Part shown: piece by piece, positions 1 through 64,000 of the stretch | How the letters are laid out: the number at the start of each line of letters is the position of its first letter | Numbering within the stretch: position 1 is the first letter of the stretch | Assembly: GCA_934527315.1 (NCBI GenBank) | Contig: CAKTAK010000004.1 | Span: forward strand, 7,109 to 71,108 | Length of the DNA stretch: 64,000 nucleotides | Direction: 5' to 3' | From: an uncultured Oscillospiraceae bacterium | GTDB taxonomy: Bacteria; Bacillota; Clostridia; Oscillospirales; Oscillospiraceae | Translations under genes and position numbers: made by a program | The notes under the pieces: model-generated | What the model saw: only the letters and a program-made list of their open reading frames with translations | What the model was told of the DNA's origin: nothing | Database searches by the model: none

Positions 1-921
1 AGCGGGCAGGTGCGGATTCTTGGAGTAGTAACGGGTCAGCACGGTTTCTTCCTCTTCCATGCCCCATTCCGCCACGTTGTAAGCCATTTCGCTGCTGCCA
101 AACGCGCCGCTCTTCCGGCGGAGGTTGGTCATGTGGTCCACGTCCACCTCGGAAATTGCCAGTGCGCCGGCCTCTTCTTTGCGGTCCAGAATCACGCCGT
201 TTTCCGCCACCATGCACAGACCGGTGAACACGTTATCCGTGGTGGATTCGCCGGTGCCGGGCGCTGCCATAATCATACCGGCCAGCAGATGCTTGGAACG
301 GTACTTGATATCCAGCTCCGCCTCCTGGGTGGAGGTCACGGTTGCAGGGAAAGATGCCATCTGGGCAATCAGCGTTGCGCCGTCAATGGCCTGATTGACG
401 CTCATGGGCACCAGCTCGTTCATGTCGTTGCCCACTTCCACAGCCACGGTCAAGTCGCTGTTCACATTGCTGGGGAACACCACATCGTTGGTCAGCCATG
501 TTTCGTACCGGCCGCCGACAACAATGTCCACGGGCTCATCGTCCGGGCAGCTGAACGGCGTTCCGTTCACTTCCGTGCGGGGCACCATGGCGATGACGTC
601 GCCGTTGTACACTGCCGCTGCGCAGCTGTACAGCTGGCCGCCCAGTGCGTAGGGCAGGCCCACGAACACCAGCATATCCAGCTCTTCCGTAGCCTCTACC
701 ACCTTGCACAGTGCGTCCTCGCTGGCATTCAGCAGATTGCGCATGCCAATCAAGTCATAGCAGGTCACGCCGGTCAGCGTCAGTTCCGGGAATACCAGAA
801 CCTTTACGCCCTTTTCCTTGGCCGTCTGAATGGTTTCAATCACACGGTCGGCATTGTAATCCGGGTCAGCGACGCGAATTACAGGAGATGCCGCAGCAAC
901 TTTTACAAATCCGTCTTTCAT
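1..921 (-). CDS. nadE: Glutamine-dependent NAD+ synthetase, N-terminal carbon-nitrogen hydrolase domain; the 3' part of the gene lies off-window
   Basis: Reverse-strand translation from the ATG at 919-921 gives MKDGFVKVAAASPVIRVADPDYNADR..., an open frame to the window edge. An AGGTG ribosome-binding site lies upstream. The ORF track omits it because the frame is open-ended. Confidence 0.75.
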   Translation of the reverse strand, partial: MKDGFVKVAAASPVIRVADPDYNADRVIETIQTAKEKGVKVLVFPELTLTGVTCYDLIGMRNLLNASEDALCKVVEATEELDMLVFVGLPYALGGQLYSCAAAVYNGDVIAMVPRTEVNGTPFSCPDDEPVDIVVGGRYETWLTNDVVFPSNVNSDLTVAVEVGNDMNELVPMSVNQAIDGATLIAQMASFPATVTSTQEAELDIKYRSKHLLAGMIMAAPGTGESTTDNVFTGLCMVAENGVILDRKEEAGALAISEVDVDHMTNLRRKSGAFGSSEMAYNVAEWGMEEEETVLTRYYSKNPHLPA

Positions 922-947
922 TTCAACACCTGATTTTCTATATTTTT

Positions 948-1313
948 TTAGTCTTCCACAAACTCAAATAATGTCTGCCCATAATATTGCAGAATGGCCG
1001 CCCGAGAGCTGATAAAGTTGTCCCGGTCAATGCGAATTTTCAACACGCCCTCTGCCACCTCGCTGCCCTCAATGCCGTCCAGCTCCGGAAACACGTTGGT
1101 TTCCAATTCCGTCTGCAATTCAGTTAGGTGTTGGGCATAGTATGCGTCGGTTTCCGGCGGTGCATACCCGTCGATTTTCTTCGGTCCCGATGTAAACATC
1201 TGCGCCATGCACAGCACCGTCAGCACCAACACCAGAATACAGCCGCCGGGTTTCAGCCGTTGGGCCCACTCTTTTCCGGGATTGATTTCCCGCTCATTCT
1301 GTTTCATGGTCAA
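948..1313 (-). CDS. Small hypothetical protein with one N-terminal transmembrane segment
   Basis: 121 aa ORF. A GAGGAAAAA ribosome-binding site precedes the ATG. A hydrophobic stretch CILVLVLTVLCMAQMF is present. Confidence 0.5.
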   Translation of the reverse strand: MTMKQNEREINPGKEWAQRLKPGGCILVLVLTVLCMAQMFTSGPKKIDGYAPPETDAYYAQHLTELQTELETNVFPELDGIEGSEVAEGVLKIRIDRDNFISSRAAILQYYGQTLFEFVED

Positions 1314-3174
1314 AATTTTTCCTCACAGCGTATTGTGCAATGCGGAGATTCCGCAGCGCCTGAGCACCGGTTTCCGACAGCTCCTCAGCCGATTTTACCG
1401 TTCCGTTTTCCACATAAAACCCGTTGCTGTTGACAATGGGCAGGGTCTGCCGGATTTCCTCCGTCAGCTGCATGTACGCATTGCCCTTCCAGCCTAACTG
1501 CCGAAACAGCTCGTTCATCAGATAATTGGAACTCAAATCCGGGCCCTCGCCCCGGAAATCGTTGCCCAACACCTGCTTTGCCGCCTCGTTGGCCCACATC
1601 ACATAGCGGGTGGAATAGTAATTGTAAAATCCTTCCTCGGTTTGCGTATCCAGATTCACTCCCAAATCCGTATACACGCAGCCCGAATCGCCCAGCCAAG
1701 GATTGTGGTCGCCCCAGAACACCACCACCACGGGTGTTTCGTCATACCGCAGGGCATTCAGAAACTCCAGCATTCGGTTGCCCGTATCCCGCACGGAGCC
1801 CAGATAGTTGTTCATGACGTTGTAATCGTAGTCACTCACATTTTCATAATATCCCGTGGGGTCCAAAGCGCCGCCGCCCCATTCCACAGCATCAGTGGTA
1901 TAGGGTCCGTGTCCTTGATAGGTAATGTTGAAGTCAAACACCGGCTGCCCCTCTGCCGCAGCCTCTTGATACAGCCGCAGCATTTCCGGCAAAGCCACTT
2001 GGTCGTACGCAATTGCACCGCCGGTCAATTCCGCATAGTGGTCATTTAGGAACAAATATTCTTCAAATCCCAACCACGGCATAATATTCCGCCGATTGTA
2101 AAACCATTCGTAGCAGGGGTGGCTGCCGGTGGTCCGATAGCCTTGGTCCCGGAGATACCAAACATAAGAGTTGGTATTTTTCCGAAAATCCCGGAGCTGA
2201 TAGTACCCTGTGAGGGCGCAGCGCTCCGAATCAATGGTGCCCCCGGCAAAAATATTGGTAACCAGATTGCCGGTATAGCTTTCCGCCTCAATCTGATGAT
2301 ACGCAGCGTACACATCGCTGCTGATGCCCTTGATGCCCAGATTGGTGAAATCGTTGAACGCCTCCAACTGGAATCCGATGATGTTCACTTTCTTGTCCGC
2401 CGGAATTTCTTCATCGGTATACTGACTGAGCAGCTCCTCCGCCGCTTTGTGGGAATATCCCTCCGGGGGCGTATCCACCGCCGCGGAAATGCTGTGGAGA
2501 AACGGGTACACAAATCCCCGGGAAATCATGCTCTGGGTGGCGGACCACTGAACAATATGCTCGTCATTCCGGGCCTTCTGCTCATAAATGGTATTGTTGC
2601 TGTAAACACAGCTCCAAAGGGGCCAAATGCTCAAAAGCACCGCCGCCGCACCGGCCAAACGCACCGGACGTCCCGGTTTTCCGCGCACCAGAAGTCGGAG
2701 AAACACCGTTCCCAAAACCACACATGCCAGCAGAAACCACAGACGCTTGTCCATGCTCAAATCATAATTTCCTGCCACGCCCATGGCCGTTGTAATACTG
2801 GAAAAATCCGCAGCCACAAAGGGGTCGTCCCGAAACAGGAGCTTGAAATAGCTGCCGATACTGGCCGACAGCACCAAAACCGCCGTCAGCAGAAAGCCGA
2901 CCCACGGCCGTCCGGTGAGAAACCAGAAGAAAAATACCAGCAACACGCAGGGCAGGATATTCAGAAATGCAATCAGCGGGTGGTTAAAATATCCAAGGAA
3001 TACGTCCCAGCTGTAATTGCCGTATGCCAGCGTTAAGCTCACCAGTCCGATGCCGATGCCGGCACACAGCAAAATCACCACATTCCAAAGCCAATACAAA
3101 ACCGGGTTCCGGGAGGAAAGGTTCTTCCCGGAATCCGTCTGTACCGCCGTTTGTTCTTCAAAGAGTTTATTCAA
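1294..3174 (-). CDS. LTA synthase family protein (LtaS-like phosphoglycerol transferase / sulfatase fold) with an N-terminal multi-TM domain
   Basis: 626 aa. N-terminal 5-TM region followed by an extracytoplasmic sulfatase-like domain (WGDHNPWLG..), typical LtaS architecture. Confidence 0.75.
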   Translation of the reverse strand: MNKLFEEQTAVQTDSGKNLSSRNPVLYWLWNVVILLCAGIGIGLVSLTLAYGNYSWDVFLGYFNHPLIAFLNILPCVLLVFFFWFLTGRPWVGFLLTAVLVLSASIGSYFKLLFRDDPFVAADFSSITTAMGVAGNYDLSMDKRLWFLLACVVLGTVFLRLLVRGKPGRPVRLAGAAAVLLSIWPLWSCVYSNNTIYEQKARNDEHIVQWSATQSMISRGFVYPFLHSISAAVDTPPEGYSHKAAEELLSQYTDEEIPADKKVNIIGFQLEAFNDFTNLGIKGISSDVYAAYHQIEAESYTGNLVTNIFAGGTIDSERCALTGYYQLRDFRKNTNSYVWYLRDQGYRTTGSHPCYEWFYNRRNIMPWLGFEEYLFLNDHYAELTGGAIAYDQVALPEMLRLYQEAAAEGQPVFDFNITYQGHGPYTTDAVEWGGGALDPTGYYENVSDYDYNVMNNYLGSVRDTGNRMLEFLNALRYDETPVVVVFWGDHNPWLGDSGCVYTDLGVNLDTQTEEGFYNYYSTRYVMWANEAAKQVLGNDFRGEGPDLSSNYLMNELFRQLGWKGNAYMQLTEEIRQTLPIVNSNGFYVENGTVKSAEELSETGAQALRNLRIAQYAVRKNFDHETE

Positions 3175-3210
3175 AAGGGGTTGCCTCGCTAAGGATAAAA
3201 TAAGTAAAAA

Positions 3211-4632
3211 TCAGAAATCGATTTTCTCGTTGATGAAGTTGACCAGCTGGTCGATGGGCACACGCACCTGCTCCATGGTATCCCGGTCGCGAATGGTCAC
3301 GCAGTTGTCTGCCTCGATGCCCTTTTCGGGATCGCCCACGGTGTCAAAGTCCACGGTGATGCACAGAGGGGTGCCGATTTCGTCCTGACGGCGATAGCGC
3401 TTGCCGATGGAGCCTGCCTCGTCATAGTCCACCATGAAGTACTTGCTCAGCTGATTGCGAATCTCCATTGCCTTGCCGCCCAGCTTTTTGCTCAGAGGCA
3501 GCACGGCAGCCTTGAAGGGTGCCAGAGCCGGGTGCAGATGCAGCACGGTGCGCACGTCTTCCTTGCCGTTGGAATCGGTCAGATGCTCCTCGTCATAAGC
3601 CTCGCACAGGAAGGCCAGCGCCACGCGGTCGCAGCCCAGAGAAGGCTCGATGACGTAGGGAATGTAATGCTCGTTCTTCTCCTGATCGTAATAGGTCAGA
3701 TCCTTGCCGGAGGCCTCCTGATGACGGCCCAGATCGTAATCGGTACGGTCTGCAATGCCCCACAACTCACCCCAGTCGGTGAACGGGAATGCATATTCAA
3801 TATCGGTGGTTGCGCGGGAGTAGAATGCCAGCTCTGCGGGCTCATGGTCGCGCAGACGCAGGTTCTCTGCCTTGATGCCCAGATTCAGCAGCCAGTTAAA
3901 GCAGAAGTCTTTCCAGTATGCAAACCACTCCAAATCGGTGCCCGGCTGGCAGAAGAATTCGCATTCCATCTGCTCGAACTCACGGGTACGGAAGGTGAAG
4001 TTGCCCGGGGTAATCTCATTCCGGAATGCCTTGCCCACCTGGCACACGCCGAAGGGCAGCTTTTTCCGGGTAGTGCGCTGGATATTTGCAAAGTTCACGA
4101 AAATACCCTGTGCGGTTTCCGGACGGAGATACACGTCGGAGGAAGAGTCCTCGGTGACGCCCATCTTGGTCTTGAACATCAGATTGAATTTCCGAATGGG
4201 CGTAAAGTCATGCTTGCCGCAAACGGGGCAGACAACGTCCTCATGCTCGGCAATGAATGCGTCCATCTCGTCAAAGTTCATGGCGTCCACATTCACTTCC
4301 GGGTGCTCCTGACCAATCAGCTTATCGGCGCGGTGACGAGCCTTGCATGCCTTGCAGTCCAGCAGAGGGTCGGAAAAGCTGGAAACGTGGCCGGTGGTGA
4401 CCCAAGTCTGGGGGTTCATGATGATTGCTGCGTCCAGACCCACGTTGTAGGGGGATTCCTGCACGAACTTCTTCATCCATGCCTTTTTCACATTGTTTTT
4501 GAATTCAACGCCCAGAGGACCGTAATCCCAGCTGTTTGCCAATCCGCCGTAAATCTCGCTGCCGGCATAAATAAAGCCGCGGTTCTTGCAGAGGTTCACG
4601 ATCATGTCCAGGGTTTTCTCAGAATTTTTCAT
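3211..4632 (-). CDS. glyQS: Glycine--tRNA ligase (alpha2 dimeric type)
   Basis: 474 aa from [47 protein letters not shown] ribosome-binding site lies 7 nt upstream of the ATG at 4632. Class II aaRS motifs are present. Confidence 0.9.
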
Positions 4633-4853
4633 AAATTTCCTCCAAACTCCGCCGATGGCTTCGGCGGGTTCATTTAGCAATATGCCACTGCATAAAATAC
4701 CACATTTTTCACCTTATTACAATAATAATTGCCCGTTAAATCCCAAATTAGCATCAATTTCCAAACTGTTCATAACTTCCCCGTAGCCAGACGGGAATTT
4801 TTATGATACAATACAGCTACCCAAATCCAAAATACTTGAGGAGGATTCACGCA

Positions 4854-5252
4854 ATGGAAATCCCTGTTGGAGCAAAAGGCCGCGTTGACGGCATCGTAAC
4901 GGATCAGCTGACCGCAGCCGCCGTCGGTTCCGGCTCCGTGGAAGTTTTTGCCACCCCCTATATGGTCGCAGCAATGGAAAACGCTGCCTGCGAAGCCATT
5001 CGCCCTTACTACGGCGAAGGCGAAAACAGCGTCGGCACCAAGCTGGAAATCACCCATGACGCCGCCACCCCGGTGGGTATGAAATACTGGGCAGAGGCTG
5101 AAGTAACCGAGGTCGACCGCCGCCGTATCGTTCTGAAAGTGACCGCTTATGACGAAACCGGCATCATCGGCTCCGGCACCCACGAACGTTTCATCATTCA
5201 GATGGAGAAGTTCCTGGCAAAGGCAGAGGCCAAAAAAGCACTGGTAAAATAA
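4854..5252 (+). CDS. Hotdog-fold thioesterase family protein
   Basis: 133 aa MEIPVGAKGRVDGIVTDQLTAAAVGSGSVEVFATPYMVAAMENA.., resembling PaaI/FlK-like thioesterases. A GAGGAGG ribosome-binding site is present. Confidence 0.65.
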   Translation: MEIPVGAKGRVDGIVTDQLTAAAVGSGSVEVFATPYMVAAMENAACEAIRPYYGEGENSVGTKLEITHDAATPVGMKYWAEAEVTEVDRRRIVLKVTAYDETGIIGSGTHERFIIQMEKFLAKAEAKKALVK

Positions 5253-5264
5253 TCCGAAATGGGG

Positions 5265-5290
5265 AAAAAGCGGGCAATGCCCGCTTTTTC
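5265..5290 (+). terminator. Rho-independent terminator after the thioesterase gene
   Basis: Hairpin GCGGGC-aat-GCCCGC followed by TTTTT. Confidence 0.7.
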
Positions 5291-5361
5291 TGCTATTGCG
5301 GAATCGAACATATCAACATAAAAAGAATCCCATTCTGCCTTTCGGCAGGTAAGGAGGCAAC

Positions 5362-7293
5362 ATGAACGAATTTTTGAAAGACAAAAAACGTCTGCTGATG
5401 GCAGGCGGCGCGGTGTTACTGGTGGTGATTGCCGTCATTCTGGTGTTCTCTCTCCGGTCTCACAACCGCACGGTGCAGTATCAGAATTACCGCACCTCCG
5501 CAGAAACCTGCGTGGAAAACGGCGATTACGACAAGGCCGTGCGTTATCTGGAGCGCGCTTATGACGTAAAGGACACAGACGAGTGCGCCATTGCTCTGGC
5601 CAATGCCTACGTGCTGGCCGGACAAACGGACAAAGCCGAGGAGCTGCTGTGGGCGCAGATGGAGCGCAAGGGCAGCGATACCGCCAAACTGAAACAGGCT
5701 TTGGCGTCTTTGGGCGTGGAGGACGAAATTCCCACCAAGGGCGTGGAAATCGCCGGAAAGCTCTATGACGAAACCGCCTCTTCTCTGGTCATTACCGACA
5801 CCAAGCTGTCCAAAGACGATTTGGACCAGCTGGAAAATTTCGAATCCCTCACCGCACTGACGCTGAAAAACTGCGGCATTGACGATTTGGCATTTCTGAA
5901 GCATTGCGGCAGTCTGACCAGTCTGACCCTTTCCGACAACGGTATCGAAGACCTGAGCAGCCTGAAACATCTTACCGATTTGCGGACGCTGTATCTGGAC
6001 AACAACCCCATTGAGGATTTCAGCCCGCTGTACAAGCTGAAACACCTGACCACTCTGAGCATCAAGAAAATCGAGCTGACCCAGACCCAGTATGACGAGC
6101 TGTCCAAAAAGCTGGAGGACTGCAAGATTTTCAGCGATGACACCGTAGCGGAGGAATTGGAGCTGGGCGGCGTGAAATTCGATACCGATGTTACGGAACT
6201 GGACCTGACCAACAAGCACATTCGGGATATTTCCGTACTGGCAAAATGCACGCAGCTGCAATCTCTGAATCTGAAAGGCAATGAGGTTTCCGATTTGAGT
6301 CCTCTGGAGCATCTGAATAACCTCACTTGGCTGTGCCTGTGGGACAACGAAGTTTCCGATTTGAGCCCGCTGAGCAGTCTGACGCAGCTGACCTATCTGG
6401 ATTTGGAAGACAACAAATTTTCCAGTATTCGGGAACTGTCCTCTCTGAACAGTCTGACGGAACTGTCCATTGACGACAACAACCTGACCAGTTTCTCCAC
6501 GCTGTCCAGTTTCGGCAATCTCCGCAAGCTGAGCGTCCGGAATACCGGTCTGACCGACAACGATCTGAATCAGCTGAAACTGTCCACCCTCACCGATTTG
6601 GACATCAGCAACAACAGTGCTCTCACCGGCGCCGGTGTAAAAAAACTGAAGGATTCCATGCACAAGTGCAATATCATCCACGATGATTTGACCATCAACG
6701 TCACCCTGGGCAACAAAACCTTCTCCGCCGACGCGCAGATTGTGGATGCCTCCAACAGCAATGTGACGGATTTGAGCAATCTGGACCAGTTCACGGCAGT
6801 CACCTCTCTGATGCTGAACAACAACAGCATTTCCGACTTCTCTCCCCTGAGCAATCAGACCAATCTGAATGTTCTGGAGCTGCAGAGCACCGGTCTGTCC
6901 GATTTGACGTTCTTAGCCGGTCACAAAAAGCTGACCAATCTGAATCTGGCCAACAACAATCTGAAGGACGTCTATTCTCTGTCCAGCTGCACCGGTCTGA
7001 CGGAGCTGCTGCTGAACAACAACACGGCGCTGAAAGATGTTGCACCTTTGGCTTACTGCAGCAAGCTGCGGGACCTGTATCTGGACAACACCGGCGTCAC
7101 CGATGTGTCCGCGCTGAGCAAGCTGACCAAGTTGGAAAACCTCTATTTGGACAACTGCAAACTGGCAGACCCCACGCACCTGCATAGCCTGACCAGCCTG
7201 AAAACCCTGTCCATCATCGGCTGCGGTTTCACCGATGAGCAGGTGGCGGAAATCAAAGCCGCCCTGCCCAACTGTGCGGTGTATGCGGGATAA
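5362..7293 (+). CDS. Membrane-anchored leucine-rich-repeat (internalin-like) protein
   Basis: 643 aa. N-terminal transmembrane helix, a TPR-like segment, then about 17 consecutive 22-residue LRRs of the form LxxLxxLxxLxLxxNxIxDxSxLx. Confidence 0.8.
   Translation: MNEFLKDKKRLLMAGGAVLLVVIAVILVFSLRSHNRTVQYQNYRTSAETCVENGDYDKAVRYLERAYDVKDTDECAIALANAYVLAGQTDKAEELLWAQMERKGSDTAKLKQALASLGVEDEIPTKGVEIAGKLYDETASSLVITDTKLSKDDLDQLENFESLTALTLKNCGIDDLAFLKHCGSLTSLTLSDNGIEDLSSLKHLTDLRTLYLDNNPIEDFSPLYKLKHLTTLSIKKIELTQTQYDELSKKLEDCKIFSDDTVAEELELGGVKFDTDVTELDLTNKHIRDISVLAKCTQLQSLNLKGNEVSDLSPLEHLNNLTWLCLWDNEVSDLSPLSSLTQLTYLDLEDNKFSSIRELSSLNSLTELSIDDNNLTSFSTLSSFGNLRKLSVRNTGLTDNDLNQLKLSTLTDLDISNNSALTGAGVKKLKDSMHKCNIIHDDLTINVTLGNKTFSADAQIVDASNSNVTDLSNLDQFTAVTSLMLNNNSISDFSPLSNQTNLNVLELQSTGLSDLTFLAGHKKLTNLNLANNNLKDVYSLSSCTGLTELLLNNNTALKDVAPLAYCSKLRDLYLDNTGVTDVSALSKLTKLENLYLDNCKLADPTHLHSLTSLKTLSIIGCGFTDEQVAEIKAALPNCAVYAG
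5840..7230 (+). repeat. Tandem 66-nt coding repeats encoding the LRR units
   Basis: Recurrent near-identical stretches, e.g. gaggtttccgatttgagtcctctggagc at about 6284 and gaagtttccgatttgagcccgctgagc at about 6348. Confidence 0.55.
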
Positions 7294-7358
7294 ATCGGCT
7301 GTCTCAAAGGTCCCAAACATGTGATTCAGAATTTTTTGGATAAAATTCATAAATAACA

Positions 7359-7387
7359 CTTCCATTTTCAAAATATCGTGTTATAAT
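7359..7387 (+). promoter_or_regulatory. Putative extended -10 sigma-A promoter for hpf
   Basis: TGtTATAAT at 7379-7387 with a weak -35 CTTCCA. Confidence 0.4.
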
Positions 7388-7431
7388 ATAGACAAGGATT
7401 TTTCCTTAGTCAACAAAAGGAGCTGATCATT

Positions 7432-7965
7432 ATGAAGTTTACGTTCACAGAGAAAAGAATCGACGCTACCCCCGCCATGAAGGAATATGCCGAGAAGAAG
7501 ATTTCCAAAATCGACAAGTACTTCAAAACGGAAAGCGAAGCTTTTGTGACGTTCAGCACCGAGCGCGGTCGGTACATCGCTGAAGTGACGATTAAGAACA
7601 ACGGTATGTTCTATCGCGTCAAAGAAACCACCGGCGATATGTGCGCTTCCATTGATTCGGCTGTGGCCACCATCGAGCGGCAGATCCGCAAGAACAAAAC
7701 CCGTCTGGAAAAACGTCTGCGGACCGACGCTTTCGAGCGTGTTGTGGTTCCCATGGTCGATGACGAGCCGGAAGAGGAATTCAAAGTTGTCAGGAACAAA
7801 CGTTTCAGCATCCAGCCCATGGGTGTGCAGGAAGCAATTTTGCAGATGAATCTGTTGGAGCATGAATTCTTCGCATTCCGCAATGCCGACGAAGGCGATG
7901 CATTTGCAGTGGTCTACAAACGGAATGACGGCGGATACGGCCTCATTCTGGACTCAAAAGACTAA
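7432..7965 (+). CDS. hpf: Ribosome hibernation promoting factor (long form)
   Basis: 177 aa MKFTFTEKRIDATPAMKEYAEKKISKIDKYF... with a C-terminal dimerisation domain. Confidence 0.9.
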   Translation: MKFTFTEKRIDATPAMKEYAEKKISKIDKYFKTESEAFVTFSTERGRYIAEVTIKNNGMFYRVKETTGDMCASIDSAVATIERQIRKNKTRLEKRLRTDAFERVVVPMVDDEPEEEFKVVRNKRFSIQPMGVQEAILQMNLLEHEFFAFRNADEGDAFAVVYKRNDGGYGLILDSKD

Positions 7966-7977
7966 TATGATAGTTCC

Positions 7978-8009
7978 GCCGGGTACTCCAACGAGTACCC
8001 GGCTTTTTC
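7978..8009 (+). terminator. Rho-independent terminator after hpf
   Basis: GCCGGGTACTC-caac-GAGTACCCGGC followed by TTTTT. Confidence 0.7.
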
Positions 8010-8011
8010 TG

Positions 8012-8040
8012 TTGTCAGCCGGGCGATTTCATGGTACAAT
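8012..8040 (+). promoter_or_regulatory. Putative sigma-A promoter for prmA
   Basis: TTGTCA-N17-TACAAT. Confidence 0.5.
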
Positions 8041-8077
8041 GTCTGCACAGAACCGAATAAAAATGGAGGAATCATTG

Positions 8078-8995
8078 ATGCGCTGGATTGAAGTAACCGT
8101 CAACTGCACCGGTGACCCGGATTTGATGTGCGCCGACCTGGCTGAGCTGGGCGTGGGCGGCATGATTGTGGAAGACGAGCAGGATTTTGAAAATTTCTTG
8201 GAAAATAACCACGCCTACTGGGATTATGTGGACGAGGAACTGGAAAATAAATTCAAGGGTGTTTCCCGGGTGAAATTTTATCTGTCCGATGATGAAGAGG
8301 GCAAAGCCCTGCTGAACACCGTGGCAAACTTCCTGGGCAAAATGCCGGAGACCGCCTTTGTGCAGGACAGCGACTGGGAAAACAACTGGAAAGAGTTTTA
8401 CAAACCCATTGAAGTGGGCGAAAAGCTGGTGGTTGTGCCGGAGTGGGAGCCCGTCCCGGAAGACGGCCGGATTCCGCTGAAACTGGACCCGGGCTTGATT
8501 TTCGGCACCGGCAGCCATGCCACCACAAAAATGTGTCTGGCTGCGCTGGAATCCGTGGCAGGTCCCGGAAAAACCGTTCTGGACTTGGGCTGCGGCTCCG
8601 GAATTCTGGGCATCGGCGCGCTGCTGCTGGGCTGCGACCGCTGCGCCGGCTGCGATATTGACCCGAAAGCACCGGAAGTTGCCCTGTCGAATGCCGGTTT
8701 GAACGGCATTACCGCCGAAAAATTCGACATTCGCGCCGGAGACGTACTCTCCGATGCAGGGATGCGGAAAGCTCTGGGCAGCAATTATGACATTGTGACC
8801 GCAAACATTGTCTCCGACGTCATCATTCCCCTGTCCGGTTTCGTCAAGGAATTTTTGAAACCCGGCGGAACGTTCATCACTTCCGGCATTATCGAGGGTC
8901 GTCAGGACGAGGTGCGTCAAGCCATTGAGGACAATGGTTTCACCATTCTGGAGCATCACAACGAGGACGATTGGCATTGCTTTGTCGCCCGGTAA
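8078..8995 (+). CDS. prmA: Ribosomal protein L11 methyltransferase
   Basis: MRWIEVTVNC... with a class I SAM-binding motif LDLGCGSGILGI. A GGAGGA ribosome-binding site is present. The ORF-track start at 7862 is an upstream GTG/ATG that overlaps the hpf terminator. Confidence 0.85.
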   Translation: MRWIEVTVNCTGDPDLMCADLAELGVGGMIVEDEQDFENFLENNHAYWDYVDEELENKFKGVSRVKFYLSDDEEGKALLNTVANFLGKMPETAFVQDSDWENNWKEFYKPIEVGEKLVVVPEWEPVPEDGRIPLKLDPGLIFGTGSHATTKMCLAALESVAGPGKTVLDLGCGSGILGIGALLLGCDRCAGCDIDPKAPEVALSNAGLNGITAEKFDIRAGDVLSDAGMRKALGSNYDIVTANIVSDVIIPLSGFVKEFLKPGGTFITSGIIEGRQDEVRQAIEDNGFTILEHHNEDDWHCFVAR

Positions 8996-9007
8996 GTGAA
9001 ATTGTAT

Positions 9008-9050
9008 AAAAAACAGAACCTGTCACTTCACAATGACAGGTTCTATTTTT
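9008..9050. terminator. Bidirectional intrinsic terminator between the convergent prmA and small membrane-protein genes
   Basis: AGAACCTGTCA-loop-TGACAGGTTCT flanked by an A-run upstream and a T-run downstream. Confidence 0.7.
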
Positions 9051-9273
9051 ATTTCATTCGTTTTTTCAGAAGTGCCATAACAATCAGAATTCCGGCAACC
9101 ACCACAACGGTGAGTACACCGTTCATCAGAATGCCGTAATACCACGGCGCTGATTGCATGGCATACAGTTCCGGGTAAGTCTTGTACTCTTTGAATTCAT
9201 AGCAGCTGTTGCCGATAAAAACACCCACAAAACACCAAATGGCCGTTTTCAGAATCCGATAGACCTTTTCCAT
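9049..9273 (-). CDS. Small hypothetical membrane protein
   Basis: 74 aa with two hydrophobic helices. No recognisable domain. Confidence 0.45.
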   Translation of the reverse strand: MEKVYRILKTAIWCFVGVFIGNSCYEFKEYKTYPELYAMQSAPWYYGILMNGVLTVVVVAGILIVMALLKKRMK

Positions 9274-9292
9274 GGCAGCACCTCCACTTCTT

Positions 9293-10024
9293 TTATATGC
9301 CCAGCCGTTTCACCATATAATCGTGCGCCGCCTGCTCCACGGTGTCGTCCAATGCCGGGAGCACGAACTCCGGATTTTTCCGATGAATGGCCGTGGTCAG
9401 AATGACGTCGGCAAATTCCGGGTTTTTGGGCAGCACCGGACCGTGGCTGTACGTGCCGAATACGTTCAGATACCGCACGCCCTCGCCCTTGTCTTCTCCG
9501 TTGTTGCCGGAGCCGGTGAGCACCTGCCCCAAGGGAGAAACGCCTGCGCCCAGCCATGTTTTGCCGCTGTGGTTTTCAAATCCAACCACCACGCTGCCGC
9601 CGGATTCCGGACCGCAGCGGAAAGCGAAATTGCCAATCATACGTTCTTTTTCGCCCACGGTGGCATAATCAATGGCGCCGATAAAATCGCAGGTTACGCC
9701 GTCCCAAGTGGTATAGCTGCGGCCCAGCATCTGATACCCGCCGCAGATGGTCAGAAAGGTTTTTCCGTCGGCAATGGCGCTTTTGATTTCCGCCGCTTTG
9801 CCCCGATTCAGGTCGCTCAGCAGCACTTCCTGCTCAAAATCCTGCCCGCCGCCGATGAAAAACAAATCATAATCGGCAAAATTCACCGTTTCCCCAATGG
9901 GCACCCGGGTCACTTGGGAGTCAATGCCCCGCCAAGTCAAGCGCTGCTGCAGGCAGCGGATATTGCCGTTGTCGCCGTACAGATTCAGCACGTCCGGATA
10001 CAGATGACAAATTTTCAGTTCCAT
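9293..10024 (-). CDS. gatD: Lipid II isoglutaminyl synthase, glutaminase subunit (CobQ-like glutamine amidotransferase)
   Basis: 243 aa MELKICHLYPDVLNLYGDNGNIRCL.. with a GATase-1 fold. It lies immediately downstream of murT in the conserved pair. Confidence 0.85.
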   Translation of the reverse strand: MELKICHLYPDVLNLYGDNGNIRCLQQRLTWRGIDSQVTRVPIGETVNFADYDLFFIGGGQDFEQEVLLSDLNRGKAAEIKSAIADGKTFLTICGGYQMLGRSYTTWDGVTCDFIGAIDYATVGEKERMIGNFAFRCGPESGGSVVVGFENHSGKTWLGAGVSPLGQVLTGSGNNGEDKGEGVRYLNVFGTYSHGPVLPKNPEFADVILTTAIHRKNPEFVLPALDDTVEQAAHDYMVKRLGI

Positions 10025-10036
10025 GGCTCTGCCTCC

Positions 10037-11401
10037 TTATTCCCAGAATTCCTTGCTGCCGCACAAATGCGCCAGCCGCGTCCGCAAGTCCAGCATTGCC
10101 GTATACGTGGGAATCATATACACCGGCAGGCTCTGCCCGCTCACCTGCTGAATCAGCGCGTCAAAATCCCGCTCCACGCGGATATTTTCCGCCGGGATTC
10201 CCGCGTATTTCAAACGCAGGGCCATATCATCGGCACGAATACCGGAAACAACCACCGGACCGTTGTACTTTTCCGCAAATCGTTCATATTCCGCGTCCCA
10301 AATCCAGGAAATATCCGTGGAATCAGCCGCCTTGTCATTCAGCAGAAATACCGGCAGGAACGTCTGCTCCAAGCCGTTGAGATACTCAAACACCTGATTG
10401 CAGCCCGCCGGGTTTTTCACCAGAATCATACGGATTTCCGTTTCGTTCAGATCGAATTTTTCCATACGTCCGAAGCCGCACCGGAAATTTTCCGCGCAGG
10501 TCAGCGCCGTTTCTCCGTCCAGACCAAAGGACAGCAAAGCGGTAATCGCGCCCACGGCATTGTAAATGTTATACACCGCCGGCAGGTTCACCCGCACCGT
10601 CCGGGTCAGCTCCTCCGTGGCGATTTCCACCGTGGAGCTGTCTGCGTCTTTGCCCAGCATACGGGTTACGGTCACATCGGTTTCCGGCCGGTGATAGCCG
10701 CATTTCGGGCACTCATAATATCCCAAATGGCCGTAAGTACGATATTTGTATACATATTCGGTTTTGCAGCGAATGCAGTGGCTGGCATCGGAAACCGTAG
10801 GTGCCTCGCCGCCGCCCAATGCCTCGCCCAGACCGTAAAATACGCAGACGTTGGGAATATCTCCCGCCAGAGAGGCGGTCAGAGAACAATCCGCATTCAG
10901 ACACACCGTTGCCGTGGGAACTCCCAGAATGCCCTCCCGGATATTGCTCAGAGTATGGGTAATCTCGCCGTAGCGGTCCAGCTGGTCACGGAACAAATTG
11001 GTCACCAGAATGACTTCCGGCTGCACCAGCGGCGCGGTTTTCCGGAACGCCGCCTCGTCACATTCAATGACAGCGCAGGCATGTTTCGGTTTGCCCGTCA
11101 GCGTGGCATTTTCCACCAACAGCGTGGTCACGCCGGACAGCAGGTTGGCGCCGGACCGGTTGGCAAAGTAATCCACCCCCGCGTCAATCAGCCCCTGCTC
11201 CACAATACGGGAACTTGTGGTTTTTCCGTTGGTGCCGGTAACCATAATAATCCGCACGTTTTTTGCCAGCCGCTCCGGCAGACCGGGGTCAACCTTCAGT
11301 GCAAACCGACCGGGCATATCTGTTCCGCCGCGATGCAGTATCTTGGCTGCCAATTTCACGCAGCGGCAGACAATGATTGCAAGAATCGCTCGTAAATTCA
11401 T
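10037..11401 (-). CDS. murT: Lipid II isoglutaminyl synthase, Mur-ligase-like subunit
   Basis: 455 aa from MNLRAILAII.. with the P-loop VTGTNGKTT and a DUF1727 C-terminal region. The longer ORF-track N-terminus is unlikely because it contains no ribosome-binding site or domain. Confidence 0.85.
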   Translation of the reverse strand: MNLRAILAIIVCRCVKLAAKILHRGGTDMPGRFALKVDPGLPERLAKNVRIIMVTGTNGKTTSSRIVEQGLIDAGVDYFANRSGANLLSGVTTLLVENATLTGKPKHACAVIECDEAAFRKTAPLVQPEVILVTNLFRDQLDRYGEITHTLSNIREGILGVPTATVCLNADCSLTASLAGDIPNVCVFYGLGEALGGGEAPTVSDASHCIRCKTEYVYKYRTYGHLGYYECPKCGYHRPETDVTVTRMLGKDADSSTVEIATEELTRTVRVNLPAVYNIYNAVGAITALLSFGLDGETALTCAENFRCGFGRMEKFDLNETEIRMILVKNPAGCNQVFEYLNGLEQTFLPVFLLNDKAADSTDISWIWDAEYERFAEKYNGPVVVSGIRADDMALRLKYAGIPAENIRVERDFDALIQQVSGQSLPVYMIPTYTAMLDLRTRLAHLCGSKEFWE

Positions 11402-11440
11402 AAGCTGCTTACTTCCTAACTTCAAAAATTGAACGGGCTT

Positions 11441-11469
11441 ATTATAACGTATTCCACACAGAAATACAA
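11441..11469 (-). promoter_or_regulatory. Putative sigma-A promoter for murT-gatD
   Basis: On the minus strand, TTGTAT-N17-TATAAT. Confidence 0.45.
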
Positions 11470-11523
11470 TGAAAAGGATAGAAAATGGCAGGCGCCCGAT
11501 TTCCGGCTGCCTGCCATTGTTTT

Positions 11524-12723
11524 TTACTTGATTTGTTTCAGATACAACTCGCCGCTGTCGTCCAGCAGAATCTCTGCCGCGTGGGCGGCTCCGTCCGCGG
11601 TTGTATAGTCCACACGGCAGGTTACGGGCAAATAGCTGCTTGCCACGCCAAGCTCCTGAGAGCTGTCCAGCTGCCCCCGGGTGGGGAAGGTCTGCCAGAT
11701 ACCGAACTGCTCTCCGTCTGCCAGATGACTGCACCACAAATCGGAATTCGGCACCTCGTCCAATGTGCTGTAATAGCCCACCGTGGACACGGACAGCCGA
11801 TACACATCGCCCTCCGCAGTGAATACCACGTGCCGGTCATCATCGGAAGTCTTTTCCCCGTCATAGACCAAATGCTCGCCGTCGGTCAGCTCCATGGTCA
11901 AGCTGCCAATGCCGCTGCCGCTTGCAATCGGCTCCGGCAGGTATTCCTCCCGAATGTATCCCTCCAATGACTCATAGGGAATGGGGAATGTCAACGTACC
12001 GCATGCAAAGGACGCCAGCATATACGGCTGGGCGATAAACACGATTCCGTCCTCATCAAAATACCACAAGCCGTCTTCCACAACGTCCGGAATGGAAAGT
12101 TCATAGTCGTTAAAAAACAGGGACTCCCCATCGTCGAACTGATATTGACCACTCTGACTCAGCGTGAGGATATAGGATTCCGCGAACTGCCGGAACTCCG
12201 TTTCGTCCACGCAGATGTCTGCCAGCATCAGTGTCTGACCGGTTTGGCTGTCAAAGGTCCGGCCGGATTCCGCTCCATAGCCGTGAGCGCCGCCCGTATA
12301 AGTATAGAAAGTCGGCACAAAGCTCAGCACTTTGCTATCCGCCCGGGCGACCGACATGGTTGTGGACAAAATATAGGGGGTGGCGGCTATATCCCCATAG
12401 GTTTCATACCAATCCGCCGCCTCTTCTTTCATCGCATCGACACTGAAATCCGAACCATGCAGGAAAACATCCCGGTCCGATTTCCATGCCTCGTTGATTG
12501 TTTCCGCGCCGGGGATTCCCGTAACCGTTGGCATTTGATAATCATACTGCAAAGCGATTTCTCCGCTGTCTGTGGTCACATCTCCCGTGGTGGTCGCAAA
12601 CTGAACCCAAACACCGTCCGGCTGCTCCGTTTGAACGGTTTGTCCGTTTTCCTTGCCGCAAGCGGTCAGACTTGCCGTCAGCAGCAGCGCCAATCCCGCA
12701 GCGGTCCATTGCTTTTTCTTCAT
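11524..12723 (-). CDS. Lipoprotein with DUF4163/DUF3298-like (RsiV/PdaC-type) domains
   Basis: 399 aa. Signal peptide with lipobox LTAC-G. Confidence 0.65.
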   Translation of the reverse strand: MKKKQWTAAGLALLLTASLTACGKENGQTVQTEQPDGVWVQFATTTGDVTTDSGEIALQYDYQMPTVTGIPGAETINEAWKSDRDVFLHGSDFSVDAMKEEAADWYETYGDIAATPYILSTTMSVARADSKVLSFVPTFYTYTGGAHGYGAESGRTFDSQTGQTLMLADICVDETEFRQFAESYILTLSQSGQYQFDDGESLFFNDYELSIPDVVEDGLWYFDEDGIVFIAQPYMLASFACGTLTFPIPYESLEGYIREEYLPEPIASGSGIGSLTMELTDGEHLVYDGEKTSDDDRHVVFTAEGDVYRLSVSTVGYYSTLDEVPNSDLWCSHLADGEQFGIWQTFPTRGQLDSSQELGVASSYLPVTCRVDYTTADGAAHAAEILLDDSGELYLKQIK

Positions 12724-13021
12724 ATCATACCCTCCTCGGCAAAATTTTTTATAGTTCTGTTTTCCACAATTCTACCATATATGACGCAATTTCTCCAAAA
12801 TTGTTCCGCCTTTTTCGTCATTTTTCCCTGCCAATTCTTCCTGCCCATTTTTGGCGAAAAAAGCGAAATTTCCGGTTTCGTCAGGAATTCAACAATCCTT
12901 TCAGTATTTCTTAACGTTTTGTCATACATTTAAATTTATATTCATGTAATATTACACTGCTATGACTATCTGTCATGCAGTTGTATTTATAATGTATATT
13001 GGATTGTGACGAGGTTCAGTT

Positions 13022-14701
13022 ATGAAAGAGGAAAAGAAAATTCCGGGGGTTGCCGATGTGAAGAAGTTGAAACACTTCAACATCTACAACCACAACGATG
13101 TACAGTTTGAGCCGACCTTCGTTTCCGTAGGCCGCCAGATTGAGAGCATTGCCCAGACCAAGCCCAACGAAATTGCTGTGATTGAAATTTCTAAGGACGA
13201 TACGGAAGTCAAAACAGCCACTTGGAAAGACCTGTATCTGAAATCCAACCAGCTGGCATGGCTGCTCAAGGAAGAGGGCATCACCAATACCAGCACGGTC
13301 ATGATTTGCCTGCCCAACACCATTGCCCATATTCTCTGCATTTACGCAGCTTGGAAAAACGGCGCCTGCTATCTGCCCATTGCCCCCCGCTCCACAGACG
13401 GGGAAATCGACAACTTCGTGGCCTTGGCAAAACCCGATTTGCTGATTACCGAGGGATATCAGCCGGAAGGCGTTAAGTGCATGACCGTGGAAACTCTGAT
13501 GGAGCGGCTCAACGCTTATTCCGACAAAATGCCCCCCGATATTCTGGCCAATCCCTACCGTGCGCAGACCACCGGCGGCTCCACCGGCAAGCCGAAACTG
13601 ATTCGTTTCACCCGCCCCGCCGGAGAATCCGACGAAAGTCTGATGGCATGGTTCTATATGACCGGTATGTTCTTCGGCTGCCGTCAGCTGATTTGCGGAC
13701 CGATGTTCCACAGCGCACCCGCCTCCGCACTGATTACCGGTCTGTGCTGCGGCAACCGCATTGTGATGCCCAACAACTTCAAGCCCGCTGCCATTGAGCG
13801 GTACATCAAGGATTACGAAATTGAGTGCGTCCAGATGGTGCCCACTCTGATGCACCGTATGCTGAAATTGGATACCTTCAACCCCGAGGACTTCAAGAGC
13901 GTGAAAGCGCTGTCTCACACCGGCGGCTACTGCTCCGCAGAGCTGAAACGGGCATGGATTAACATTCTGGGCGCCAAAAACGTCTACGAAATCTACTCCA
14001 TGAGCGAAATGATCGGTATCACCACCATTCGCGGCGATGAATGGTTGGAGCATCCCGGCAGCGTGGGTCGGCCCTTCGGCGGCTGCAAAATTTCCGTTCG
14101 GGCGGAAGACGGCACGGAGCTGGCGCCCGGCGAAGTGGGCGAGATTTTCATGACCCCCTCCGGCGGCTATCTCCAGACGGAATACATCGGCCGAGAACAG
14201 CTGGCAGACGTGGGCGGCGGATTCCGCAGCGTAGGCGATATGGGCTACGTAGACGATGAGGGCTATCTGTACTTCTCCGACCGGCGGAGCGATATGATTG
14301 TTACCGGCGGTGAAAACGTATTCGCCGTGGACGTGGAAAACGTCTTTATGGAGCACCCGGACATCAACGACATTGTGGTGGTTGGTATCCCCGACCCGGA
14401 ATGGGGCCGTCGGGTTCACGCCGTGGTGGAGGCAAAACGGGAAATGACCTACGACGAATTCCGTCGGTACGGTTGGAAATTCCTGCTCCCCTTTAAGGTT
14501 CCCAAAACCGTTGAGTATGTGGACGCCCTGCCCCGGAAAGACAGCGGCAAAATCAACCGGGCAGAGCTGGCGGAAACCTGCGAAAGATTGCAGAAAGACC
14601 TGGTCAAGCCCTTCGGAATCATCGACACCGGGCTGCGTCAGCTGCTCCGGGAAAGAGCGGCACAGGCAGACGCTGCCGAGGCTGCGGAATCCAAAAAATA
14701 A
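13022..14701 (+). CDS. AMP-dependent synthetase/ligase (acyl-CoA ligase; BaiB/CaiC-like activating enzyme)
   Basis: 559 aa. AMP-binding motif TGGSTGKPK, motif GEIFMTPSGGY, and a C-terminal lysine motif PRKDSGKINRAEL. Confidence 0.85.
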   Translation: MKEEKKIPGVADVKKLKHFNIYNHNDVQFEPTFVSVGRQIESIAQTKPNEIAVIEISKDDTEVKTATWKDLYLKSNQLAWLLKEEGITNTSTVMICLPNTIAHILCIYAAWKNGACYLPIAPRSTDGEIDNFVALAKPDLLITEGYQPEGVKCMTVETLMERLNAYSDKMPPDILANPYRAQTTGGSTGKPKLIRFTRPAGESDESLMAWFYMTGMFFGCRQLICGPMFHSAPASALITGLCCGNRIVMPNNFKPAAIERYIKDYEIECVQMVPTLMHRMLKLDTFNPEDFKSVKALSHTGGYCSAELKRAWINILGAKNVYEIYSMSEMIGITTIRGDEWLEHPGSVGRPFGGCKISVRAEDGTELAPGEVGEIFMTPSGGYLQTEYIGREQLADVGGGFRSVGDMGYVDDEGYLYFSDRRSDMIVTGGENVFAVDVENVFMEHPDINDIVVVGIPDPEWGRRVHAVVEAKREMTYDEFRRYGWKFLLPFKVPKTVEYVDALPRKDSGKINRAELAETCERLQKDLVKPFGIIDTGLRQLLRERAAQADAAEAAESKK

Positions 14702-14747
14702 TTTTTTTCGGTTCCAATTTTTTCAAATTCGTATCGATCTGTTTTTT

Positions 14748-14793
14748 ACACTCCCGAACGGGCCCTGCGCCCGCTCCGGGAGTGTTGCTTTTT
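14748..14793 (+). terminator. Rho-independent terminator after the ligase gene
   Basis: ACACTCCCG-loop-CGGGAGTGT followed by TGCTTTTT. Confidence 0.65.
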
Positions 14794-14958
14794 CCCCTCA
14801 TTTTTCGTAAAATTCTCCCCGGTTTTTACGGATTCTCCGCTGCATTTTTGCAAAATGCCGTTCTTTTGCAGATTGCGCATAAAATAACAAAATCTTCCAT
14901 TTTGAGTGCCAAACCCAATCAGAATACTTATCTTTCTTCAAAAATTGTTCTGAAAAAC

Positions 14959-14987
14959 TTGCTTTTTGTCCGAAAAATTGTTATTAT
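14959..14987 (+). promoter_or_regulatory. Putative promoter for the AraC-family regulator
   Basis: TTGCTT-N17-TATTAT. Confidence 0.4.
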
Positions 14988-15014
14988 TCCAGAAGAAAAA
15001 GGCAGGTGTTCCCC

Positions 15015-16250
15015 ATGATTACCCAAAGAAAAGCCATGCCTCTGTGCGATAAACCGGAATGTGGGATGTTCTCCTCTCCGGATAAGCTGCTGCAGATGCA
15101 AAAACTGACGATTTCAGATCATATCGGTCCGCTGGCGGAAGACGATTCTCTATTCCTTTACGTCACCGGCGGCCGCGGCTACGCAACCATCAACGGCGTG
15201 GTGTTTGACCTGAAACCCGGCTGTTTTCTCTGGCTGCAGTCTTACCATGTCTTCAGCCTGGAATCGGTCTGGGGCGAATCTCTGGAATTAACCGCCATGG
15301 TATATGATTACCCCTTGTCCAGCTATATGACCTTCCGCTCGGACCACACCCGGGACCGGAATCTGTGGGCTTTTGCCTCCTCTCCCCCGGTGTTTCAGTT
15401 GGAAGGTCCCAAACGGGAACGGCTGGAAATGATGCTCCGGGAATTCGAGTTTTACAACAATGACCACGATTCCGGCAGCAATCTGATTAAATGCGCCATT
15501 CTGGGGCAGATGTCCTATTTCTTCTTCGCGCTGTGCGACCAATACCGCAGCCAGTTTCCCTACGTTCGCCATCAATGGCCCATGGGCTGGGTGCTCAGTC
15601 TGTATATTGCTTATTACTGCGCCGAGGATTTGGACCCGAAAGACGTGGCCGACCTGTTCGGCATTAGCGTGGGTACACTGAACCGGGAATTGCGCATCAT
15701 TACTGGTATGAACTTTGCCCAGTCTCTGAACCGCGCCCGGGTCAATCTGGCCGCCGGCGCCATTCTGTTCAGCGAGCTGTCTTTCCACTTTTTGTCCACC
15801 TACTGCGGTTTCCGCTCCGAAGTGGCTTTTTACCGCACGTTCAAGGAGCAGAAAGGCATGACTCCCCAAGAATATCGGGAGTATGCCGTCCACTATACCG
15901 GCGTTCCCCGGAAAATGGTCAGCGAAACCGTGGAACGGATTCTGTACTATATCCACTCCAACTACCGGGAGCAGATCAGCCTGAAATCCATGGCCCAGGA
16001 TTTGTATATCTCCGAGAATATCATCCGCACCCTGCTCCGGGAAAATCTGAACACCAGCTTTAAAGACATTCTCTCCGCCTACCGCATTCGTTATGCCGAG
16101 GCGCTGCTGGTGGTAACGGACCTGCCCATTCTGGATATTTCCTTGGCCTCCGGTTTTAACTCCGAACGGACGTTTACCCGGTTGTTCAAGGACCGAAACG
16201 GCATCACGCCCAGCACCTTCCGGAATCAACACATGAGGGAGACAACATGA
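15015..16250 (+). CDS. AraC-family transcriptional regulator with an N-terminal cupin-like sensor and two complete tandem AraC-type DNA-binding domains
   Basis: 411 aa. First DNA-binding domain: LDPKDVADLFGISVGTLNRELR...STYCGFRSEVAFYRTFKEQKGMTPQEYR. Second DNA-binding domain: ISLKSMAQDLYISENIIRTLLREN...ASGFNSERTFTRLFKDRNGITPSTFR. Confidence 0.85.
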   Translation: MITQRKAMPLCDKPECGMFSSPDKLLQMQKLTISDHIGPLAEDDSLFLYVTGGRGYATINGVVFDLKPGCFLWLQSYHVFSLESVWGESLELTAMVYDYPLSSYMTFRSDHTRDRNLWAFASSPPVFQLEGPKRERLEMMLREFEFYNNDHDSGSNLIKCAILGQMSYFFFALCDQYRSQFPYVRHQWPMGWVLSLYIAYYCAEDLDPKDVADLFGISVGTLNRELRIITGMNFAQSLNRARVNLAAGAILFSELSFHFLSTYCGFRSEVAFYRTFKEQKGMTPQEYREYAVHYTGVPRKMVSETVERILYYIHSNYREQISLKSMAQDLYISENIIRTLLRENLNTSFKDILSAYRIRYAEALLVVTDLPILDISLASGFNSERTFTRLFKDRNGITPSTFRNQHMRETT

Positions 16251-16783
16251 AAAAGCTCAAATACTCCGCACCCTTCGACAGTCGAGATTATTTCACCCAG
16301 AATATTCTCCCCACAGCCATTTTGGCTGACCAGAAAACCATTCGGAAACAGATTCCCTACCGGCAGCATGACGATTTGGAAATTCTTCTGATTCGTCAGG
16401 GCTCCGGCACCATTACGGTCAACGCGGTGGAATACCCCGTCACCCGTGGGGATTTGTTCTGTTTCAGCCCTTATCATTTCCACCGTCTGGACGCGGTGGA
16501 CGGCGACAAGCTGGAGGTTTCCGAGTGCCATGTGAACAGCGGCGTTTACTTTTACGTGACCGCCTGCCCCTACTATCACACGGAGGAAACCACCGCCCTG
16601 CCCTACCCTCATCTGCACGTCAAATTGAGCGAATCCCAGACCCGGCAGGTGGAATATCTGCTGGACGGCATCGCCATGGAAAGCGCCCAGAAAAACATTC
16701 AGGAGAATCAATCCTGTTTCTTCCTGCTGATGAAACTGTTCGGCATTGTGGAGCGCTGTGCCGTAAAGCCGGACGCAGACTGA
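16247..16783 (+). CDS. Stand-alone cupin protein (AraC-type ligand-binding-like), translationally coupled to the regulator
   Basis: 178 aa. Its ATG overlaps the araC-like stop (ATGA). Cupin-like motifs HDDLEILLIRQGSG..GDLFCFSPYHFH. No helix-turn-helix. Confidence 0.7.
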   Translation: MKKLKYSAPFDSRDYFTQNILPTAILADQKTIRKQIPYRQHDDLEILLIRQGSGTITVNAVEYPVTRGDLFCFSPYHFHRLDAVDGDKLEVSECHVNSGVYFYVTACPYYHTEETTALPYPHLHVKLSESQTRQVEYLLDGIAMESAQKNIQENQSCFFLLMKLFGIVERCAVKPDAD

Positions 16784-16861
16784 ATTCTGGGATTTTTGCT
16801 CAGATTTTTCATGAAAATTCTAAGGAAAACGTCAAAAATATAACGCCCCGGACTTTTATGC

Positions 16862-16890
16862 TTGACTTCCATCTGGACTGTTGATATCAT
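16862..16890 (+). promoter_or_regulatory. Sigma-A promoter for SDR gene 1
   Basis: TTGACT-N17-TATCAT. Confidence 0.55.
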
Positions 16891-16907
16891 TGCTGTTTGA
16901 TGATATC
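16883..16907. promoter_or_regulatory. Perfect inverted repeat (candidate operator) overlapping the -10 and transcription start of the SDR-1 promoter
   Basis: GATATCAT-N9-ATGATATC. Confidence 0.4.
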
Positions 16908-16995
16908 TATTGTTTTTCTGTAAAAAACATGGGGCGGTCAAGCTGTCTGCCCCGCATTTTCCCATATTGCACGATTGATTGGAGGAGGCTTACCC

Positions 16996-17751
16996 ATGGG
17001 ACATCATTTGATGGATGGTAAAACTGTCTTTCTGACAGGTGGAGCCGGAGGAATCGGATTTGCAACTGCTCGTCTGATGTTGGAAGAGGGCGCGCAGGCT
17101 GTTTTAATCACGGATCTGAACGAGGAAGTAACCACAAAGGCTGCCGAAAAGCTGAAAAGCGAGTTCCCCGGCCGGAACATTGAGGCCGCTTGGCCCAATT
17201 TGGGCAGCGAAGAAGAAATCGGTGCCGTAATGCGCGCCTTTGCGGAAAAATACGGAAAGCTGGACGCTGTGCTGTCCATTGCCGGTATTACCCATAACAC
17301 GACCATCAAGCGGATGCAGCCCGGTGAGTTTCTCCGTCAGGTGGACGTGAACCTGATTGACACCTACAATGTGGACCGGCAGGCCGGTCTGATTATGCGC
17401 GAGCAGCGGTTCGGTTCCATTGTGAACACCAGCTCCATCTGCGGTCTGTACGGCAACCCCATGGGCTGCGGTTACGGCGCATCGAAAGCCGGTGTGATCG
17501 GTCTGACCAAGTCTTTGGGCCGCGAGCTGGGCTACTTCAATGTCCGGGTCAACTGCGTTGCGCCCGGCGCAATCCGCACCCCCATGACCGCAAACCTTTC
17601 CAAAGAGGCGCAGGCTGCCGCAGTGGCTAACATTGCGCTGCGCCGCATCGGCGAGCCGGAAGAAGTTGCAAACGTTTTTCTGTTCCTGGCCTCCGATTTG
17701 TCCACCTACTGCACCGCCTCGGTTTACAACGTGGACGGTTTTTCCATCTGA
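16996..17751 (+). CDS. Short-chain dehydrogenase/reductase (classical SDR, BaiA/FabG-like), paralog 1
   Basis: 251 aa. TGGAGGIG Rossmann motif, catalytic YGASK, and C-terminal EPEEVANVFLFLASDLSTY. A GGAGGAGG ribosome-binding site is present. Confidence 0.85.
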   Translation: MGHHLMDGKTVFLTGGAGGIGFATARLMLEEGAQAVLITDLNEEVTTKAAEKLKSEFPGRNIEAAWPNLGSEEEIGAVMRAFAEKYGKLDAVLSIAGITHNTTIKRMQPGEFLRQVDVNLIDTYNVDRQAGLIMREQRFGSIVNTSSICGLYGNPMGCGYGASKAGVIGLTKSLGRELGYFNVRVNCVAPGAIRTPMTANLSKEAQAAAVANIALRRIGEPEEVANVFLFLASDLSTYCTASVYNVDGFSI

Positions 17752-17806
17752 AAAACGCCGGAAACCCTTGAAAAATAAGGAGTTTTTACGTATATTCTAT
17801 AAGGAC

Positions 17807-17844
17807 AATGCCGCAGATAGAACATATCTGCGGCATTGTTTTTA
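17807..17844 (+). terminator. Rho-independent terminator after SDR-1
   Basis: AATGCCGCAGAT-loop-ATCTGCGGCATT followed by GTTTTTA. Confidence 0.75.
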
Positions 17845-17891
17845 TTCACTATGCACAATTTTTGACAATCTGATTTAAGCAAAACGATTTC

Positions 17892-17920
17892 TTGACTTCC
17901 TGCACACAGCGTGATAATAT
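17892..17920 (+). promoter_or_regulatory. Sigma-A promoter for SDR gene 2
   Basis: TTGACT-N17-TAATAT. Confidence 0.55.
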
Positions 17921-17980
17921 TAACAACAAGAGCGAATGATTCACACTACGCTACTGAATTATTGATTGGAGGAAATTCAC

Positions 17981-18763
17981 ATGGAAAACATGATGAAGGG
18001 CAAGAACGTATTTATTACCGGCGGTTCCCGCGGTATCGGTTTTGCCACCGCAAGAGAAATGCTGAAGGAAGGCGCTAACGCAGTTGCTATCTGCAGCCAC
18101 TTTGAGGAAACCCGCGAGGCCGCTCTGGCTAAGCTGAACGAGGAGTTCCCCGGCCGCAACATCGTTGGCTACACCTTCGATCTGGCTACCTGCACCGAGG
18201 CTGAAATCGATGCATGCATGAAAGACTTCATTGCTAAGTTCCCCAACGAGGAAGGCAAGCAGCATCTGGACGCTGTCTGCTCCATCGCTGGTATCACCCA
18301 CAACAACACCTGCAAGAACATCCCCGAGGGTCTGTTCGAAGAGGTCGTTCGCGTCAACCTGATCGGCACCTGGTACGTTGACCACTGCGCTTGCAACATC
18401 ATGCGCGGCCAGAAGTACGGCGCTATCGTGAACACCGCTTCCATCGCTGGTGTGTACGGCTCCTCCATGGGTGCTGGCTACGGCGCTTCCAAGGGCGGCG
18501 TTGTTGGTCTGACTCGTTCTCTGGGCCGTGAGATGGCTTACTTCAACGTTCGCGTGAACGCTATCTGCCCGGGCGTTGTGAAGACCGACATGGTTATGAA
18601 GGACACCTCCGAGGCTGCTATCAAGTACGTGTGCCAGGGCATTGCTATGCACCGTATGGGCGAGCCCGAAGAGCTGGCTAAGATGTTCGTGTTCCTGTCC
18701 TCCGATGCTTCCAGCTACTGCGAAGCAGGCATCTACCACTGCGACGGCTGGACCACCGGCTGA
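17981..18763 (+). CDS. Short-chain dehydrogenase/reductase, paralog 2 (strong highly-expressed-type codon bias)
   Basis: 260 aa. TGGSRGIG, YGASK, EPEELAKMFVFLSSDASSY. A GGAGGA ribosome-binding site is present. Codon usage is dominated by gct/acc/atc/aag/ttc/tac, as in the ribosomal genes of this window. Confidence 0.85.
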   Translation: MENMMKGKNVFITGGSRGIGFATAREMLKEGANAVAICSHFEETREAALAKLNEEFPGRNIVGYTFDLATCTEAEIDACMKDFIAKFPNEEGKQHLDAVCSIAGITHNNTCKNIPEGLFEEVVRVNLIGTWYVDHCACNIMRGQKYGAIVNTASIAGVYGSSMGAGYGASKGGVVGLTRSLGREMAYFNVRVNAICPGVVKTDMVMKDTSEAAIKYVCQGIAMHRMGEPEELAKMFVFLSSDASSYCEAGIYHCDGWTTG

Positions 18764-18789
18764 TATTGCACTCAATATCGAAATTTTCA

Positions 18790-18816
18790 GGACCCGGTTT
18801 TACCGGGTCCTTTTTT
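18790..18816 (+). terminator. Rho-independent terminator after SDR-2
   Basis: GGACCCGG-tttta-CCGGGTCC followed by TTTTTT. Confidence 0.8.
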
Positions 18817-18906
18817 ATTGCTTTCAGCCATCTTTAACAATATATTATTTTTGTCAAATGTACAAAATTCACAAAAAATATTGACACTTTTCTGATTATC
18901 TTACTC

Positions 18907-18935
18907 TTGACATTTAGTTGTCAAAAAGGTATCAT
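18907..18935 (+). promoter_or_regulatory. Sigma-A promoter for CoA-transferase 1, with the -35 embedded in a TTGACA-N6-TGTCAA inverted repeat
   Basis: TTGACA-N17-TATCAT. Further TGTCAA/TTGACA half-sites lie at about 18852 and 18881. Confidence 0.55.
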
Positions 18936-19050
18936 AACATAGTCGGAATCAATTTGGAGAGTGATTCCTCTTACTTGTTAAATTACCGGAGTTCGTTTCC
19001 GGACGAGCTGTGGCTGTTTAAAAGACATATTGAAAGGAAGTTATGTTGTA

Positions 19051-20409
19051 ATGAACGTTAAAGTGATTAACAACGCACTGCATCAGAAATTCAATGAGTA
19101 CCCCGGTTTCGGTGTTCTGGAAGGCGTGAAAGTTCTCGTCACCGGCACTAACATCGCTGGCCCCTTCGCAGGCTGCCTGATGGCTGAAATGGGCGCAAAG
19201 GTTGTCCAGGCTGAGGCTCCCAACATCCTGTGCCAGACCCGTGGTACCACCGCTTGGTCTCAGAACCACAGAAACGAATACTCCATCACTCTGAACACTG
19301 CTACCGCTCGCGGCAAAGAAGTGTTCCTGAAGGCTATCGAGTGGGCAGACATCTGGATCGAGGCTGGCCGTCCCGGTGGCTACGAGAAACGCGGCTTGTC
19401 CGACGAAGTGTGCTGGGAGCACAACAAAAAGCTGGCTATTGTCCACGTTTCCGGCTACGGCCAGTTCGGCCCCGCTAAGGACAAGGCTTCCTACGACGTT
19501 TCCGGCCAGGCAATGGGCGGCTACATGTACATGAACGGTGTCAGCCCCACTTCCGGCATGCTGAAAGTGAACCCCTACCTGTCCGACTACGTAACCGCTT
19601 ACAACGCTTGCATCGTGGCTCTGGCTGGCTACATCCATGCTAAGAACTTCGGCGAAGGCGATTCCTGCGACGTTGCTCAGTACGACACCATGTTCCGTCT
19701 GCTGGATAACTACCCCGCAGTGTGGTTCAACAAAGGCTATCCCAAACAGGGCGAGCCCGTTCCCTTCCGTACCGGTAACAAGAGCGACCAGGCTTGCTGC
19801 TTCTCCTTCTATGACACCAAAGACGGCGGCGCAATGTTCGTTGCTATCGTTGGCCAGGGCCCTGTGACCCGCGGCTACCCCATCATCGGCATGGGCACCC
19901 CCGGTGTCGATCCCGAAATCCCCGCAGCCTGCACCGGTTTCCCCCTGTTCGATCCTCGCGGCCAGAAGGCTGAGGCTCTGATCACCAAGTTCTGCGCAGA
20001 GCGTACCTGCGACGAGCTGGAAGAGATCTTCACCAAGGCCGGCATCCCCTGCCAGAGAGCTTACACCCCCGCTGACATCGAGAAGGATACTCAGTACGAG
20101 GCACGTGAGAACATCGTTGAGTGGGACGACCAGGTGTTCGGACCCATGAAGGGCATTGGCTGCACTAACATCTTCAAGAAACACCCCTCTCAGATCGTTG
20201 CTTCCGCTCCTACCTTCGGCGAGCACAACCGCGAGTTCCTGGAGTCTCTGGGTTACTCCGCAGCAGAGATCGACGAGATGTATGCTAAGAAGGAAATGGT
20301 CACCATGACCGCTGCTGACACCGCTGTCGTGAAGAACCTGGCAGCTTGGGGCTTCTTCTGGGATCCCAAACGTCAGAGCGAGCGTCTGGGTCTGGAGTTC
20401 AAGGGCTAA
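19051..20409 (+). CDS. Family III (CaiB/BaiF-type) acyl-CoA transferase, paralog 1 (highly-expressed-type codon bias)
   Basis: 452 aa. NIAGPFAG, WADIWIEAGRPGGYEKRGLSDEVCWEHNKKLAIVHVSGYGQFGP, GDSCDVAQYD, PFRTGNK. Shares AAGGAAG ribosome-binding site context with paralog 2. Confidence 0.9.
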   Translation: MNVKVINNALHQKFNEYPGFGVLEGVKVLVTGTNIAGPFAGCLMAEMGAKVVQAEAPNILCQTRGTTAWSQNHRNEYSITLNTATARGKEVFLKAIEWADIWIEAGRPGGYEKRGLSDEVCWEHNKKLAIVHVSGYGQFGPAKDKASYDVSGQAMGGYMYMNGVSPTSGMLKVNPYLSDYVTAYNACIVALAGYIHAKNFGEGDSCDVAQYDTMFRLLDNYPAVWFNKGYPKQGEPVPFRTGNKSDQACCFSFYDTKDGGAMFVAIVGQGPVTRGYPIIGMGTPGVDPEIPAACTGFPLFDPRGQKAEALITKFCAERTCDELEEIFTKAGIPCQRAYTPADIEKDTQYEARENIVEWDDQVFGPMKGIGCTNIFKKHPSQIVASAPTFGEHNREFLESLGYSAAEIDEMYAKKEMVTMTAADTAVVKNLAAWGFFWDPKRQSERLGLEFKG

Positions 20410-20438
20410 TCCTTTCTCCAACCAACAGAATTTTACAA

Positions 20439-20469
20439 GGACCGCAGTTTTTGCTGCGGTCCTTTTTTT
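20439..20469 (+). terminator. Rho-independent terminator after CoA-transferase 1
   Basis: GGACCGCAG-tttttg-CTGCGGTCC followed by TTTTTTT. Confidence 0.8.
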
Positions 20470-20586
20470 GTGTTTCCGGGAACGGACATTTTCGGGGAAA
20501 TGTCTGCGTAACCAACATATTGCCATATTCTTAGTTCATACTGCACAAGAATATTTCTGTTTTTTGAGCGGTTTTTGAATTAGTTG

Positions 20587-20615
20587 TTGACATTGACATT
20601 GAAATAACATATAAT
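20587..20615 (+). promoter_or_regulatory. Perfect consensus sigma-A promoter for CoA-transferase 2 (tandem -35 hexamers)
   Basis: TTGACATTGACA ... TATAAT. The first TTGACA is exactly 17 nt from TATAAT. Confidence 0.65.
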
Positions 20616-20674
20616 CAATACAAGCTTTTGGAAGGAAGCTCTTGCAAAACTTAAATTGAAAGGAAGTCATTGCC

Positions 20675-22039
20675 ATGAAAGTATTCAATAATGCTCTGCA
20701 TCAGGATTTTGCAGCTTACCCCCAGTTCGGTGTCCTCCGCGGCGTAAAAGTTTTTATTACCGCTACTAATATTGCCGGTCCTTTCGCCGGTTCTCTGATG
20801 GCCGAAATGGGCGCACAGGTTCTGCGTGCAGAGCATCCGAAAATTGCCTGCTCCACCCGTGGCACAACTGCTTGCTCTCAGCTGCACAGAAACGAGTACT
20901 CCATCACTCTGAACGCAGCAACTGCCCGCGGTAAAGAAGTATTTCTGAAGGCAATTGAATGGGCTGATATTTGGATCGAGGCCGGTCGTCCCGGCGGTTA
21001 TGAGAAACGCGGTCTGTCCGATGAAGTTTGCTGGGAGCACAACAAAAAGCTCTCCATCGTGCACGTTTCCGGTTATGGTCAGTTTGGTCCTTACAAAGAC
21101 AAGGCTTCCTATGACGTATCTGGCCAGGCAATGGGCGGCTACATGTACATGAACGGCGTGAACCCCACTTCCGGTCCTTTGAAAGTCAACCCCTATCTGT
21201 CTGACTATGTGACTGCATACAACGTATGCATTGCTGCAATGGCAGGCCACATCCACGCACTGAAGTACGGCGAAGGCGACTCCTGCGACGTTGCTCAGTA
21301 TGATAACATGTTCCGTCTGCTGGATAACTATCCCGCAGTGTGGTTCAACAAGGGCTATCCCAAAGCAGGCGAGCCCGTTCCCTTCCGCAGCGGCAACAAG
21401 CACGACAGCTCTGCAGGTTTCTCCTTCTACAACACCAAAGACGGCGGCGCAATGTTCGTTGCTATCGTTGGTCAGGGTCCTGTGGAACGCGGATTCCCCA
21501 TCATCGGCATGCCCGCCCCCGGCAGCGGTGAAAAGGTTCCCGGTCTGGACATGGTCGTTGACGCACGTTGCACCGGCTACCCCATCTTCGATCCTCGCGG
21601 TCAGGTAGAAGAAAAGCTGATCGAGCAGTTCTGCGCAGAGCGCACCTGCGATGAGCTGGAGAAGATCTTCACCGAAGCCGGTATCCCCTGCCAGAGAGCT
21701 TACACGCCCGCTGATATCGAGAAGGATCCTCAGTACGAGGCACGTGAGAACATCGTGGAATGGGACGACCAGGTATTCGGACCCATGAAGGGCATTGGTT
21801 TGACCAACATCTTCAAACGGAACCCCTCCGACATCGTTGCATCTGCACCTCTGTTCGGCGAGCACAACCGCGAGGTTCTGTCTGCTTGGGGCTTCTCCGA
21901 TGCTGATATCGACGATATGTACGCTAAGGGCGAGCTGGAAAGCTGGACCGCAGCCGATACCGCACGGAACAAGATGCTGAAAGAGTGGGGCTTCTTCTGG
22001 GATCCCGAGCGTCAGGCAAAGCGCATCGGTCTGGAGTAA
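20675..22039 (+). CDS. Family III (CaiB/BaiF-type) acyl-CoA transferase, paralog 2
   Basis: 454 aa, about 75-80% identical to paralog 1 at the protein level, but with many synonymous differences (more ggt/tat/gat/ttt codons). Confidence 0.9.
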   Translation: MKVFNNALHQDFAAYPQFGVLRGVKVFITATNIAGPFAGSLMAEMGAQVLRAEHPKIACSTRGTTACSQLHRNEYSITLNAATARGKEVFLKAIEWADIWIEAGRPGGYEKRGLSDEVCWEHNKKLSIVHVSGYGQFGPYKDKASYDVSGQAMGGYMYMNGVNPTSGPLKVNPYLSDYVTAYNVCIAAMAGHIHALKYGEGDSCDVAQYDNMFRLLDNYPAVWFNKGYPKAGEPVPFRSGNKHDSSAGFSFYNTKDGGAMFVAIVGQGPVERGFPIIGMPAPGSGEKVPGLDMVVDARCTGYPIFDPRGQVEEKLIEQFCAERTCDELEKIFTEAGIPCQRAYTPADIEKDPQYEARENIVEWDDQVFGPMKGIGLTNIFKRNPSDIVASAPLFGEHNREVLSAWGFSDADIDDMYAKGELESWTAADTARNKMLKEWGFFWDPERQAKRIGLE

Positions 22040-22082
22040 TTTCCCCTCCGCTGTATCAAACAGTCAACAATTGAATACCAAA

Positions 22083-22116
22083 ATTCCCTGCAGTGCTGCT
22101 GCAGGGAATTTTTTTG
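22083..22116 (+). terminator. Rho-independent terminator after CoA-transferase 2
   Basis: ATTCCCTGCAG-tgctg-CTGCAGGGAAT followed by TTTTTTT. Confidence 0.8.
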
Positions 22117-22200
22117 CCTTCGATGGGGATTTCTCTCTTTTATCATTGTCGAATTTGTGATACAGTAGCACTATTCTCGAAAATTGGAGCTGTAAGCCGC

Positions 22201-23544
22201 ATGGAACACGATTTGACCTCCGGAAAGGTATTTCCCACGCTGATTTCTTTCTCTATTCCCTACCTCATATCCTATTTTCTCCAAACCCTGTACGGTATGG
22301 CGGATTTGTTCATCATCGGCCGATTCTGCGCCGTAGAGGCAACCACCGCTGTTTCCATCGGCAGTCAAGTGATGCACATGCTCACGGTCATGATTGTGGG
22401 CCTTGCTATGGGAACCACCGTAAAAATCGGTCATGCCATCGGCAGCGGCGACCGCAGTGAAGTCAACCGCATCATCGGCAATACGGTTGTTCTCTTTGCC
22501 GGTATCGCCGTGGTTTCTCTGGTGTTGCTGTCGAGGTACGTGCGGCCCATCGTTTCTCTGATGTCCACCCCGGAAGAGGCTGCGGTGGGAACGGTAAATT
22601 ACCTGCTGATTTGTTTCATCGGGATTCCCTTTGTGATGGCATATAATATCATCAGCTCTATTTTCCGCGGGTTGGGCGATTCCAAAACACCTATGTACTT
22701 CGTGACCATTGCCTGCGTGGTGAATATTCTGCTGGACTATCTGTTCATCGGCGGGTGTGGTCTGGGTCCCGCCGGCGCCGCTTTGGGAACGACCCTTGCC
22801 CAAGGCGTGAGCGTCATTCTGGCTTTGATTTACATTCGGAAAATGAACAAAATCTCCGGGTTTTCCCGGGCGGATTTCCGCCCCCAAAAGGAAACGCTCC
22901 TGCCCATTTTGCAGGTCGGAATCCCCGTAGCCGCGCAAGACGGATTGATTCAGATTTCCTTCCTCCTCATCACCGTTTTTGCCAACCTCCGCGGTCTGAC
23001 CGATGCAGCCGCCGTGGGCATTGTGGAGAAGATTATCAGCTTTCTGTTTTTGATTCCCTCCTCCATGCTCTCCGCTGTATCGGCGCTGGCTGCTCAGAAT
23101 ATCGGTGCCGGAAAGCATGACAGGGTCCGTTTGACCCTGCAATATGCGCTGTGCATCGCCGTGGGCATGGGCTTTGTTTGGGTGATTCTGATGCAATTTG
23201 CCGCAGATTCCGCAGTTGCGCTGTTTACCAAAGACCCGACAGCCATTGCCATGGGCGGCGAGTATATGCGGGGCTACGTTTGGGATTGCGTGTTCGCCGG
23301 GATTCATTTCTGCTTTAGCGGATATTTCTGCGCTTACGGAAAATCGTGGATTTCCTTTCTCCAGAACATTCTCTCCATTGTCCTTGCCCGGGTGCCGTTG
23401 GCATGGTATACCGCAAGATTTTGCTTGGACAGCCTTTTTCCCATGGGTCTGGCTGCTCCCGCCGGCTCCCTGCTGTCGGTGGTCGTTTGCCTGATTGCCT
23501 ACAAGCTGCTACGGAAGAACTCCCCGGAATTGCAGGGAAAATAA
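22201..23544 (+). CDS. MATE-family efflux transporter
   Basis: 447 aa from MEHDLTSGKVFPTLISFSIPYLISYFLQTLYGMADLFIIGRF. About 12 transmembrane helices. The ORF-track start at 22093 is upstream of the terminator and is unlikely. Confidence 0.8.
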   Translation: MEHDLTSGKVFPTLISFSIPYLISYFLQTLYGMADLFIIGRFCAVEATTAVSIGSQVMHMLTVMIVGLAMGTTVKIGHAIGSGDRSEVNRIIGNTVVLFAGIAVVSLVLLSRYVRPIVSLMSTPEEAAVGTVNYLLICFIGIPFVMAYNIISSIFRGLGDSKTPMYFVTIACVVNILLDYLFIGGCGLGPAGAALGTTLAQGVSVILALIYIRKMNKISGFSRADFRPQKETLLPILQVGIPVAAQDGLIQISFLLITVFANLRGLTDAAAVGIVEKIISFLFLIPSSMLSAVSALAAQNIGAGKHDRVRLTLQYALCIAVGMGFVWVILMQFAADSAVALFTKDPTAIAMGGEYMRGYVWDCVFAGIHFCFSGYFCAYGKSWISFLQNILSIVLARVPLAWYTARFCLDSLFPMGLAAPAGSLLSVVVCLIAYKLLRKNSPELQGK

Positions 23545-23609
23545 AAAAAATCCCAACACAAAAGCGCCCCGCTTTCTGATACGAAAGCGAGGCGCTTGTT
23601 CTATTCCGT

Positions 23610-23837
23610 TTACTTTTTCTTCGGCACCGCAACAGCCTGCAATTTCTGATTCACGGTTTCCAACTGTTCCGGGGAGAGATTCCATTGGGGGAACTGGCTC
23701 AAGGTCGCAAAAGACATCCCCAGCGTCATCTGGAAGGAAGGGGTCCGAAACAGCTTCGGCAGATACTCCTCCAATATGGCGCGGGTCTCCGCATTTTCAT
23801 ATAAATCCTTGATTCTGGAATGGACTGAAAAGTTCAT
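23610..23837 (-). CDS. Small hypothetical protein
   Basis: 75 aa ORF with no recognisable motif. The coding call is uncertain. Confidence 0.35.
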   Translation of the reverse strand: MNFSVHSRIKDLYENAETRAILEEYLPKLFRTPSFQMTLGMSFATLSQFPQWNLSPEQLETVNQKLQAVAVPKKK

Positions 23838-24035
23838 AACAGCCTCCCGTTTTCCTTTTTTACCAGTTCTGAGAATACAAAGATTTTACCACTTTGTAAC
23901 TATTATGTCAACGAATTTTTCCACATTTTTGTGGAAAAGCCGAACGAATTCGTCGCTTTTTCGGCTACTTTCAGCCCTTATCCCCCACTTTTTCAACATT
24001 TTCGCGGAAAACCGTTACAAAGTTTTCAACTTTTA

Positions 24036-25253
24036 TCAAATCAACAAACCGTAACGATTCACCAACGGCAGCAACTCCTCTTCCGACAAGCCGCCCTCGT
24101 ACAGCGCCCGACCCTGATACACCCGCAACGCAGCCTCCAACAGGTCTGCGCTGTCGCAAACCAGACACAGCGGTTTGGAAAACAGATACTGCACGTCCGC
24201 CAATGCGTCCACGTCTTCCCAGCTGTCAACCGCCACAGCCACCATAGGGAATCCGTCCTCCATGGCGTCGGTCAAATCCTCTTCCAACGTGTCGCTGCAC
24301 CGGAGCACCGGACCGTGGTCTGCATCTACCGGAAGGCAGAACACCTGCTTTTCCGTGGCAGCGGTGAGCTCGTCCGTATGCATGGGTGCGGGAGGTACAA
24401 ATTCCGCCCCCTCCAATGCCCGATTCAGTGCCGCAAGGTGGGTTGCGTCGGTGCCGCAGCAGCCGCCGAAGAATCCCACACCGGCAGCCAACATCTCCGG
24501 CACATACGAGGCAAACTTCTCCGGCGGGAAGTTGTAAACCGCTTTTCCCTCCGACATATCCGGCAGACCGGCATTGGGTTTTGCCATCAGTGGCACCCGG
24601 GCAAATTCCCGCAGCCGCTGCACCTGCACCACCATCGTTCCGATATCCGACAGGCAGTTCAAGCCGAAAGCGTCTACCCCCATGCCCTGGAGCACCGTCA
24701 GCGCTGCGGTCACGTCCGTACCGGACAGACTCCGTCCGTTTTCATCGCAGGTAAAGGACACCAAAATGGGTTTATCGGACACGCTGCGCACCGCCAACAC
24801 CGCTGCCCGGGCATCGGGCAGGGTCATCATGGTTTCAATCACGAACAAGTCCACCCCCGCTGATGCAAGTCCCGCAGCCTGTTCCGTGTAAATATCCACC
24901 AATTCTTCAAACGAGGCGGTGCCCATGGGAGAAAGGAACAGTCCCGTGGGCGCAATGTCCCCCGCAATCCATGCGCTGTTTCCCAAAGCCGACCGGCTCA
25001 AACCCACCAGACGGGCATTGTACTCCTCGGTTTGATTAAATATGCCCCGCTCCTCCAATTTCTGCCGATTGGCGCCGAATGTGGGCGCGTAAACAATGCG
25101 GCTGCCGGCTGCCACATAACTCTGCTGAATCTCTGCCAGCGCCGCCGGGTGCTCCAACAGCCATTGCTCCGTGCTAATCTCGCCGGTATATCCCCGGACC
25201 TGCGCCGCGGTACCCATGGCGCCGTCCAATAGAACGGGAAAACGCAATTCCAT
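24036..25253 (-). CDS. Homocysteine S-methyltransferase-family (zinc/thiol methyltransferase) protein with an extra C-terminal region of about 110 aa
   Basis: MELRFPVLLDGAMGT.. with the zinc motif FFGGCCGTDATH. A GGAGGA ribosome-binding site is present. It lies 4 nt downstream of the RACo gene. Confidence 0.8.
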   Translation of the reverse strand: MELRFPVLLDGAMGTAAQVRGYTGEISTEQWLLEHPAALAEIQQSYVAAGSRIVYAPTFGANRQKLEERGIFNQTEEYNARLVGLSRSALGNSAWIAGDIAPTGLFLSPMGTASFEELVDIYTEQAAGLASAGVDLFVIETMMTLPDARAAVLAVRSVSDKPILVSFTCDENGRSLSGTDVTAALTVLQGMGVDAFGLNCLSDIGTMVVQVQRLREFARVPLMAKPNAGLPDMSEGKAVYNFPPEKFASYVPEMLAAGVGFFGGCCGTDATHLAALNRALEGAEFVPPAPMHTDELTAATEKQVFCLPVDADHGPVLRCSDTLEEDLTDAMEDGFPMVAVAVDSWEDVDALADVQYLFSKPLCLVCDSADLLEAALRVYQGRALYEGGLSEEELLPLVNRYGLLI

Positions 25254-25271
25254 GCCTGATTCCTCCAAACT

Positions 25272-26774
25272 TCAAAATGTCATTGATTCCGTAAAGGCGT
25301 CCGTAAAAGCCGGATTGCCCGAAAGTTCCAAATAGCTGCACTGCCGTGCAATTTCCTGCAATTTTCCGCCGTATTGACGGTCCAGTGCCACCATGGACGC
25401 ACCGGCTAAAGCCGTGTTGCCCAAAGTGCGGCAGCGGTCCGCCAACGCCCGGGGCAGCATACCGATTGCCGCCGCGCTGTCGGGGTCCATATAGCTGCCA
25501 AAACCCCCGGCCAGATACAGCCCGTCCACCTGCTCCGGGGAGATGCCCCGCTGCCGGAGCAGCACCTGAATCCCGCCGGCTACCGCGGCTTTTGCCAGCT
25601 GCAAATTCCGCACGTCCTCCGCCGTAAGATACACCTCCGGCGTCAGATAAAACCGTCCGTTGCCATGGTCATCGGATTCCACATAACGGCGGGCCGCCGC
25701 CGGAACTTCGTCTTTCGGCAGCAGCCGCCCGCTCTCGTCAATGATTCCCAGCTGCCGCAGCTGCGCTGCCAAATCCAGCAGACCGGAGCCGCAAATGCCC
25801 TTTGCCGTACCACCGCCGATGACTTCATACAGAAATCCCCGGTCATACCGCACCCGGCTCACCGCACCGGAAATGCCCGGCATGCCGCAGGTGATGCCCG
25901 CGCCCTCAAACGCCGGACCGGAGGCCACAGCACAGCAGGAAAATCCCTCTTTCCCGCCCAAAGCCATTTCTCCGTTGGTGCCGATGTCCAAAAAGAGGAA
26001 GTTGCCGGATTTCTCATACAATCCCGAGACCAGCAGACCGGCTGTAATGTCGCCGCCCACGTACCCCGCCACGCAGGGCGCATAGGTCAGCGGCACTCCG
26101 CAAAGTGTTTCCCCCCGGGGCGTATCAAACAGCGTTTCCGGGTGAAAGGGCGCTGCCGCGATTCCCGTCACGGGCAATCCGGCAAACAAATGCTGCATCA
26201 CCGTATTCCCCGCCACCACGATTTCCTGCAATTCATGGACGGATTCCCCTCCGCGGGTCAGAATGTCTTCCAACAGCTGCCAGACCTGCGCCCGAATTTT
26301 TTCGGACAGCTCTTCCAAGCCGCTTTCCCGCTCCATGGTGTACTGAATCCGGCTGATGACATCGCCGCCGTAAGGCGCCTGCAGGTTCCATGCACCTCTT
26401 TCGCCCAAAAGGGCGCCGGTTGCCCGGTCATACACCCGGACTGCCACTGTGGTGGTTCCCAAATCCACCGCCGCGCCCCAGCCGGTTCTCCCCGGTTCAC
26501 ATGAAGGCAGGGCAACGGTTTCCGTCAAAATAACACCGCCCATAGATGCGGGCAGGTCAATCACATCTCCCCCTTTGGGAATCAGCTTGCAGGCCAATCG
26601 GGGTACACCGTTCACCGGAACCCGGCATTTTCCGCACCGCCCCCGGCCGCCGCAAGCCGCCGGAATGGAGTATCCCGCGCTCCGCAGCACCGACAGCAGC
26701 GTTTCTCCCTCTTCCAACGGCACAAGCCGGATTTCACTCCCCTGCCGAACCTGAATACTTGACACGAACACCAC
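25272..26774 (-). CDS. Reductive activator of corrinoid protein (RACo/RamA-like): N-terminal 2Fe-2S ferredoxin plus ASKHA ATPase domain
   Basis: 500 aa. The cysteine cluster CGGRGRCGKCRV..C matches a plant-type ferredoxin. ASKHA motifs DLGTTTV and DIGTNGE are present. Confidence 0.8.
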   Translation of the reverse strand: MVFVSSIQVRQGSEIRLVPLEEGETLLSVLRSAGYSIPAACGGRGRCGKCRVPVNGVPRLACKLIPKGGDVIDLPASMGGVILTETVALPSCEPGRTGWGAAVDLGTTTVAVRVYDRATGALLGERGAWNLQAPYGGDVISRIQYTMERESGLEELSEKIRAQVWQLLEDILTRGGESVHELQEIVVAGNTVMQHLFAGLPVTGIAAAPFHPETLFDTPRGETLCGVPLTYAPCVAGYVGGDITAGLLVSGLYEKSGNFLFLDIGTNGEMALGGKEGFSCCAVASGPAFEGAGITCGMPGISGAVSRVRYDRGFLYEVIGGGTAKGICGSGLLDLAAQLRQLGIIDESGRLLPKDEVPAAARRYVESDDHGNGRFYLTPEVYLTAEDVRNLQLAKAAVAGGIQVLLRQRGISPEQVDGLYLAGGFGSYMDPDSAAAIGMLPRALADRCRTLGNTALAGASMVALDRQYGGKLQEIARQCSYLELSGNPAFTDAFTESMTF

Positions 26775-26843
26775 CCGCCAATATAATGAATGTAAATTTC
26801 ATTTTACGCAGAAACCAATCGGATTGTCAAGAGGCATCGAACC

Positions 26844-27380
26844 ATGGAAGAAATTCTGAAACTGGCCCGGGAGAACGGTTTTACCCACTTCGGCCCGGTG
26901 AATTACGGCGCACTGATTCCCCTGCCGGAGGTACGGGATATGTGCGCAGCAGACCGCTGCGGGAAATACGGGAAAAGCTGGTCCTGCCCGCCGGCCTGCG
27001 GAACCTTGCAGGAGGCATCGGCGGCCATTGCCCGGTATTCCCGCGGGGTTCTGGTGCAAACCACGGGCGCGCTGTCCGATTCCTTTGATTATGACGGTAT
27101 GACCGCCCTTTCCCAAGCCCATCGGCAGCGCTTTTCCAACTTTGCCCGGCAGGTGCGGTTTCTGTTTCCGGATTGCCTGCCCCTGACTGCCGGTGCCTGC
27201 AATCTCTGCAAAAAATGTACCTATCCCGGAAAGCCCTGCCGGTTCCCGGACAAGCGGTTGGCCTCTATGGAGGCTTACGGGCTGTTTGTCAGCGATATCT
27301 GCGTCCAATCCGGGCTGCAATACAATTACGGTCCCAACACTTTGACGTACACATCTTGTGTGCTGTTTTCCGAGAGGTGA
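26844..27380 (+). CDS. DUF2284-type predicted metal-binding protein (Cys-rich)
   Basis: 178 aa with CGKYGKSWSCPPAC..CNLCKKC..C. Proteins of this family are typically found beside corrinoid methyltransferase genes. Confidence 0.65.
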   Translation: MEEILKLARENGFTHFGPVNYGALIPLPEVRDMCAADRCGKYGKSWSCPPACGTLQEASAAIARYSRGVLVQTTGALSDSFDYDGMTALSQAHRQRFSNFARQVRFLFPDCLPLTAGACNLCKKCTYPGKPCRFPDKRLASMEAYGLFVSDICVQSGLQYNYGPNTLTYTSCVLFSER

Positions 27381-27386
27381 ATCCCA

Positions 27387-29126
27387 ATGCCCACACCAAA
27401 AGAACTATTTCTGGAAACCATTCGTCCCGACGGCCAGCCGGAGCGGGCGCTGAAACAATATGAGGCTCTGTCCATGTGTCTGGATGACCCTATCAATACC
27501 TTTCTCCGGGGCAATCGAAAGCGGGGCACCACCAGCGTGGACCGTTGGGGCACCACCATCAGTTTCCCGGAAACCGCCCCCGGTCCCATGCCCCTCCACG
27601 GCGAGGGTTTGACCGTCTGTCCGGACATCACCCGTTGGGAAGAAACCGTCCGCGTACCGGATATTGCCGGCCGCTGTACGGAGGGTTGGGAGGAATGCCG
27701 CACCCGCGCCCGGGAGCGCTGCGGGGAGGACAAATTGCTCACCGCCTTTATGGGTACGGGTATTTTTGAGCAGTGCCATTTCCTCATGGGCTTTGAGGAC
27801 ACGCTGACCAATCTCTATGAGCACCCGCAGGAAATGCATGCCCTCATTGAGACCATTACGGAATACCGGATTCTCTACGCAAAGCTGCTGATTGACAATC
27901 TCCGCCCGGACGCCATTTTGTCCCACGATGACTGGGGTACCAAGGCTGCGCTGTTTATGAAACCGGAAATGTGGCGGGAATTCTTCAAAGAGCCCTACCG
28001 CCGATTCTACGGATATATCCGCTCCCGGGGCGTCATTGCCATTCACCATGCCGACTCCTATTTGGTTCCCATTGTGGACGATATGGCGGAAATCGGTATT
28101 CAGGTGTGGCAGGGTACGCTGCCGGAAAATGATATTCCCGCGCTGCAGCGCCATTTGCAGGGCAAGCTGACTTTGATGGGCGGTTTCGGTGCCGCCATTG
28201 ACCGGGCAGACGCACAGCCGGAAGAAATTCTGGATTATGCCGCACGGACCCTCCGCGCCTGCTGCCCCGGCGGACATTTTATTCCCTGCATTACCTATGG
28301 TCTGCCCGGTGCGGTGTTTCCCCAGGTCGACCAATCTTTGAATGAGGCTGTGGACCGATACAACGCAGAGCTCCATGTGCCCCATTTCCCCCTGCCTGCC
28401 GTGCCCCGGCGGTGCAAATCGCTACAAACCGCCGGAAGCGCCGGAGACACCGCCGCAGCTGCCGATGACAGCGGCGCAGACCTGATGAGCCGCATTGCCA
28501 AAGCCTTGGAGCACGGACAGCAGAAAAAGCTGCTCCAGCTGTGTCAGCAAGCCTTGGACGATGGCTATGCCCCCCAAGAGATTCTCTCCCAAGGCATGAT
28601 GCAGGGCATGAATGTGTTGGGCGAGGCATTTTCCGCCAACCGCGCCTTTGTGCCGGAGATGCTCATGGCTGCCCGGTGCATGACCGCCGCCACAGAAATG
28701 CTCAAGCCCTACATGATTTCCGAAAACGCGGAGCAGTTGGGGCGGGTCTGTCTGGGTACGGTGAAAGGCGACATGCATGACATCGGCAAAAATCTGGTGA
28801 AAATCATGATGGAGGGCAGCGGCATTGAAGTCATTGATCTGGGCGTTGACGTGGACCCGCAGGACTTTGTGGATACCGCCGTTGCGGAGCACTGCGGCAT
28901 CATCGCCTGCTCCTCTCTGCTGACCACCACCATGCAGGAAATGCAGTCCGTGGTCCAACTGGTTGCCCGGCGCGGTCTGCGGGACAACATTAAAATTATG
29001 GTGGGCGGCGCGCCCATCAGCCAGAATTTCTGCGAGAGCATCGGTGCAGATATTTATACGGCAGACGCAGCCGCCGCTGCCCGCGCCGCCGTGCAGGTCT
29101 TTCAAGACCGGAAATCCGCCGGCTGA
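27387..29126 (+). CDS. Fusion protein: UroD-family (MtaA/CmuA-like) methyltransferase domain plus C-terminal cobalamin-binding domain
   Basis: 579 aa. N-terminal ~345 aa are UroD-like (ILSHDDWGTKAALFMKPEMWREFF...IAIHHADS). C-terminal B12-binding Rossmann domain with the DxHxxG motif GDMHDIGKNLV. Confidence 0.8.
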   Translation: MPTPKELFLETIRPDGQPERALKQYEALSMCLDDPINTFLRGNRKRGTTSVDRWGTTISFPETAPGPMPLHGEGLTVCPDITRWEETVRVPDIAGRCTEGWEECRTRARERCGEDKLLTAFMGTGIFEQCHFLMGFEDTLTNLYEHPQEMHALIETITEYRILYAKLLIDNLRPDAILSHDDWGTKAALFMKPEMWREFFKEPYRRFYGYIRSRGVIAIHHADSYLVPIVDDMAEIGIQVWQGTLPENDIPALQRHLQGKLTLMGGFGAAIDRADAQPEEILDYAARTLRACCPGGHFIPCITYGLPGAVFPQVDQSLNEAVDRYNAELHVPHFPLPAVPRRCKSLQTAGSAGDTAAAADDSGADLMSRIAKALEHGQQKKLLQLCQQALDDGYAPQEILSQGMMQGMNVLGEAFSANRAFVPEMLMAARCMTAATEMLKPYMISENAEQLGRVCLGTVKGDMHDIGKNLVKIMMEGSGIEVIDLGVDVDPQDFVDTAVAEHCGIIACSSLLTTTMQEMQSVVQLVARRGLRDNIKIMVGGAPISQNFCESIGADIYTADAAAAARAAVQVFQDRKSAG

Positions 29127-29180
29127 ACGACCGCTCCGCAAAAAATCATTCAGAATCGGACAGAATGGAAGGATATCAAT

Positions 29181-30215
29181 ATGCTGGCTTATACATATCT
29201 ATCAAAGGGTACATTCGCATTGACCGAGAAACCGAAACCGGAGCTGCTCCATGAGCGGGACGCCATTGTCAAGGTCACATTGGCCAGTATTTGCTCCAGT
29301 GACCTGCACATCAAGCACGGAAGTGTTCCCCGGGCTGTTCCAGGTATCACCGTGGGTCATGAGATGGTGGGCATTGTGGAATCGGTGGGCAGCGCCATAA
29401 CCAACGTCAAACCGGGCGACCGGGTGACCGTGAACGTGGAAACATTCTGCGGCGAGTGCTTTTTCTGCAAGAAGGGCTACGTGAACAACTGCACCGACCA
29501 AAACGGCGGTTGGGCACTGGGCTGCCGCATTGACGGCGGGCAAGCGGAATATGTACGGGTGCCTTTTGCCGACCAGGGCTTGAACAAAATTCCCGACGGT
29601 GTGACCGACCGACAGGCGCTGTTTGTGGGCGATATCCTCGCCACCGGATTTTGGGCGGCGCGTATTTCCGAGATTACTCCGGAGGATACCGTGCTGATGA
29701 TCGGCGCCGGTCCCACCGGCATTTGCACTCTGCTGTGCGTAATGCTCAAGAATCCCAAGCGCATCATTGTGTGCGAAAAGGACGAAAACCGCATTCGCTT
29801 TATCAACGAACACTATCCGGAGGTGCTGACGGTCTCTCCGGAGGCATGTCTGGACTTTGTGCAGGAAAACAGCGACCACGGCGGTGCCGATGTGGTGCTG
29901 GAAGTGGCAGGCGCGGATTCCACATTCCGTCTGGCATGGGAATGCGCCAGACCGAACGCCATTGTGACGGTGGTAGCGCTGTATGACAAAGCGCAGACCC
30001 TGCCCCTGCCGGATATGTACGGCAAAAACCTCATCTTCAAAACCGGCGGTGTTGACGGCTGCAACTGCGAGGAAACGCTGCAATTGATTGCCGAGGGCAA
30101 AATCAACACCGAGCCGCTGATTACCCACACCTATCCCCTCAGCAAAATCGAAGAGGCTTACGAATTGTTCGAAAACAAGCGGGACAACGTCATCAAAGTT
30201 GCCGTGGAGTGCTAA
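29181..30215 (+). CDS. Zinc-dependent medium-chain alcohol dehydrogenase (threonine/sorbitol dehydrogenase-like)
   Basis: 344 aa. Zn ligands CSSDLH..GHE.. and structural Zn cysteines CGECFFCKKGYVNNC. Confidence 0.85.
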   Translation: MLAYTYLSKGTFALTEKPKPELLHERDAIVKVTLASICSSDLHIKHGSVPRAVPGITVGHEMVGIVESVGSAITNVKPGDRVTVNVETFCGECFFCKKGYVNNCTDQNGGWALGCRIDGGQAEYVRVPFADQGLNKIPDGVTDRQALFVGDILATGFWAARISEITPEDTVLMIGAGPTGICTLLCVMLKNPKRIIVCEKDENRIRFINEHYPEVLTVSPEACLDFVQENSDHGGADVVLEVAGADSTFRLAWECARPNAIVTVVALYDKAQTLPLPDMYGKNLIFKTGGVDGCNCEETLQLIAEGKINTEPLITHTYPLSKIEEAYELFENKRDNVIKVAVEC

Positions 30216-30233
30216 GCATCATAAAAACAAGAA

Positions 30234-30265
30234 AACCGAGTATCGCGAAAGATACTCGGTTTTTG
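30234..30265 (+). terminator. Rho-independent terminator after the ADH gene
   Basis: ACCGAGTATC-gcgaaa-GATACTCGGT followed by TTTT. Confidence 0.75.
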
Positions 30266-30320
30266 GTGTATTTGAAATTTGGAAAAAAGAAAAGCATCTG
30301 CTAATGCAGATGCCCTCTAT

Positions 30321-30395
30321 TGGAGGCGCCACCCAGATTTGAACTGGGGAATCGCGGATTTGCAGTCCACTGCCTTACCACTTGGCTATGGCGCC
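30321..30395 (-). tRNA. tRNA-Cys (GCA)
   Basis: Reverse complement ggcgccatagccaagtggtaaggcagtggactGCAaatcc...tggcgcctcca. Cloverleaf with anticodon GCA and an encoded CCA. Confidence 0.85.
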
Positions 30396-30457
30396 ATATT
30401 CAGAAAAACAGGAAAGAGGAAATTCCGCCGTCGCGGAATCCTCTCCTGATTATAAGA

Positions 30458-30533
30458 TGGAGCGGGCGACGAGGCTCGAACTCGCTACCTCCACCTTGGC
30501 AAGGTGGCGCTCTACCGGATGAGCTACGCCCGC
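30458..30533 (-). tRNA. tRNA-Gly (GCC)
   Basis: Reverse complement gcgggcgtagctcatccggtagagcgccaccttGCCaaggtgg...cgcccgctcca. Confidence 0.85.
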
Positions 30534-30560
30534 ATATAACCCGAAAGAAATTCTTTCGGG

Positions 30561-30636
<76 letters not shown>

Positions 30637-30665
30637 ACATCACTGCGCTGCACACTTTTGAATTT

Positions 30666-30741
30666 TGGTGGGAACAACAGGGCTCGAACCTGTGACCCCC
30701 TGCTTGTAAGGCAGGTGCTCTCCCAGCTGAGCTATGCTCCC
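30666..30741 (-). tRNA. tRNA-Val (TAC)
   Basis: Reverse complement gggagcatagctcagctgggagagcacctgccttTACaagcagg...gttcccacca. Confidence 0.85.
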
Positions 30742-30762
30742 TAATCCATCAGCGGCTTTGCT

Positions 30763-30791
30763 ATTATAACCTGATGTGCCCCTATTTGTCA
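30763..30791 (-). promoter_or_regulatory. Consensus sigma-A promoter for the tRNA Val-Phe-Gly-Cys operon
   Basis: On the minus strand, TTGACA-N17/18-TATAAT, about 20 nt upstream of tRNA-Val. Confidence 0.5.
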
Positions 30792-30821
30792 ATAACTTTT
30801 TTTAAGTTTTTTAAATTATTT

Positions 30822-31712
30822 TTATTCGGCAGATTCTGCCACTTTTTTTGCCAGAATTTCGCCCACATCTGCAGGGGTGAACGTATACACTGTATCGCAG
30901 AACTGGCAGTTAACGTGAATGTCCTCGCCGGAGCGGATAATATCCTGCAGCTCGCTGTTGTCGATGGTCTGCAGCGCCTCCTCCAGTCGGGCACGGCTGC
31001 AGGTGCAGCGATACTCCACGGGAATCTCCTCCACGATTTCCGGCTCCAGATCCTTCATCACGTTCTTAATCAGTTCCTCCGCGCCGCCGTCGCTCAGCTG
31101 CATGGTCACAGAGTCCATGAGGAAAATATTATCCTCCAGCTTTTCAATCATGGATTCCGGAGCACCAGGCAGCAGCTGCACAATAAAGCCGCCTGCCTGC
31201 GCCACACTCAAATCCGTTTCCACCAGAACGCCCAGACCCACAGCGGCGGGAATCTGCTCGCTCTCGGTCATATAAGCTGCCACGTCCTCGGCAATTTCGC
31301 CGCTGACGATTTCCGTGCTGCCGATATAGGGTTCCTTCAAACCGATGTCACGGCTTACGGTGAGCATACCGTCTCTGCCCACAGCGCCGCCCACGTCCAG
31401 CTTGCCGTCCGGGCGCAAAGGCAAATCGCACTCCGGGTTGCCCACATAGCCCCGCACGTTGCCGTTGGAATCGGACACCGCCAAAACGCCGCCCAAAGGA
31501 CCGCCGCCGTTGATACGCATGGTCAGGCTGGCCTTTTCTTCCTTCATCATATTTCCCAACAGGCTGGCTGCGCACAGCAGTCTGCCCAATGCCGCCGTTG
31601 CGGTGGGGGTGGTGTGATGAATTTCTTTTGCCCGAGCCACCATCTCCCGTCCGTCCACTGCGGAAATTTTAATCATGCCGTCTTTGCTCATGGCGCGAAT
31701 GATTTTATCCAT
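30822..31712 (-). CDS. hslO: Hsp33 redox-regulated chaperone
   Basis: 296 aa. C-terminal Zn/redox-switch cysteines CTCSRARLE..CQFCDTVY. Confidence 0.9.
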   Translation of the reverse strand: MDKIIRAMSKDGMIKISAVDGREMVARAKEIHHTTPTATAALGRLLCAASLLGNMMKEEKASLTMRINGGGPLGGVLAVSDSNGNVRGYVGNPECDLPLRPDGKLDVGGAVGRDGMLTVSRDIGLKEPYIGSTEIVSGEIAEDVAAYMTESEQIPAAVGLGVLVETDLSVAQAGGFIVQLLPGAPESMIEKLEDNIFLMDSVTMQLSDGGAEELIKNVMKDLEPEIVEEIPVEYRCTCSRARLEEALQTIDNSELQDIIRSGEDIHVNCQFCDTVYTFTPADVGEILAKKVAESAE

Positions 31713-31745
31713 AATAAATGTGTTCTCTCCTTTTGATGTCCCAAT

Positions 31746-32486
31746 TTAATGGGGCGTGTTTTCCGCCGTAAAGAATACACGGCCCTGCGCAGCCTGAGGA
31801 CCATGGGCGTCTGCGGCAATGTTGATAAATCCCGCCTGCTCCAGCCAATGGGTCAGCTGCTCCACGGAATAGGCATACTCCACATGCTCTTCCTCGCTCC
31901 GCTCCCACAAATCGTCCTCTGCGTAGCTGAACAAGTCCATGCCGTAAAACAGCGCCTGCTCCGTCTCGTCAAATTCCGCCCGCCAAAGGCACAGTACGTC
32001 CTCCTGCTCGTCCACAAACACCTGACCGTCCAGAGAACGGAGCCGCTCCGGGGAATTGACGTCGAAAATCAGCAAGCCGTCCGGTCGGATAAACAGATGC
32101 AGCCGCCGGAGCAGCTCCTTCAAATCCGCCTCCGGCAGGTAGTTAAATCCGTCCAGAGAGCAAACCGCTGCGTCCACCACATCGTTCAAGTCCAAATGCG
32201 CGGCATCTTGACAGAGAATCAGCGGCGGAACCGCATCTTCCAGCTCAGCGGCTTTTTCGCTCAATTCCATCAGCATATCCGCCGAGGCATCTGCCGCAAT
32301 CATCTCATAGCCCCGCTGCGCCATGATGCAGGTCAAGGTGCCCGTTCCGCAGGCAAAGTCCAATAGGGTATGCACCGACTTTTCCCGATCCCGGAATCGA
32401 GCCTCATAATAATCGGCAAAGGTTTCATAAGGCACGTCGCCGGTCAGACTGTCATACCAACGTGCCAACTCCATATAGGCGCTCAT
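31746..32486 (-). CDS. Class I SAM-dependent methyltransferase
   Basis: 246 aa with SAM-binding motif I LLDFACGTGTLT. Confidence 0.75.
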   Translation of the reverse strand: MSAYMELARWYDSLTGDVPYETFADYYEARFRDREKSVHTLLDFACGTGTLTCIMAQRGYEMIAADASADMLMELSEKAAELEDAVPPLILCQDAAHLDLNDVVDAAVCSLDGFNYLPEADLKELLRRLHLFIRPDGLLIFDVNSPERLRSLDGQVFVDEQEDVLCLWRAEFDETEQALFYGMDLFSYAEDDLWERSEEEHVEYAYSVEQLTHWLEQAGFINIAADAHGPQAAQGRVFFTAENTPH

Positions 32487-32782
32487 TCGTCCTCCTGCTC
32501 CTCCAATCGGCCGAACACGATTTCATAACCGCCCTTGCCGTACTGCAAGCTGCGGTTGACCCGGCTGATGGTTGCGCTGGATGCCCCGGTTTTTTCCAGA
32601 ATGTCGTTGTAAATCATTCCCTGATTCAGATAGGTTGCCACCTGATAGCGCTGCTCCATAGCCTGCAGCTCCGTCACCGTGCAAAGGTCGTCGAAAAAGA
32701 TTTTGCACTCCTCCAAGGTCCGCAGGGTCAGAATGGCCTCATACAGCGCATCGCTCCGGGGTTTCTTGTTCTGTTTGTTCAT
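32483..32782 (-). CDS. YerC/YecD-family (TrpR-like) DNA-binding protein
   Basis: About 99 aa from MNKQNKKPRSDALYEAILTLRTLEECKIFFDDLCTVTELQAMEQR.., a TrpR-like helix-turn-helix. Confidence 0.7.
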   Translation of the reverse strand: MNKQNKKPRSDALYEAILTLRTLEECKIFFDDLCTVTELQAMEQRYQVATYLNQGMIYNDILEKTGASSATISRVNRSLQYGKGGYEIVFGRLEEQEDE

Positions 32783-33072
32783 GATTTCCTCCAATACCAT
32801 ACTCCATAAATTCTATGCGAAAGCGAAAAATGTTTCGCTTAGGAATTTCACACTTTAGTGCGTGAATTCATTGTACCCTATTTTATCTGAAAAGTAAACG
32901 TTTCCTTGCAATATTTCCAAATTATTTACTTTTTCGGGTTGGGCGCTCCATCGGGAAACTCTTGCTTTTCTTCCCGGAAAACGATATAATGCAATTGTAA
33001 ATACTGCTGCAAAACTGACCGGGAAACCGCCGGTATTTTGCAGCACTTTCCCACAGAAAGGGGCGATTTCTC

Positions 33073-33564
33073 ATGGCAGTTGTATTATCCCTGACGGGCG
33101 GCCGCACCGGTCTGACCTTGATGTGGCTCGGTCTGATGCTGGCTCTGCTGCTGATTGAGGTTCTGACGGTCAATCTGACTACCATTTGGTTTGCGTTAGG
33201 CGCTTTGGCAGCGCTCATCAGCAGTCTGTTTCATGCGCCGCTGTGGCTGCAGGTCATTTGGTTTCTTCTGGTTTCCGTTGTCACCTTGATTTGCACCAAG
33301 CCGCTGGTGAAAAAATTCGTCAACGGACGGACCCAACCCACCAACGCGGATATGGTCATCGGCAAAATCTGCGTGGTCATGGAGCCGATTGACAATCTCC
33401 GGGGCACCGGAACCGTTACCGTCGGCGGAAAAACATGGACCGCCAGAAGTGAAACCGGCGATGTATTCGCTCCGGGCGAGCGGGTCGTTGCCCGGAAAAT
33501 CGAAGGGGTTAAATTGATTGTGGCCGCGCCGGAGCCGGTGGACGCCGCAAAAAATACACCATAA
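33073..33564 (+). CDS. NfeD-family membrane protein (OB-fold, stomatin-operon partner)
   Basis: 163 aa. N-terminal transmembrane helices and a C-terminal beta domain. Immediately precedes the SPFH gene. Confidence 0.75.
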   Translation: MAVVLSLTGGRTGLTLMWLGLMLALLLIEVLTVNLTTIWFALGALAALISSLFHAPLWLQVIWFLLVSVVTLICTKPLVKKFVNGRTQPTNADMVIGKICVVMEPIDNLRGTGTVTVGGKTWTARSETGDVFAPGERVVARKIEGVKLIVAAPEPVDAAKNTP

Positions 33565-33592
33565 TTTTGAGAGAGCATAGGAGGTATTCATA

Positions 33593-34510
33593 ATGTTAGG
33601 ATTTTTTCAAATGTTTCCGGTTATTCTGCTCATCATTCTGATTCTGCTGATTATCATTAAAAACGTCCGTGTCGTTCAGCAGGCCAGTGCATACGTCATC
33701 GAACGTCTGGGCGCTTACAGCACCACATGGAGCGTGGGTCTGCATGTTAAAATTCCGTTCATCGAGCGCGTGGCAAAAGTGGTTTCCCTGAAAGAGCAGG
33801 TAGCCGACTTCCCGCCCCAGCCGGTGATTACGAAGGATAACGTCACCATGCAGATTGATACCGTAGTGTATTTCCAGATTACGGACCCGAAACTGTATAC
33901 CTACGGTGTGGAGCAGCCCATGCTGGCCATTGAGAGCCTGTCCGCCACCACCCTGCGTAACATCATCGGTGATCTGGATTTGGACCAGTGCCTGACCAGC
34001 CGGGATATCATCAACAGCAAAATGCGCGTCATTCTGGACGAAGCCACCGACCCTTGGGGCATTAAGGTCCACCGGGTGGAGCTGAAGAACATCATTCCGC
34101 CCAGAGAGATTCAGGACGCTATGGAAAAACAGATGAAGGCCGAACGGGAACGCCGGGAATCCATTCTCCGGGCAGAAGGCGAAAAGCGGGCTGCTATTCT
34201 GGAGGCCGAGGGCGAAAAGGAATCCGCCATTCTCCGTGCCGATGCAAAGAAACAGCAGCAGATTCTGGAGGCACAGGGCGAGGCAGAGGCCATTCTCACT
34301 GTGCAAAAAGCAACGGCAGAGGGCTTGCGTTTGATTAACGAGGCCGCCCCCTCCGAGGCTGCCATTAAGCTCCGGGCGCTGGAGGCATTTGCCGCCGCTG
34401 CCGACGGAAAAGCAACGAAAATCATCATTCCCTCTGAAATTCAGGGTCTGGCCGGTTTGGCGGAAGGTCTGGTGGAAAGCGTTAAAAATCCCCCCGCAGC
34501 AGAGCCGTAA
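33593..34510 (+). CDS. SPFH/band-7 (stomatin-like) protein
   Basis: 305 aa. N-terminal transmembrane segment, PHB domain, C-terminal coiled coil rich in AEGEK repeats. Confidence 0.85.
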   Translation: MLGFFQMFPVILLIILILLIIIKNVRVVQQASAYVIERLGAYSTTWSVGLHVKIPFIERVAKVVSLKEQVADFPPQPVITKDNVTMQIDTVVYFQITDPKLYTYGVEQPMLAIESLSATTLRNIIGDLDLDQCLTSRDIINSKMRVILDEATDPWGIKVHRVELKNIIPPREIQDAMEKQMKAERERRESILRAEGEKRAAILEAEGEKESAILRADAKKQQQILEAQGEAEAILTVQKATAEGLRLINEAAPSEAAIKLRALEAFAAAADGKATKIIIPSEIQGLAGLAEGLVESVKNPPAAEP

Positions 34511-34533
34511 TCAAACCGTCATTCACAAACTGC

Positions 34534-34569
34534 ACTCCGGGTTGCCTGCAGGCAATCCGGAGTTTTTTC
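34534..34569 (+). terminator. Rho-independent terminator after the SPFH gene
   Basis: ACTCCGGGTTGCC-tgca-GGCAATCCGGAGT followed by TTTTTT. Confidence 0.7.
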
Positions 34570-34581
34570 GAAGGGAGCTTT

Positions 34582-35847
34582 ATGGAACCAACATCCTGCA
34601 CAACATTTCTCCGGCAGCACAATATGGCCCCGGAGCAGGTGGACATCGCCCAACTATCCCAAGCCATTCAAAGGGATATGACCGCCGCTTTGGCCGGAAA
34701 ACCGGCCGCAACACTGATGCTGCCCAGCTATCTGTATGCCGACGGAACCCCGGCGCAAAATGTGCCGGTCATCGTTCTGGATGCCGGCGGCACCAATTTC
34801 CGAACCGCACTGGTCACGCTGACGGAATCCGGCCCCCAAGTGGAGCAGCTCCGGGAATGTGCCATGCCCGGCACCGCCGCCCCTGCGGAATGGCCGGAAT
34901 TTATTGCGTTCTGCGCCGACCAAATTCAGCCGCTGCTGCCGCTGAGTCATACCATCGGCATTTGCTTTTCCTACTCCGCAGCGCCCCAACCGGACGGTGA
35001 CAGCCGCGTCATTCATCTGAACAAGGAAGTGGTGATTCACGGAGGGGAAAACCGCCCCATCGGCGGCGATTTGCGGGCGGAGCTGGCCCGGCGGGGCATT
35101 TCCGATGTAAAAACCGTGGTGCTCAATGACACCCTTGCCGTACAATTCGGCGCTGCGGCTGCCCACAAGCTGCCGGTGCGGGATTGTCTGGGTATGGTCT
35201 GCGGCACCGGCTCCAACATTTGCTGCGCCCTGCCTGCCGGGCAGATTCCCAAGCTGGGCGAGGAGTTTTCCGGAGATTTGCGCACCATGTTGGTGAACTG
35301 TGAAAGCGGATTTTTTACCGGAATGGCTCAAGGCACTTTTGACCGCGCTTTGGACGATTCCTCCCAAATGCCCGGGGAGTGCCTACTGGAAAAAATGGTG
35401 TCCGGAGCCTATCTGGGGCCGCTGTGCCGTCTGACCTTGCAGGCAGCCGCCCGGGAGGGGCTGTTCACATCCCGCGGACAGGAACTTCTGCTGTCTATGG
35501 ACCAACTTTCTTCCGGCGAGGCAGATACGCTCTCCGGGCCGCTGACAGCCTTATCCCAAGCGGACTTATCCATTGCCGACAGCATCATTCAGGGGCTGTT
35601 CCGCCGCTCGGCAAAAATCGTTGCAGCCGCTTTGACAGCCGTTCTGGGGCTGCGGGGCAGCGCGAATCCCTGCTATGTGGGCGCGGAGGGGTCTTTGTTC
35701 CAGAAAAGCCGCCGATTCCGCCCGGCATTGGAAGAATTCTGCAAGGCGTCGGAATCACTCCGCCCCTGCCCGCTAGAATTCCGCACCTGCCAACACACCA
35801 CGCTCATCGGCGCCGCCTGCGCTGCGCTGCTGATGAACGAATCCTGA
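34582..35847 (+). CDS. Hexokinase-family protein (eukaryotic-type hexokinase_1/_2 fold)
   Basis: 421 aa. Phosphate-1 motif VIVLDAGGTNFRTALV and an actin-fold sugar-kinase core. An AAGGGAG ribosome-binding site is present. Confidence 0.7.
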   Translation: MEPTSCTTFLRQHNMAPEQVDIAQLSQAIQRDMTAALAGKPAATLMLPSYLYADGTPAQNVPVIVLDAGGTNFRTALVTLTESGPQVEQLRECAMPGTAAPAEWPEFIAFCADQIQPLLPLSHTIGICFSYSAAPQPDGDSRVIHLNKEVVIHGGENRPIGGDLRAELARRGISDVKTVVLNDTLAVQFGAAAAHKLPVRDCLGMVCGTGSNICCALPAGQIPKLGEEFSGDLRTMLVNCESGFFTGMAQGTFDRALDDSSQMPGECLLEKMVSGAYLGPLCRLTLQAAAREGLFTSRGQELLLSMDQLSSGEADTLSGPLTALSQADLSIADSIIQGLFRRSAKIVAAALTAVLGLRGSANPCYVGAEGSLFQKSRRFRPALEEFCKASESLRPCPLEFRTCQHTTLIGAACAALLMNES

Positions 35848-35902
35848 CCATAAAAAAATCCCTCTTGCCGACAAAAGCAAGAGGGATTTTGTATTGCAAT
35901 GT

Positions 35903-37600
35903 TTACATTTTTTCCGGTGCGGTCACACCAATGATGCCCAAGCAGATGGCAATCACCTGCCGTGCGGTATCGGCCAGTTTCAGACGGGCATTCAGCACGT
36001 CTTCTGCCTCGCCCTTAATGCGGCAGGCAGCATAGAACCGATGGAACCGGGCAGCCAACTCGATAACGTACCGGTTGATGCGGCTGGGGTCATAATCCCG
36101 GGCAGCCAGCTTAATTTCTTCCGGCAGCGCGGAAATCTGCTTAATCAGCTCCCGCTCCTGCTCAGTGGTCAGCAAATCGAACTGCACGGCGCTTGCTGCG
36201 GGAACGGTGTGTCCGTCCTCTTTCAGCGCTTGAATCAGAGTGCAGATACGGGCATGGGCATACTGTACATAGTACACCGGGTTCTCGCTGTCTTCCCGCA
36301 CAGCCAAATCCAGATCGAATTCCAGATGGGTATCGGGCTTTGCATTGAAGAAGAACCGGCAGGCGTCCACGCCGATTTCGTCCATCAGATCTGCCAAGGT
36401 CAGCGCCTTACCGGTGCGCTTGGAAACCTTTACCACTTCATCGCCCCGCACCAGACGCACCATCTGCATGATGAGGAAGTCCAGATTCCGGCCGTTCAAA
36501 CCCAATGCAGGGGCTTTCATGGTGTTGCCAAAGCGAATGGCATGGCCATGGTGGTCAGCACCCCAAACGTCAATGACACGGTCAAAATGACGCTCCACGA
36601 ATTTGTTCCGATGATATGCAATATCCACGGCATAGTAGGTGTAGAAACCGTTGGAGCGGCGCATGACTTCGTCCTTATCTGCGCCCAGTTCCGTGTTCTT
36701 CAGCCACAGAGCGCCGTCCTTTTCATAGGTCAGACCGGCCTGGGTGAGCAGGTCCACGGTTTCCTTCACATAGCCGGACTGATGCAGGCTGCTTTCCAGG
36801 AACCACTGGTCAAAGTGAATCCGATAGCGCTCCAAATCCCGCTGCATTCTTGCAATGTTATAGGGCAGGCCGAATTCCACAAATGCCTTGCAGCGCTCAT
36901 CGCTGGGTGCGTTCACCCATTTGTCGCCGTCCCGCTCAAAAATCAGCTTGGCCAATGCTTTAATGTCATCGCCGTGATAGCCGTTGTCAGGGAACTCCAC
37001 AGCGTCTTCGCCCTGAATCAGCTGCAGATACCGAGCCTCGATGGATTTGCCGAACAAGTCCACCTGATTGCCGGCGTCATTCACGTAGAACTCCCGCCAC
37101 ACATCGTAGCCGGCGCGCTGCAGCACGGAAGCCAGCGTATCACCCAGCACACCGCCCCGGGCATTGCCGATGGTCATGGGACCGGTGGGGTTGGCGGAAA
37201 CGAACTCCACCATCACCTTTTCCCCGTGACCCACATCACAGCTGCCGAAGTCATCGCCTTCTTTTTCCACATCTGCCAACACATCGCCGTACCACTTCTG
37301 GCTCAGCCGGAAGTTGATAAAGCCGGGACCTGCAATCTCCACGCCCTCAAACCAGCTGCCTTCCAGATTCAGCTCTGCCACCAGAGCCTCTGCAATCTGG
37401 CGGGGTGCTTTCTTCATAGCCTTTGCGGAAACCATTGCATGGTTTGCTGCATAGTCGCCGTTTTTGGTATCCTTGGGAATATCCACATTGCCCCGGAATT
37501 CTGCGTCTTTCGGCAGAATGTCCTTTTCCGCTGCGCTGTGGTATGCCTGCTGCAGCAGCTCATCTGCTTTTGCTTTTGCCTGTTCAATCAAGTTTGCCAT
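35903..37600 (-). CDS. argS: Arginine--tRNA ligase
   Basis: 565 aa, class I aaRS, with the KMSKS-region equivalent VKVSKRTGKAL. Confidence 0.9.
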   Translation of the reverse strand: MANLIEQAKAKADELLQQAYHSAAEKDILPKDAEFRGNVDIPKDTKNGDYAANHAMVSAKAMKKAPRQIAEALVAELNLEGSWFEGVEIAGPGFINFRLSQKWYGDVLADVEKEGDDFGSCDVGHGEKVMVEFVSANPTGPMTIGNARGGVLGDTLASVLQRAGYDVWREFYVNDAGNQVDLFGKSIEARYLQLIQGEDAVEFPDNGYHGDDIKALAKLIFERDGDKWVNAPSDERCKAFVEFGLPYNIARMQRDLERYRIHFDQWFLESSLHQSGYVKETVDLLTQAGLTYEKDGALWLKNTELGADKDEVMRRSNGFYTYYAVDIAYHRNKFVERHFDRVIDVWGADHHGHAIRFGNTMKAPALGLNGRNLDFLIMQMVRLVRGDEVVKVSKRTGKALTLADLMDEIGVDACRFFFNAKPDTHLEFDLDLAVREDSENPVYYVQYAHARICTLIQALKEDGHTVPAASAVQFDLLTTEQERELIKQISALPEEIKLAARDYDPSRINRYVIELAARFHRFYAACRIKGEAEDVLNARLKLADTARQVIAICLGIIGVTAPEKM

Positions 37601-37606
37601 ATAATC

Positions 37607-38035
37607 TCAAACCGCCTGTTCTTTTATTTTCACTGCAAACCGGTTCCGTGAAGACATGACCCGGTCAAATTGCAAGGTATAATCAATTTCCAGCTCTCCG
37701 CCGTGCTCGTCCAGCCGATTGCTGATTTTGTGGGTATCCACCCCGATGGTCATACTGCCGTAAGGGGTGTTGTAAAGAAACACATTGGGCCGCCCCTCCA
37801 CAAACGCCATTCTGCTGTTCGTGGTTCCCTTTCGGGAAATGACAACCTCATCTGAGGTAAAGCTGAATTGGGTTGTGGTACCGGCCATACCGGTAATCTC
37901 GCTTTCCTCATACCGGAGCATGCCCCGGCCGTTGCGATAGGAATACTCGCCCTCTGTAATCAATTCAATGTCGTCCTGCTCCTGTCCTTCCAAACGCTGA
38001 AAACCGGAGACAGTGATCAATACTTTTTTGTTCAT
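37607..38035 (-). CDS. DUF1934 (YwiB-like) beta-barrel protein upstream of argS
   Basis: 142 aa. This gene is conserved next to argS in Firmicutes. Confidence 0.7.
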   Translation of the reverse strand: MNKKVLITVSGFQRLEGQEQDDIELITEGEYSYRNGRGMLRYEESEITGMAGTTTQFSFTSDEVVISRKGTTNSRMAFVEGRPNVFLYNTPYGSMTIGVDTHKISNRLDEHGGELEIDYTLQFDRVMSSRNRFAVKIKEQAV

Positions 38036-38202
38036 GATTCTCCTGCCAATCTCATAATCCTTATCATTTTAGCTGAAACACCGGAAGAATACAAGATATT
38101 CCTTGGATTTCCCTGATATTTTTTGTGGAATTCCGGTCTGTCCCTTGCTATAATGGGGTACAAAAGAAAATTATGCGTAAGTATCTGCAAGGGAGGGTCA
38201 TT

Positions 38203-38607
38203 ATGACAATCGAATTGACGGATTTGGAATATCGCCGGCTGCTGGATTTGGTGTACGTGGGCAACTGGATTCTGAACTCTGCCCGGGGCAGGGACCGCAT
38301 CGGGGATTACGATTATATGGAGTCCAAAATTTTTTCCTATGCCCCAAAGTGCGGCATGAAATCACTGGTGCAAACACCCTTCGGGGTTCCGAAACCCAGC
38401 AAAGCCTTTCAAGAAGGCGGCATTCATGAGGCCATCTGTGATTATGAAGACGCCGTATTTTTTGAAATTCTGGCGGAAGAGCTGGCCCGCCGGGATTTGA
38501 ATCTGTTCGGTGAGCCGGAAGACCCCGCCCCGCTGAACAACCGCATAGAAGAATACATGCAGGAATTTGAGGCCAACGGGTTGGAAAACCTGTCGGTGGA
38601 TTTCTAA
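38203..38607 (+). CDS. Hypothetical protein
   Basis: 134 aa from MTIELTDLEYRRLLDL.. with an AGGGAGGG ribosome-binding site. The ORF-track N-terminal extension lacks a ribosome-binding site. Confidence 0.5.
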   Translation: MTIELTDLEYRRLLDLVYVGNWILNSARGRDRIGDYDYMESKIFSYAPKCGMKSLVQTPFGVPKPSKAFQEGGIHEAICDYEDAVFFEILAEELARRDLNLFGEPEDPAPLNNRIEEYMQEFEANGLENLSVDF

Positions 38608-38617
38608 AGGAGACTCT

Positions 38618-39328
38618 ATGGAAGAACTGAACTTTCTCGATGCCATTCCCATGGACCTGGTCCTCTCTGCCGGACCGGCTTGCCGCCCGGCGCAGCAAAT
38701 CAAGGCAGCCGGTCTCCGGTTCACCTCGGCGCCCATGGATTGGATGGAGCTGTACCCCTTGTCTGCTTTTCTCCACATTTTCGCCACAAAGTATGAAGAT
38801 TTCTTCACGGAAATTGAAGAAGAGCCCCAAACCCACGGAAAAAATCGTCGGGTGGTGGACACGAAAAATAACATCACGTCCATTCACCATTTCCCGGTGA
38901 AAAAATCTCTTTCCGCCGGACAGAAGGCCATGCGGAAAACCATGCTCCGCCGGGCAGAGCGCATCGACGGCATTTTGCAGCAGGCAAAACACGTGCTGAT
39001 TGTGTGCAACCGTCCGGATAGTCCGGAATCTCTGGAGAACTTCCGCCGGGAATTTCAAACCATTTATCCACATTTGACCTGTTATCTGATGAATATTCGG
39101 GATACCGACAGGGATTTTCCCACAGTTACCGCCATGAATGACGGTAAGCTGTTGGAAATTGCGTTCCGAGACGTTCACCCGGAGGGGGACGCAGAATCGG
39201 GAAATCCATTGGCATGGCAGGGCAATTCTCCCTGCTGGCAGGCCGCGCTGGGTCATGTGCAGCTGTCCGATGCTGCAAAAAATTATCGGGAACCGAAAGG
39301 TCTTCTGGAAAAGCTGTTTCGTCGGTAA
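38618..39328 (+). CDS. DUF1796-like (predicted papain-fold) protein
   Basis: 236 aa from MEELNFLDAIPMDLVLSAGPACRPAQQIKAAGLRFTSAPMDWM.., matching the family N-terminal signature SxG.NC....LK..GLR..S.PFDW. An AAGGAG ribosome-binding site is present. Confidence 0.5.
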   Translation: MEELNFLDAIPMDLVLSAGPACRPAQQIKAAGLRFTSAPMDWMELYPLSAFLHIFATKYEDFFTEIEEEPQTHGKNRRVVDTKNNITSIHHFPVKKSLSAGQKAMRKTMLRRAERIDGILQQAKHVLIVCNRPDSPESLENFRREFQTIYPHLTCYLMNIRDTDRDFPTVTAMNDGKLLEIAFRDVHPEGDAESGNPLAWQGNSPCWQAALGHVQLSDAAKNYREPKGLLEKLFRR

Positions 39329-39381
39329 ATTCCGCATACATACCATTCCTTCGGGGCAAACTATCCCCGGAGGAATTTTTT

Positions 39382-39840
39382 ATGAAATGGAATCTGAACA
39401 CAACCACACCGGAGCGTTATCAGCAAATGGTAAACCGTCTCGCTCCGCCCTCCCCCATTGGGAAAAATTGTCTGAATGCCTTTCTGGTGGGCGGCGCCAT
39501 CTGCGCCATCGGGCAAATCTTTTTGAATCTGTTTACCCTCTGGGGGCTTTCCAAAGCCGATGCCGGTACCGCTACATCCGTTACCATGGTCTTTCTGGGG
39601 GCGCTGCTGACCGGTTTGGGCGTCTATGACCGCATTGCCCGATTCGCCGGAGCCGGCACATTGGTGCCCATCACCGGGTTTTCCAATGCCGTCACCTCGC
39701 CCACCATTGAATTCAAAATGGAAGGTGCCATGGGTTTGGCTGCCAAAACCTTTGTGATTGCCGGTCCGGTCATTGTTTACGGCACCGCCGCCAGCGCGGT
39801 ATACGGGCTGCTCCTGTTTTTTCTCTCCCTGTTATCCTAA
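39382..39840 (+). CDS. spoVAC: Stage V sporulation protein AC
   Basis: 152 aa ..NCLNAFLVGGAICAIGQ..GVYDRIARFAGAGTLVPITGFSNA.. with a GGAGGA ribosome-binding site. The ORF-track upstream start is rejected. Confidence 0.8.
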   Translation: MKWNLNTTTPERYQQMVNRLAPPSPIGKNCLNAFLVGGAICAIGQIFLNLFTLWGLSKADAGTATSVTMVFLGALLTGLGVYDRIARFAGAGTLVPITGFSNAVTSPTIEFKMEGAMGLAAKTFVIAGPVIVYGTAASAVYGLLLFFLSLLS

Positions 39841-39887
39841 TTGCGCAAAAACTGCCATCTTTCGCAAAAAAGATGGCAGTTTGTTTT

Positions 39888-40574
39888 TTATTCGGTTTCT
39901 TCCTCCGTATCCCGTTCCAAGACAATGGGCAGATTGTTCTGCAGCGCGAATTTTGCGCTCTGCCAGAGGTTGGAGTAAGCATTCCGCGCCAAGGAAACCG
40001 TGGAATAGCCTTCCTCATTCCGGTCCACTTTCCGTTCCGACCAGCTGAGCACAGCTGCCTCGTCGGCATTCCAGCCCAACTCGTTCAGCCGCAGCAGCTC
40101 CAACATCAAAGCGCCTGCGGTGGAGAGGGTAATCATATCCCCCGTGGGTGTTTCTCCCTGAAACAGCAATGGCTGTTCCACCGGCAGCCACCATTCCGCA
40201 TTCCGGAACAGAGACCAGTTGGCCTGCTCATCGGCCTTCGCCCGCTGAATCAAAGGCTCATCGTCCGGGTTCCAATCCAAGGGCAGGCGGCCGGGGTAGG
40301 GCTCGTTATACATCTTTGCCGCGGCATACAGCAGCAATGCATCCACTGCCGGTTCCTCCAGCTTTGCCAGACGGAACGGACCGTCCAGACGCTCTTCCCA
40401 ACCCTCCCGTTTTCCAACGGTGGACTGAATGGCCTGCATGACGCTGTCCCGCCAACCGGAGGTAATCTTCTGAATTTCTGCCGGCGTCAAATCCGAATCC
40501 GCAGGCTCCAAATCCTCAAACCAGTTCTGGGTATAGTACCGGCTCAGAGAGCCCACATACAAATCCTTTTCCAT
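39888..40574 (-). CDS. Hypothetical acidic protein
   Basis: About 228 aa from MEKDLYVGSLSRYY.., or MSMEKD.. at 40580. The GAGGAG ribosome-binding site spacing favours the second ATG. Confidence 0.45.
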   Translation of the reverse strand: MEKDLYVGSLSRYYTQNWFEDLEPADSDLTPAEIQKITSGWRDSVMQAIQSTVGKREGWEERLDGPFRLAKLEEPAVDALLLYAAAKMYNEPYPGRLPLDWNPDDEPLIQRAKADEQANWSLFRNAEWWLPVEQPLLFQGETPTGDMITLSTAGALMLELLRLNELGWNADEAAVLSWSERKVDRNEEGYSTVSLARNAYSNLWQSAKFALQNNLPIVLERDTEEETE

Positions 40575-40597
40575 GCTCATTTTCTCCTCAAACGGTA

Positions 40598-40921
40598 TTA
40601 AATCAATTCTTTCAGTTTCTCCAGAAATGCATCTTCTCCCCAAGTATTCACCTTGAGGAATACACCCTGACTGCCCCCGGCTGTCACAGCGCTCATGCAA
40701 ATGGGGCCGTCATTCTGAAACAGTGTTACGGACATGCTCAATCGGTTTCCGCCCATATAGCTGAACCGCTCAAACACCCGGACACTGCACCGCGCCGTGC
40801 CCTGCCGGAAATCGCTGGACGCCTCTAAGGACGCGCTGATGCTCCCTCGCAAAATTCCCTGCTCAATGCGCTGCAGAATGCTGTCAAAATCACCGTTCAG
40901 TTGTTTTTCCCATTTTGCCAT
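40598..40921 (-). CDS. Hypothetical small protein
   Basis: 107 aa MAKWEKQLNGDFDSILQRIEQG.. with a GAAGGGAG ribosome-binding site. Co-directional with and adjacent to the previous gene. Confidence 0.45.
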   Translation of the reverse strand: MAKWEKQLNGDFDSILQRIEQGILRGSISASLEASSDFRQGTARCSVRVFERFSYMGGNRLSMSVTLFQNDGPICMSAVTAGGSQGVFLKVNTWGEDAFLEKLKELI

Positions 40922-41004
40922 AAAGATTCACTCCCTTCCATTTGCTGTGTTCAGTATACCAAATTCCGGCACCGGAGGCAAGTGCCCCGCCCGTCTTCGG
41001 AAAT

Positions 41005-41040
41005 AGAAAAACGCCCGCAGCAAAAACTGCGGGCGTTTGA
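41005..41040 (-). terminator. Intrinsic terminator closing the alpha operon after rplQ
   Basis: On the minus strand, AAACGCCCGCAG-tttttg-CTGCGGGCGTTT followed by TTCTATTT. Confidence 0.7.
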
Positions 41041-41052
41041 AAACTGATTCAA

Positions 41053-41394
41053 TTACACCAGTTCGATGACAGCCACTTCAGCTGCGTCGCCGCGACGTGC
41101 GCCAACGCGGGTGATGCGGGTGTAACCGCCGTTGCGCTCAGCGTATTTGGGAGCGATCTCGTCAAATACCTTCTTTGCAACGTCTTCGCGGGTAATGAAG
41201 GACAGGGCCTGGCGGTAAGATACCAGATCTTTCTTCTTACCCAGGGTAATCATTTTCTCTGCAAGAGGTGCGATCTCTTTCGCGCGAGTGACAGTGGTCT
41301 CCATGCGGCCGTTGTCCAGGAAGTCCGTGACCTGCTGACGGAGCATTGCCATACGCTGATCGGTGGTCTTGCCGAGTTTTCTAGTACCGGGCAT
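41053..41394 (-). CDS. rplQ: 50S ribosomal protein L17
   Basis: 113 aa [23 protein letters not shown].. Confidence 0.95.
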
Positions 41395-41434
41395 ATTACT
41401 AACCTCCTAAGGTTGAATGGTACGAAACCGTACC

Positions 41435-42385
41435 TTACTGATTATCGTCGCTCGCCAGAGACAGTCCCAGCTGAGCCAGCTTGTGCTCAACCTCTTCCAG
41501 ACTCTTTCTGCCGAGGTTACGGACCTTGATCATCTCGTCTTGCGTCTTGTTGATCAGATCCTCAACAGTGTTGATGTTTGCTCTCTTCAGGCAGTTAAAG
41601 CTGCGCACAGAGAGGTCCAACTCCTCAATCGTCATGTCAAGCAGCTTGTCTTTCGGGGTTTCCACCTTTTCGACAACGGTGCTTGTGCCACCAACTGTTT
41701 CGGAGAGGTCTGTGAAAATTGTAAAGTGATCGACCAGAATCTTTGCGCCGAGAGACAGAGCGTTTCTGGCGGTAATGGTCTTGTCTGTCCAGACTTCGAT
41801 GGTCAGTTTGTCAAAGTCAGTCTGGTTACCCACACGGGTATTTTCCACCGTGTAGTTGACTTTGAGAACCGGCGTATAGATGGAGTCAACGGGAATCGTT
41901 CCGATGGGCATCTGGGGCGTTTTGTTCTTTGCAGCGGGCACGTAACCACGGCCGTGGCCAATGGTCAGCTCCATGTTCAAAGATGCGCCTGCACCCAACG
42001 TTGCAATGTGCAGATCCGGATTCAGGACCTCTACCTCACCGTCGGCCTTGATGTCACCGGCAGTCACTTCGCCTTCGCCGTTTGCATCGATGTACACGGT
42101 TTTGGGGCCCTGGGTATGCAGACGAGCAATGATGCTCTTCACATTCAGGACGATTTCCGTCACATCTTCTTTCACACCGGGAATGGTGGAAAATTCATGC
42201 TGGACGCCGGCAATTTTGATGCTGGTAACAGCGGTACCGGGCAGAGAGGAGAGCAGAACTCTTCTCAACGAGTTTCCGAGAGTCGTACCATATCCACGCT
42301 CCAGAGGTTCAATGATATATTTTCCATAAGAATCGTCTGTGGGCGTCTCGAGGCATACAATACGCGGCTTCTCTATTTCGATCAT
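41435..42385 (-). CDS. rpoA: DNA-directed RNA polymerase alpha subunit
   Basis: 316 aa [13 protein letters not shown].. Confidence 0.95.
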
Positions 42386-42462
42386 ATAGACTTAACCCTC
42401 CTTATTCGATTTATGTGCCGTAGCACGTGGTTTTCAGCTTACCAATTCTGAGGGTCTGGGGA

Positions 42463-43074
42463 TTACTTGGAGTACAACTCGACGATCATGTGTTCAGCAA
42501 CCTCATAATCGATGTCGTCTCTTGCGGGCATAGCCACAACAGTGCCTTCGCCCTTCTTTGCGTCGTAGGTCAGCCATTTGGGCAGGCCACGGAAAGCGTC
42601 TTCCTCCATGAAGCCCTTGATGCGCTCAATGCTTCTGCTGGATTCTTTCACGCCGATGACCATGCCGGGCTTCACCAGGAAGGAAGGAATGTTCACAACG
42701 CTGCCGTTGACAGTGAAGTGACCGTGAGACACCAGCTCACGAGCTTCCCGTCTGGTCTTAGCCAGGCCCAGGCGATAAATCACGTTATCGAGACGACGCT
42801 CGATAGTGGTCAGCAGAACTTCACCGGTGATTCCGGGAGCCTTTTCTGCCTTCTCGTAATATGCACGGAACTGCTTCTCCTGGATGCCGTAGATGAACTT
42901 CACTTTCTGCTTCTCATTCAACTGGTTAGCGTACTCGCTCTTTTTGGTCCGTTTTTTGGCACCGGGGTTCCGCTTATTGGAATTCAGTTTGGATTTTTCG
43001 GTATAGCCCATCACCGCAGGGGAAATGCCCAGCGCTCTGCAACGCTTGACAATGGGCTGCATATTTCTAGCCAT
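42463..43074 (-). CDS. rpsD: 30S ribosomal protein S4
   Basis: 203 aa. Confidence 0.95.
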   Translation of the reverse strand: MARNMQPIVKRCRALGISPAVMGYTEKSKLNSNKRNPGAKKRTKKSEYANQLNEKQKVKFIYGIQEKQFRAYYEKAEKAPGITGEVLLTTIERRLDNVIYRLGLAKTRREARELVSHGHFTVNGSVVNIPSFLVKPGMVIGVKESSRSIERIKGFMEEDAFRGLPKWLTYDAKKGEGTVVAMPARDDIDYEVAEHMIVELYSK

Positions 43075-43097
43075 AGTCTATTTCCTCCTTCCCAAGA

Positions 43098-43499
43098 TCA
43101 GACGCGGCGGCGTTTGGGAGGACGGCAGCCATTGTGAGGAATGGGGGTGACGTCCTTAATCATCGTAACTTCCAGACCTGCGGTCTGCAGAGCACGGATT
43201 GCTGCCTCACGTCCTTGACCGGGACCTTTGACAAACACTTCAACGGTCTTCAGGCCATGATCCATAGCTGCCTTAGCTGCAGTCTCTGCAGCGGTCTGAG
43301 CAGCAAAAGGAGTGGACTTTCTGCTGCCACGGAAGCCCATCTCACCGGAAGATGCCCAGGAAATTGCATTGCCGTGGGTATCGGTGATGGTCACCATGGT
43401 GTTGTTGAAAGAGGAGCTGATATGAACCTGACCTTTTTCAATGTTCTTCCGCTCTTTACGGCGGGTTCTCACTTTTTTCTTAGCGCTTACTGCTGCCAT
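43098..43499 (-). CDS. rpsK: 30S ribosomal protein S11
   Basis: 133 aa. Confidence 0.95.
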
Positions 43500-43514
43500 A
43501 ATTCATATCCCTCC

Positions 43515-43883
43515 TTACTTCTTCTTATTTGCGACGGTGCGTTTCGGACCCTTACGAGTACGAGCATTCGTCTTGCTTCTCTGGCCACGGCAGGGCAGGC
43601 CCTTTCTGTGACGCAGGCCGCGGTAGCAGCCGATCTCGGTCAGACGTTTGATGTCCAGAGCGGTCTGACGACGCAGGTCGCCTTCCACAATGTAATCGTG
43701 ATCGATGCATTCACGGATCTTTGCTTCATCCTCATCGGTGAGGTCTTTCACGCGGATGTCAGGGTTGATTCCGGTCTTCTCCAGAATCTTGGTTGCGCTG
43801 GTCCTGCCGATTCCGTAGACATAAGTGAGAGCGATTTCGATTCTCTTGTCTTTAGGCAGGTCGACGCCGGCTATACGTGCCAT
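43515..43883 (-). CDS. rpsM: 30S ribosomal protein S13
   Basis: 122 aa [14 protein letters not shown].. Confidence 0.95.
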
Positions 43884-44018
43884 ACTAATTGATCATTCCT
43901 TTCAATGATTGTTTGTTCGCACCTTTTATTGTGCGCACGGGGCTTCATCCCGCCGGAGGGAGCCTCCGATTGCGGTGCGGCTGTGGTGAATTGTGTTCAG
44001 GACCGTATTGTGGATGGC

Positions 44019-44132
44019 TCAGCCCTGTCTCTGCTTATGCTTGGGGTTTTCGCAGATAACCATGACCTTACCCTTGCGCTTGATGATCTTGCATTTCTCG
44101 CACATGGGTTTTACGGACGGTCTAACTTTCAT
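44019..44132 (-). CDS. rpmJ: 50S ribosomal protein L36 (zinc-binding C+ form)
   Basis: Hand translation gives [37 protein letters not shown] (37 aa). It is below the ORF-track length cutoff. Confidence 0.9.
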
Positions 44133-44144
44133 TTCTTAAACCTC

Positions 44145-44363
44145 CTATTTACTTCTCCAAGTAATCCGGCCACGGGTCAGATCGTACGGAGACATCTGAA
44201 TCGTGACTTTGTCACCTGGGAGAATACGAATGTAGTTCATCCGGAGTTTACCGGAAATGTGTGCCAAAATGACATGGCCATTGCCAATATCCACTTTGAA
44301 CATCGTGTTGGGCAGAGCCTCGACGACCGTACCCTCAAGTTCGATTTCTTCGTCTTTCGACAT
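44145..44363 (-). CDS. infA: Translation initiation factor IF-1
   Basis: 72 aa. Confidence 0.95.
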
Positions 44364-44390
44364 GCTTAACCTCCTCGAATGTTGCGTTCA

Positions 44391-45149
44391 TCAAATGTCG
44401 TCTGCCATTGTCAGAATTTCGGGTTCACCGTCTGTGATACAAATGGTGTTCTCATAGTGTGCGCACAGTTGCCCGTCCACAGTGACTACGGTCCAATCGT
44501 TATCCAGAACGCGGATTGCAGCGCCGCCCATATTGACCATGGGTTCCACGGCGATTACCATGCCCTTGACCAAACGGGGACCATGACCTGCGCGGCCATA
44601 GTTGGGAACTTCCGGAGACTCGTGCAGGTCTGCACCCACACCGTGACCGACGTATTCCCGAACGATGCTGTATCCGTGGCGCTCCACGTACTCCTGAATT
44701 GCGGCACCGATATCGCCAATCCGATTGCCGGCTTTGGCCATCTTAATGCCTTCAAAAAAACTTTGCCGGGTGACCCGAATCAGTTCTTTTGCTTCTTCCG
44801 AGACCTCGCCACAAGGGAATGTTCCGGCGCAGTCACCATGGAATCCATGGATTTTTGCACCTACGTCCACACTGACGATATCGCCGTTGTGAATCACTCG
44901 CGGTCCCGGTATACCGTGGATCAGTTCTTCGTTCACAGAAATGCAGGCGCTTGCCGGGAATCCGCCGTAATGGAGGAAAGAGGGGGTTGCACCGGATTTC
45001 GTAATGAACTTATAAACTTCCTGGTCGATTTGTTCTGTGGTAACGCCATCCGCAACTGCCTGCCGGGCAACGGTACGTGCCTGTGCAGTCAGTTTTCCGG
45101 CCTTCCGCATGAACTCGATTTCTCGGGGGGATTTTACAATAATCGGCAT
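44391..45149 (-). CDS. map: Methionine aminopeptidase type I
   Basis: 252 aa. Confidence 0.95.
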   Translation of the reverse strand: MPIIVKSPREIEFMRKAGKLTAQARTVARQAVADGVTTEQIDQEVYKFITKSGATPSFLHYGGFPASACISVNEELIHGIPGPRVIHNGDIVSVDVGAKIHGFHGDCAGTFPCGEVSEEAKELIRVTRQSFFEGIKMAKAGNRIGDIGAAIQEYVERHGYSIVREYVGHGVGADLHESPEVPNYGRAGHGPRLVKGMVIAVEPMVNMGGAAIRVLDNDWTVVTVDGQLCAHYENTICITDGEPEILTMADDI

Positions 45150-45152
45150 GAC

Positions 45153-45785
45153 TTAGATCCCCAGAACTTTGTAAATCTCAGCTGTGGTTGCCTCGATCGT
45201 CGGCTGATTTTCCACCGTTTTCAGTTTTCCGCGCTGTGCGTAGAAATCCTTCAACGGCTCCGTCTCCTTATGATAAGTTACCAAACGAGCCTTCACAGTC
45301 TCCGGAGCGTCGTCCTTCCGAATGGTCAGAGCAGCACCGCAGCTGTCGCAAACGCCTTCCTGTTTGGGGGGATTGGAAACGACGTGGAAAGATGCGCCGC
45401 AATTGGGGCAGGTCCGGCGACCGGACATACGATCCACAATGGTCTGATCTTCCACTTCCAGAGACAGAGCGCAGTCAATGTCAATGCCATTGGCTTCCAG
45501 AGCCTCTGCCTGAGGAATGGTTCTGGGCACGCCGTCCAGAATGAAGCCGTTTTTGCAATCGTCTTCAGCCAGACGCTCACAAATGATGCCGATGATGACT
45601 TCATCGGGCACCAGTGCGCCCTGATCCATATATTCCTTTGCCTTCAAGCCCACGGGCGTGCCGTTTTTAACGGCTGCCCGCAGGATGTTGCCAGTGGAAA
45701 TAGTAGGGATCTGCAGTTTCTTGCACAGGATTTCTGCCTGTGTACCTTTACCGGCGCCCGGGGCGCCCAAAAGCACAAGTTTCAT
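45153..45785 (-). CDS. adk: Adenylate kinase (with zinc-binding lid CPNCG..CDSCG)
   Basis: 210 aa. Confidence 0.95.
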   Translation of the reverse strand: MKLVLLGAPGAGKGTQAEILCKKLQIPTISTGNILRAAVKNGTPVGLKAKEYMDQGALVPDEVIIGIICERLAEDDCKNGFILDGVPRTIPQAEALEANGIDIDCALSLEVEDQTIVDRMSGRRTCPNCGASFHVVSNPPKQEGVCDSCGAALTIRKDDAPETVKARLVTYHKETEPLKDFYAQRGKLKTVENQPTIEATTAEIYKVLGI

Positions 45786-45800
45786 GAGCTTTTCCTCCGA

Positions 45801-47204
45801 TTAATCCAAGAAACCTTTATAGTTCCGCATAATCATCTGAGCTTCCAGTGCACGCACGGTTTCCAGAGCCACACTGACCACGATGATGATGGATGTTCCG
45901 CCCAGATACACGCCGGAGTTGGCAGCACTGGTGGAGCAAATGCTAATGATAATCGGCGTAACAGCGATAATGCTCAAATACAGAGCGCCGAACATGGTGA
46001 CCTTGTTCAGGACCTTGTTCAGATATTCGCTGGTGGGCCGGCCCGGACGAATGCCGGGGATAAAGCCGCCGTTGTTCTTCAGATTGTTTGCAACTTCCAC
46101 CGTGTTGAACTGAATGGTGGAGTAGAAATAAGCAAAGAACACAATCAGCAGAAGGTAAATGATTGCATACAGCCAGCTGGAAGTGTTAAACACCTTCAGG
46201 AAGCCGCCCCAGAAACCGCCGCTCTCGGAAGTTACACCGAAGAGCATGCAGATGGTTGCGGGCAGAGATGCAATCGACTGAGCGAAAATGATAGGCATAA
46301 CGCCGGACATATTCACCTTCATGGGCAGGTTGGTGGACTGGCCGCCGTACATTTTCCGTCCGACCACTCTCTTGGAGTACTGAACGGGAATGCGGCGCTC
46401 TGCATCGTTGACAGCAACGATCAGAACAATCAGAGCCAGGGAACCCAGCAGCACCAGGACCAAAGTCCAAGGAGCCAATGCGCTGTCCATTACATTTTGT
46501 GCCTGCGTTGCAGCACTGTCGCCGTAAGCAGCGTAACGCTGGGTCAGAATATCCAGAGTCAACTCGCCGCTGCGGATCTTGAACCAGTTGGACACGTTGG
46601 TGACCATGGTTGCGACAGCAGTGGGGAAACGGGACACAATGCTTGCGAACAGAATCACGGAAATGCCATTGCCAATGCCGAACTCGGTAATCTGCTCACC
46701 CAGCCACATAACCAGTGCGGAACCGGAAGTGAAGGTGAAGATGATCACGATGGCCGGCCAGATGCCGGTTGCATCGGAAGTCAGCATACCGTTGTTCTTA
46801 ATCAGCATGTAGTAAGCAAAGCCCTGCAGCAGACCGATCAGAACGGTTGCATAACGGGTAATGCTTGCGATTTTCTTTCTGCCTTCCTCGCCGCCTTCTT
46901 TGGAGAGTCTCTCCAGAGCAGGAATTGCGATGGTCAGCAGCTGAATAATAATCGATGCGTTGATGTACGGCTGAATGCTCAGAGCGAAAATCGTTGCCTG
47001 AGACATTGCGCTGCCGGACATGACGTTCCACAGTCCGAGGACCGTGTTTTCCATCTGCTGGAAATACTGGGAAAGCAGCGTGGTGTCCACATAGGGGACA
47101 GGCACTGCGTTACCAATGCGGTACAGAAGGAGAATTACGATCGTAAAAAGCATCTTTTTACGGATCTCTTCCACCTTCCAGGCATTCCGCATAGTCTCAA
47201 GCAC
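45801..47204 (-). CDS. secY: Preprotein translocase subunit SecY
   Basis: 467 aa with 10 transmembrane helices. Confidence 0.95.
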   Translation of the reverse strand: MLETMRNAWKVEEIRKKMLFTIVILLLYRIGNAVPVPYVDTTLLSQYFQQMENTVLGLWNVMSGSAMSQATIFALSIQPYINASIIIQLLTIAIPALERLSKEGGEEGRKKIASITRYATVLIGLLQGFAYYMLIKNNGMLTSDATGIWPAIVIIFTFTSGSALVMWLGEQITEFGIGNGISVILFASIVSRFPTAVATMVTNVSNWFKIRSGELTLDILTQRYAAYGDSAATQAQNVMDSALAPWTLVLVLLGSLALIVLIVAVNDAERRIPVQYSKRVVGRKMYGGQSTNLPMKVNMSGVMPIIFAQSIASLPATICMLFGVTSESGGFWGGFLKVFNTSSWLYAIIYLLLIVFFAYFYSTIQFNTVEVANNLKNNGGFIPGIRPGRPTSEYLNKVLNKVTMFGALYLSIIAVTPIIISICSTSAANSGVYLGGTSIIIVVSVALETVRALEAQMIMRNYKGFLD

Positions 47205-47645
47205 TTAGACCACCTCAGCCTTTCCGCCTGCAGCCTCGATCTTTGCTTTTGCGGATTCGGAGAAGGCGGATGCCTTAACAGTCAGTTTCTTGGTTACTTC
47301 GCCGCAGCCCAGGAACTTCACGCCGTATTCGCACTTGGACAGAATGCCAGCGACCAGCAGAGCCTCTGCGTCAACAACTGCGCCGTCCTCGAACTTGTTC
47401 AGAACGGAGATGTTCACTGCTTCCAGGGGCTTAGCAAAGATGTTGTTGAAGCCTCTCTTGGGGATACGACGTGCCAGGGGCATCTGGCCGCCTTCGAAGC
47501 CGACGCGAACGCCGCCGCCGGAACGTGCCTTCTGACCCTTGTGGCCGCGGCCTGCGGTCTTACCGTTGCCGGTAGCGTGGCCTCTGCCTTTTCTCTTTGC
47601 AATACGAGTGGAGCCTTCCACCGGAGAAAGTTCGTTGATATACAT
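47205..47645 (-). CDS. rplO: 50S ribosomal protein L15
   Basis: 146 aa. Confidence 0.9.
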
Positions 47646-47659
47646 GGTGTTACGCCCTC

Positions 47660-47839
47660 CTTATTCTTCCGTGACCTGCAGGAGATAGCCGATCTTAGCA
47701 ATCTTGCCTCTGGTCTGGGGGTTATCAGGCTGGACGGTCTCGTTGCCGATCTTGTACAGACCCAAGGACTCAGCGGTAGCAATGTGCTTATCCAGTCTTC
47801 CGTTCAGGCTCTTGACGAGCTTAATTCTCAGATTCGCCA
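47660..47839 (-). CDS. rpmD: 50S ribosomal protein L30
   Basis: Hand translation gives [59 protein letters not shown] (59 aa). It is below the ORF-track cutoff. Confidence 0.9.
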
Positions 47840-47852
47840 TGGTAGCCCCTCC

Positions 47853-48446
47853 TTAACCCAGGATTTCTTCAGGAGTCTTACCGCGAACGGCAGCAACCTG
47901 ATTGACGTCACGCAGGCTCTTCAGACCTGCCATGGTAGCGGCAACAACGTTCTGAGGGTTGTTGGTGCGCAGGCACTTGGTACGGATGTCCTTAATGCCG
48001 GCAGCCTCAACCACTGCACGAACAGCGCCGCCGGCGATCACGCCGGTACCGGGAGCAGCGGGCTTCAGCAGCACGCGGCCTGCACCGAACTCGCCGATTA
48101 CTTCGTGAGGAATGGTGGTACCAACCATGGTGATGGTGGTCACATTCTTCTTAGCAGCTTCGATTCCCTTGCGGATAGCTTCGGAAACTTCGCCAGCCTT
48201 ACCCAGGCCGTAACCAACGCGGCCCTTACCGTCGCCCACAACGCACAGTGCGGAGAACTTAGCCACACGGCCGCCCTTAACGGTCTTGGAAACGCGGTTC
48301 AGAGCAACAACGGTTTCAACAAATTCCTGAGCTTCCTCTTCTCTGGGACGACGATCGCGACGATCACGTCTCTCGCCGCGGTCGCGACGATCGGAACGCT
48401 CGGGTCTGTCAGTTTTCACAACATTCTTTTCATTCATATCTGCCAT
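47853..48446 (-). CDS. rpsE: 30S ribosomal protein S5 with an N-terminal Arg/Asp-rich extension of about 35 aa
   Basis: 197 aa. Confidence 0.9.
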
Positions 48447-48465
48447 TGATTAGGTCCTCCTTCCC

Positions 48466-48825
48466 TTAGAATTTCAGGCCGCCCTCGCGGGCGCCTTCTG
48501 CCAGAGCCTGCACACGGCCATGGTACACGTAACCGCCACGGTCGAACACGACTTCTTCGATGCCTTTAGCGACAGCGCGCTCTGCCAGGGTCTTGCCAAC
48601 CAGGGTTGCACCTTCGCAGTTGCTGCCCTTAGCTGCAAAATCTTTTTCATGGGAAGAAGCGGCGCACAGGGTCACACCAGCGACGTCGTCGATGATCTGT
48701 GCAACAATGTGGTTTTCGCTTCTGTAAACGCTCAGGCGGGGTCTCTCGGAAGTGCCGGAGATCTTGCCGCGGATTCTCTGATGCCGCTTCAGTCTAGCGG
48801 CTTTTGCGTCAGCTCTTTTAATCAT
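48466..48825 (-). CDS. rplR: 50S ribosomal protein L18
   Basis: 119 aa. Confidence 0.95.
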
Positions 48826-48838
48826 TCAGCACACCTCC

Positions 48839-49378
48839 TTATTTCTTGCCGGACTTACCGACCTTGCGGCGGACCACTTCGTAATCATACTTGATGCCCT
48901 TGCCCTTGTAGGGTTCGGGAGGTCTCTTAGCACGCACTTCAGCAGCAAACTGTCCGACTTTCTGCTTATCAATGCCTTTGACGATCAGGGTGTTTGCGTC
49001 GGGCATCTCCAGCTTGATGTCATCGGTCTCGTCGATGATCACATCATGGGAGAAACCCAGTTTCATAACAACCTGAGTGCCTTTTTTCTCTGCTCTGTAA
49101 CCAACGCCGTTGATCTCCAGTTTCTTCTGGAAACCTTCGGTCACACCCACGACCATGTTGTGGATCAGGGTACGGGTCAGGCCGTGCAGAGATCTTTCCG
49201 TTTTGCTGTCGCCGGAACGTTTGACGTGCAGGACGCCCTCTTCCAGTTCAACAGTGATGCCGTGCGCAATGTCGCGCTCCAGCTGGCCCTTGGGGCCCTT
49301 GACGGTAATGTGGTTGCCGTCAACCTTCACTTCCACGCCTGCGGGCACGGTGATAGGAGCTCTACCAATTCTAGACAT
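48839..49378 (-). CDS. rplF: 50S ribosomal protein L6
   Basis: 179 aa. Confidence 0.95.
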   Translation of the reverse strand: MSRIGRAPITVPAGVEVKVDGNHITVKGPKGQLERDIAHGITVELEEGVLHVKRSGDSKTERSLHGLTRTLIHNMVVGVTEGFQKKLEINGVGYRAEKKGTQVVMKLGFSHDVIIDETDDIKLEMPDANTLIVKGIDKQKVGQFAAEVRAKRPPEPYKGKGIKYDYEVVRRKVGKSGKK

Positions 49379-49393
49379 AATCTCGTACCTCCC

Positions 49394-49792
49394 TTACCAA
49401 ACGAATGCCAGGACTTCGCCGCCAACGTGTGCCTTGCGAGCAGCCTTGTCGGTCATAACGCCCTTGGAAGTAGAAATGATGGCGATGCCCAGTCCCTTCA
49501 GAACCTGAGGCAGTTCGTCAGCGCCGGCGTAAACACGCAGGCCGGGCTTGGAGACTCTGCGGAGTCCCTGAATGGCTTTTACCTTACCGGGAAGGTATTT
49601 CAGAGTGATGCGGATGATACCCTGAGTGCCGTCGTCGATGATCTGGAAGCTCTTGATATAGCCTTCGTCGAGAAGGATCTGAGCAATCGCGGTCTTCATC
49701 TTGGACGCAGGGACATCCACGGTTTCATGCTTAGCGGTACCTGCGTTGCGGATACGAGTAAGCATGTCTGCGATGGGGTCGGTGATCTGCAT
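49394..49792 (-). CDS. rpsH: 30S ribosomal protein S8
   Basis: 132 aa. Confidence 0.95.
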
Positions 49793-50013
49793 AATGTTTC
49801 CTCCTATTGTAGAGTTACAGTCCGGATTTTCCGGTCCTGTTCAGGCGGCGAGGTTCCACACTAATGCCTGATTAGCTGCGGCCTTTCGCCATCCTTGCGG
49901 GGATTTTCCCCGACTATAAAAACCGCCGTTCAGCGGGTTTTACCAACGTTTTTCGTCCATTTGCGGCTTGAAAAGCGCACAAAAAAACACGCACATCCGT
50001 GATGTGACAAGTT

Positions 50014-50042
50014 ATTATACTTCCATTTTGAGAATTTGTAAA
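50014..50042 (-). promoter_or_regulatory. Internal consensus-like sigma-A promoter inside the spc operon, upstream of rpsH
   Basis: On the minus strand, TTTACA-N17-TATAAT. Confidence 0.5.
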
Positions 50043-50162
50043 GGAATTTCCGGGCTTGAAAGCTGAAAAAAACGCTTTTTTTGAATTTTCAGCATTTTGA
50101 TTAGTTTTTATACCTTTTGTTCCTTTCCGATGCACAAAAACGTCAACTCAAACAAGTGAAAC

Positions 50163-50208
50163 TATAAAAAAGCCGGCACCGTGACAAGTCACGATGCCGA
50201 GCTGTTCG
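50163..50208 (-). terminator. Intrinsic terminator immediately after rpsZ, within the spc operon
   Basis: On the minus strand, CGGCATCGTGAC-tt-GTCACGGTGCCG (12 bp with one G-U pair) followed by GCTTTTTTAT. Confidence 0.65.
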
Positions 50209-50215
50209 TTTGAAA

Positions 50216-50401
50216 TTACCAGGAAGCTTTCTTCACACCGGGAATCTCGCCCTTGTAGGCCAGTTCACGGAAGCAAATACGGCAGATGCCGTAGTTGCGC
50301 AGGTAAGAATGAGGACGGCCGCAGATCTTGCAGCGGGTGTAAGCGCGAGTGGAGTACTTAGGCTCTCTCTGCTGCTTCACTTTCATAGACTTTTTCGCCA
50401 T
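50216..50401 (-). CDS. rpsZ: 30S ribosomal protein S14 type Z (zinc-binding)
   Basis: 61 aa ..[20 protein letters not shown].. Confidence 0.95.
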
Positions 50402-50417
50402 GTTTCTCTTACCTCCC

Positions 50418-50963
50418 TTAAGCTTTGGTGATGAACGGAGCGCCGAGCAGAGTCAGCAGTTCTTTTGCTTCCTCATCGGTCTCTGCAGTGGTAATCACAG
50501 CAATGTTCATACCGCGCAGCTTCTCGATTTTATCATACTCGATTTCCGGGAAAATGATCTGTTCCTTCAGGCCCAGGCTGTAGTTGCCGCGGCCGTCGAA
50601 AGCGTCGCCGTTGATGCCGCGGAAGTCGCGAACACGGGGCAGAGCAATGTTGAACAGACGGTCCAGGAACTCCCACATCTTGTCGCCGCGCAGAGTGACC
50701 TTCACGCCAACCTTCATGCCCTCGCGGAGCTTGAAGTTAGCAACGGACTTCTTAGCAACGGTGGCAACAGCCTTCTGGCCGGTGATTGCAGTGATATCTT
50801 TAATCACAGCGTCCAGAGCTTTTGCGTTATCCTTGCAGTCGCCGCAGCCGACAGACACAACGATTTTCTCCAGTTTGGGAATCTGCATCACAGATTTGTA
50901 CTGGAACTTCTGCATGAGAGCGGGAGCAATTTCTTCCTGATACTTAGTTTTCAATGTAGGCAT
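50418..50963 (-). CDS. rplE: 50S ribosomal protein L5
   Basis: 181 aa from [14 protein letters not shown].. with an AAAGGGG ribosome-binding site. Confidence 0.95.
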
Positions 50964-50980
50964 GTCACTGTTCCCCTTTC

Positions 50981-51289
50981 TTACAGATTTGCGCCGCACT
51001 TTTTGCAGACGCGAGATTTCTTGCCATCAGCACCGAACTTATGGCCTACGCGGGTAGCCTTGCCGCACTTGGGGCAGACAACCTGCACTTTGGATGCGTA
51101 GATCGGGGTCTCGATCTTCACGATGCCGCCTTCTTCACCCTGTCTTCTGGGAGCCTGGTGTTTGGTTGCAACGTTTACGCCTTCCACAACGACCTTAGCA
51201 TTCTTCACGTCAGCGCGAAGGACTTTGCCGGTCTTGCCCTTGTCCTTACCGGACAGGACGATTACATTATCGCCAGTTTTGATCTTCAT
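50981..51289 (-). CDS. rplX: 50S ribosomal protein L24 with a C-terminal CxxC-N19-CxxC zinc ribbon
   Basis: 102 aa. KOW motif, then ..[33 protein letters not shown]. Confidence 0.9.
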
Positions 51290-51304
51290 TCTCTTCGTGC
51301 CTCC

Positions 51305-51673
51305 TTAAATGACTTCCGGAGCCAGAGACAGGATCTTCATGTAATCCTTATCACGCAGCTCACGTGCAACGGGCCCAAAGATACGAGTACCAACAGGGTT
51401 GTGGTCCTCTTTAATCAGAACGGCAGCGTTCTCGTCGAAACGCACATAGGTGCCATCAGCACGACGGACAGCCTTGGTGGTACGGACCACAACGGCCTTA
51501 ACCACGTCGCCTTTTTTCACGTTGCTGGCAGGTGCGCACTTACGAACGGAGGCAACGATCACGTCACCAACAGATGCGTATTTACGCTTGGAGCCGCCCA
51601 GCACGCGGATGCACTTGATCTCTTTGGCGCCGGTATTATCAGCGACCTTCAGATAGCTTTCTTCCTGAATCAT
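51305..51673 (-). CDS. rplN: 50S ribosomal protein L14
   Basis: 122 aa. Confidence 0.95.
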
Positions 51674-51687
51674 GTTGTGCCGCCTCC

Positions 51688-51951
51688 TTACTTAGCCTTC
51701 TCAACGATTTCAACCACGCGCCATCTCTTGTCCTTGGACAGGGGGCGGGTTTCCATCACTCTAACAATGTCACCAACACCGCACTCGTTGTTCTCGTCGT
51801 GTGCTTTGAGGCGGTAGGTTCTTCCAATGATCTTCTTATATTTCTTGTGTGCAACACGGTCTTCCACGATGACAACGACGGTTTTGTCCATCTTGTCGGA
51901 GACGACCTTGCCCACACGAACCTTACGAGAGGTTTCTCTAACTTCGCTCAT
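51688..51951 (-). CDS. rpsQ: 30S ribosomal protein S17
   Basis: 87 aa. Confidence 0.95.
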
Positions 51952-51964
51952 TTACCTTTCCTCC

Positions 51965-52159
51965 TCACTGCTCGAGTTCTTTTTCACGGATGACTGTCTT
52001 GACTCGGGCAATATCACGACGCACAGCAGTGATCTTCGTGGGGTTGTCAAGATGGTTAGTGGCCAGCTGCATACGGAGCATGAACAGATCCCGCTTGAGT
52101 TCCACGAGTTTCTTATCAAGCTGATCAACGGACATAGAACGGATTTCACTTGCCTTCAT
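51965..52159 (-). CDS. rpmC: 50S ribosomal protein L29
   Basis: 64 aa from [18 protein letters not shown].. with an AAGGTGGTG ribosome-binding site. The ORF-track N-terminal extension overlaps rplP and is rejected. Confidence 0.9.
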
Positions 52160-52160
52160 C

Positions 52161-52589
52161 TTATTCACCACCTTCGAACTCTTCGCCCTTCTTGACGATC
52201 TTCGTCTTGCAGGGGAGCTTGTGGCTTGCCAGACGCATTGCCTCACGTGCCACTTCATCAGATACACCGGCGATTTCGAACAGAACTCTGCCGGGCTTTA
52301 CCACTGCAACCCAGTACTCGGGAGAACCTTTACCGGAACCCATACGAGTTTCTGCAGGCTTTGCAGTTACGGGCTTGTCAGGGAAAATCTTGATCCAGAC
52401 CTTACCGCCACGCTTGGTGTAACGGGTCATAGCAATACGAGCTGCTTCGATCTGGTTGGAGGTGATCCAGCAGGGCTCAGTAGCCATCAGGCCGTAGTCA
52501 CCATAAGCAACGAAGTTGCCGCGAGTAGCCTTACCGGTCATACGACCGCGATGCACTCTGCGGTACTTCACTCTTTTCGGCATCAACAT
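52161..52589 (-). CDS. rplP: 50S ribosomal protein L16
   Basis: 142 aa. Confidence 0.95.
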
Positions 52590-53422
52590 TATGCGTTACC
52601 TCCTTCTTTGGGAGCAGACTGACGGGGAGGTCTCTGACCATCGCGGTTGTAGCCACCCTGTCTACGGTCACGGTTGTAGCCGCCGCGATCGCCGCCTCTG
52701 CGGTCATTGCGGCGTCCGCCTCTACGGTCGTCACGACGTTTCTCTTCGCCGGCCTTGTTCAGGTCCATGGTCCGAGGAGTGGTGCGCAGGGTCTGGCTCA
52801 GGACTTCGCCTTTGTAGATCCAAACCTTAACGCCCAGACGGCCATAAGTGGTAGCAGCCTCTGCGAAACCGTAGTCGATATCTGCACGGAGGGTCTGCAG
52901 GGGGATAGTGCCTTCGTGATAGCACTCGCTGCGAGCGATTTCGGCGCCGCCGATACGGCCGGCAACCATAACCTTAATGCCCAGAGCGCCCATTCTCATA
53001 GCGCGGCCCATTGCGTTCTTCATTGCGCGGCGGTAGGAGATACGTTTCTCCAGCTGCTGTGCAATGCTCTCAGCAACCAGCTGTGCATTGGTGTCGGGAG
53101 TGCGAACCTCGATGATGGAAATTTTGACCTTCTTGCCGATCATCTTTTCCACTTCGCCCTCCAGGCGCTGAATCTCAGCACCGCCCTTGCCGATGACAAC
53201 ACCGGGTCTGGAGCAGTGGATGAAAATGCGAACGCCGTTGGAGTCACGCTCGATCTCGATTTTGGGAACGCCTGCGGAATACAGGGTCTTCTTCAGGAAT
53301 TTCCGGATGTTGTAGTCTTCGACCAGCAGATCGCCGACTTTGTCTTCTCTAGCGTACCATCTGGAGTCCCAGTCTTTGATGACGCCCACGCGCATGCCGT
53401 GGGGATTAACTTTCTGTCCCAT
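52589..53422 (-). CDS. rpsC: 30S ribosomal protein S3 with an RGG/RD-rich C-terminal tail of about 55 aa
   Basis: 277 aa. Tail: ..[41 protein letters not shown].. Confidence 0.9.
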
Positions 53423-53437
53423 ATTCAGCCTCCTCCC

Positions 53438-53773
53438 TTAAGCTTTCTCAGCCACGACGATGGTGATGTGGCTGGTTCTCTTGTTAACGCGATGCACACC
53501 TGCGCGAGACACGAACCGCATTCTCTTCAGAATGGGGCCGGGGGTCACGTAAGCTTCCTTAACGTACAGCTTATCGGGGTCCATCTCGAAGTTGTTTTCT
53601 GCATTGGCGCAAGCGCTCTTCAGCAGCTTGGTCATCAGTTCGCAAGCAGCTTTGGGAGTGTTCTCCATCACTGCCATTGCGTATTTGGTATCTTTACCGC
53701 GGATCAGATCGCAAACGATCTCCACTTTCCGGGGAGAGATACGCGCAAATTTCAGGATTGCTTTTGCTTCCAT
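53438..53773 (-). CDS. rplV: 50S ribosomal protein L22
   Basis: 111 aa. Confidence 0.95.
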   Translation of the reverse strand: MEAKAILKFARISPRKVEIVCDLIRGKDTKYAMAVMENTPKAACELMTKLLKSACANAENNFEMDPDKLYVKEAYVTPGPILKRMRFVSRAGVHRVNKRTSHITIVVAEKA

Positions 53774-53787
53774 ATTCTCTCCTCCTC

Positions 53788-54060
53788 TTACTTACCGGTC
53801 TTGCTTCCGGCGTGGCCGCGGAAGGTACGGGTGGGGGCGAACTCGCCCAGCTTGTGACCGACCATATCCTCGGTGACATACACGGGAACATGACGACGAC
53901 CGTCATGCACAGCGATGGTGTGTCCAACGAAGGAGGGGAAAATGGTGGAAGAACGGCTCCAGGTTTTCAGAACTTTCTTCTCGCCTGCCTGATTCATTTC
54001 ATCGACTCTCTTAAGCAGCTCGGGAGCAGCGTAAGGGCCTTTTTTGATACTTCTGCTCAT
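53788..54060 (-). CDS. rpsS: 30S ribosomal protein S19
   Basis: 90 aa. Confidence 0.95.
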
Positions 54061-54074
54061 TTAAGATTCCCTCC

Positions 54075-54911
54075 TCACTTCGTATTCCGACGCTTGACAA
54101 TGAACTTGTCAGTCGGATTCTTGGTCTTACGGGTCTTGTAACCCAGTGCGGGTTTACCCCAGGGGGTCACAGGGCCGGGACGACCAACAGGGCTCTTGCC
54201 TTCGCCGCCGCCGTGGGGGTGGTCATTGGGGTTCATGACGGAGCCACGAACCGTGGGACGGACGCCCATGTGACGTTTACGACCGGCCTTACCGATGTGG
54301 ATGTTAGCGTGATCAGCGTTGCCGACCTGACCGATGGTAGCCATGCAGTTCAGGCGGACCTTGCGGAACTCGCCGGAGGGCAGACGAACGGTAGCCATAC
54401 CATTCTCTTTTGCCATCAGCTGAGCTGCCACACCAGCGGAACGAACCAGCTGGCCGCCCTTGCCGGGATACAGCTCAATGTTGTGAATCACAGTACCGAC
54501 AGGAATGTTCTGCAGGGGCAGAGCGTTGCCGGGCTTGATATCAGCTTCGGTGGATGCCAGGACTTTATCGCCCACAGCCAGACCCACAGGAGCCAGGATA
54601 TATCTCTTCTCGCCGTCAGCGTACTCGATCAGAGCGATGAAAGCGGAGCGGTTGGGGTCGTACTCCAGACGAGCAACGGTACCTTCCACATCCAGCTTGT
54701 TGCGCTTGAAGTCGATGATACGGTATTTCTGACGGTTGCCGCCGCCGTGATGACGAACGGTGATGCGGCCGTAGCTGTTACGACCAGCGTGCTTTTTCTG
54801 GACTTCTACCAGGCTCTTTTCGGGCTTCGCGTGCTTATCAACACCCTCGAAACCAGAAACGGACATATGTCTTCTGGACGGAGTCGTCGGTCTGAATGTT
54901 TTAATAGCCAT
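54075..54911 (-). CDS. rplB: 50S ribosomal protein L2
   Basis: 278 aa. Confidence 0.95.
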
Positions 54912-54924
54912 TTACGTTTCCTCC

Positions 54925-55224
54925 TTAGACCATGTCCTGGAACAGCTCAATGTCCTTGGATGCGGCGCTGAGCTTGACAACTGCCTTTTTCCAGGTCTTC
55001 TGATAGCCGGCAGGCTGCATGCCCTGGCGTTTCTTCTTACCGTGGACAGTAGCGGTGGTCACGTTGATGACAGTCACGCCGAAGATCTCTTCGATGGCCT
55101 GTTTAATTTCCACTTTGTTTGCGTCCTTAGCGACCTCGAAAGCGTACTTTTTAATGTCAAGGTCTTCCATGGACTGCTCAGTGATGATAGGACGAATGAT
55201 AACGTCGTAAGCAGTTCTTGCCAT
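54925..55224 (-). CDS. rplW: 50S ribosomal protein L23
   Basis: 99 aa. Confidence 0.95.
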   Translation of the reverse strand: MARTAYDVIIRPIITEQSMEDLDIKKYAFEVAKDANKVEIKQAIEEIFGVTVINVTTATVHGKKKRQGMQPAGYQKTWKKAVVKLSAASKDIELFQDMV

Positions 55225-55847
55225 TATGCGTACACCTCCTCGATTTTTGCGATAGCGGCCTTATCAACGACCAGCTTGCGGGTGTTCAGGATTTCGTAAG
55301 TGCTGAGGATACCTGCGGTAGTAGCGGTCACGCCGGGGATGTTCCGTGCGGACTTCAGAACCTTCTCATCAACACCTTCGGTAATCACCATAGCCTTGGA
55401 CTCAACGCCAACGCTGCTCAGGAAGGACTTGAAAGCCTTGGTCTTGATCTCGCTGACCTGCAGGCCGTCGATGACAATGATGTCGCCGGACAGAGCCTTA
55501 TCGGACAGAGCGGACTTCAGAGCCAGTCTCTTTTCCTTCTTGTTCAGGCTGTAGCTGTAATCGCGGGGCTTCGGAGCGAAAACTACGCCGCCGTGGGTGA
55601 ACTGAGGAGCACGGGTGCTGCCAGCTCTTGCGCGGCCGGTGCCTTTCTGCTTCCAGGGCTTTTTACCGCCGCCGCTGACTTCAGCGCGGGTGAGGGCGCT
55701 CTGGGTGCCCTGTCTCTGGTTAGCCAGATAGTTTTTGACTGCTGCATGCAGAACAGCCTTATTGGGCTCAACGCCGAAGACGGCTTCGGAGAGCTCAATG
55801 GTACCGACTTTCTCGCCGGCCATGTTAAATACGTTTGCGGTAGGCAT
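55224..55847 (-). CDS. rplD: 50S ribosomal protein L4
   Basis: 207 aa. Confidence 0.95.
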   Translation of the reverse strand: MPTANVFNMAGEKVGTIELSEAVFGVEPNKAVLHAAVKNYLANQRQGTQSALTRAEVSGGGKKPWKQKGTGRARAGSTRAPQFTHGGVVFAPKPRDYSYSLNKKEKRLALKSALSDKALSGDIIVIDGLQVSEIKTKAFKSFLSSVGVESKAMVITEGVDEKVLKSARNIPGVTATTAGILSTYEILNTRKLVVDKAAIAKIEEVYA

Positions 55848-55866
55848 TTACGACTCTCTCCTTTCC

Positions 55867-56589
55867 TTACTTCGTACGAGCAGATGCCTTCTGGGGGTTT
55901 CTGCCGGAAGCCTTCTGCGGGTTCAGGCTGATAGAAGCTGCTGCGCCCTTAGCCTTCACGTTCTTCACAGTGTTCTTGATATACACGATGCCGCCCTTGG
56001 GGCCGGGAATGGCGCCGCGGATGACGATCATGTTCAGTTCGGGATCCACTTTCACAACGTCCAGATTCTGAACGGTGACCTGATCCACGCCCATGTGACC
56101 GGCGCCGATGTGGCCCTTGAACACGCGGGAGGGGTCAGTGCTGGAGCCCATAGAGCCCAGATGACGATGCACAGGACCGCCGCCGTGGGTCATCGGGGTA
56201 CGCTGTGCGTTGTAGCGTTTCACAACGCCTGCATAACCGTGGCCCTTGCTGATACCGGTAACGTCAACCTTATCGCCTTCAGCGAAGGTATCTGCTTTCA
56301 GCACATCGCCGACTTCCAGCTGGCTCATATCTTCCAGACGGAACTCGTGCAGGTGCTTCTGGTACTTCAGCTCGTTCTTGTCGAAGTGACCCTTTGCAGG
56401 TTTGGTGATTTTCTTTTCAGCGACTTCTTCAAAGCCCAGCTGAACAGAGTTGTAGCCGTCCGTCTCCACAGTCTTCTTCTGAACGACCGTGCAGGGGCCA
56501 GCCTCGATGACGGTAACAGGGATAACCTTGCCCGCCTCGTCGAAGATCTGCGTCATGCCGACCTTCTTGCCAATAATGGCCTTTTTCAT
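55867..56589 (-). CDS. rplC: 50S ribosomal protein L3 with a C-terminal low-complexity extension of about 30 aa
   Basis: 240 aa. Tail: ..[30 protein letters not shown]. Confidence 0.9.
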
Positions 56590-56731
56590 GGTATTTCCTC
56601 CTTCAGGTTATTGGTCAGCTCGCTTAGGCGTTCCGCCAAGAGGCTGCTGACTTGACCCCGTCTGCCGTTTTGGCAGACCGATGGGTGATAACAATTGTGG
56701 GCCGTACTTTCGTACGGGGATCACCGAAATC

Positions 56732-57043
56732 TTACAGCTTGATTTCGATCTCGACGCCTGCAGGCAGCTCCAGGCTCATCAGGGAGTTAACGGTCTCCTG
56801 ATTGGGAGCAATGATGTCGATCAGACGCTTGTGAGTGCGACGCTCAAACTGCTCGCGGCTGTCTTTGTACTTGTGAACAGCACGCAGGATGGTCACGACT
56901 TCCTTCTCGGTGGGGAGAGGAATGGGACCGGAAACCTTAGCGCCGGTGCGCTTTGCGGTCTCCACGATGGTTTCTGCAGCCTTGTCGATCAGCTGATGAT
57001 CGTAGGCTTTCAGACGGATGCGAATAGAATTCTTCTGTGCCAT
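56732..57043 (-). CDS. rpsJ: 30S ribosomal protein S10
   Basis: 103 aa [24 protein letters not shown].. Confidence 0.95.
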
Positions 57044-57154
57044 GATTTTTTCCTCCGATTCGTACGATTTGTTCCGGCGTCATTGGCTTCGCCGAATTTG
57101 TGTCGTACGGATGAGCTTTACTCATACACTCAACCGTGCGTATCAACTTCTGTC

Positions 57155-57217
57155 TGAAAAACAAACCGGCTGGGCACCGACTTCACAAATGAAATCATTG
57201 CCAAAACTGGCCGGTTT
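57155..57217 (-). promoter_or_regulatory. Attenuator-like hairpin plus U-tract inside the rpsJ leader (candidate L4-type autoregulatory site)
   Basis: On the minus strand, AAACCGGC-(39 nt)-GCCGGTTT followed by GTTTTT, about 110 nt upstream of the rpsJ ATG. Confidence 0.3.
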
Positions 57218-57373
57218 ATTCCACGACAGACGATATACGCCGTGCATGGAAAAGTCTCAGCCGCCCGATTCCCCAGCGGTCTCCCGCCAGCGGACATACT
57301 CCACTGAAGTTACCTCACTCTCGTGAGCAATCTCCAGCTTCATCGCATACTGCGCCCTTTCAAGCGCCATATT

Positions 57374-57402
57374 AAGATACCAAAAAACGCCCCTGTTGTC
57401 AA
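57374..57402 (-). promoter_or_regulatory. Sigma-A promoter of the S10 operon, with the -35 embedded in the upstream gene's terminator hairpin
   Basis: On the minus strand, TTGACA-N17-TATCTT. Gives a leader of about 320 nt. Confidence 0.5.
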
Positions 57403-57410
57403 GGGCGTTT
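57385..57410 (-). terminator. Intrinsic terminator of the upstream gene (57479-58012)
   Basis: On the minus strand, AACGCCC-ttgacaaca-GGGGCGTT followed by TTTTGG. Confidence 0.55.
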
Positions 57411-57478
57411 TCCGTTTTTTTCTGATTTTTTCACCTTTTTACGATTCGCACAAAGAGCCGGCTGTTTTCCGCCCGGAA

Positions 57479-58012
57479 TCAGCCTTTTTGACCGATCCAT
57501 GCGCGAACGCTGGACTTCAAGTCCAGAACATTCTGATAAGCCGTCAGATTTCCGTCCGCGTCACGATAGTAGGCGTTCATCGGTTTGCCGTCCGGGGCAT
57601 AATCTCCCACCGCTTTGGTGACGCCCGTTCCGTCCAGACGATTGAAGGACAGAATCACGCTGCGGGTGTCCGTTCCGTAAGAAGCCCATACCGTATTGCC
57701 TGCACTGGTCACTTCCAGATTTTCCAGCTGAAAGCTTTCCCCAATCATCCAAAGCTGACTTTCCGGCCAACCGTCGGCCTCCGTTCCATCATAAGACTCA
57801 TCTAACGTCATCAACGCTTGAATCAGCGCCCGATCCTTGCTGTCAATCTCAAGTTCCGGACAACGCCGGGCAATTTCCGCCGCAGTGAGATTCAATTCCT
57901 TTTCCTGATAAATCTGGTGCCGCTGCATCATCAAAGCCGCAGTCAGAACCACCACTGCCAGAACCAGAATTCCGGCCACCATATATTCCTTTTTACGAGT
58001 TACGCGTGTCAC
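57479..58012 (-). CDS. Membrane-anchored hypothetical protein
   Basis: 177 aa (GTG start) or 167 aa from MVAGILVLAVVVL... The GGAGG at the end of the upstream ORF serves as the ribosome-binding site. Confidence 0.5.
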   Translation of the reverse strand: MTRVTRKKEYMVAGILVLAVVVLTAALMMQRHQIYQEKELNLTAAEIARRCPELEIDSKDRALIQALMTLDESYDGTEADGWPESQLWMIGESFQLENLEVTSAGNTVWASYGTDTRSVILSFNRLDGTGVTKAVGDYAPDGKPMNAYYRDADGNLTAYQNVLDLKSSVRAWIGQKG

Positions 58013-58015
58013 AGT

Positions 58016-59347
58016 TTAGCCTCCGGATGCCATAATGGAAAAATGCATATAGTCAAATTTCTGAGTGTTGTCCTTACGGACGCTGTAGCCCTGTCCGCCC
58101 CAGCCCCAGCCGTAATCGGAAAATGCCTTGACTACGCTGCCGCCTGCAGCAATAGAGTAGGGACTTGGTCCATTCAAAGAGCCGGAGAATACGGTCTGTT
58201 CCTTGCCCAACGGCCACCAGCCCCTGCCCACAGTAAAATTCACTGTGTTGGTGTTGTAATTTGCCCGACATTCCGGGTTATAGTCTGCATTGATGTCAAT
58301 GGCGCAGCCCCAGGAATGGCGCATGGTATCGGTGTTCCGGAAACTACTGGTGCCGATAATGGGGAACCGCTCCGGGTCATCGTAAATCTGCTGGAAAATG
58401 GCCTTTACATCGTCCGCCACCGCAGCATTCACATAAACAACGTCTTTGGAGCTGTATTTCTTTCCGCTCTTATCAATCTTCCAAACCGGAATGTTTACGG
58501 CAACAATGTGGTCTCCCGCCTCTTTCTGAGAAGTGAAGTACGACTTGTTGCTGTCGCCGAACAAAATCTGCCGCAGTTCTGCGCTGGCTTTGCCGTAAGC
58601 ATTGATCCAGCCGTTTTTCTGCCACTGAATCGCCGCCGGGGTGGTTGTGGGTTTCACCGTGGTTGCCTCCGCAACCTTCACACGGCTCTGTGCAAACAGC
58701 AACCGACAAACCACCGATGCCGCCTCCGCCCGGGTCAGCGTATTTCCGCCGTGGAAGCAATGGTCGGAATATCCGGAAAGAATTCCCTTGCCGTACGCCT
58801 GCTCCACATAGTACCGGGTTCCGCTGGGAATGGAACTGTAATCTTGAATCAGCTTGGTGGGCTCTTTCAAAGACACCTTGTCCTCGTAGTAATCCTTGTA
58901 CAGCATATTGGTCACCAATGTTGCCATTTCATTCCGGGTGATTTTGCCCTCCAAGGAATTCCAGGTACATTTGATGCCGCTGTCATTCAGAATACCCATA
59001 TCGTTCAGCACGTTCCAGTAGGGCTGTGCCCAGTGAATGGATTTGAATTCCTCATAGCTGCCGGCTTTGCCGTTTTCATCTACATACTGCATGGTAGCCG
59101 TATTGGCTGCATTGTACAGCATGGACAGAAACTCGCCCCGGCTCAGATTTTCCTCCGGTCGGTAGGTTCCGCCGGGGTCTCCGGCAATGATTCCAAAGCT
59201 GCTGAGCTTATCCAAGGATTCTTTGTACCAGGCATTGTCCGGCACATCGGAAAATTTCTTCGGTTGTCCATAAGCTGCCGCAGGAATCGCCGCTGCAATC
59301 AGCAAAATCACGCTCAGCAGCAGTGCGAGAATTCGTTTTCCCTTCAT
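58016..59347 (-). CDS. Secreted SLH-domain protein with a C-terminal M15-family (VanY-like) zinc D,D-/L,D-peptidase domain
   Basis: 443 aa. Signal peptide, three SLH repeats (FSDVPDNAWYKESLDKL...), and the M15 motif SWGCAIDIN. Confidence 0.75.
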   Translation of the reverse strand: MKGKRILALLLSVILLIAAAIPAAAYGQPKKFSDVPDNAWYKESLDKLSSFGIIAGDPGGTYRPEENLSRGEFLSMLYNAANTATMQYVDENGKAGSYEEFKSIHWAQPYWNVLNDMGILNDSGIKCTWNSLEGKITRNEMATLVTNMLYKDYYEDKVSLKEPTKLIQDYSSIPSGTRYYVEQAYGKGILSGYSDHCFHGGNTLTRAEAASVVCRLLFAQSRVKVAEATTVKPTTTPAAIQWQKNGWINAYGKASAELRQILFGDSNKSYFTSQKEAGDHIVAVNIPVWKIDKSGKKYSSKDVVYVNAAVADDVKAIFQQIYDDPERFPIIGTSSFRNTDTMRHSWGCAIDINADYNPECRANYNTNTVNFTVGRGWWPLGKEQTVFSGSLNGPSPYSIAAGGSVVKAFSDYGWGWGGQGYSVRKDNTQKFDYMHFSIMASGG

Positions 59348-59393
59348 AAGCTCCGTCCTTTCTCTCTTTCTGTTCGGAAGTTACTTCCTGAAA

Positions 59394-59801
59394 TCAAGCC
59401 TGCTGGTCCAGCACATTCTGCGCATTGAAGGAATGGGGCAGCAGCTCCCTTACCTTATATATAATGTATTGACCGTCCTGCCGACCGACAATGACATCCA
59501 TATCCAGATTGAATTCCGCCATAAACTGCCGGCACTCGCCGCAGGGCATTGCCCAATCCCGGCTATCCGGACTGGTCACCGCCAAGCGGACAAAATCCCG
59601 ATGTCCTTCGCTGACCGCTTTCACCATTGCCGTGCGCTCACCGCAGATACTGCAGCCATACGCCGCATTTTCCACATTGCAGCCGGTAAAAATCGTTCCG
59701 TCAGCACATTCCAATGCCGCACCTACCCGGAAGTGGGAATAGGGGGAATAGGAATTCAGTGCAGCCCGCTCTGCCAACCGCAGCAATTCTTCATTGGTCA
59801 T
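59394..59801 (-). CDS. cdd: Cytidine deaminase
   Basis: About 135 aa. Zn motifs CNVENAAYGCSICGE and PCGECRQ. The track start is a GTG 4 nt after the AAGGAG ribosome-binding site; the ATG two codons later is more likely. Confidence 0.85.
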   Translation of the reverse strand: MTNEELLRLAERAALNSYSPYSHFRVGAALECADGTIFTGCNVENAAYGCSICGERTAMVKAVSEGHRDFVRLAVTSPDSRDWAMPCGECRQFMAEFNLDMDVIVGRQDGQYIIYKVRELLPHSFNAQNVLDQQA

Positions 59802-59815
59802 AACCACATATCTCC

Positions 59816-61396
59816 TTATGCATTGTCCAAGTCAATGGACCAATTTTTCAGTTGATAAAACACATTGTACTGTGTGGGGTCCATACCGGATACCACGTCT
59901 CGATGGGTCAGCACCTGCTGTTTTTCAAAACAGACCGGAATAATCGGTCCGTTATCCGCCAAAAACTGGCACATTTCCAGGCAAGTCTGCCCCCGGGTTG
60001 TATCGTCCGCCTCCAGATAGGAGTGGATAAAGGAGTAATACTCCGGATCGTCGATGCCGTAAAAATTATTCAAGCCGTTGGTGGTCAGCATATCCGTCAG
60101 ATTAAAATCCGCCGTAAGCTTGATTTCTCCGTAAAACAGATCGTAATTGCCCGCCTGAATGGCAGCAACGTAATCCGCCCAGCTCAATTCCTTTACGGTC
60201 ACACCAATGCCGATGGATTCCAAATCCGCCGCAATTTTCTGCGCCGCCCGTATCTTATCGGTATTGTCGGAGCAAACCACAAATTTCAGATTGATGTCCG
60301 CCAATCCGTTGGACAGCTGATATTCCAGCTTACCGTCGTTGTCGTAATCCTCCACACCAGCAGCATGGAGTTTCGTCCGGCAGGTATTCAAATCATACCG
60401 ATAGGCTTTTGCCAAATCCGCGGGATACAAATCGCTTTCCGGACTAATGGGAAACATGGTTTCCACCGCAGAGCCGGATAGTACCGTATCCACAATATAG
60501 CTCCGGTCCACCGCATAGGTCAGCGCAGCGCGCATATCCCGATAGCAAACGAACTCCCGTTTCAGATTCATACCCACAAACTGCAGATTCGTGGTATTGA
60601 ACGCCCGGATTTCATTATTGGAGCCGTATCCCAACCGGGAAAGTCCCGTGGGGTCATTGACCACCAAATCAATCAGCGCGGAGCTGTAATCGGAAATCGT
60701 CTGTTCCGCGTCACCGTTTTCATGGAGATAAATGGTCTTCAGCGGCGCCGCCTCACTGTCCCGATAATCGTTGAACTTTGTAAGCTTTGACATATCCGAG
60801 GCGAACACGTAAGGGCCCGTTCCCACGGGAATGCCGTCGCCCCCCTCTTTCACCACCGGAATGTTCAGCAGTCGGGGAAACAGATAGTTCGTATCCGTCA
60901 GCGTGACCATAATGTTTTCCGCATCCATGGCAGTGACGCCCCAGATTTTATTCAATCGGTTTCCGTAGGTTTTGGACCGTCTGGCCTGGTTGATGGAGTA
61001 AGCCACATCCGATGCCGTCAGCGTGCTGCCGTCATGGCATTTGATGGACGTATCCACCGTCAAAACCCAGCTGTACCCATTGGTGGAAGACCAAGAGGTA
61101 ATCAAATTGGGCTGCACATTGAAATCGTGGTCCACTTCCACGGCGAATTCATATACCAGACAATCCACCAATGCGTTGGCTGCGCTGGTGGTGGTAATGG
61201 GGTCCATGGTGTAATCCGCATCATATCCCAACGTAAACCGACCGTCCTTCGCCCGAATGACGGTGCTGTCTGTCTCCTGCGTGACATCGTCGTCCTCGTC
61301 GGATTCGCTGTTCTTTTTTCCGCACCCGGCCGCCGTCAGCAGCATTGCCGCAGCCAACATCAACGTCAGCGGGCGTTTCAGTTTATTCCAGTTCAT
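59816..61396 (-). CDS. ABC transporter substrate-binding lipoprotein, family 5 (peptide/nickel type)
   Basis: About 526 aa from MNWNKLKRPLTLMLAAAMLLTAAGCGKK, with a lipobox. The track start would overlap pgeF. Confidence 0.8.
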   Translation of the reverse strand: MNWNKLKRPLTLMLAAAMLLTAAGCGKKNSESDEDDDVTQETDSTVIRAKDGRFTLGYDADYTMDPITTTSAANALVDCLVYEFAVEVDHDFNVQPNLITSWSSTNGYSWVLTVDTSIKCHDGSTLTASDVAYSINQARRSKTYGNRLNKIWGVTAMDAENIMVTLTDTNYLFPRLLNIPVVKEGGDGIPVGTGPYVFASDMSKLTKFNDYRDSEAAPLKTIYLHENGDAEQTISDYSSALIDLVVNDPTGLSRLGYGSNNEIRAFNTTNLQFVGMNLKREFVCYRDMRAALTYAVDRSYIVDTVLSGSAVETMFPISPESDLYPADLAKAYRYDLNTCRTKLHAAGVEDYDNDGKLEYQLSNGLADINLKFVVCSDNTDKIRAAQKIAADLESIGIGVTVKELSWADYVAAIQAGNYDLFYGEIKLTADFNLTDMLTTNGLNNFYGIDDPEYYSFIHSYLEADDTTRGQTCLEMCQFLADNGPIIPVCFEKQQVLTHRDVVSGMDPTQYNVFYQLKNWSIDLDNA

Positions 61397-61406
61397 GGTC
61401 GTTTCC

Positions 61407-62213
61407 TTATCTGTTCGCGTCCAGAACAATCATGGCCGCTTGATGTCCCCGTTTTCCCTGGGTTGCCCGATGAGACCAGTATTTATCCGGGCTGCACATG
61501 GTGCATTCCTCAGAAACCCCAATCTGCTCCGCCGGGATTCCCAGCTGCATCAGCCGCCGGCGAATGGCCTCCCGCAAATCCACATAGTATTTGTCCGGTG
61601 CCTTTCCCGGCCGCACCAATCCCTCGTGGTCATGGGGCAGCAGCTTGTAAATTGCCTCCGGCACCTCCGGACCCGTTTCAAAGCAGCAGAATCCGATGGA
61701 TTCTCCGATGGCGGCATGGATTTCCTTGGGTTCTGCGCCCAACTCCGTCATTTTCCGGACTGCCTCCGCCATAATATCCTGCACGGTGCTCCGCCAGCCG
61801 CAATGCACAGCCGCTACCACACCGTTTTTGGTATCTTCCATCAGCAGCGGCACGCAATCGGCAATGAACGCAGTGATGGGCAATCCGGGAATGTTGGTCA
61901 CCAGACCGTCCGCCTCATAGGGCACTTCCGTCATCAGCGTGTGAATGTCCGCCTCCGTTGCAATGCGCACCACGTTTCCGTGGACCTGTTTGGTGAACGC
62001 CAGACGGTCCGTGTCGATTCCGGTGGCTTGTTTCACTCTCCGATAATTTTCAATCACATTTTCCGGGCGATCTCCCCGGTGTTCTCCCAGGTTCAAAGAT
62101 GCCCAGATGCCCTCACTCACGCCGCCGAGGCGGGTGGTGAAGGCATGGCGGGTTTCGAGGTTCGGAGCAGTCATATAGACCACTCCGTCCACGTTGTGTT
62201 CAATAAATTTCAT
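61407..62213 (-). CDS. pgeF: Peptidoglycan editing factor PgeF (YfiH/DUF152 laccase-domain protein)
   Basis: 268 aa. Metal ligands in ..VHGNVV..ADCVP..HCGWRS.. Confidence 0.85.
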   Translation of the reverse strand: MKFIEHNVDGVVYMTAPNLETRHAFTTRLGGVSEGIWASLNLGEHRGDRPENVIENYRRVKQATGIDTDRLAFTKQVHGNVVRIATEADIHTLMTEVPYEADGLVTNIPGLPITAFIADCVPLLMEDTKNGVVAAVHCGWRSTVQDIMAEAVRKMTELGAEPKEIHAAIGESIGFCCFETGPEVPEAIYKLLPHDHEGLVRPGKAPDKYYVDLREAIRRRLMQLGIPAEQIGVSEECTMCSPDKYWSHRATQGKRGHQAAMIVLDANR

Positions 62214-62217
62214 ACGA

Positions 62218-64000
62218 TTACTTGTCTTTGCCGCAGCAATCCTTATACTTCATGGGCAAACCGTTGGGGCGGAGCTTACCGCAGGGGCAAGGGTCGTTCC
62301 GGCCGGGTTTTTTCAGCTTTTTCACCGGAGATTTTTTCACCGTGCCGTCGCCGGCAGGGGTATTTGCCTGCGCCACGCTCTTTCTCTCCAATGTGGTGTT
62401 CTGACGAATCTGCACCGTGAACATCCGGCGCACGGTTTCCTCACGGATACCGGCATTCATGGCGTCGAACATCTCAAAGCCCTCTTTTTTGTATGCGTCA
62501 ATGGGTTTCTGGTTGGCGTAAGCCCGGAGATAGATGCCGTCCTTCAGGTCGCTCATTGCGTCAATGTGTTCCATCCAGTATTCGTCCACCACACGGAGCA
62601 TAACCACCCGTTCCAGCTCCCGCATCAGCGGTGTGCCGTCGGGGAGATTGCCGAACATTGCCTCTCTGGCTTTGTACACGGCATCAGCCTTTGCCAGCAC
62701 CAAGTCCTCCAGTTCGTCCTCGGTGGTAGATGCCAGACGGTCATCGGGAATCTGAATCTCGCCCCGGCGGAGGAACAGCGGCTCAAAGGGCATCAGCACT
62801 TCCGTCAGCTGACTCTGGGATTCAATGGGCATACCGGCCATGCCGTCTTTCAGCGTGGTGGATACGTAGTCCACAATCATACCGTCAATGGCATTGCTCA
62901 GATCCTCACCGTCCAGAACCTTCCGGCGCTGATCGTAAATGATATTTCTCTGCTGATTCATCACATCGTCAAATTCCAGAACGCTCTTACGAGCCTGGAA
63001 GTGACGGCTTTCCACGGTTTTCTGTGCCTGTTCCAGCGCGTTGGTCAGCATTTTGCTTTCCAGCGGCATATCTTCATCCACTTTCATGGTTTCCATCATG
63101 TTTTTCACACGGTCGGTACCAAACAGACGCATCACATCGTCTTCCAGAGACACGAAGAAACGGCTTTCGCCGGGGTCACCCTGACGACCTGCACGGCCGC
63201 GGAGCTGGTTATCAATTCGGCGGGATTCGTGGCGCTCGGTGCCCACAATGAACAAGCCGCCGGCAGCCCGGACTTTTTCCGCCTCTACGGAAATCTCCGC
63301 CTTGTGCTTTTCCATGCTCTCGGCATATTTCCGGCGGGCCTCCAGAATCCGCTGGTCATCGGTATCCGCATAGCCGGTTGCCTCGGCAATGATTTCTTCC
63401 TCATAGCCGGCTTTCCGTAGTTCCTGCTTTGCCAGATACTCTGCGTTGCCGCCCAGCATAATATCCGTACCACGGCCTGCCATGTTGGTTGCAATGGTCA
63501 CTGCGCCCATTTTGCCGGCCTGCGCCACGATTTCCGCCTCTTTTTCGTGGTGCTTTGCGTTCAGCACATTGTGGGGAACGCCCTGCTTTTTCAGCATAGC
63601 GGACACCAGTTCGCTCTTCTCAATAGAAATGGTACCCACCAGAACCGGCTGGCCCTTTTCATGGCACTGAATAATCTGATTGACCACCGCCCGGAATTTT
63701 GCGGCCTCCGTTTTGTAAATCACATCGGAATGGTCGATTCGCGCCACCGGCTTATTGGTGGGAATCTCGATAATATCCAGTTTGTAAATGGTCTCGAACT
63801 CTTCCTGCTCGGTCATTGCCGTACCGGTCATACCGGACAGCTTGCTGTACAGACGGAAGTAATTCTGGAAGGTAATGGTTGCCAGCGTTTTGTTTTCCCG
63901 CTGCACATCCACATGCTCTTTGGCCTCAATGGCCTGATGCAAACCTTCGCTGTAACGACGTCCCAGCATAATACGGCCGGTGAACTCGTCCACAATCAGC
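62218..64000 (-). CDS. secA: Preprotein translocase ATPase SecA, C-terminal part; the gene continues beyond the window
   Basis: Open frame to the window edge. The C-terminal Zn-binding tail is ..PCPCGKLRPNGLPMKYKDCCGKDK. Confidence 0.85.
   Translation of the reverse strand, partial: LIVDEFTGRIMLGRRYSEGLHQAIEAKEHVDVQRENKTLATITFQNYFRLYSKLSGMTGTAMTEQEEFETIYKLDIIEIPTNKPVARIDHSDVIYKTEAAKFRAVVNQIIQCHEKGQPVLVGTISIEKSELVSAMLKKQGVPHNVLNAKHHEKEAEIVAQAGKMGAVTIATNMAGRGTDIMLGGNAEYLAKQELRKAGYEEEIIAEATGYADTDDQRILEARRKYAESMEKHKAEISVEAEKVRAAGGLFIVGTERHESRRIDNQLRGRAGRQGDPGESRFFVSLEDDVMRLFGTDRVKNMMETMKVDEDMPLESKMLTNALEQAQKTVESRHFQARKSVLEFDDVMNQQRNIIYDQRRKVLDGEDLSNAIDGMIVDYVSTTLKDGMAGMPIESQSQLTEVLMPFEPLFLRRGEIQIPDDRLASTTEDELEDLVLAKADAVYKAREAMFGNLPDGTPLMRELERVVMLRVVDEYWMEHIDAMSDLKDGIYLRAYANQKPIDAYKKEGFEMFDAMNAGIREETVRRMFTVQIRQNTTLERKSVAQANTPAGDGTVKKSPVKKLKKPGRNDPCPCGKLRPNGLPMKYKDCCGKDK

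Follow-up and report, generated by a model that had tools for sequence, protein, structure and literature searches.

A split S10-spc-alpha cluster and a candidate S8 operator upstream of rpsH in an uncultured gut Oscillospiraceae species

A gap separates rpsZ and rpsH

The analysed DNA, a 64-kb stretch referred to as the window, comes from an uncultured gut Oscillospiraceae species in which, as read from the sequence, the S10-spc-alpha ribosomal cluster is split between rpsZ and rpsH. The two genes, assigned from their open reading frames and translations, lie on the minus strand, as do the features of the gap described below. The last gene ahead of the gap is rpsZ (50216-50401), for a zinc-type ribosomal protein S14 of 61 aa; Pfam Ribosomal_S14 was found on the identical rpsZ genes of loci L001-L009. 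The first gene of the downstream unit is rpsH (49394-49792), for ribosomal protein S8, the proposed regulator. The window S8 is 53% identical to E. coli S8 and keeps the RNA-contact segments GLRxY and STSKGVMTD.

The rpsZ-rpsH gap is 423 nt long (49793-50215). The ten remaining intergenic gaps from rpsQ to rplO measure 12-19 nt each (16 nt for rplE-rpsZ), and for comparison rpsN and rpsH of E. coli K-12 are 33 nt apart. The G+C content is 42.8% in the gap (38.8% in its 5′ 289 nt and 51.5% in its 3′ 134 nt) and 53.6% in the whole window. The unusual spacing and the composition of about 40% G+C given in the original prediction are borne out by these values. A gap of 422-424 nt is present in nine independent assemblies encoding an identical S8, so it is not an assembly artefact.

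Whether the spacer is lineage-wide, as the original prediction had asked, can be answered in the affirmative. Both genes were located in 71 genomes of related species, and the gap measures 119-1904 nt in every one of them; in 66 metagenome contigs it measures 113-648 nt. Together with the nine assemblies, its presence in all relatives counts against the view that the spacer is an artefact or a recent insertion. As to a wider phylogenetic range, all matches of a protein search were at least 89% identical, except one longer match at 76%, and two metagenome matches with 58-60% S8 identity were rejected as assembly chimeras.

The 5′ part of the gap holds a predicted terminator and promoter

An intrinsic-terminator-like hairpin followed by C-T6-ATA occupies 50163-50200. 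Its 12-bp stem with 7 G-C pairs and a loop of 4 (50200-50173) begins 15 nt past the rpsZ stop codon. With -23.1 kcal/mol and z -3.6 the site ranks first among terminator-like sites in 11 kb, and would be expected to function as a terminator. It is kept in 9 strain-level assemblies; comparable sites near rpsZ occur in few other species (e.g., L034).

A predicted sigma-70-type promoter, TTTACA-17-TATAAT, lies in an A+T-rich stretch (50014-50042). It matches at 11 of 12 positions, the best sigma-70-like match in 11 kb, and transcription would start at ~50007. In the sister species (L010) both the -35 and the -10 hexamers are kept, and the 17-nt spacer between them has diverged. When a promoter-like site was defined by at least 10 of 12 matches, 14 of the 43 long gaps in related species had one on the sense strand and none had one on the antisense strand; shuffled sequences gave 1.0 ± 1.0. 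In two further relatives (L024 and L031) unrelated genes precede rpsH and its leader, rpsZ is absent within 2.5 kb, and a promoter-like site lies 210-245 nt upstream in each case. Downstream, the first strong terminator comes directly after rplQ (41038-41009).

The terminator and the promoter claimed in the original prediction are therefore both present at the predicted positions. Its further claim, that rpsH to rplQ would form an independently promoted unit, is favored by the hexamers kept in L010, the sense-strand enrichment, the separation in L024 and L031 and the terminator after rplQ. Only some members of the family have these two additions; where the gap is 113-200 nt, the conserved motif described below is all that it contains. 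The best reading is that rpsH to rplQ form a unit with its own predicted promoter in this species, and not in the short-gap relatives.

The 218-nt leader folds with -79.8 kcal/mol (z -4.6). At the predicted 5′ end of the transcript stands a 6-bp hairpin, CACATC-ACG-GATGTG, followed by a U7 tract (49982-50006); it may be a 5′ stabiliser or a weak terminator, and is not conserved in sequence in L010. The P0 hairpin, UAAAAC-CCGCU-GAAC-GGCGG-UUUUUA (49915-49942), upstream of the motif, resembles a terminator in having both an A tract and a U tract. Its 3′ side is kept in L010, the Flintibacter/Pseudoflavonifractor group has a P0-like hairpin (GGUCAA-CCGCC...GGCGG-UUUUGA), and an upstream P0 hairpin with the loop YYGAUCN recurs in ~30% of species. 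A third hairpin, CGGGG-AAAAU-CCCCG (49898-49913), is species-specific and lies in the variable part of our alignment. The two leader hairpins named in the original prediction, CGGGG-AAAAU-CCCCG and CCGG-aaaat-CCGG, do exist, but the second ends 12 nt ahead of the Shine-Dalgarno sequence and not directly before the ribosome-binding site. Both are variable ones; the conserved element consists of the P1/P2 stem with its internal loop (49894-49843), P3 and GUAACUCUAAAU.

The 5′ 289 nt of the gap are species-specific and A+T-rich, and outside the species show homology only at the promoter, in L010. A 73-aa GTG open reading frame (49914-50135) was rejected as coding, its frame being interrupted by 1-nt indels between strains, and a repeat or mobile element was rejected for the 5′ 289 nt, which have no second copy in the window. 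The composition and species-specificity of this part, together with two U-tract hairpins within ~95 nt of the promoter that could release a short transcript, would suit a free-standing small RNA, or a decaying insertion remnant, without a role in rpsH expression. The original prediction had offered both as alternatives. They are unsupported by the distribution of conservation: the conserved part is the 3′ 130 nt adjoining the rpsH ribosome-binding site, not the promoter-proximal part, and every relative has the gap. The broken reading frame and the unrepeated 5′ part also speak against them, and we consider this explanation very improbable.

A conserved and covarying motif directly precedes rpsH

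The 3′ part of the gap holds a conserved motif of ~95 nt (49800-49894), directly upstream of rpsH and ending in the Shine-Dalgarno sequence. Its P1/P2 domain (49843-49894), a long irregular helix of ~20 bp, is the proposed S8-binding site by virtue of the alignment, covariation, an invariant loop and a match to the core of 16S rRNA helix 21. P1 is formed by GGAUGGCG/CGCCGCCU, and P2 by CCGCAG-CUAAU/AUUAG-UGUGG with an apical loop at 49870-49866. The internal loop consists of AAA (49886-49884) and AA (49855-49854), flanking two invariant G-C pairs (49883-49882 with 49853-49852). The P3 hairpin (49817-49840) has a conserved and covarying base, ACNG/CNGU, and an inner part of variable length; here a hairpin CCGG-aaaat-CCGG lies inside 49840-49817. 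Column conservation reveals a near-invariant GUAACUCUAAAU-type linker (49806-49818), and directly 3′ of it lies the Shine-Dalgarno sequence AGGAGG (49800-49805). In the minimum-energy fold, CUCU of the linker (49814-49811) is predicted to pair with the Shine-Dalgarno sequence.

The structure was evaluated on alignment A1 of 72 species sequences. Across 25 pairs, 88.3% of the cells were paired, compared with 31-38% in slid controls. Compensatory changes were found at 19 of the 25 pairs, and compensatory cells numbered 216, as against 64.6 ± 7.7 in shuffles (0 of 500 shuffles reached the observed value). In P3 (helix 2) 96.5% of the cells were paired, with compensatory changes at 3 of 4 pairs. 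RNAalifold recovered P1, P2 and P3 independently, and the G-U pairs are compatible with the rpsH strand only. The sole invariant nucleotides (71/71) are AxAGG and ACCU of the internal loop; the stems that flank it covary.

No known family accounts for the motif. A scan of the window with Rfam at gathering thresholds gave nothing in the gap. With Rfam 15 at E up to 10 the best matches in the gap reached 11-16 bits (Phe leader, RNAI, rdlD), nothing credible against thresholds of 38-100, and the Rfam rRNA models had no match there. As a conserved 5′ leader that covaries, has invariant unpaired nucleotides and matches no Rfam family, the motif could be a riboswitch-like sensor of a small molecule, an ion or a non-ribosomal protein that tunes r-protein output. 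The motif, however, is a single bulged stem with a small hairpin, without a multi-helix junction or pocket-like core; no alternative terminator/anti-terminator lies 3′ of it, and it is found only ahead of rpsH. A sensor of this kind appears highly unlikely.

The covariance model built on the motif (R1) gave a single match in the 64-kb window (90.1 bits, E 4.6e-27). On loci left out of the model it gave one match each, directly upstream of rpsH. Among 80 metagenome pattern matches, 77 had an rpsH start 45-203 nt downstream, and two of the other three were cut by the contig end. Even where rpsZ is missing, the motif accompanies rpsH; its distance to the rpsH start is 45-67 nt. This fixed distance and the invariant linker to the Shine-Dalgarno sequence indicate translational control. 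Two other functions were rejected. The mini-ORF AUGGCGAAAGGCCGCAGCUAA, located within P1/P2, begins with an AUG in no more than roughly half of the species, and a general translation enhancer is not favored, as GUAACUCU-N6-GGAGG occurs only at rpsH within the window.

The same linkage bears on the possibility that the motif serves mRNA processing or stability, for instance as a cleavage site of RNase III or RNase Y or as a 5′ stabiliser, and would uncouple the stoichiometry of the two cluster halves without r-protein feedback. The irregular ~20-bp helix stands between two gene blocks, in short-gap species the motif lies inside a continuous transcript, and mRNA processing is described as part of spc regulation in E. 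coli (Mattheakis and Nomura, 1988). It is rare, however, for a nuclease site to require nine loop nucleotides that are invariant and match the core of a known protein-binding site, and the constant spacing to the rpsH start and the linker point to translational control. We regard this explanation as quite unlikely.

The internal loop resembles the S8 site of 16S rRNA helix 21

Known S8 sites are stems with two bulge loops (PMC13232506), placed on opposite strands and two base pairs apart (PMC4176348; PMC13232506). The asymmetric internal loop of the motif has this form, with bulges on opposite strands (AAA and AA) separated by two G-C pairs. The bacterial SSU consensus of the S8 site reads cAaGuc on the 5′ strand and gaaACu on the 3′ strand (UAAGUC and GAUACU in E. 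coli). In the motif, the two strands are AAGGCC and GGAACCU in the main form, and AGGUCG and CGAUACCU in the Flintibacter/Pseudoflavonifractor form. Set against the consensus, these two forms keep A595, G597-C643, 641 and A642, and the pairs 596-644 and 598-640 are swapped compensatorily. A lineage variant of the motif restores the E. coli-type GAUAC/GUC.

The correspondence was followed column by column in A1. The equivalent of A642 (column 114, window position 49854) is A in 71/71, and that of G597-C643 (columns 69-115) is G-C in 71/71; this G and C are upper case in the rRNA consensus, and G597 is a second contact in some S8 complexes (PMC4176348). At the equivalent of 595-(596-644), A67 and G68-C116 are invariant, with two extra A beside them, a sequence compatible with the triple. 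In nature the triple varies: E. coli has A-(A-U), Thermus G-(C-G) (PMC4176348). The equivalent of 598-640 (columns 70-112) is C-G in 65, U-A in 6 and A-U in 1, and that of C599-G639 (columns 71-111) is C-G in 69.

The motif and helix 21 (nt 588-604 with 634-651) thus share strand orientation and the core A595, G597-C643, N641, A642 and C599-G639, and 596-644 and 598-640 are Watson-Crick in both. They differ at 596-644, which is G-C in the motif but A-U in the bacterial consensus, and at 598-640, which is C-G in most members of the motif. The motif also has two extra A 5′ of the A595 equivalent (three A vs. one bulged A), and its flanking helices are unrelated to those of the rRNA, which the covariance model does not detect. 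Searched with R1, E. coli 16S rRNA showed no significant match; in the region of helix 21 the highest score was 3.2 bits (E 2.5), in the wrong register. The likeness amounts to ~12 nt, was recognised post hoc and is without profile-level support, and the comparison was with E. coli and the bacterial consensus. E. coli helix 21 also has an upper internal loop (GAAAUCCCC...GGGAAC) to which the motif bears a weak likeness; this was dismissed because the likeness is not seen in the bacterial consensus.

The short likeness, and an rRNA that R1 does not detect, leave room for an autoregulatory leader whose ligand is another downstream r-protein (L6, L18, S5, L30, L15, or S8 with a partner) and which mimics a different rRNA site. 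A position ahead of a multi-gene r-protein unit and an invariant loop would suit any RNA-binding r-protein. The motif, however, directly precedes rpsH, and S8 is a primary rRNA binder and a proven repressor in E. coli. The loop fits the S8 core position by position, down to the lineage variant with GAUAC/GUC. No likeness to another rRNA site was seen, and the Rfam rRNA models are silent in the gap. Another r-protein as the ligand is unlikely.

A proposed S8 operator ahead of the rpsH-to-rplQ unit

We show that a conserved, covarying structured RNA lies directly upstream of an r-protein gene and resembles, in its core of ~12 nt, the rRNA site of the protein encoded downstream; both are general marks of autoregulatory leaders. 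The candidate r-protein feedback site unlike the E. coli arrangement that was originally predicted has thereby gained a covarying motif whose invariant core matches the 16S rRNA S8 site. Our preferred reading, with a probability of roughly 0.6, is that the motif is an independently evolved S8 autoregulatory operator, ahead of an rpsH-to-rplQ unit with a predicted terminator and promoter. What is observed is the gap and, within it, a structured motif that is linked to rpsH and resembles the S8 site; from this we infer that S8 is the ligand, that its binding represses and that the terminator and promoter are used.

Under the S8-operator model, upstream transcripts would end at the hairpin and U-tract (50200-50163), and the strong promoter (50042-50014) would start a new mRNA of ~9 kb, from rpsH to rplQ. 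Its leader of ~215 nt would end in the family-wide motif (P1/P2 with the invariant loop, P3, GUAACUCUAAAU and the ribosome-binding site), the internal loop of which would copy the core of the helix 21 S8 site. S8 in excess of free 16S rRNA would bind this mimic and repress initiation of rpsH translation; translational coupling and mRNA decay would then lower expression of the downstream genes, which are spaced only 12-19 nt apart. In short-gap relatives the motif may act as an internal operator within a continuous transcript.

Two observations count against the model: the proposed site is ~40 nt upstream of the Shine-Dalgarno sequence, a distance from which a block of initiation is not easily explained, and the two U-tract hairpins between the promoter and the motif are not accounted for. 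Attenuation by S8 was rejected because all U-tract hairpins precede the motif, where bound S8 could not control them. It is also conceivable, if distinctly improbable, that the gap is a composite control region through which the cluster has been rewired family-wide into two separately regulated halves, with the invariant loop, GUAACUCUAAAU and P0 read by at least two factors or by a non-r-protein ligand. Such a region would be a new class of ribosome-synthesis sensor and not another rRNA mimic.

Feedback by S8 on the spc operon is a textbook case, and no S8 leader outside Gammaproteobacteria was found in the literature searched or in Rfam 15. Oscillospiraceae are abundant in the guts of humans and animals, and most are uncultured. 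If the S8 reading is true, they would carry a second, independently evolved S8 operator, at a different gene and in the rRNA-like strand orientation. Apart from that reading, an otherwise rigid S10-spc-alpha cluster is broken at one fixed point across the whole family; at one end of the range stands a putative internal operator of 113 nt, at the other a complete physical split of the halves, and in between are gaps with a predicted promoter. The natural variants (596-644 as G-C; 598-640 as C-G or U-A) would be informative for S8 recognition, and the leader RNA is a candidate new Rfam family. Cultured carriers (Flintibacter, Pseudoflavonifractor and Lawsonibacter) make the prediction directly testable.

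Comparison with known leaders and operators

S8 is a known repressor of the E. coli spc operon, and the E. coli S8 element is confined to Gammaproteobacteria (PMC3616713). The spc operator, at the start of rplE, is likewise an mRNA mimic of helix 21 within an S8-encoding operon, a stem with two bulge loops that has an invariant equivalent of A642, an equivalent of the 597-643 G-C pair and extra bulges relative to the rRNA. It overlaps with the start codon of rplE, two genes before rpsH, in contrast to the motif, which stands 45-67 nt ahead of rpsH itself. In E. coli the 5′ strand carries GAAAC; in the motif, as in rRNA, the 3′ strand does. The two show no sequence homology and no Rfam or R1 cross-match, and the Oscillospiraceae operon is physically interrupted, with its own predicted promoter in this species. 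Because of its place upstream of rpsH and the opposite core strand, we rejected the motif as a homologous member of the E. coli operator family; it would be analogous. That AUGGCGAAA looks like the rplE start of E. coli is a coincidence, since the core there is on the opposite strand.

The yeast RPS22B (uS8) 5′-UTR intron is also autoregulated by the S8 homologue via a conserved stem with two bulge loops, in which sequence matters (PMC13232506). It differs in being eukaryotic and acting on splicing, and no alignable similarity is reported.

The Rfam leaders of Firmicutes and Clostridia (S10-Clostridia RF03136, S4-Clostridia, L10, L13, L19, L20 and L21; Yao, 2007; Eckert and Weinberg, 2020) are, like the motif, structured covarying 5′ leaders of r-protein genes with a narrow phylogenetic range. 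Unlike the motif, none is located ahead of rpsH, nor has any been attributed to S8, and no Rfam 15 model matches the gap. An S10-Clostridia leader (RF03136) is present in the same window, at 57270-57351.

The rpsZ–rpsH gap is real and lineage-wide

In the spc ribosomal operon, rpsZ (61-aa zinc-type S14; 50216–50401, minus strand) and rpsH (S8; 49394–49792, minus strand) are separated by 423 nt on the minus strand, so that the gene coordinates bear out the spacer described in the original prediction. The remaining intergenic gaps from rpsQ to rplO are all 12–19 nt, and in E. coli K-12 the rpsN–rpsH spacing is 33 nt. The G+C content of the gap is 42.8% (its 5′ 289 nt have 38.8%, its 3′ 134 nt 51.5%), compared with 53.6% for the whole window. 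A gap of 422–424 nt was present in nine independent assemblies with identical S8, which rules out the assembly artefact raised earlier as an alternative. The 3′ 150 nt of the gap are identical in these nine strains, and the 5′ part varies slightly.

Relatives were drawn from a one-genome-per-species scan as the 80 closest rpsH loci (S8 84–98% identical), with record titles Oscillospiraceae, Candidatus Limivicinus, Pseudoflavonifractor, Flintibacter and Lawsonibacter; a few are titled as unrelated taxa, probably through mis-binning. In these the spacer proved lineage-wide (119–1904 nt in 71 of the 71 loci with rpsZ located). Alignment of the 126 nt upstream of the start codon revealed a single sharply conserved block adjoining the ribosome-binding site, and variable sequence farther upstream. 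The shortest gaps (119–150 nt in species loci, 113 nt in one metagenome contig) hold little beyond this block. Outside the species no homologues of the window's 5′ 289 nt were found, with two exceptions, both in the sister species (L010): the promoter region and one side (3′) of the upstream hairpin P0. Two readings also proposed earlier, a free small RNA and an insertion remnant, are contradicted by this conservation pattern, by the absence of repeats of the gap sequence and by frame-breaking indels in the sole ORF of the gap, and we regard them as very improbable.

A conserved RNA motif upstream of rpsH

The ~95-nt motif occupies 49894–49800 (minus strand, as are all its parts). P1 pairs GGAUGGCG (49894–49887) with CGCCGCCU (49850–49843); the internal loop consists of AAA (49886–49884) and AA (49855–49854) around two G-C pairs; and P2 pairs 49881–49871 with 49865–49856 around an apical loop (49870–49866). 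A 2-nt linker joins P1/P2 to P3 (49840–49817), and GUAACUCUACAAU (49818–49806) and the Shine-Dalgarno AGGAGG (49805–49800) complete the motif.

The structure is well supported. RNAalifold recovered P1, P2 and P3 unaided, with compensatory changes in 12 of its 14 pairs. In the 25-pair structure 88.3% of cells are paired, vs. 31–38% with partners slid by 1–3 columns, and 19 pairs show two-sided changes; compensatory cells number 216, vs. 64.6 ± 7.7 in shuffles (0 of 500 reach 216). The many G-U pairs assign the RNA to the rpsH strand.

The covariance model of the motif (R1) gave one match in the 64-kb window (49926–49790, 90.1 bits, E = 4.6e-27), and one match, directly upstream of rpsH, in every locus withheld from the model (L010, L020, L024, L031 and L088 among them). 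A search of metagenome contigs for an exact pattern yielded 80 loci; the rpsH start lies 45–67 nt past the pattern in 77 of these (203 nt in one), two were cut by the contig end and one was a chance match. The motif matched no Rfam 15 family. It is very likely (probability of about 0.9) that the element is a functional cis-acting rpsH leader; that it serves in processing or stability instead is quite unlikely.

In two loci, L044 (1570–1621) and L166, the P1/P2 domain lies ~200 nt before the rpsH start owing to a large insertion in or after P3, so the proposed S8 site does not stand at an absolutely fixed distance from the ribosome-binding site. P0, a hairpin with a 7-nt loop YYGAUCN (e.g., GGGAG-CCGAUCC-CUCCC) 20–60 nt upstream of the motif, was found by regular expression and RNAfold in 23 of 80 loci (including L019, L024, L031–L036, L039, L048, L066 and L070) and may be a second recognition element. 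At this place (49942–49915) the window has CCGCU-GAAC-GGCGG plus U5.

The P1/P2 loop resembles helix 21 of 16S rRNA

P1, P2 and P3 covary freely, and only A65, A67, G68 and G69 (5′) and A114, C115, C116 and U117 (3′; alignment columns) are invariant in 71 of 71 species. These nucleotides make up the internal loop together with its two G-C pairs. The loop was compared, in the same strand orientation, with helix 21 of the bacterial consensus and E. coli. A595, A642 and G597-C643 have invariant counterparts in the motif, the rRNA A-U at 596-644 is an invariant G-C, and C599-G639 is also C-G. At 598-640 (U-A in rRNA) the motif has C-G in 65 species, U-A in 6 and A-U in 1, and at 641 (consensus a, U in E. 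coli) A in 63, U in 6 and G in 2. The six species with both U-A and U641 are the Flintibacter/Pseudoflavonifractor group, whose AGGUCG...CGAUACCU has the exact E. coli rRNA strings GUC and GAUAC. The motif differs from helix 21 by two extra A, and from the E. coli spc operator in orientation, GAAAC being on the 5′ strand of that operator.

Known S8 sites comprise a stem and two bulge loops, with bases forming two stacked triples (PMC13232506). The 595-(596-644) triple is species-dependent, being A-(A-U) in E. coli but G-(C-G) in Thermus; residue 641 is variable, and G597 makes a second contact in some complexes (PMC4176348). The RNA-contact segments GLRxY and STSKGVMTD are present in the window's S8. 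The positional matches, read with this literature, suggest that the motif has every feature of an S8 site that is testable at the sequence level. The match spans ~12 nt and was recognised post hoc, and R1 did not detect E. coli 16S rRNA (best 3.2 bits, E = 2.5, wrong register).

We consider S8 the probable ligand of the rpsH leader. Another downstream ribosomal protein in this role is unlikely, and a riboswitch-like sensor highly improbable. We classify the element as a putative S8 leader that mimics rRNA and arose independently, associated with the lineage-wide split of the spc operon. Ribosomal leader surveys (PMC1913097, PMC7247131, PMC11109978) contain no S8 or rpsH leader, and a literature text search returned none besides the known S8 operator; that operator overlaps rplE and is restricted to Gammaproteobacteria (PMC3616713).

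Proposed mechanism

When in excess, S8 would bind to the loop of P1/P2 and reduce translation initiation at rpsH, and the tightly packed downstream genes would follow via coupling and decay. The proposed S8 site ends ~40 nt upstream of the Shine-Dalgarno, P3 would place the Shine-Dalgarno, along with the invariant GUAACUCUAAAU, back at the base of P1, and CUCU can pair with GGAG of the Shine-Dalgarno. S8 has a second, non-specific RNA-binding surface (PMC4176348). Possible modes of action are steric exclusion, 30S trapping or stabilised Shine-Dalgarno masking; attenuation is unlikely, as the motif is not followed by a terminator. The mechanism gives no role to two U-tract hairpins between promoter and motif. 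Across the gap as a whole, two U-tract hairpins end in an identical 10-mer, TTTTTATAGT (50171–50162 and 49922–49913, minus strand), which may be a local duplication or a common signal.

Terminator, promoter and operon split

The terminator, promoter and structured leader of the original prediction are all present in the gap. A terminator-like 12-bp hairpin followed by C-T6 (50200–50173, minus strand; −23.1 kcal/mol, z −3.6) is the top-ranked such site in 11 kb, and a promoter-like TTTACA-17-TATAAT (50042–50014, minus strand), with its −10 element 221 nt before the rpsH start codon, is the best in 11 kb (11 of 12 positions matched). Folding of the ~218-nt leader (−79.8 kcal/mol, z −4.6) is far more stable than that of its shuffled versions.

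The putative terminator and promoter are outside the family-wide core, yet are not noise. The sister species kept TTTACA and TATAAT while the intervening 17 nt diverged. Among relatives, 14 of the 43 gaps of ≥280 nt have a sense promoter-like site (≥10/12 matches; 1.0 ± 1.0 in shuffles), as do 0 of 27 shorter ones, and the −10 elements lie 160–347 nt before the start codon; no antisense site of this quality was found in these gaps. Clear terminators are less common near rpsZ, occurring in the window, L034 and a few others. Downstream of rpsH the first strong terminator (41038–41009) directly follows rplQ. The kept hexamers, the enrichment in long gaps and this terminator all favour the predicted independently promoted rpsH–rplQ unit. 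The sole other long gap in that unit, rpmJ–rpsM (135 nt; 43884–44018, minus strand), gave no Rfam match at gathering thresholds and could hold an internal promoter or leader.

In L024 and L031 the genes that precede rpsH and the motif are unrelated ones, and 2.5 kb of sequence contain no rpsZ; the cluster thus seems to be physically divided, although both are MAGs and misassembly is possible. Both have a TTGCAA-17-TATAAT or TATACT site 210–245 nt upstream of the rpsH start codon. The ORFs ahead of rpsH encode 453 and 196 aa in L024 (1–2500) and 305 and 233 aa in L031 (1–2500). L010 (S8 98% identical to the window's) has a 137-aa ORF (139–551) upstream of the conserved promoter, and no rpsZ in the 972 nt available before the contig end. 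Together with the gap variants of the relatives, these loci show a graded series at one fixed breakpoint: (i) an internal operator in a continuous operon; (ii) a promoter within the gap, accompanied in some cases by a terminator; and (iii) physically separated halves. Two metagenome contigs (L099 and L131) share the leader and diverge ~40–45 nt into rpsH, one to a distant S8 and the other to unrelated sequence; they were rejected as chimeric assemblies with the junction in the strongly conserved N-terminus of S8.

Other features of the window

An S10-Clostridia leader (RF03136; 57270–57351, minus strand; 42.3 bits, threshold 35.1) precedes the S10 portion of the cluster, which with the rpsH motif thus has at least two leaders. 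A 1356-aa open frame (44379–48449, plus strand) antisense to secY through rpsE was rejected as a gene, being a shadow ORF of highly expressed minus-strand genes. Four tRNA genes are clustered at 30324–30741 (minus strand).
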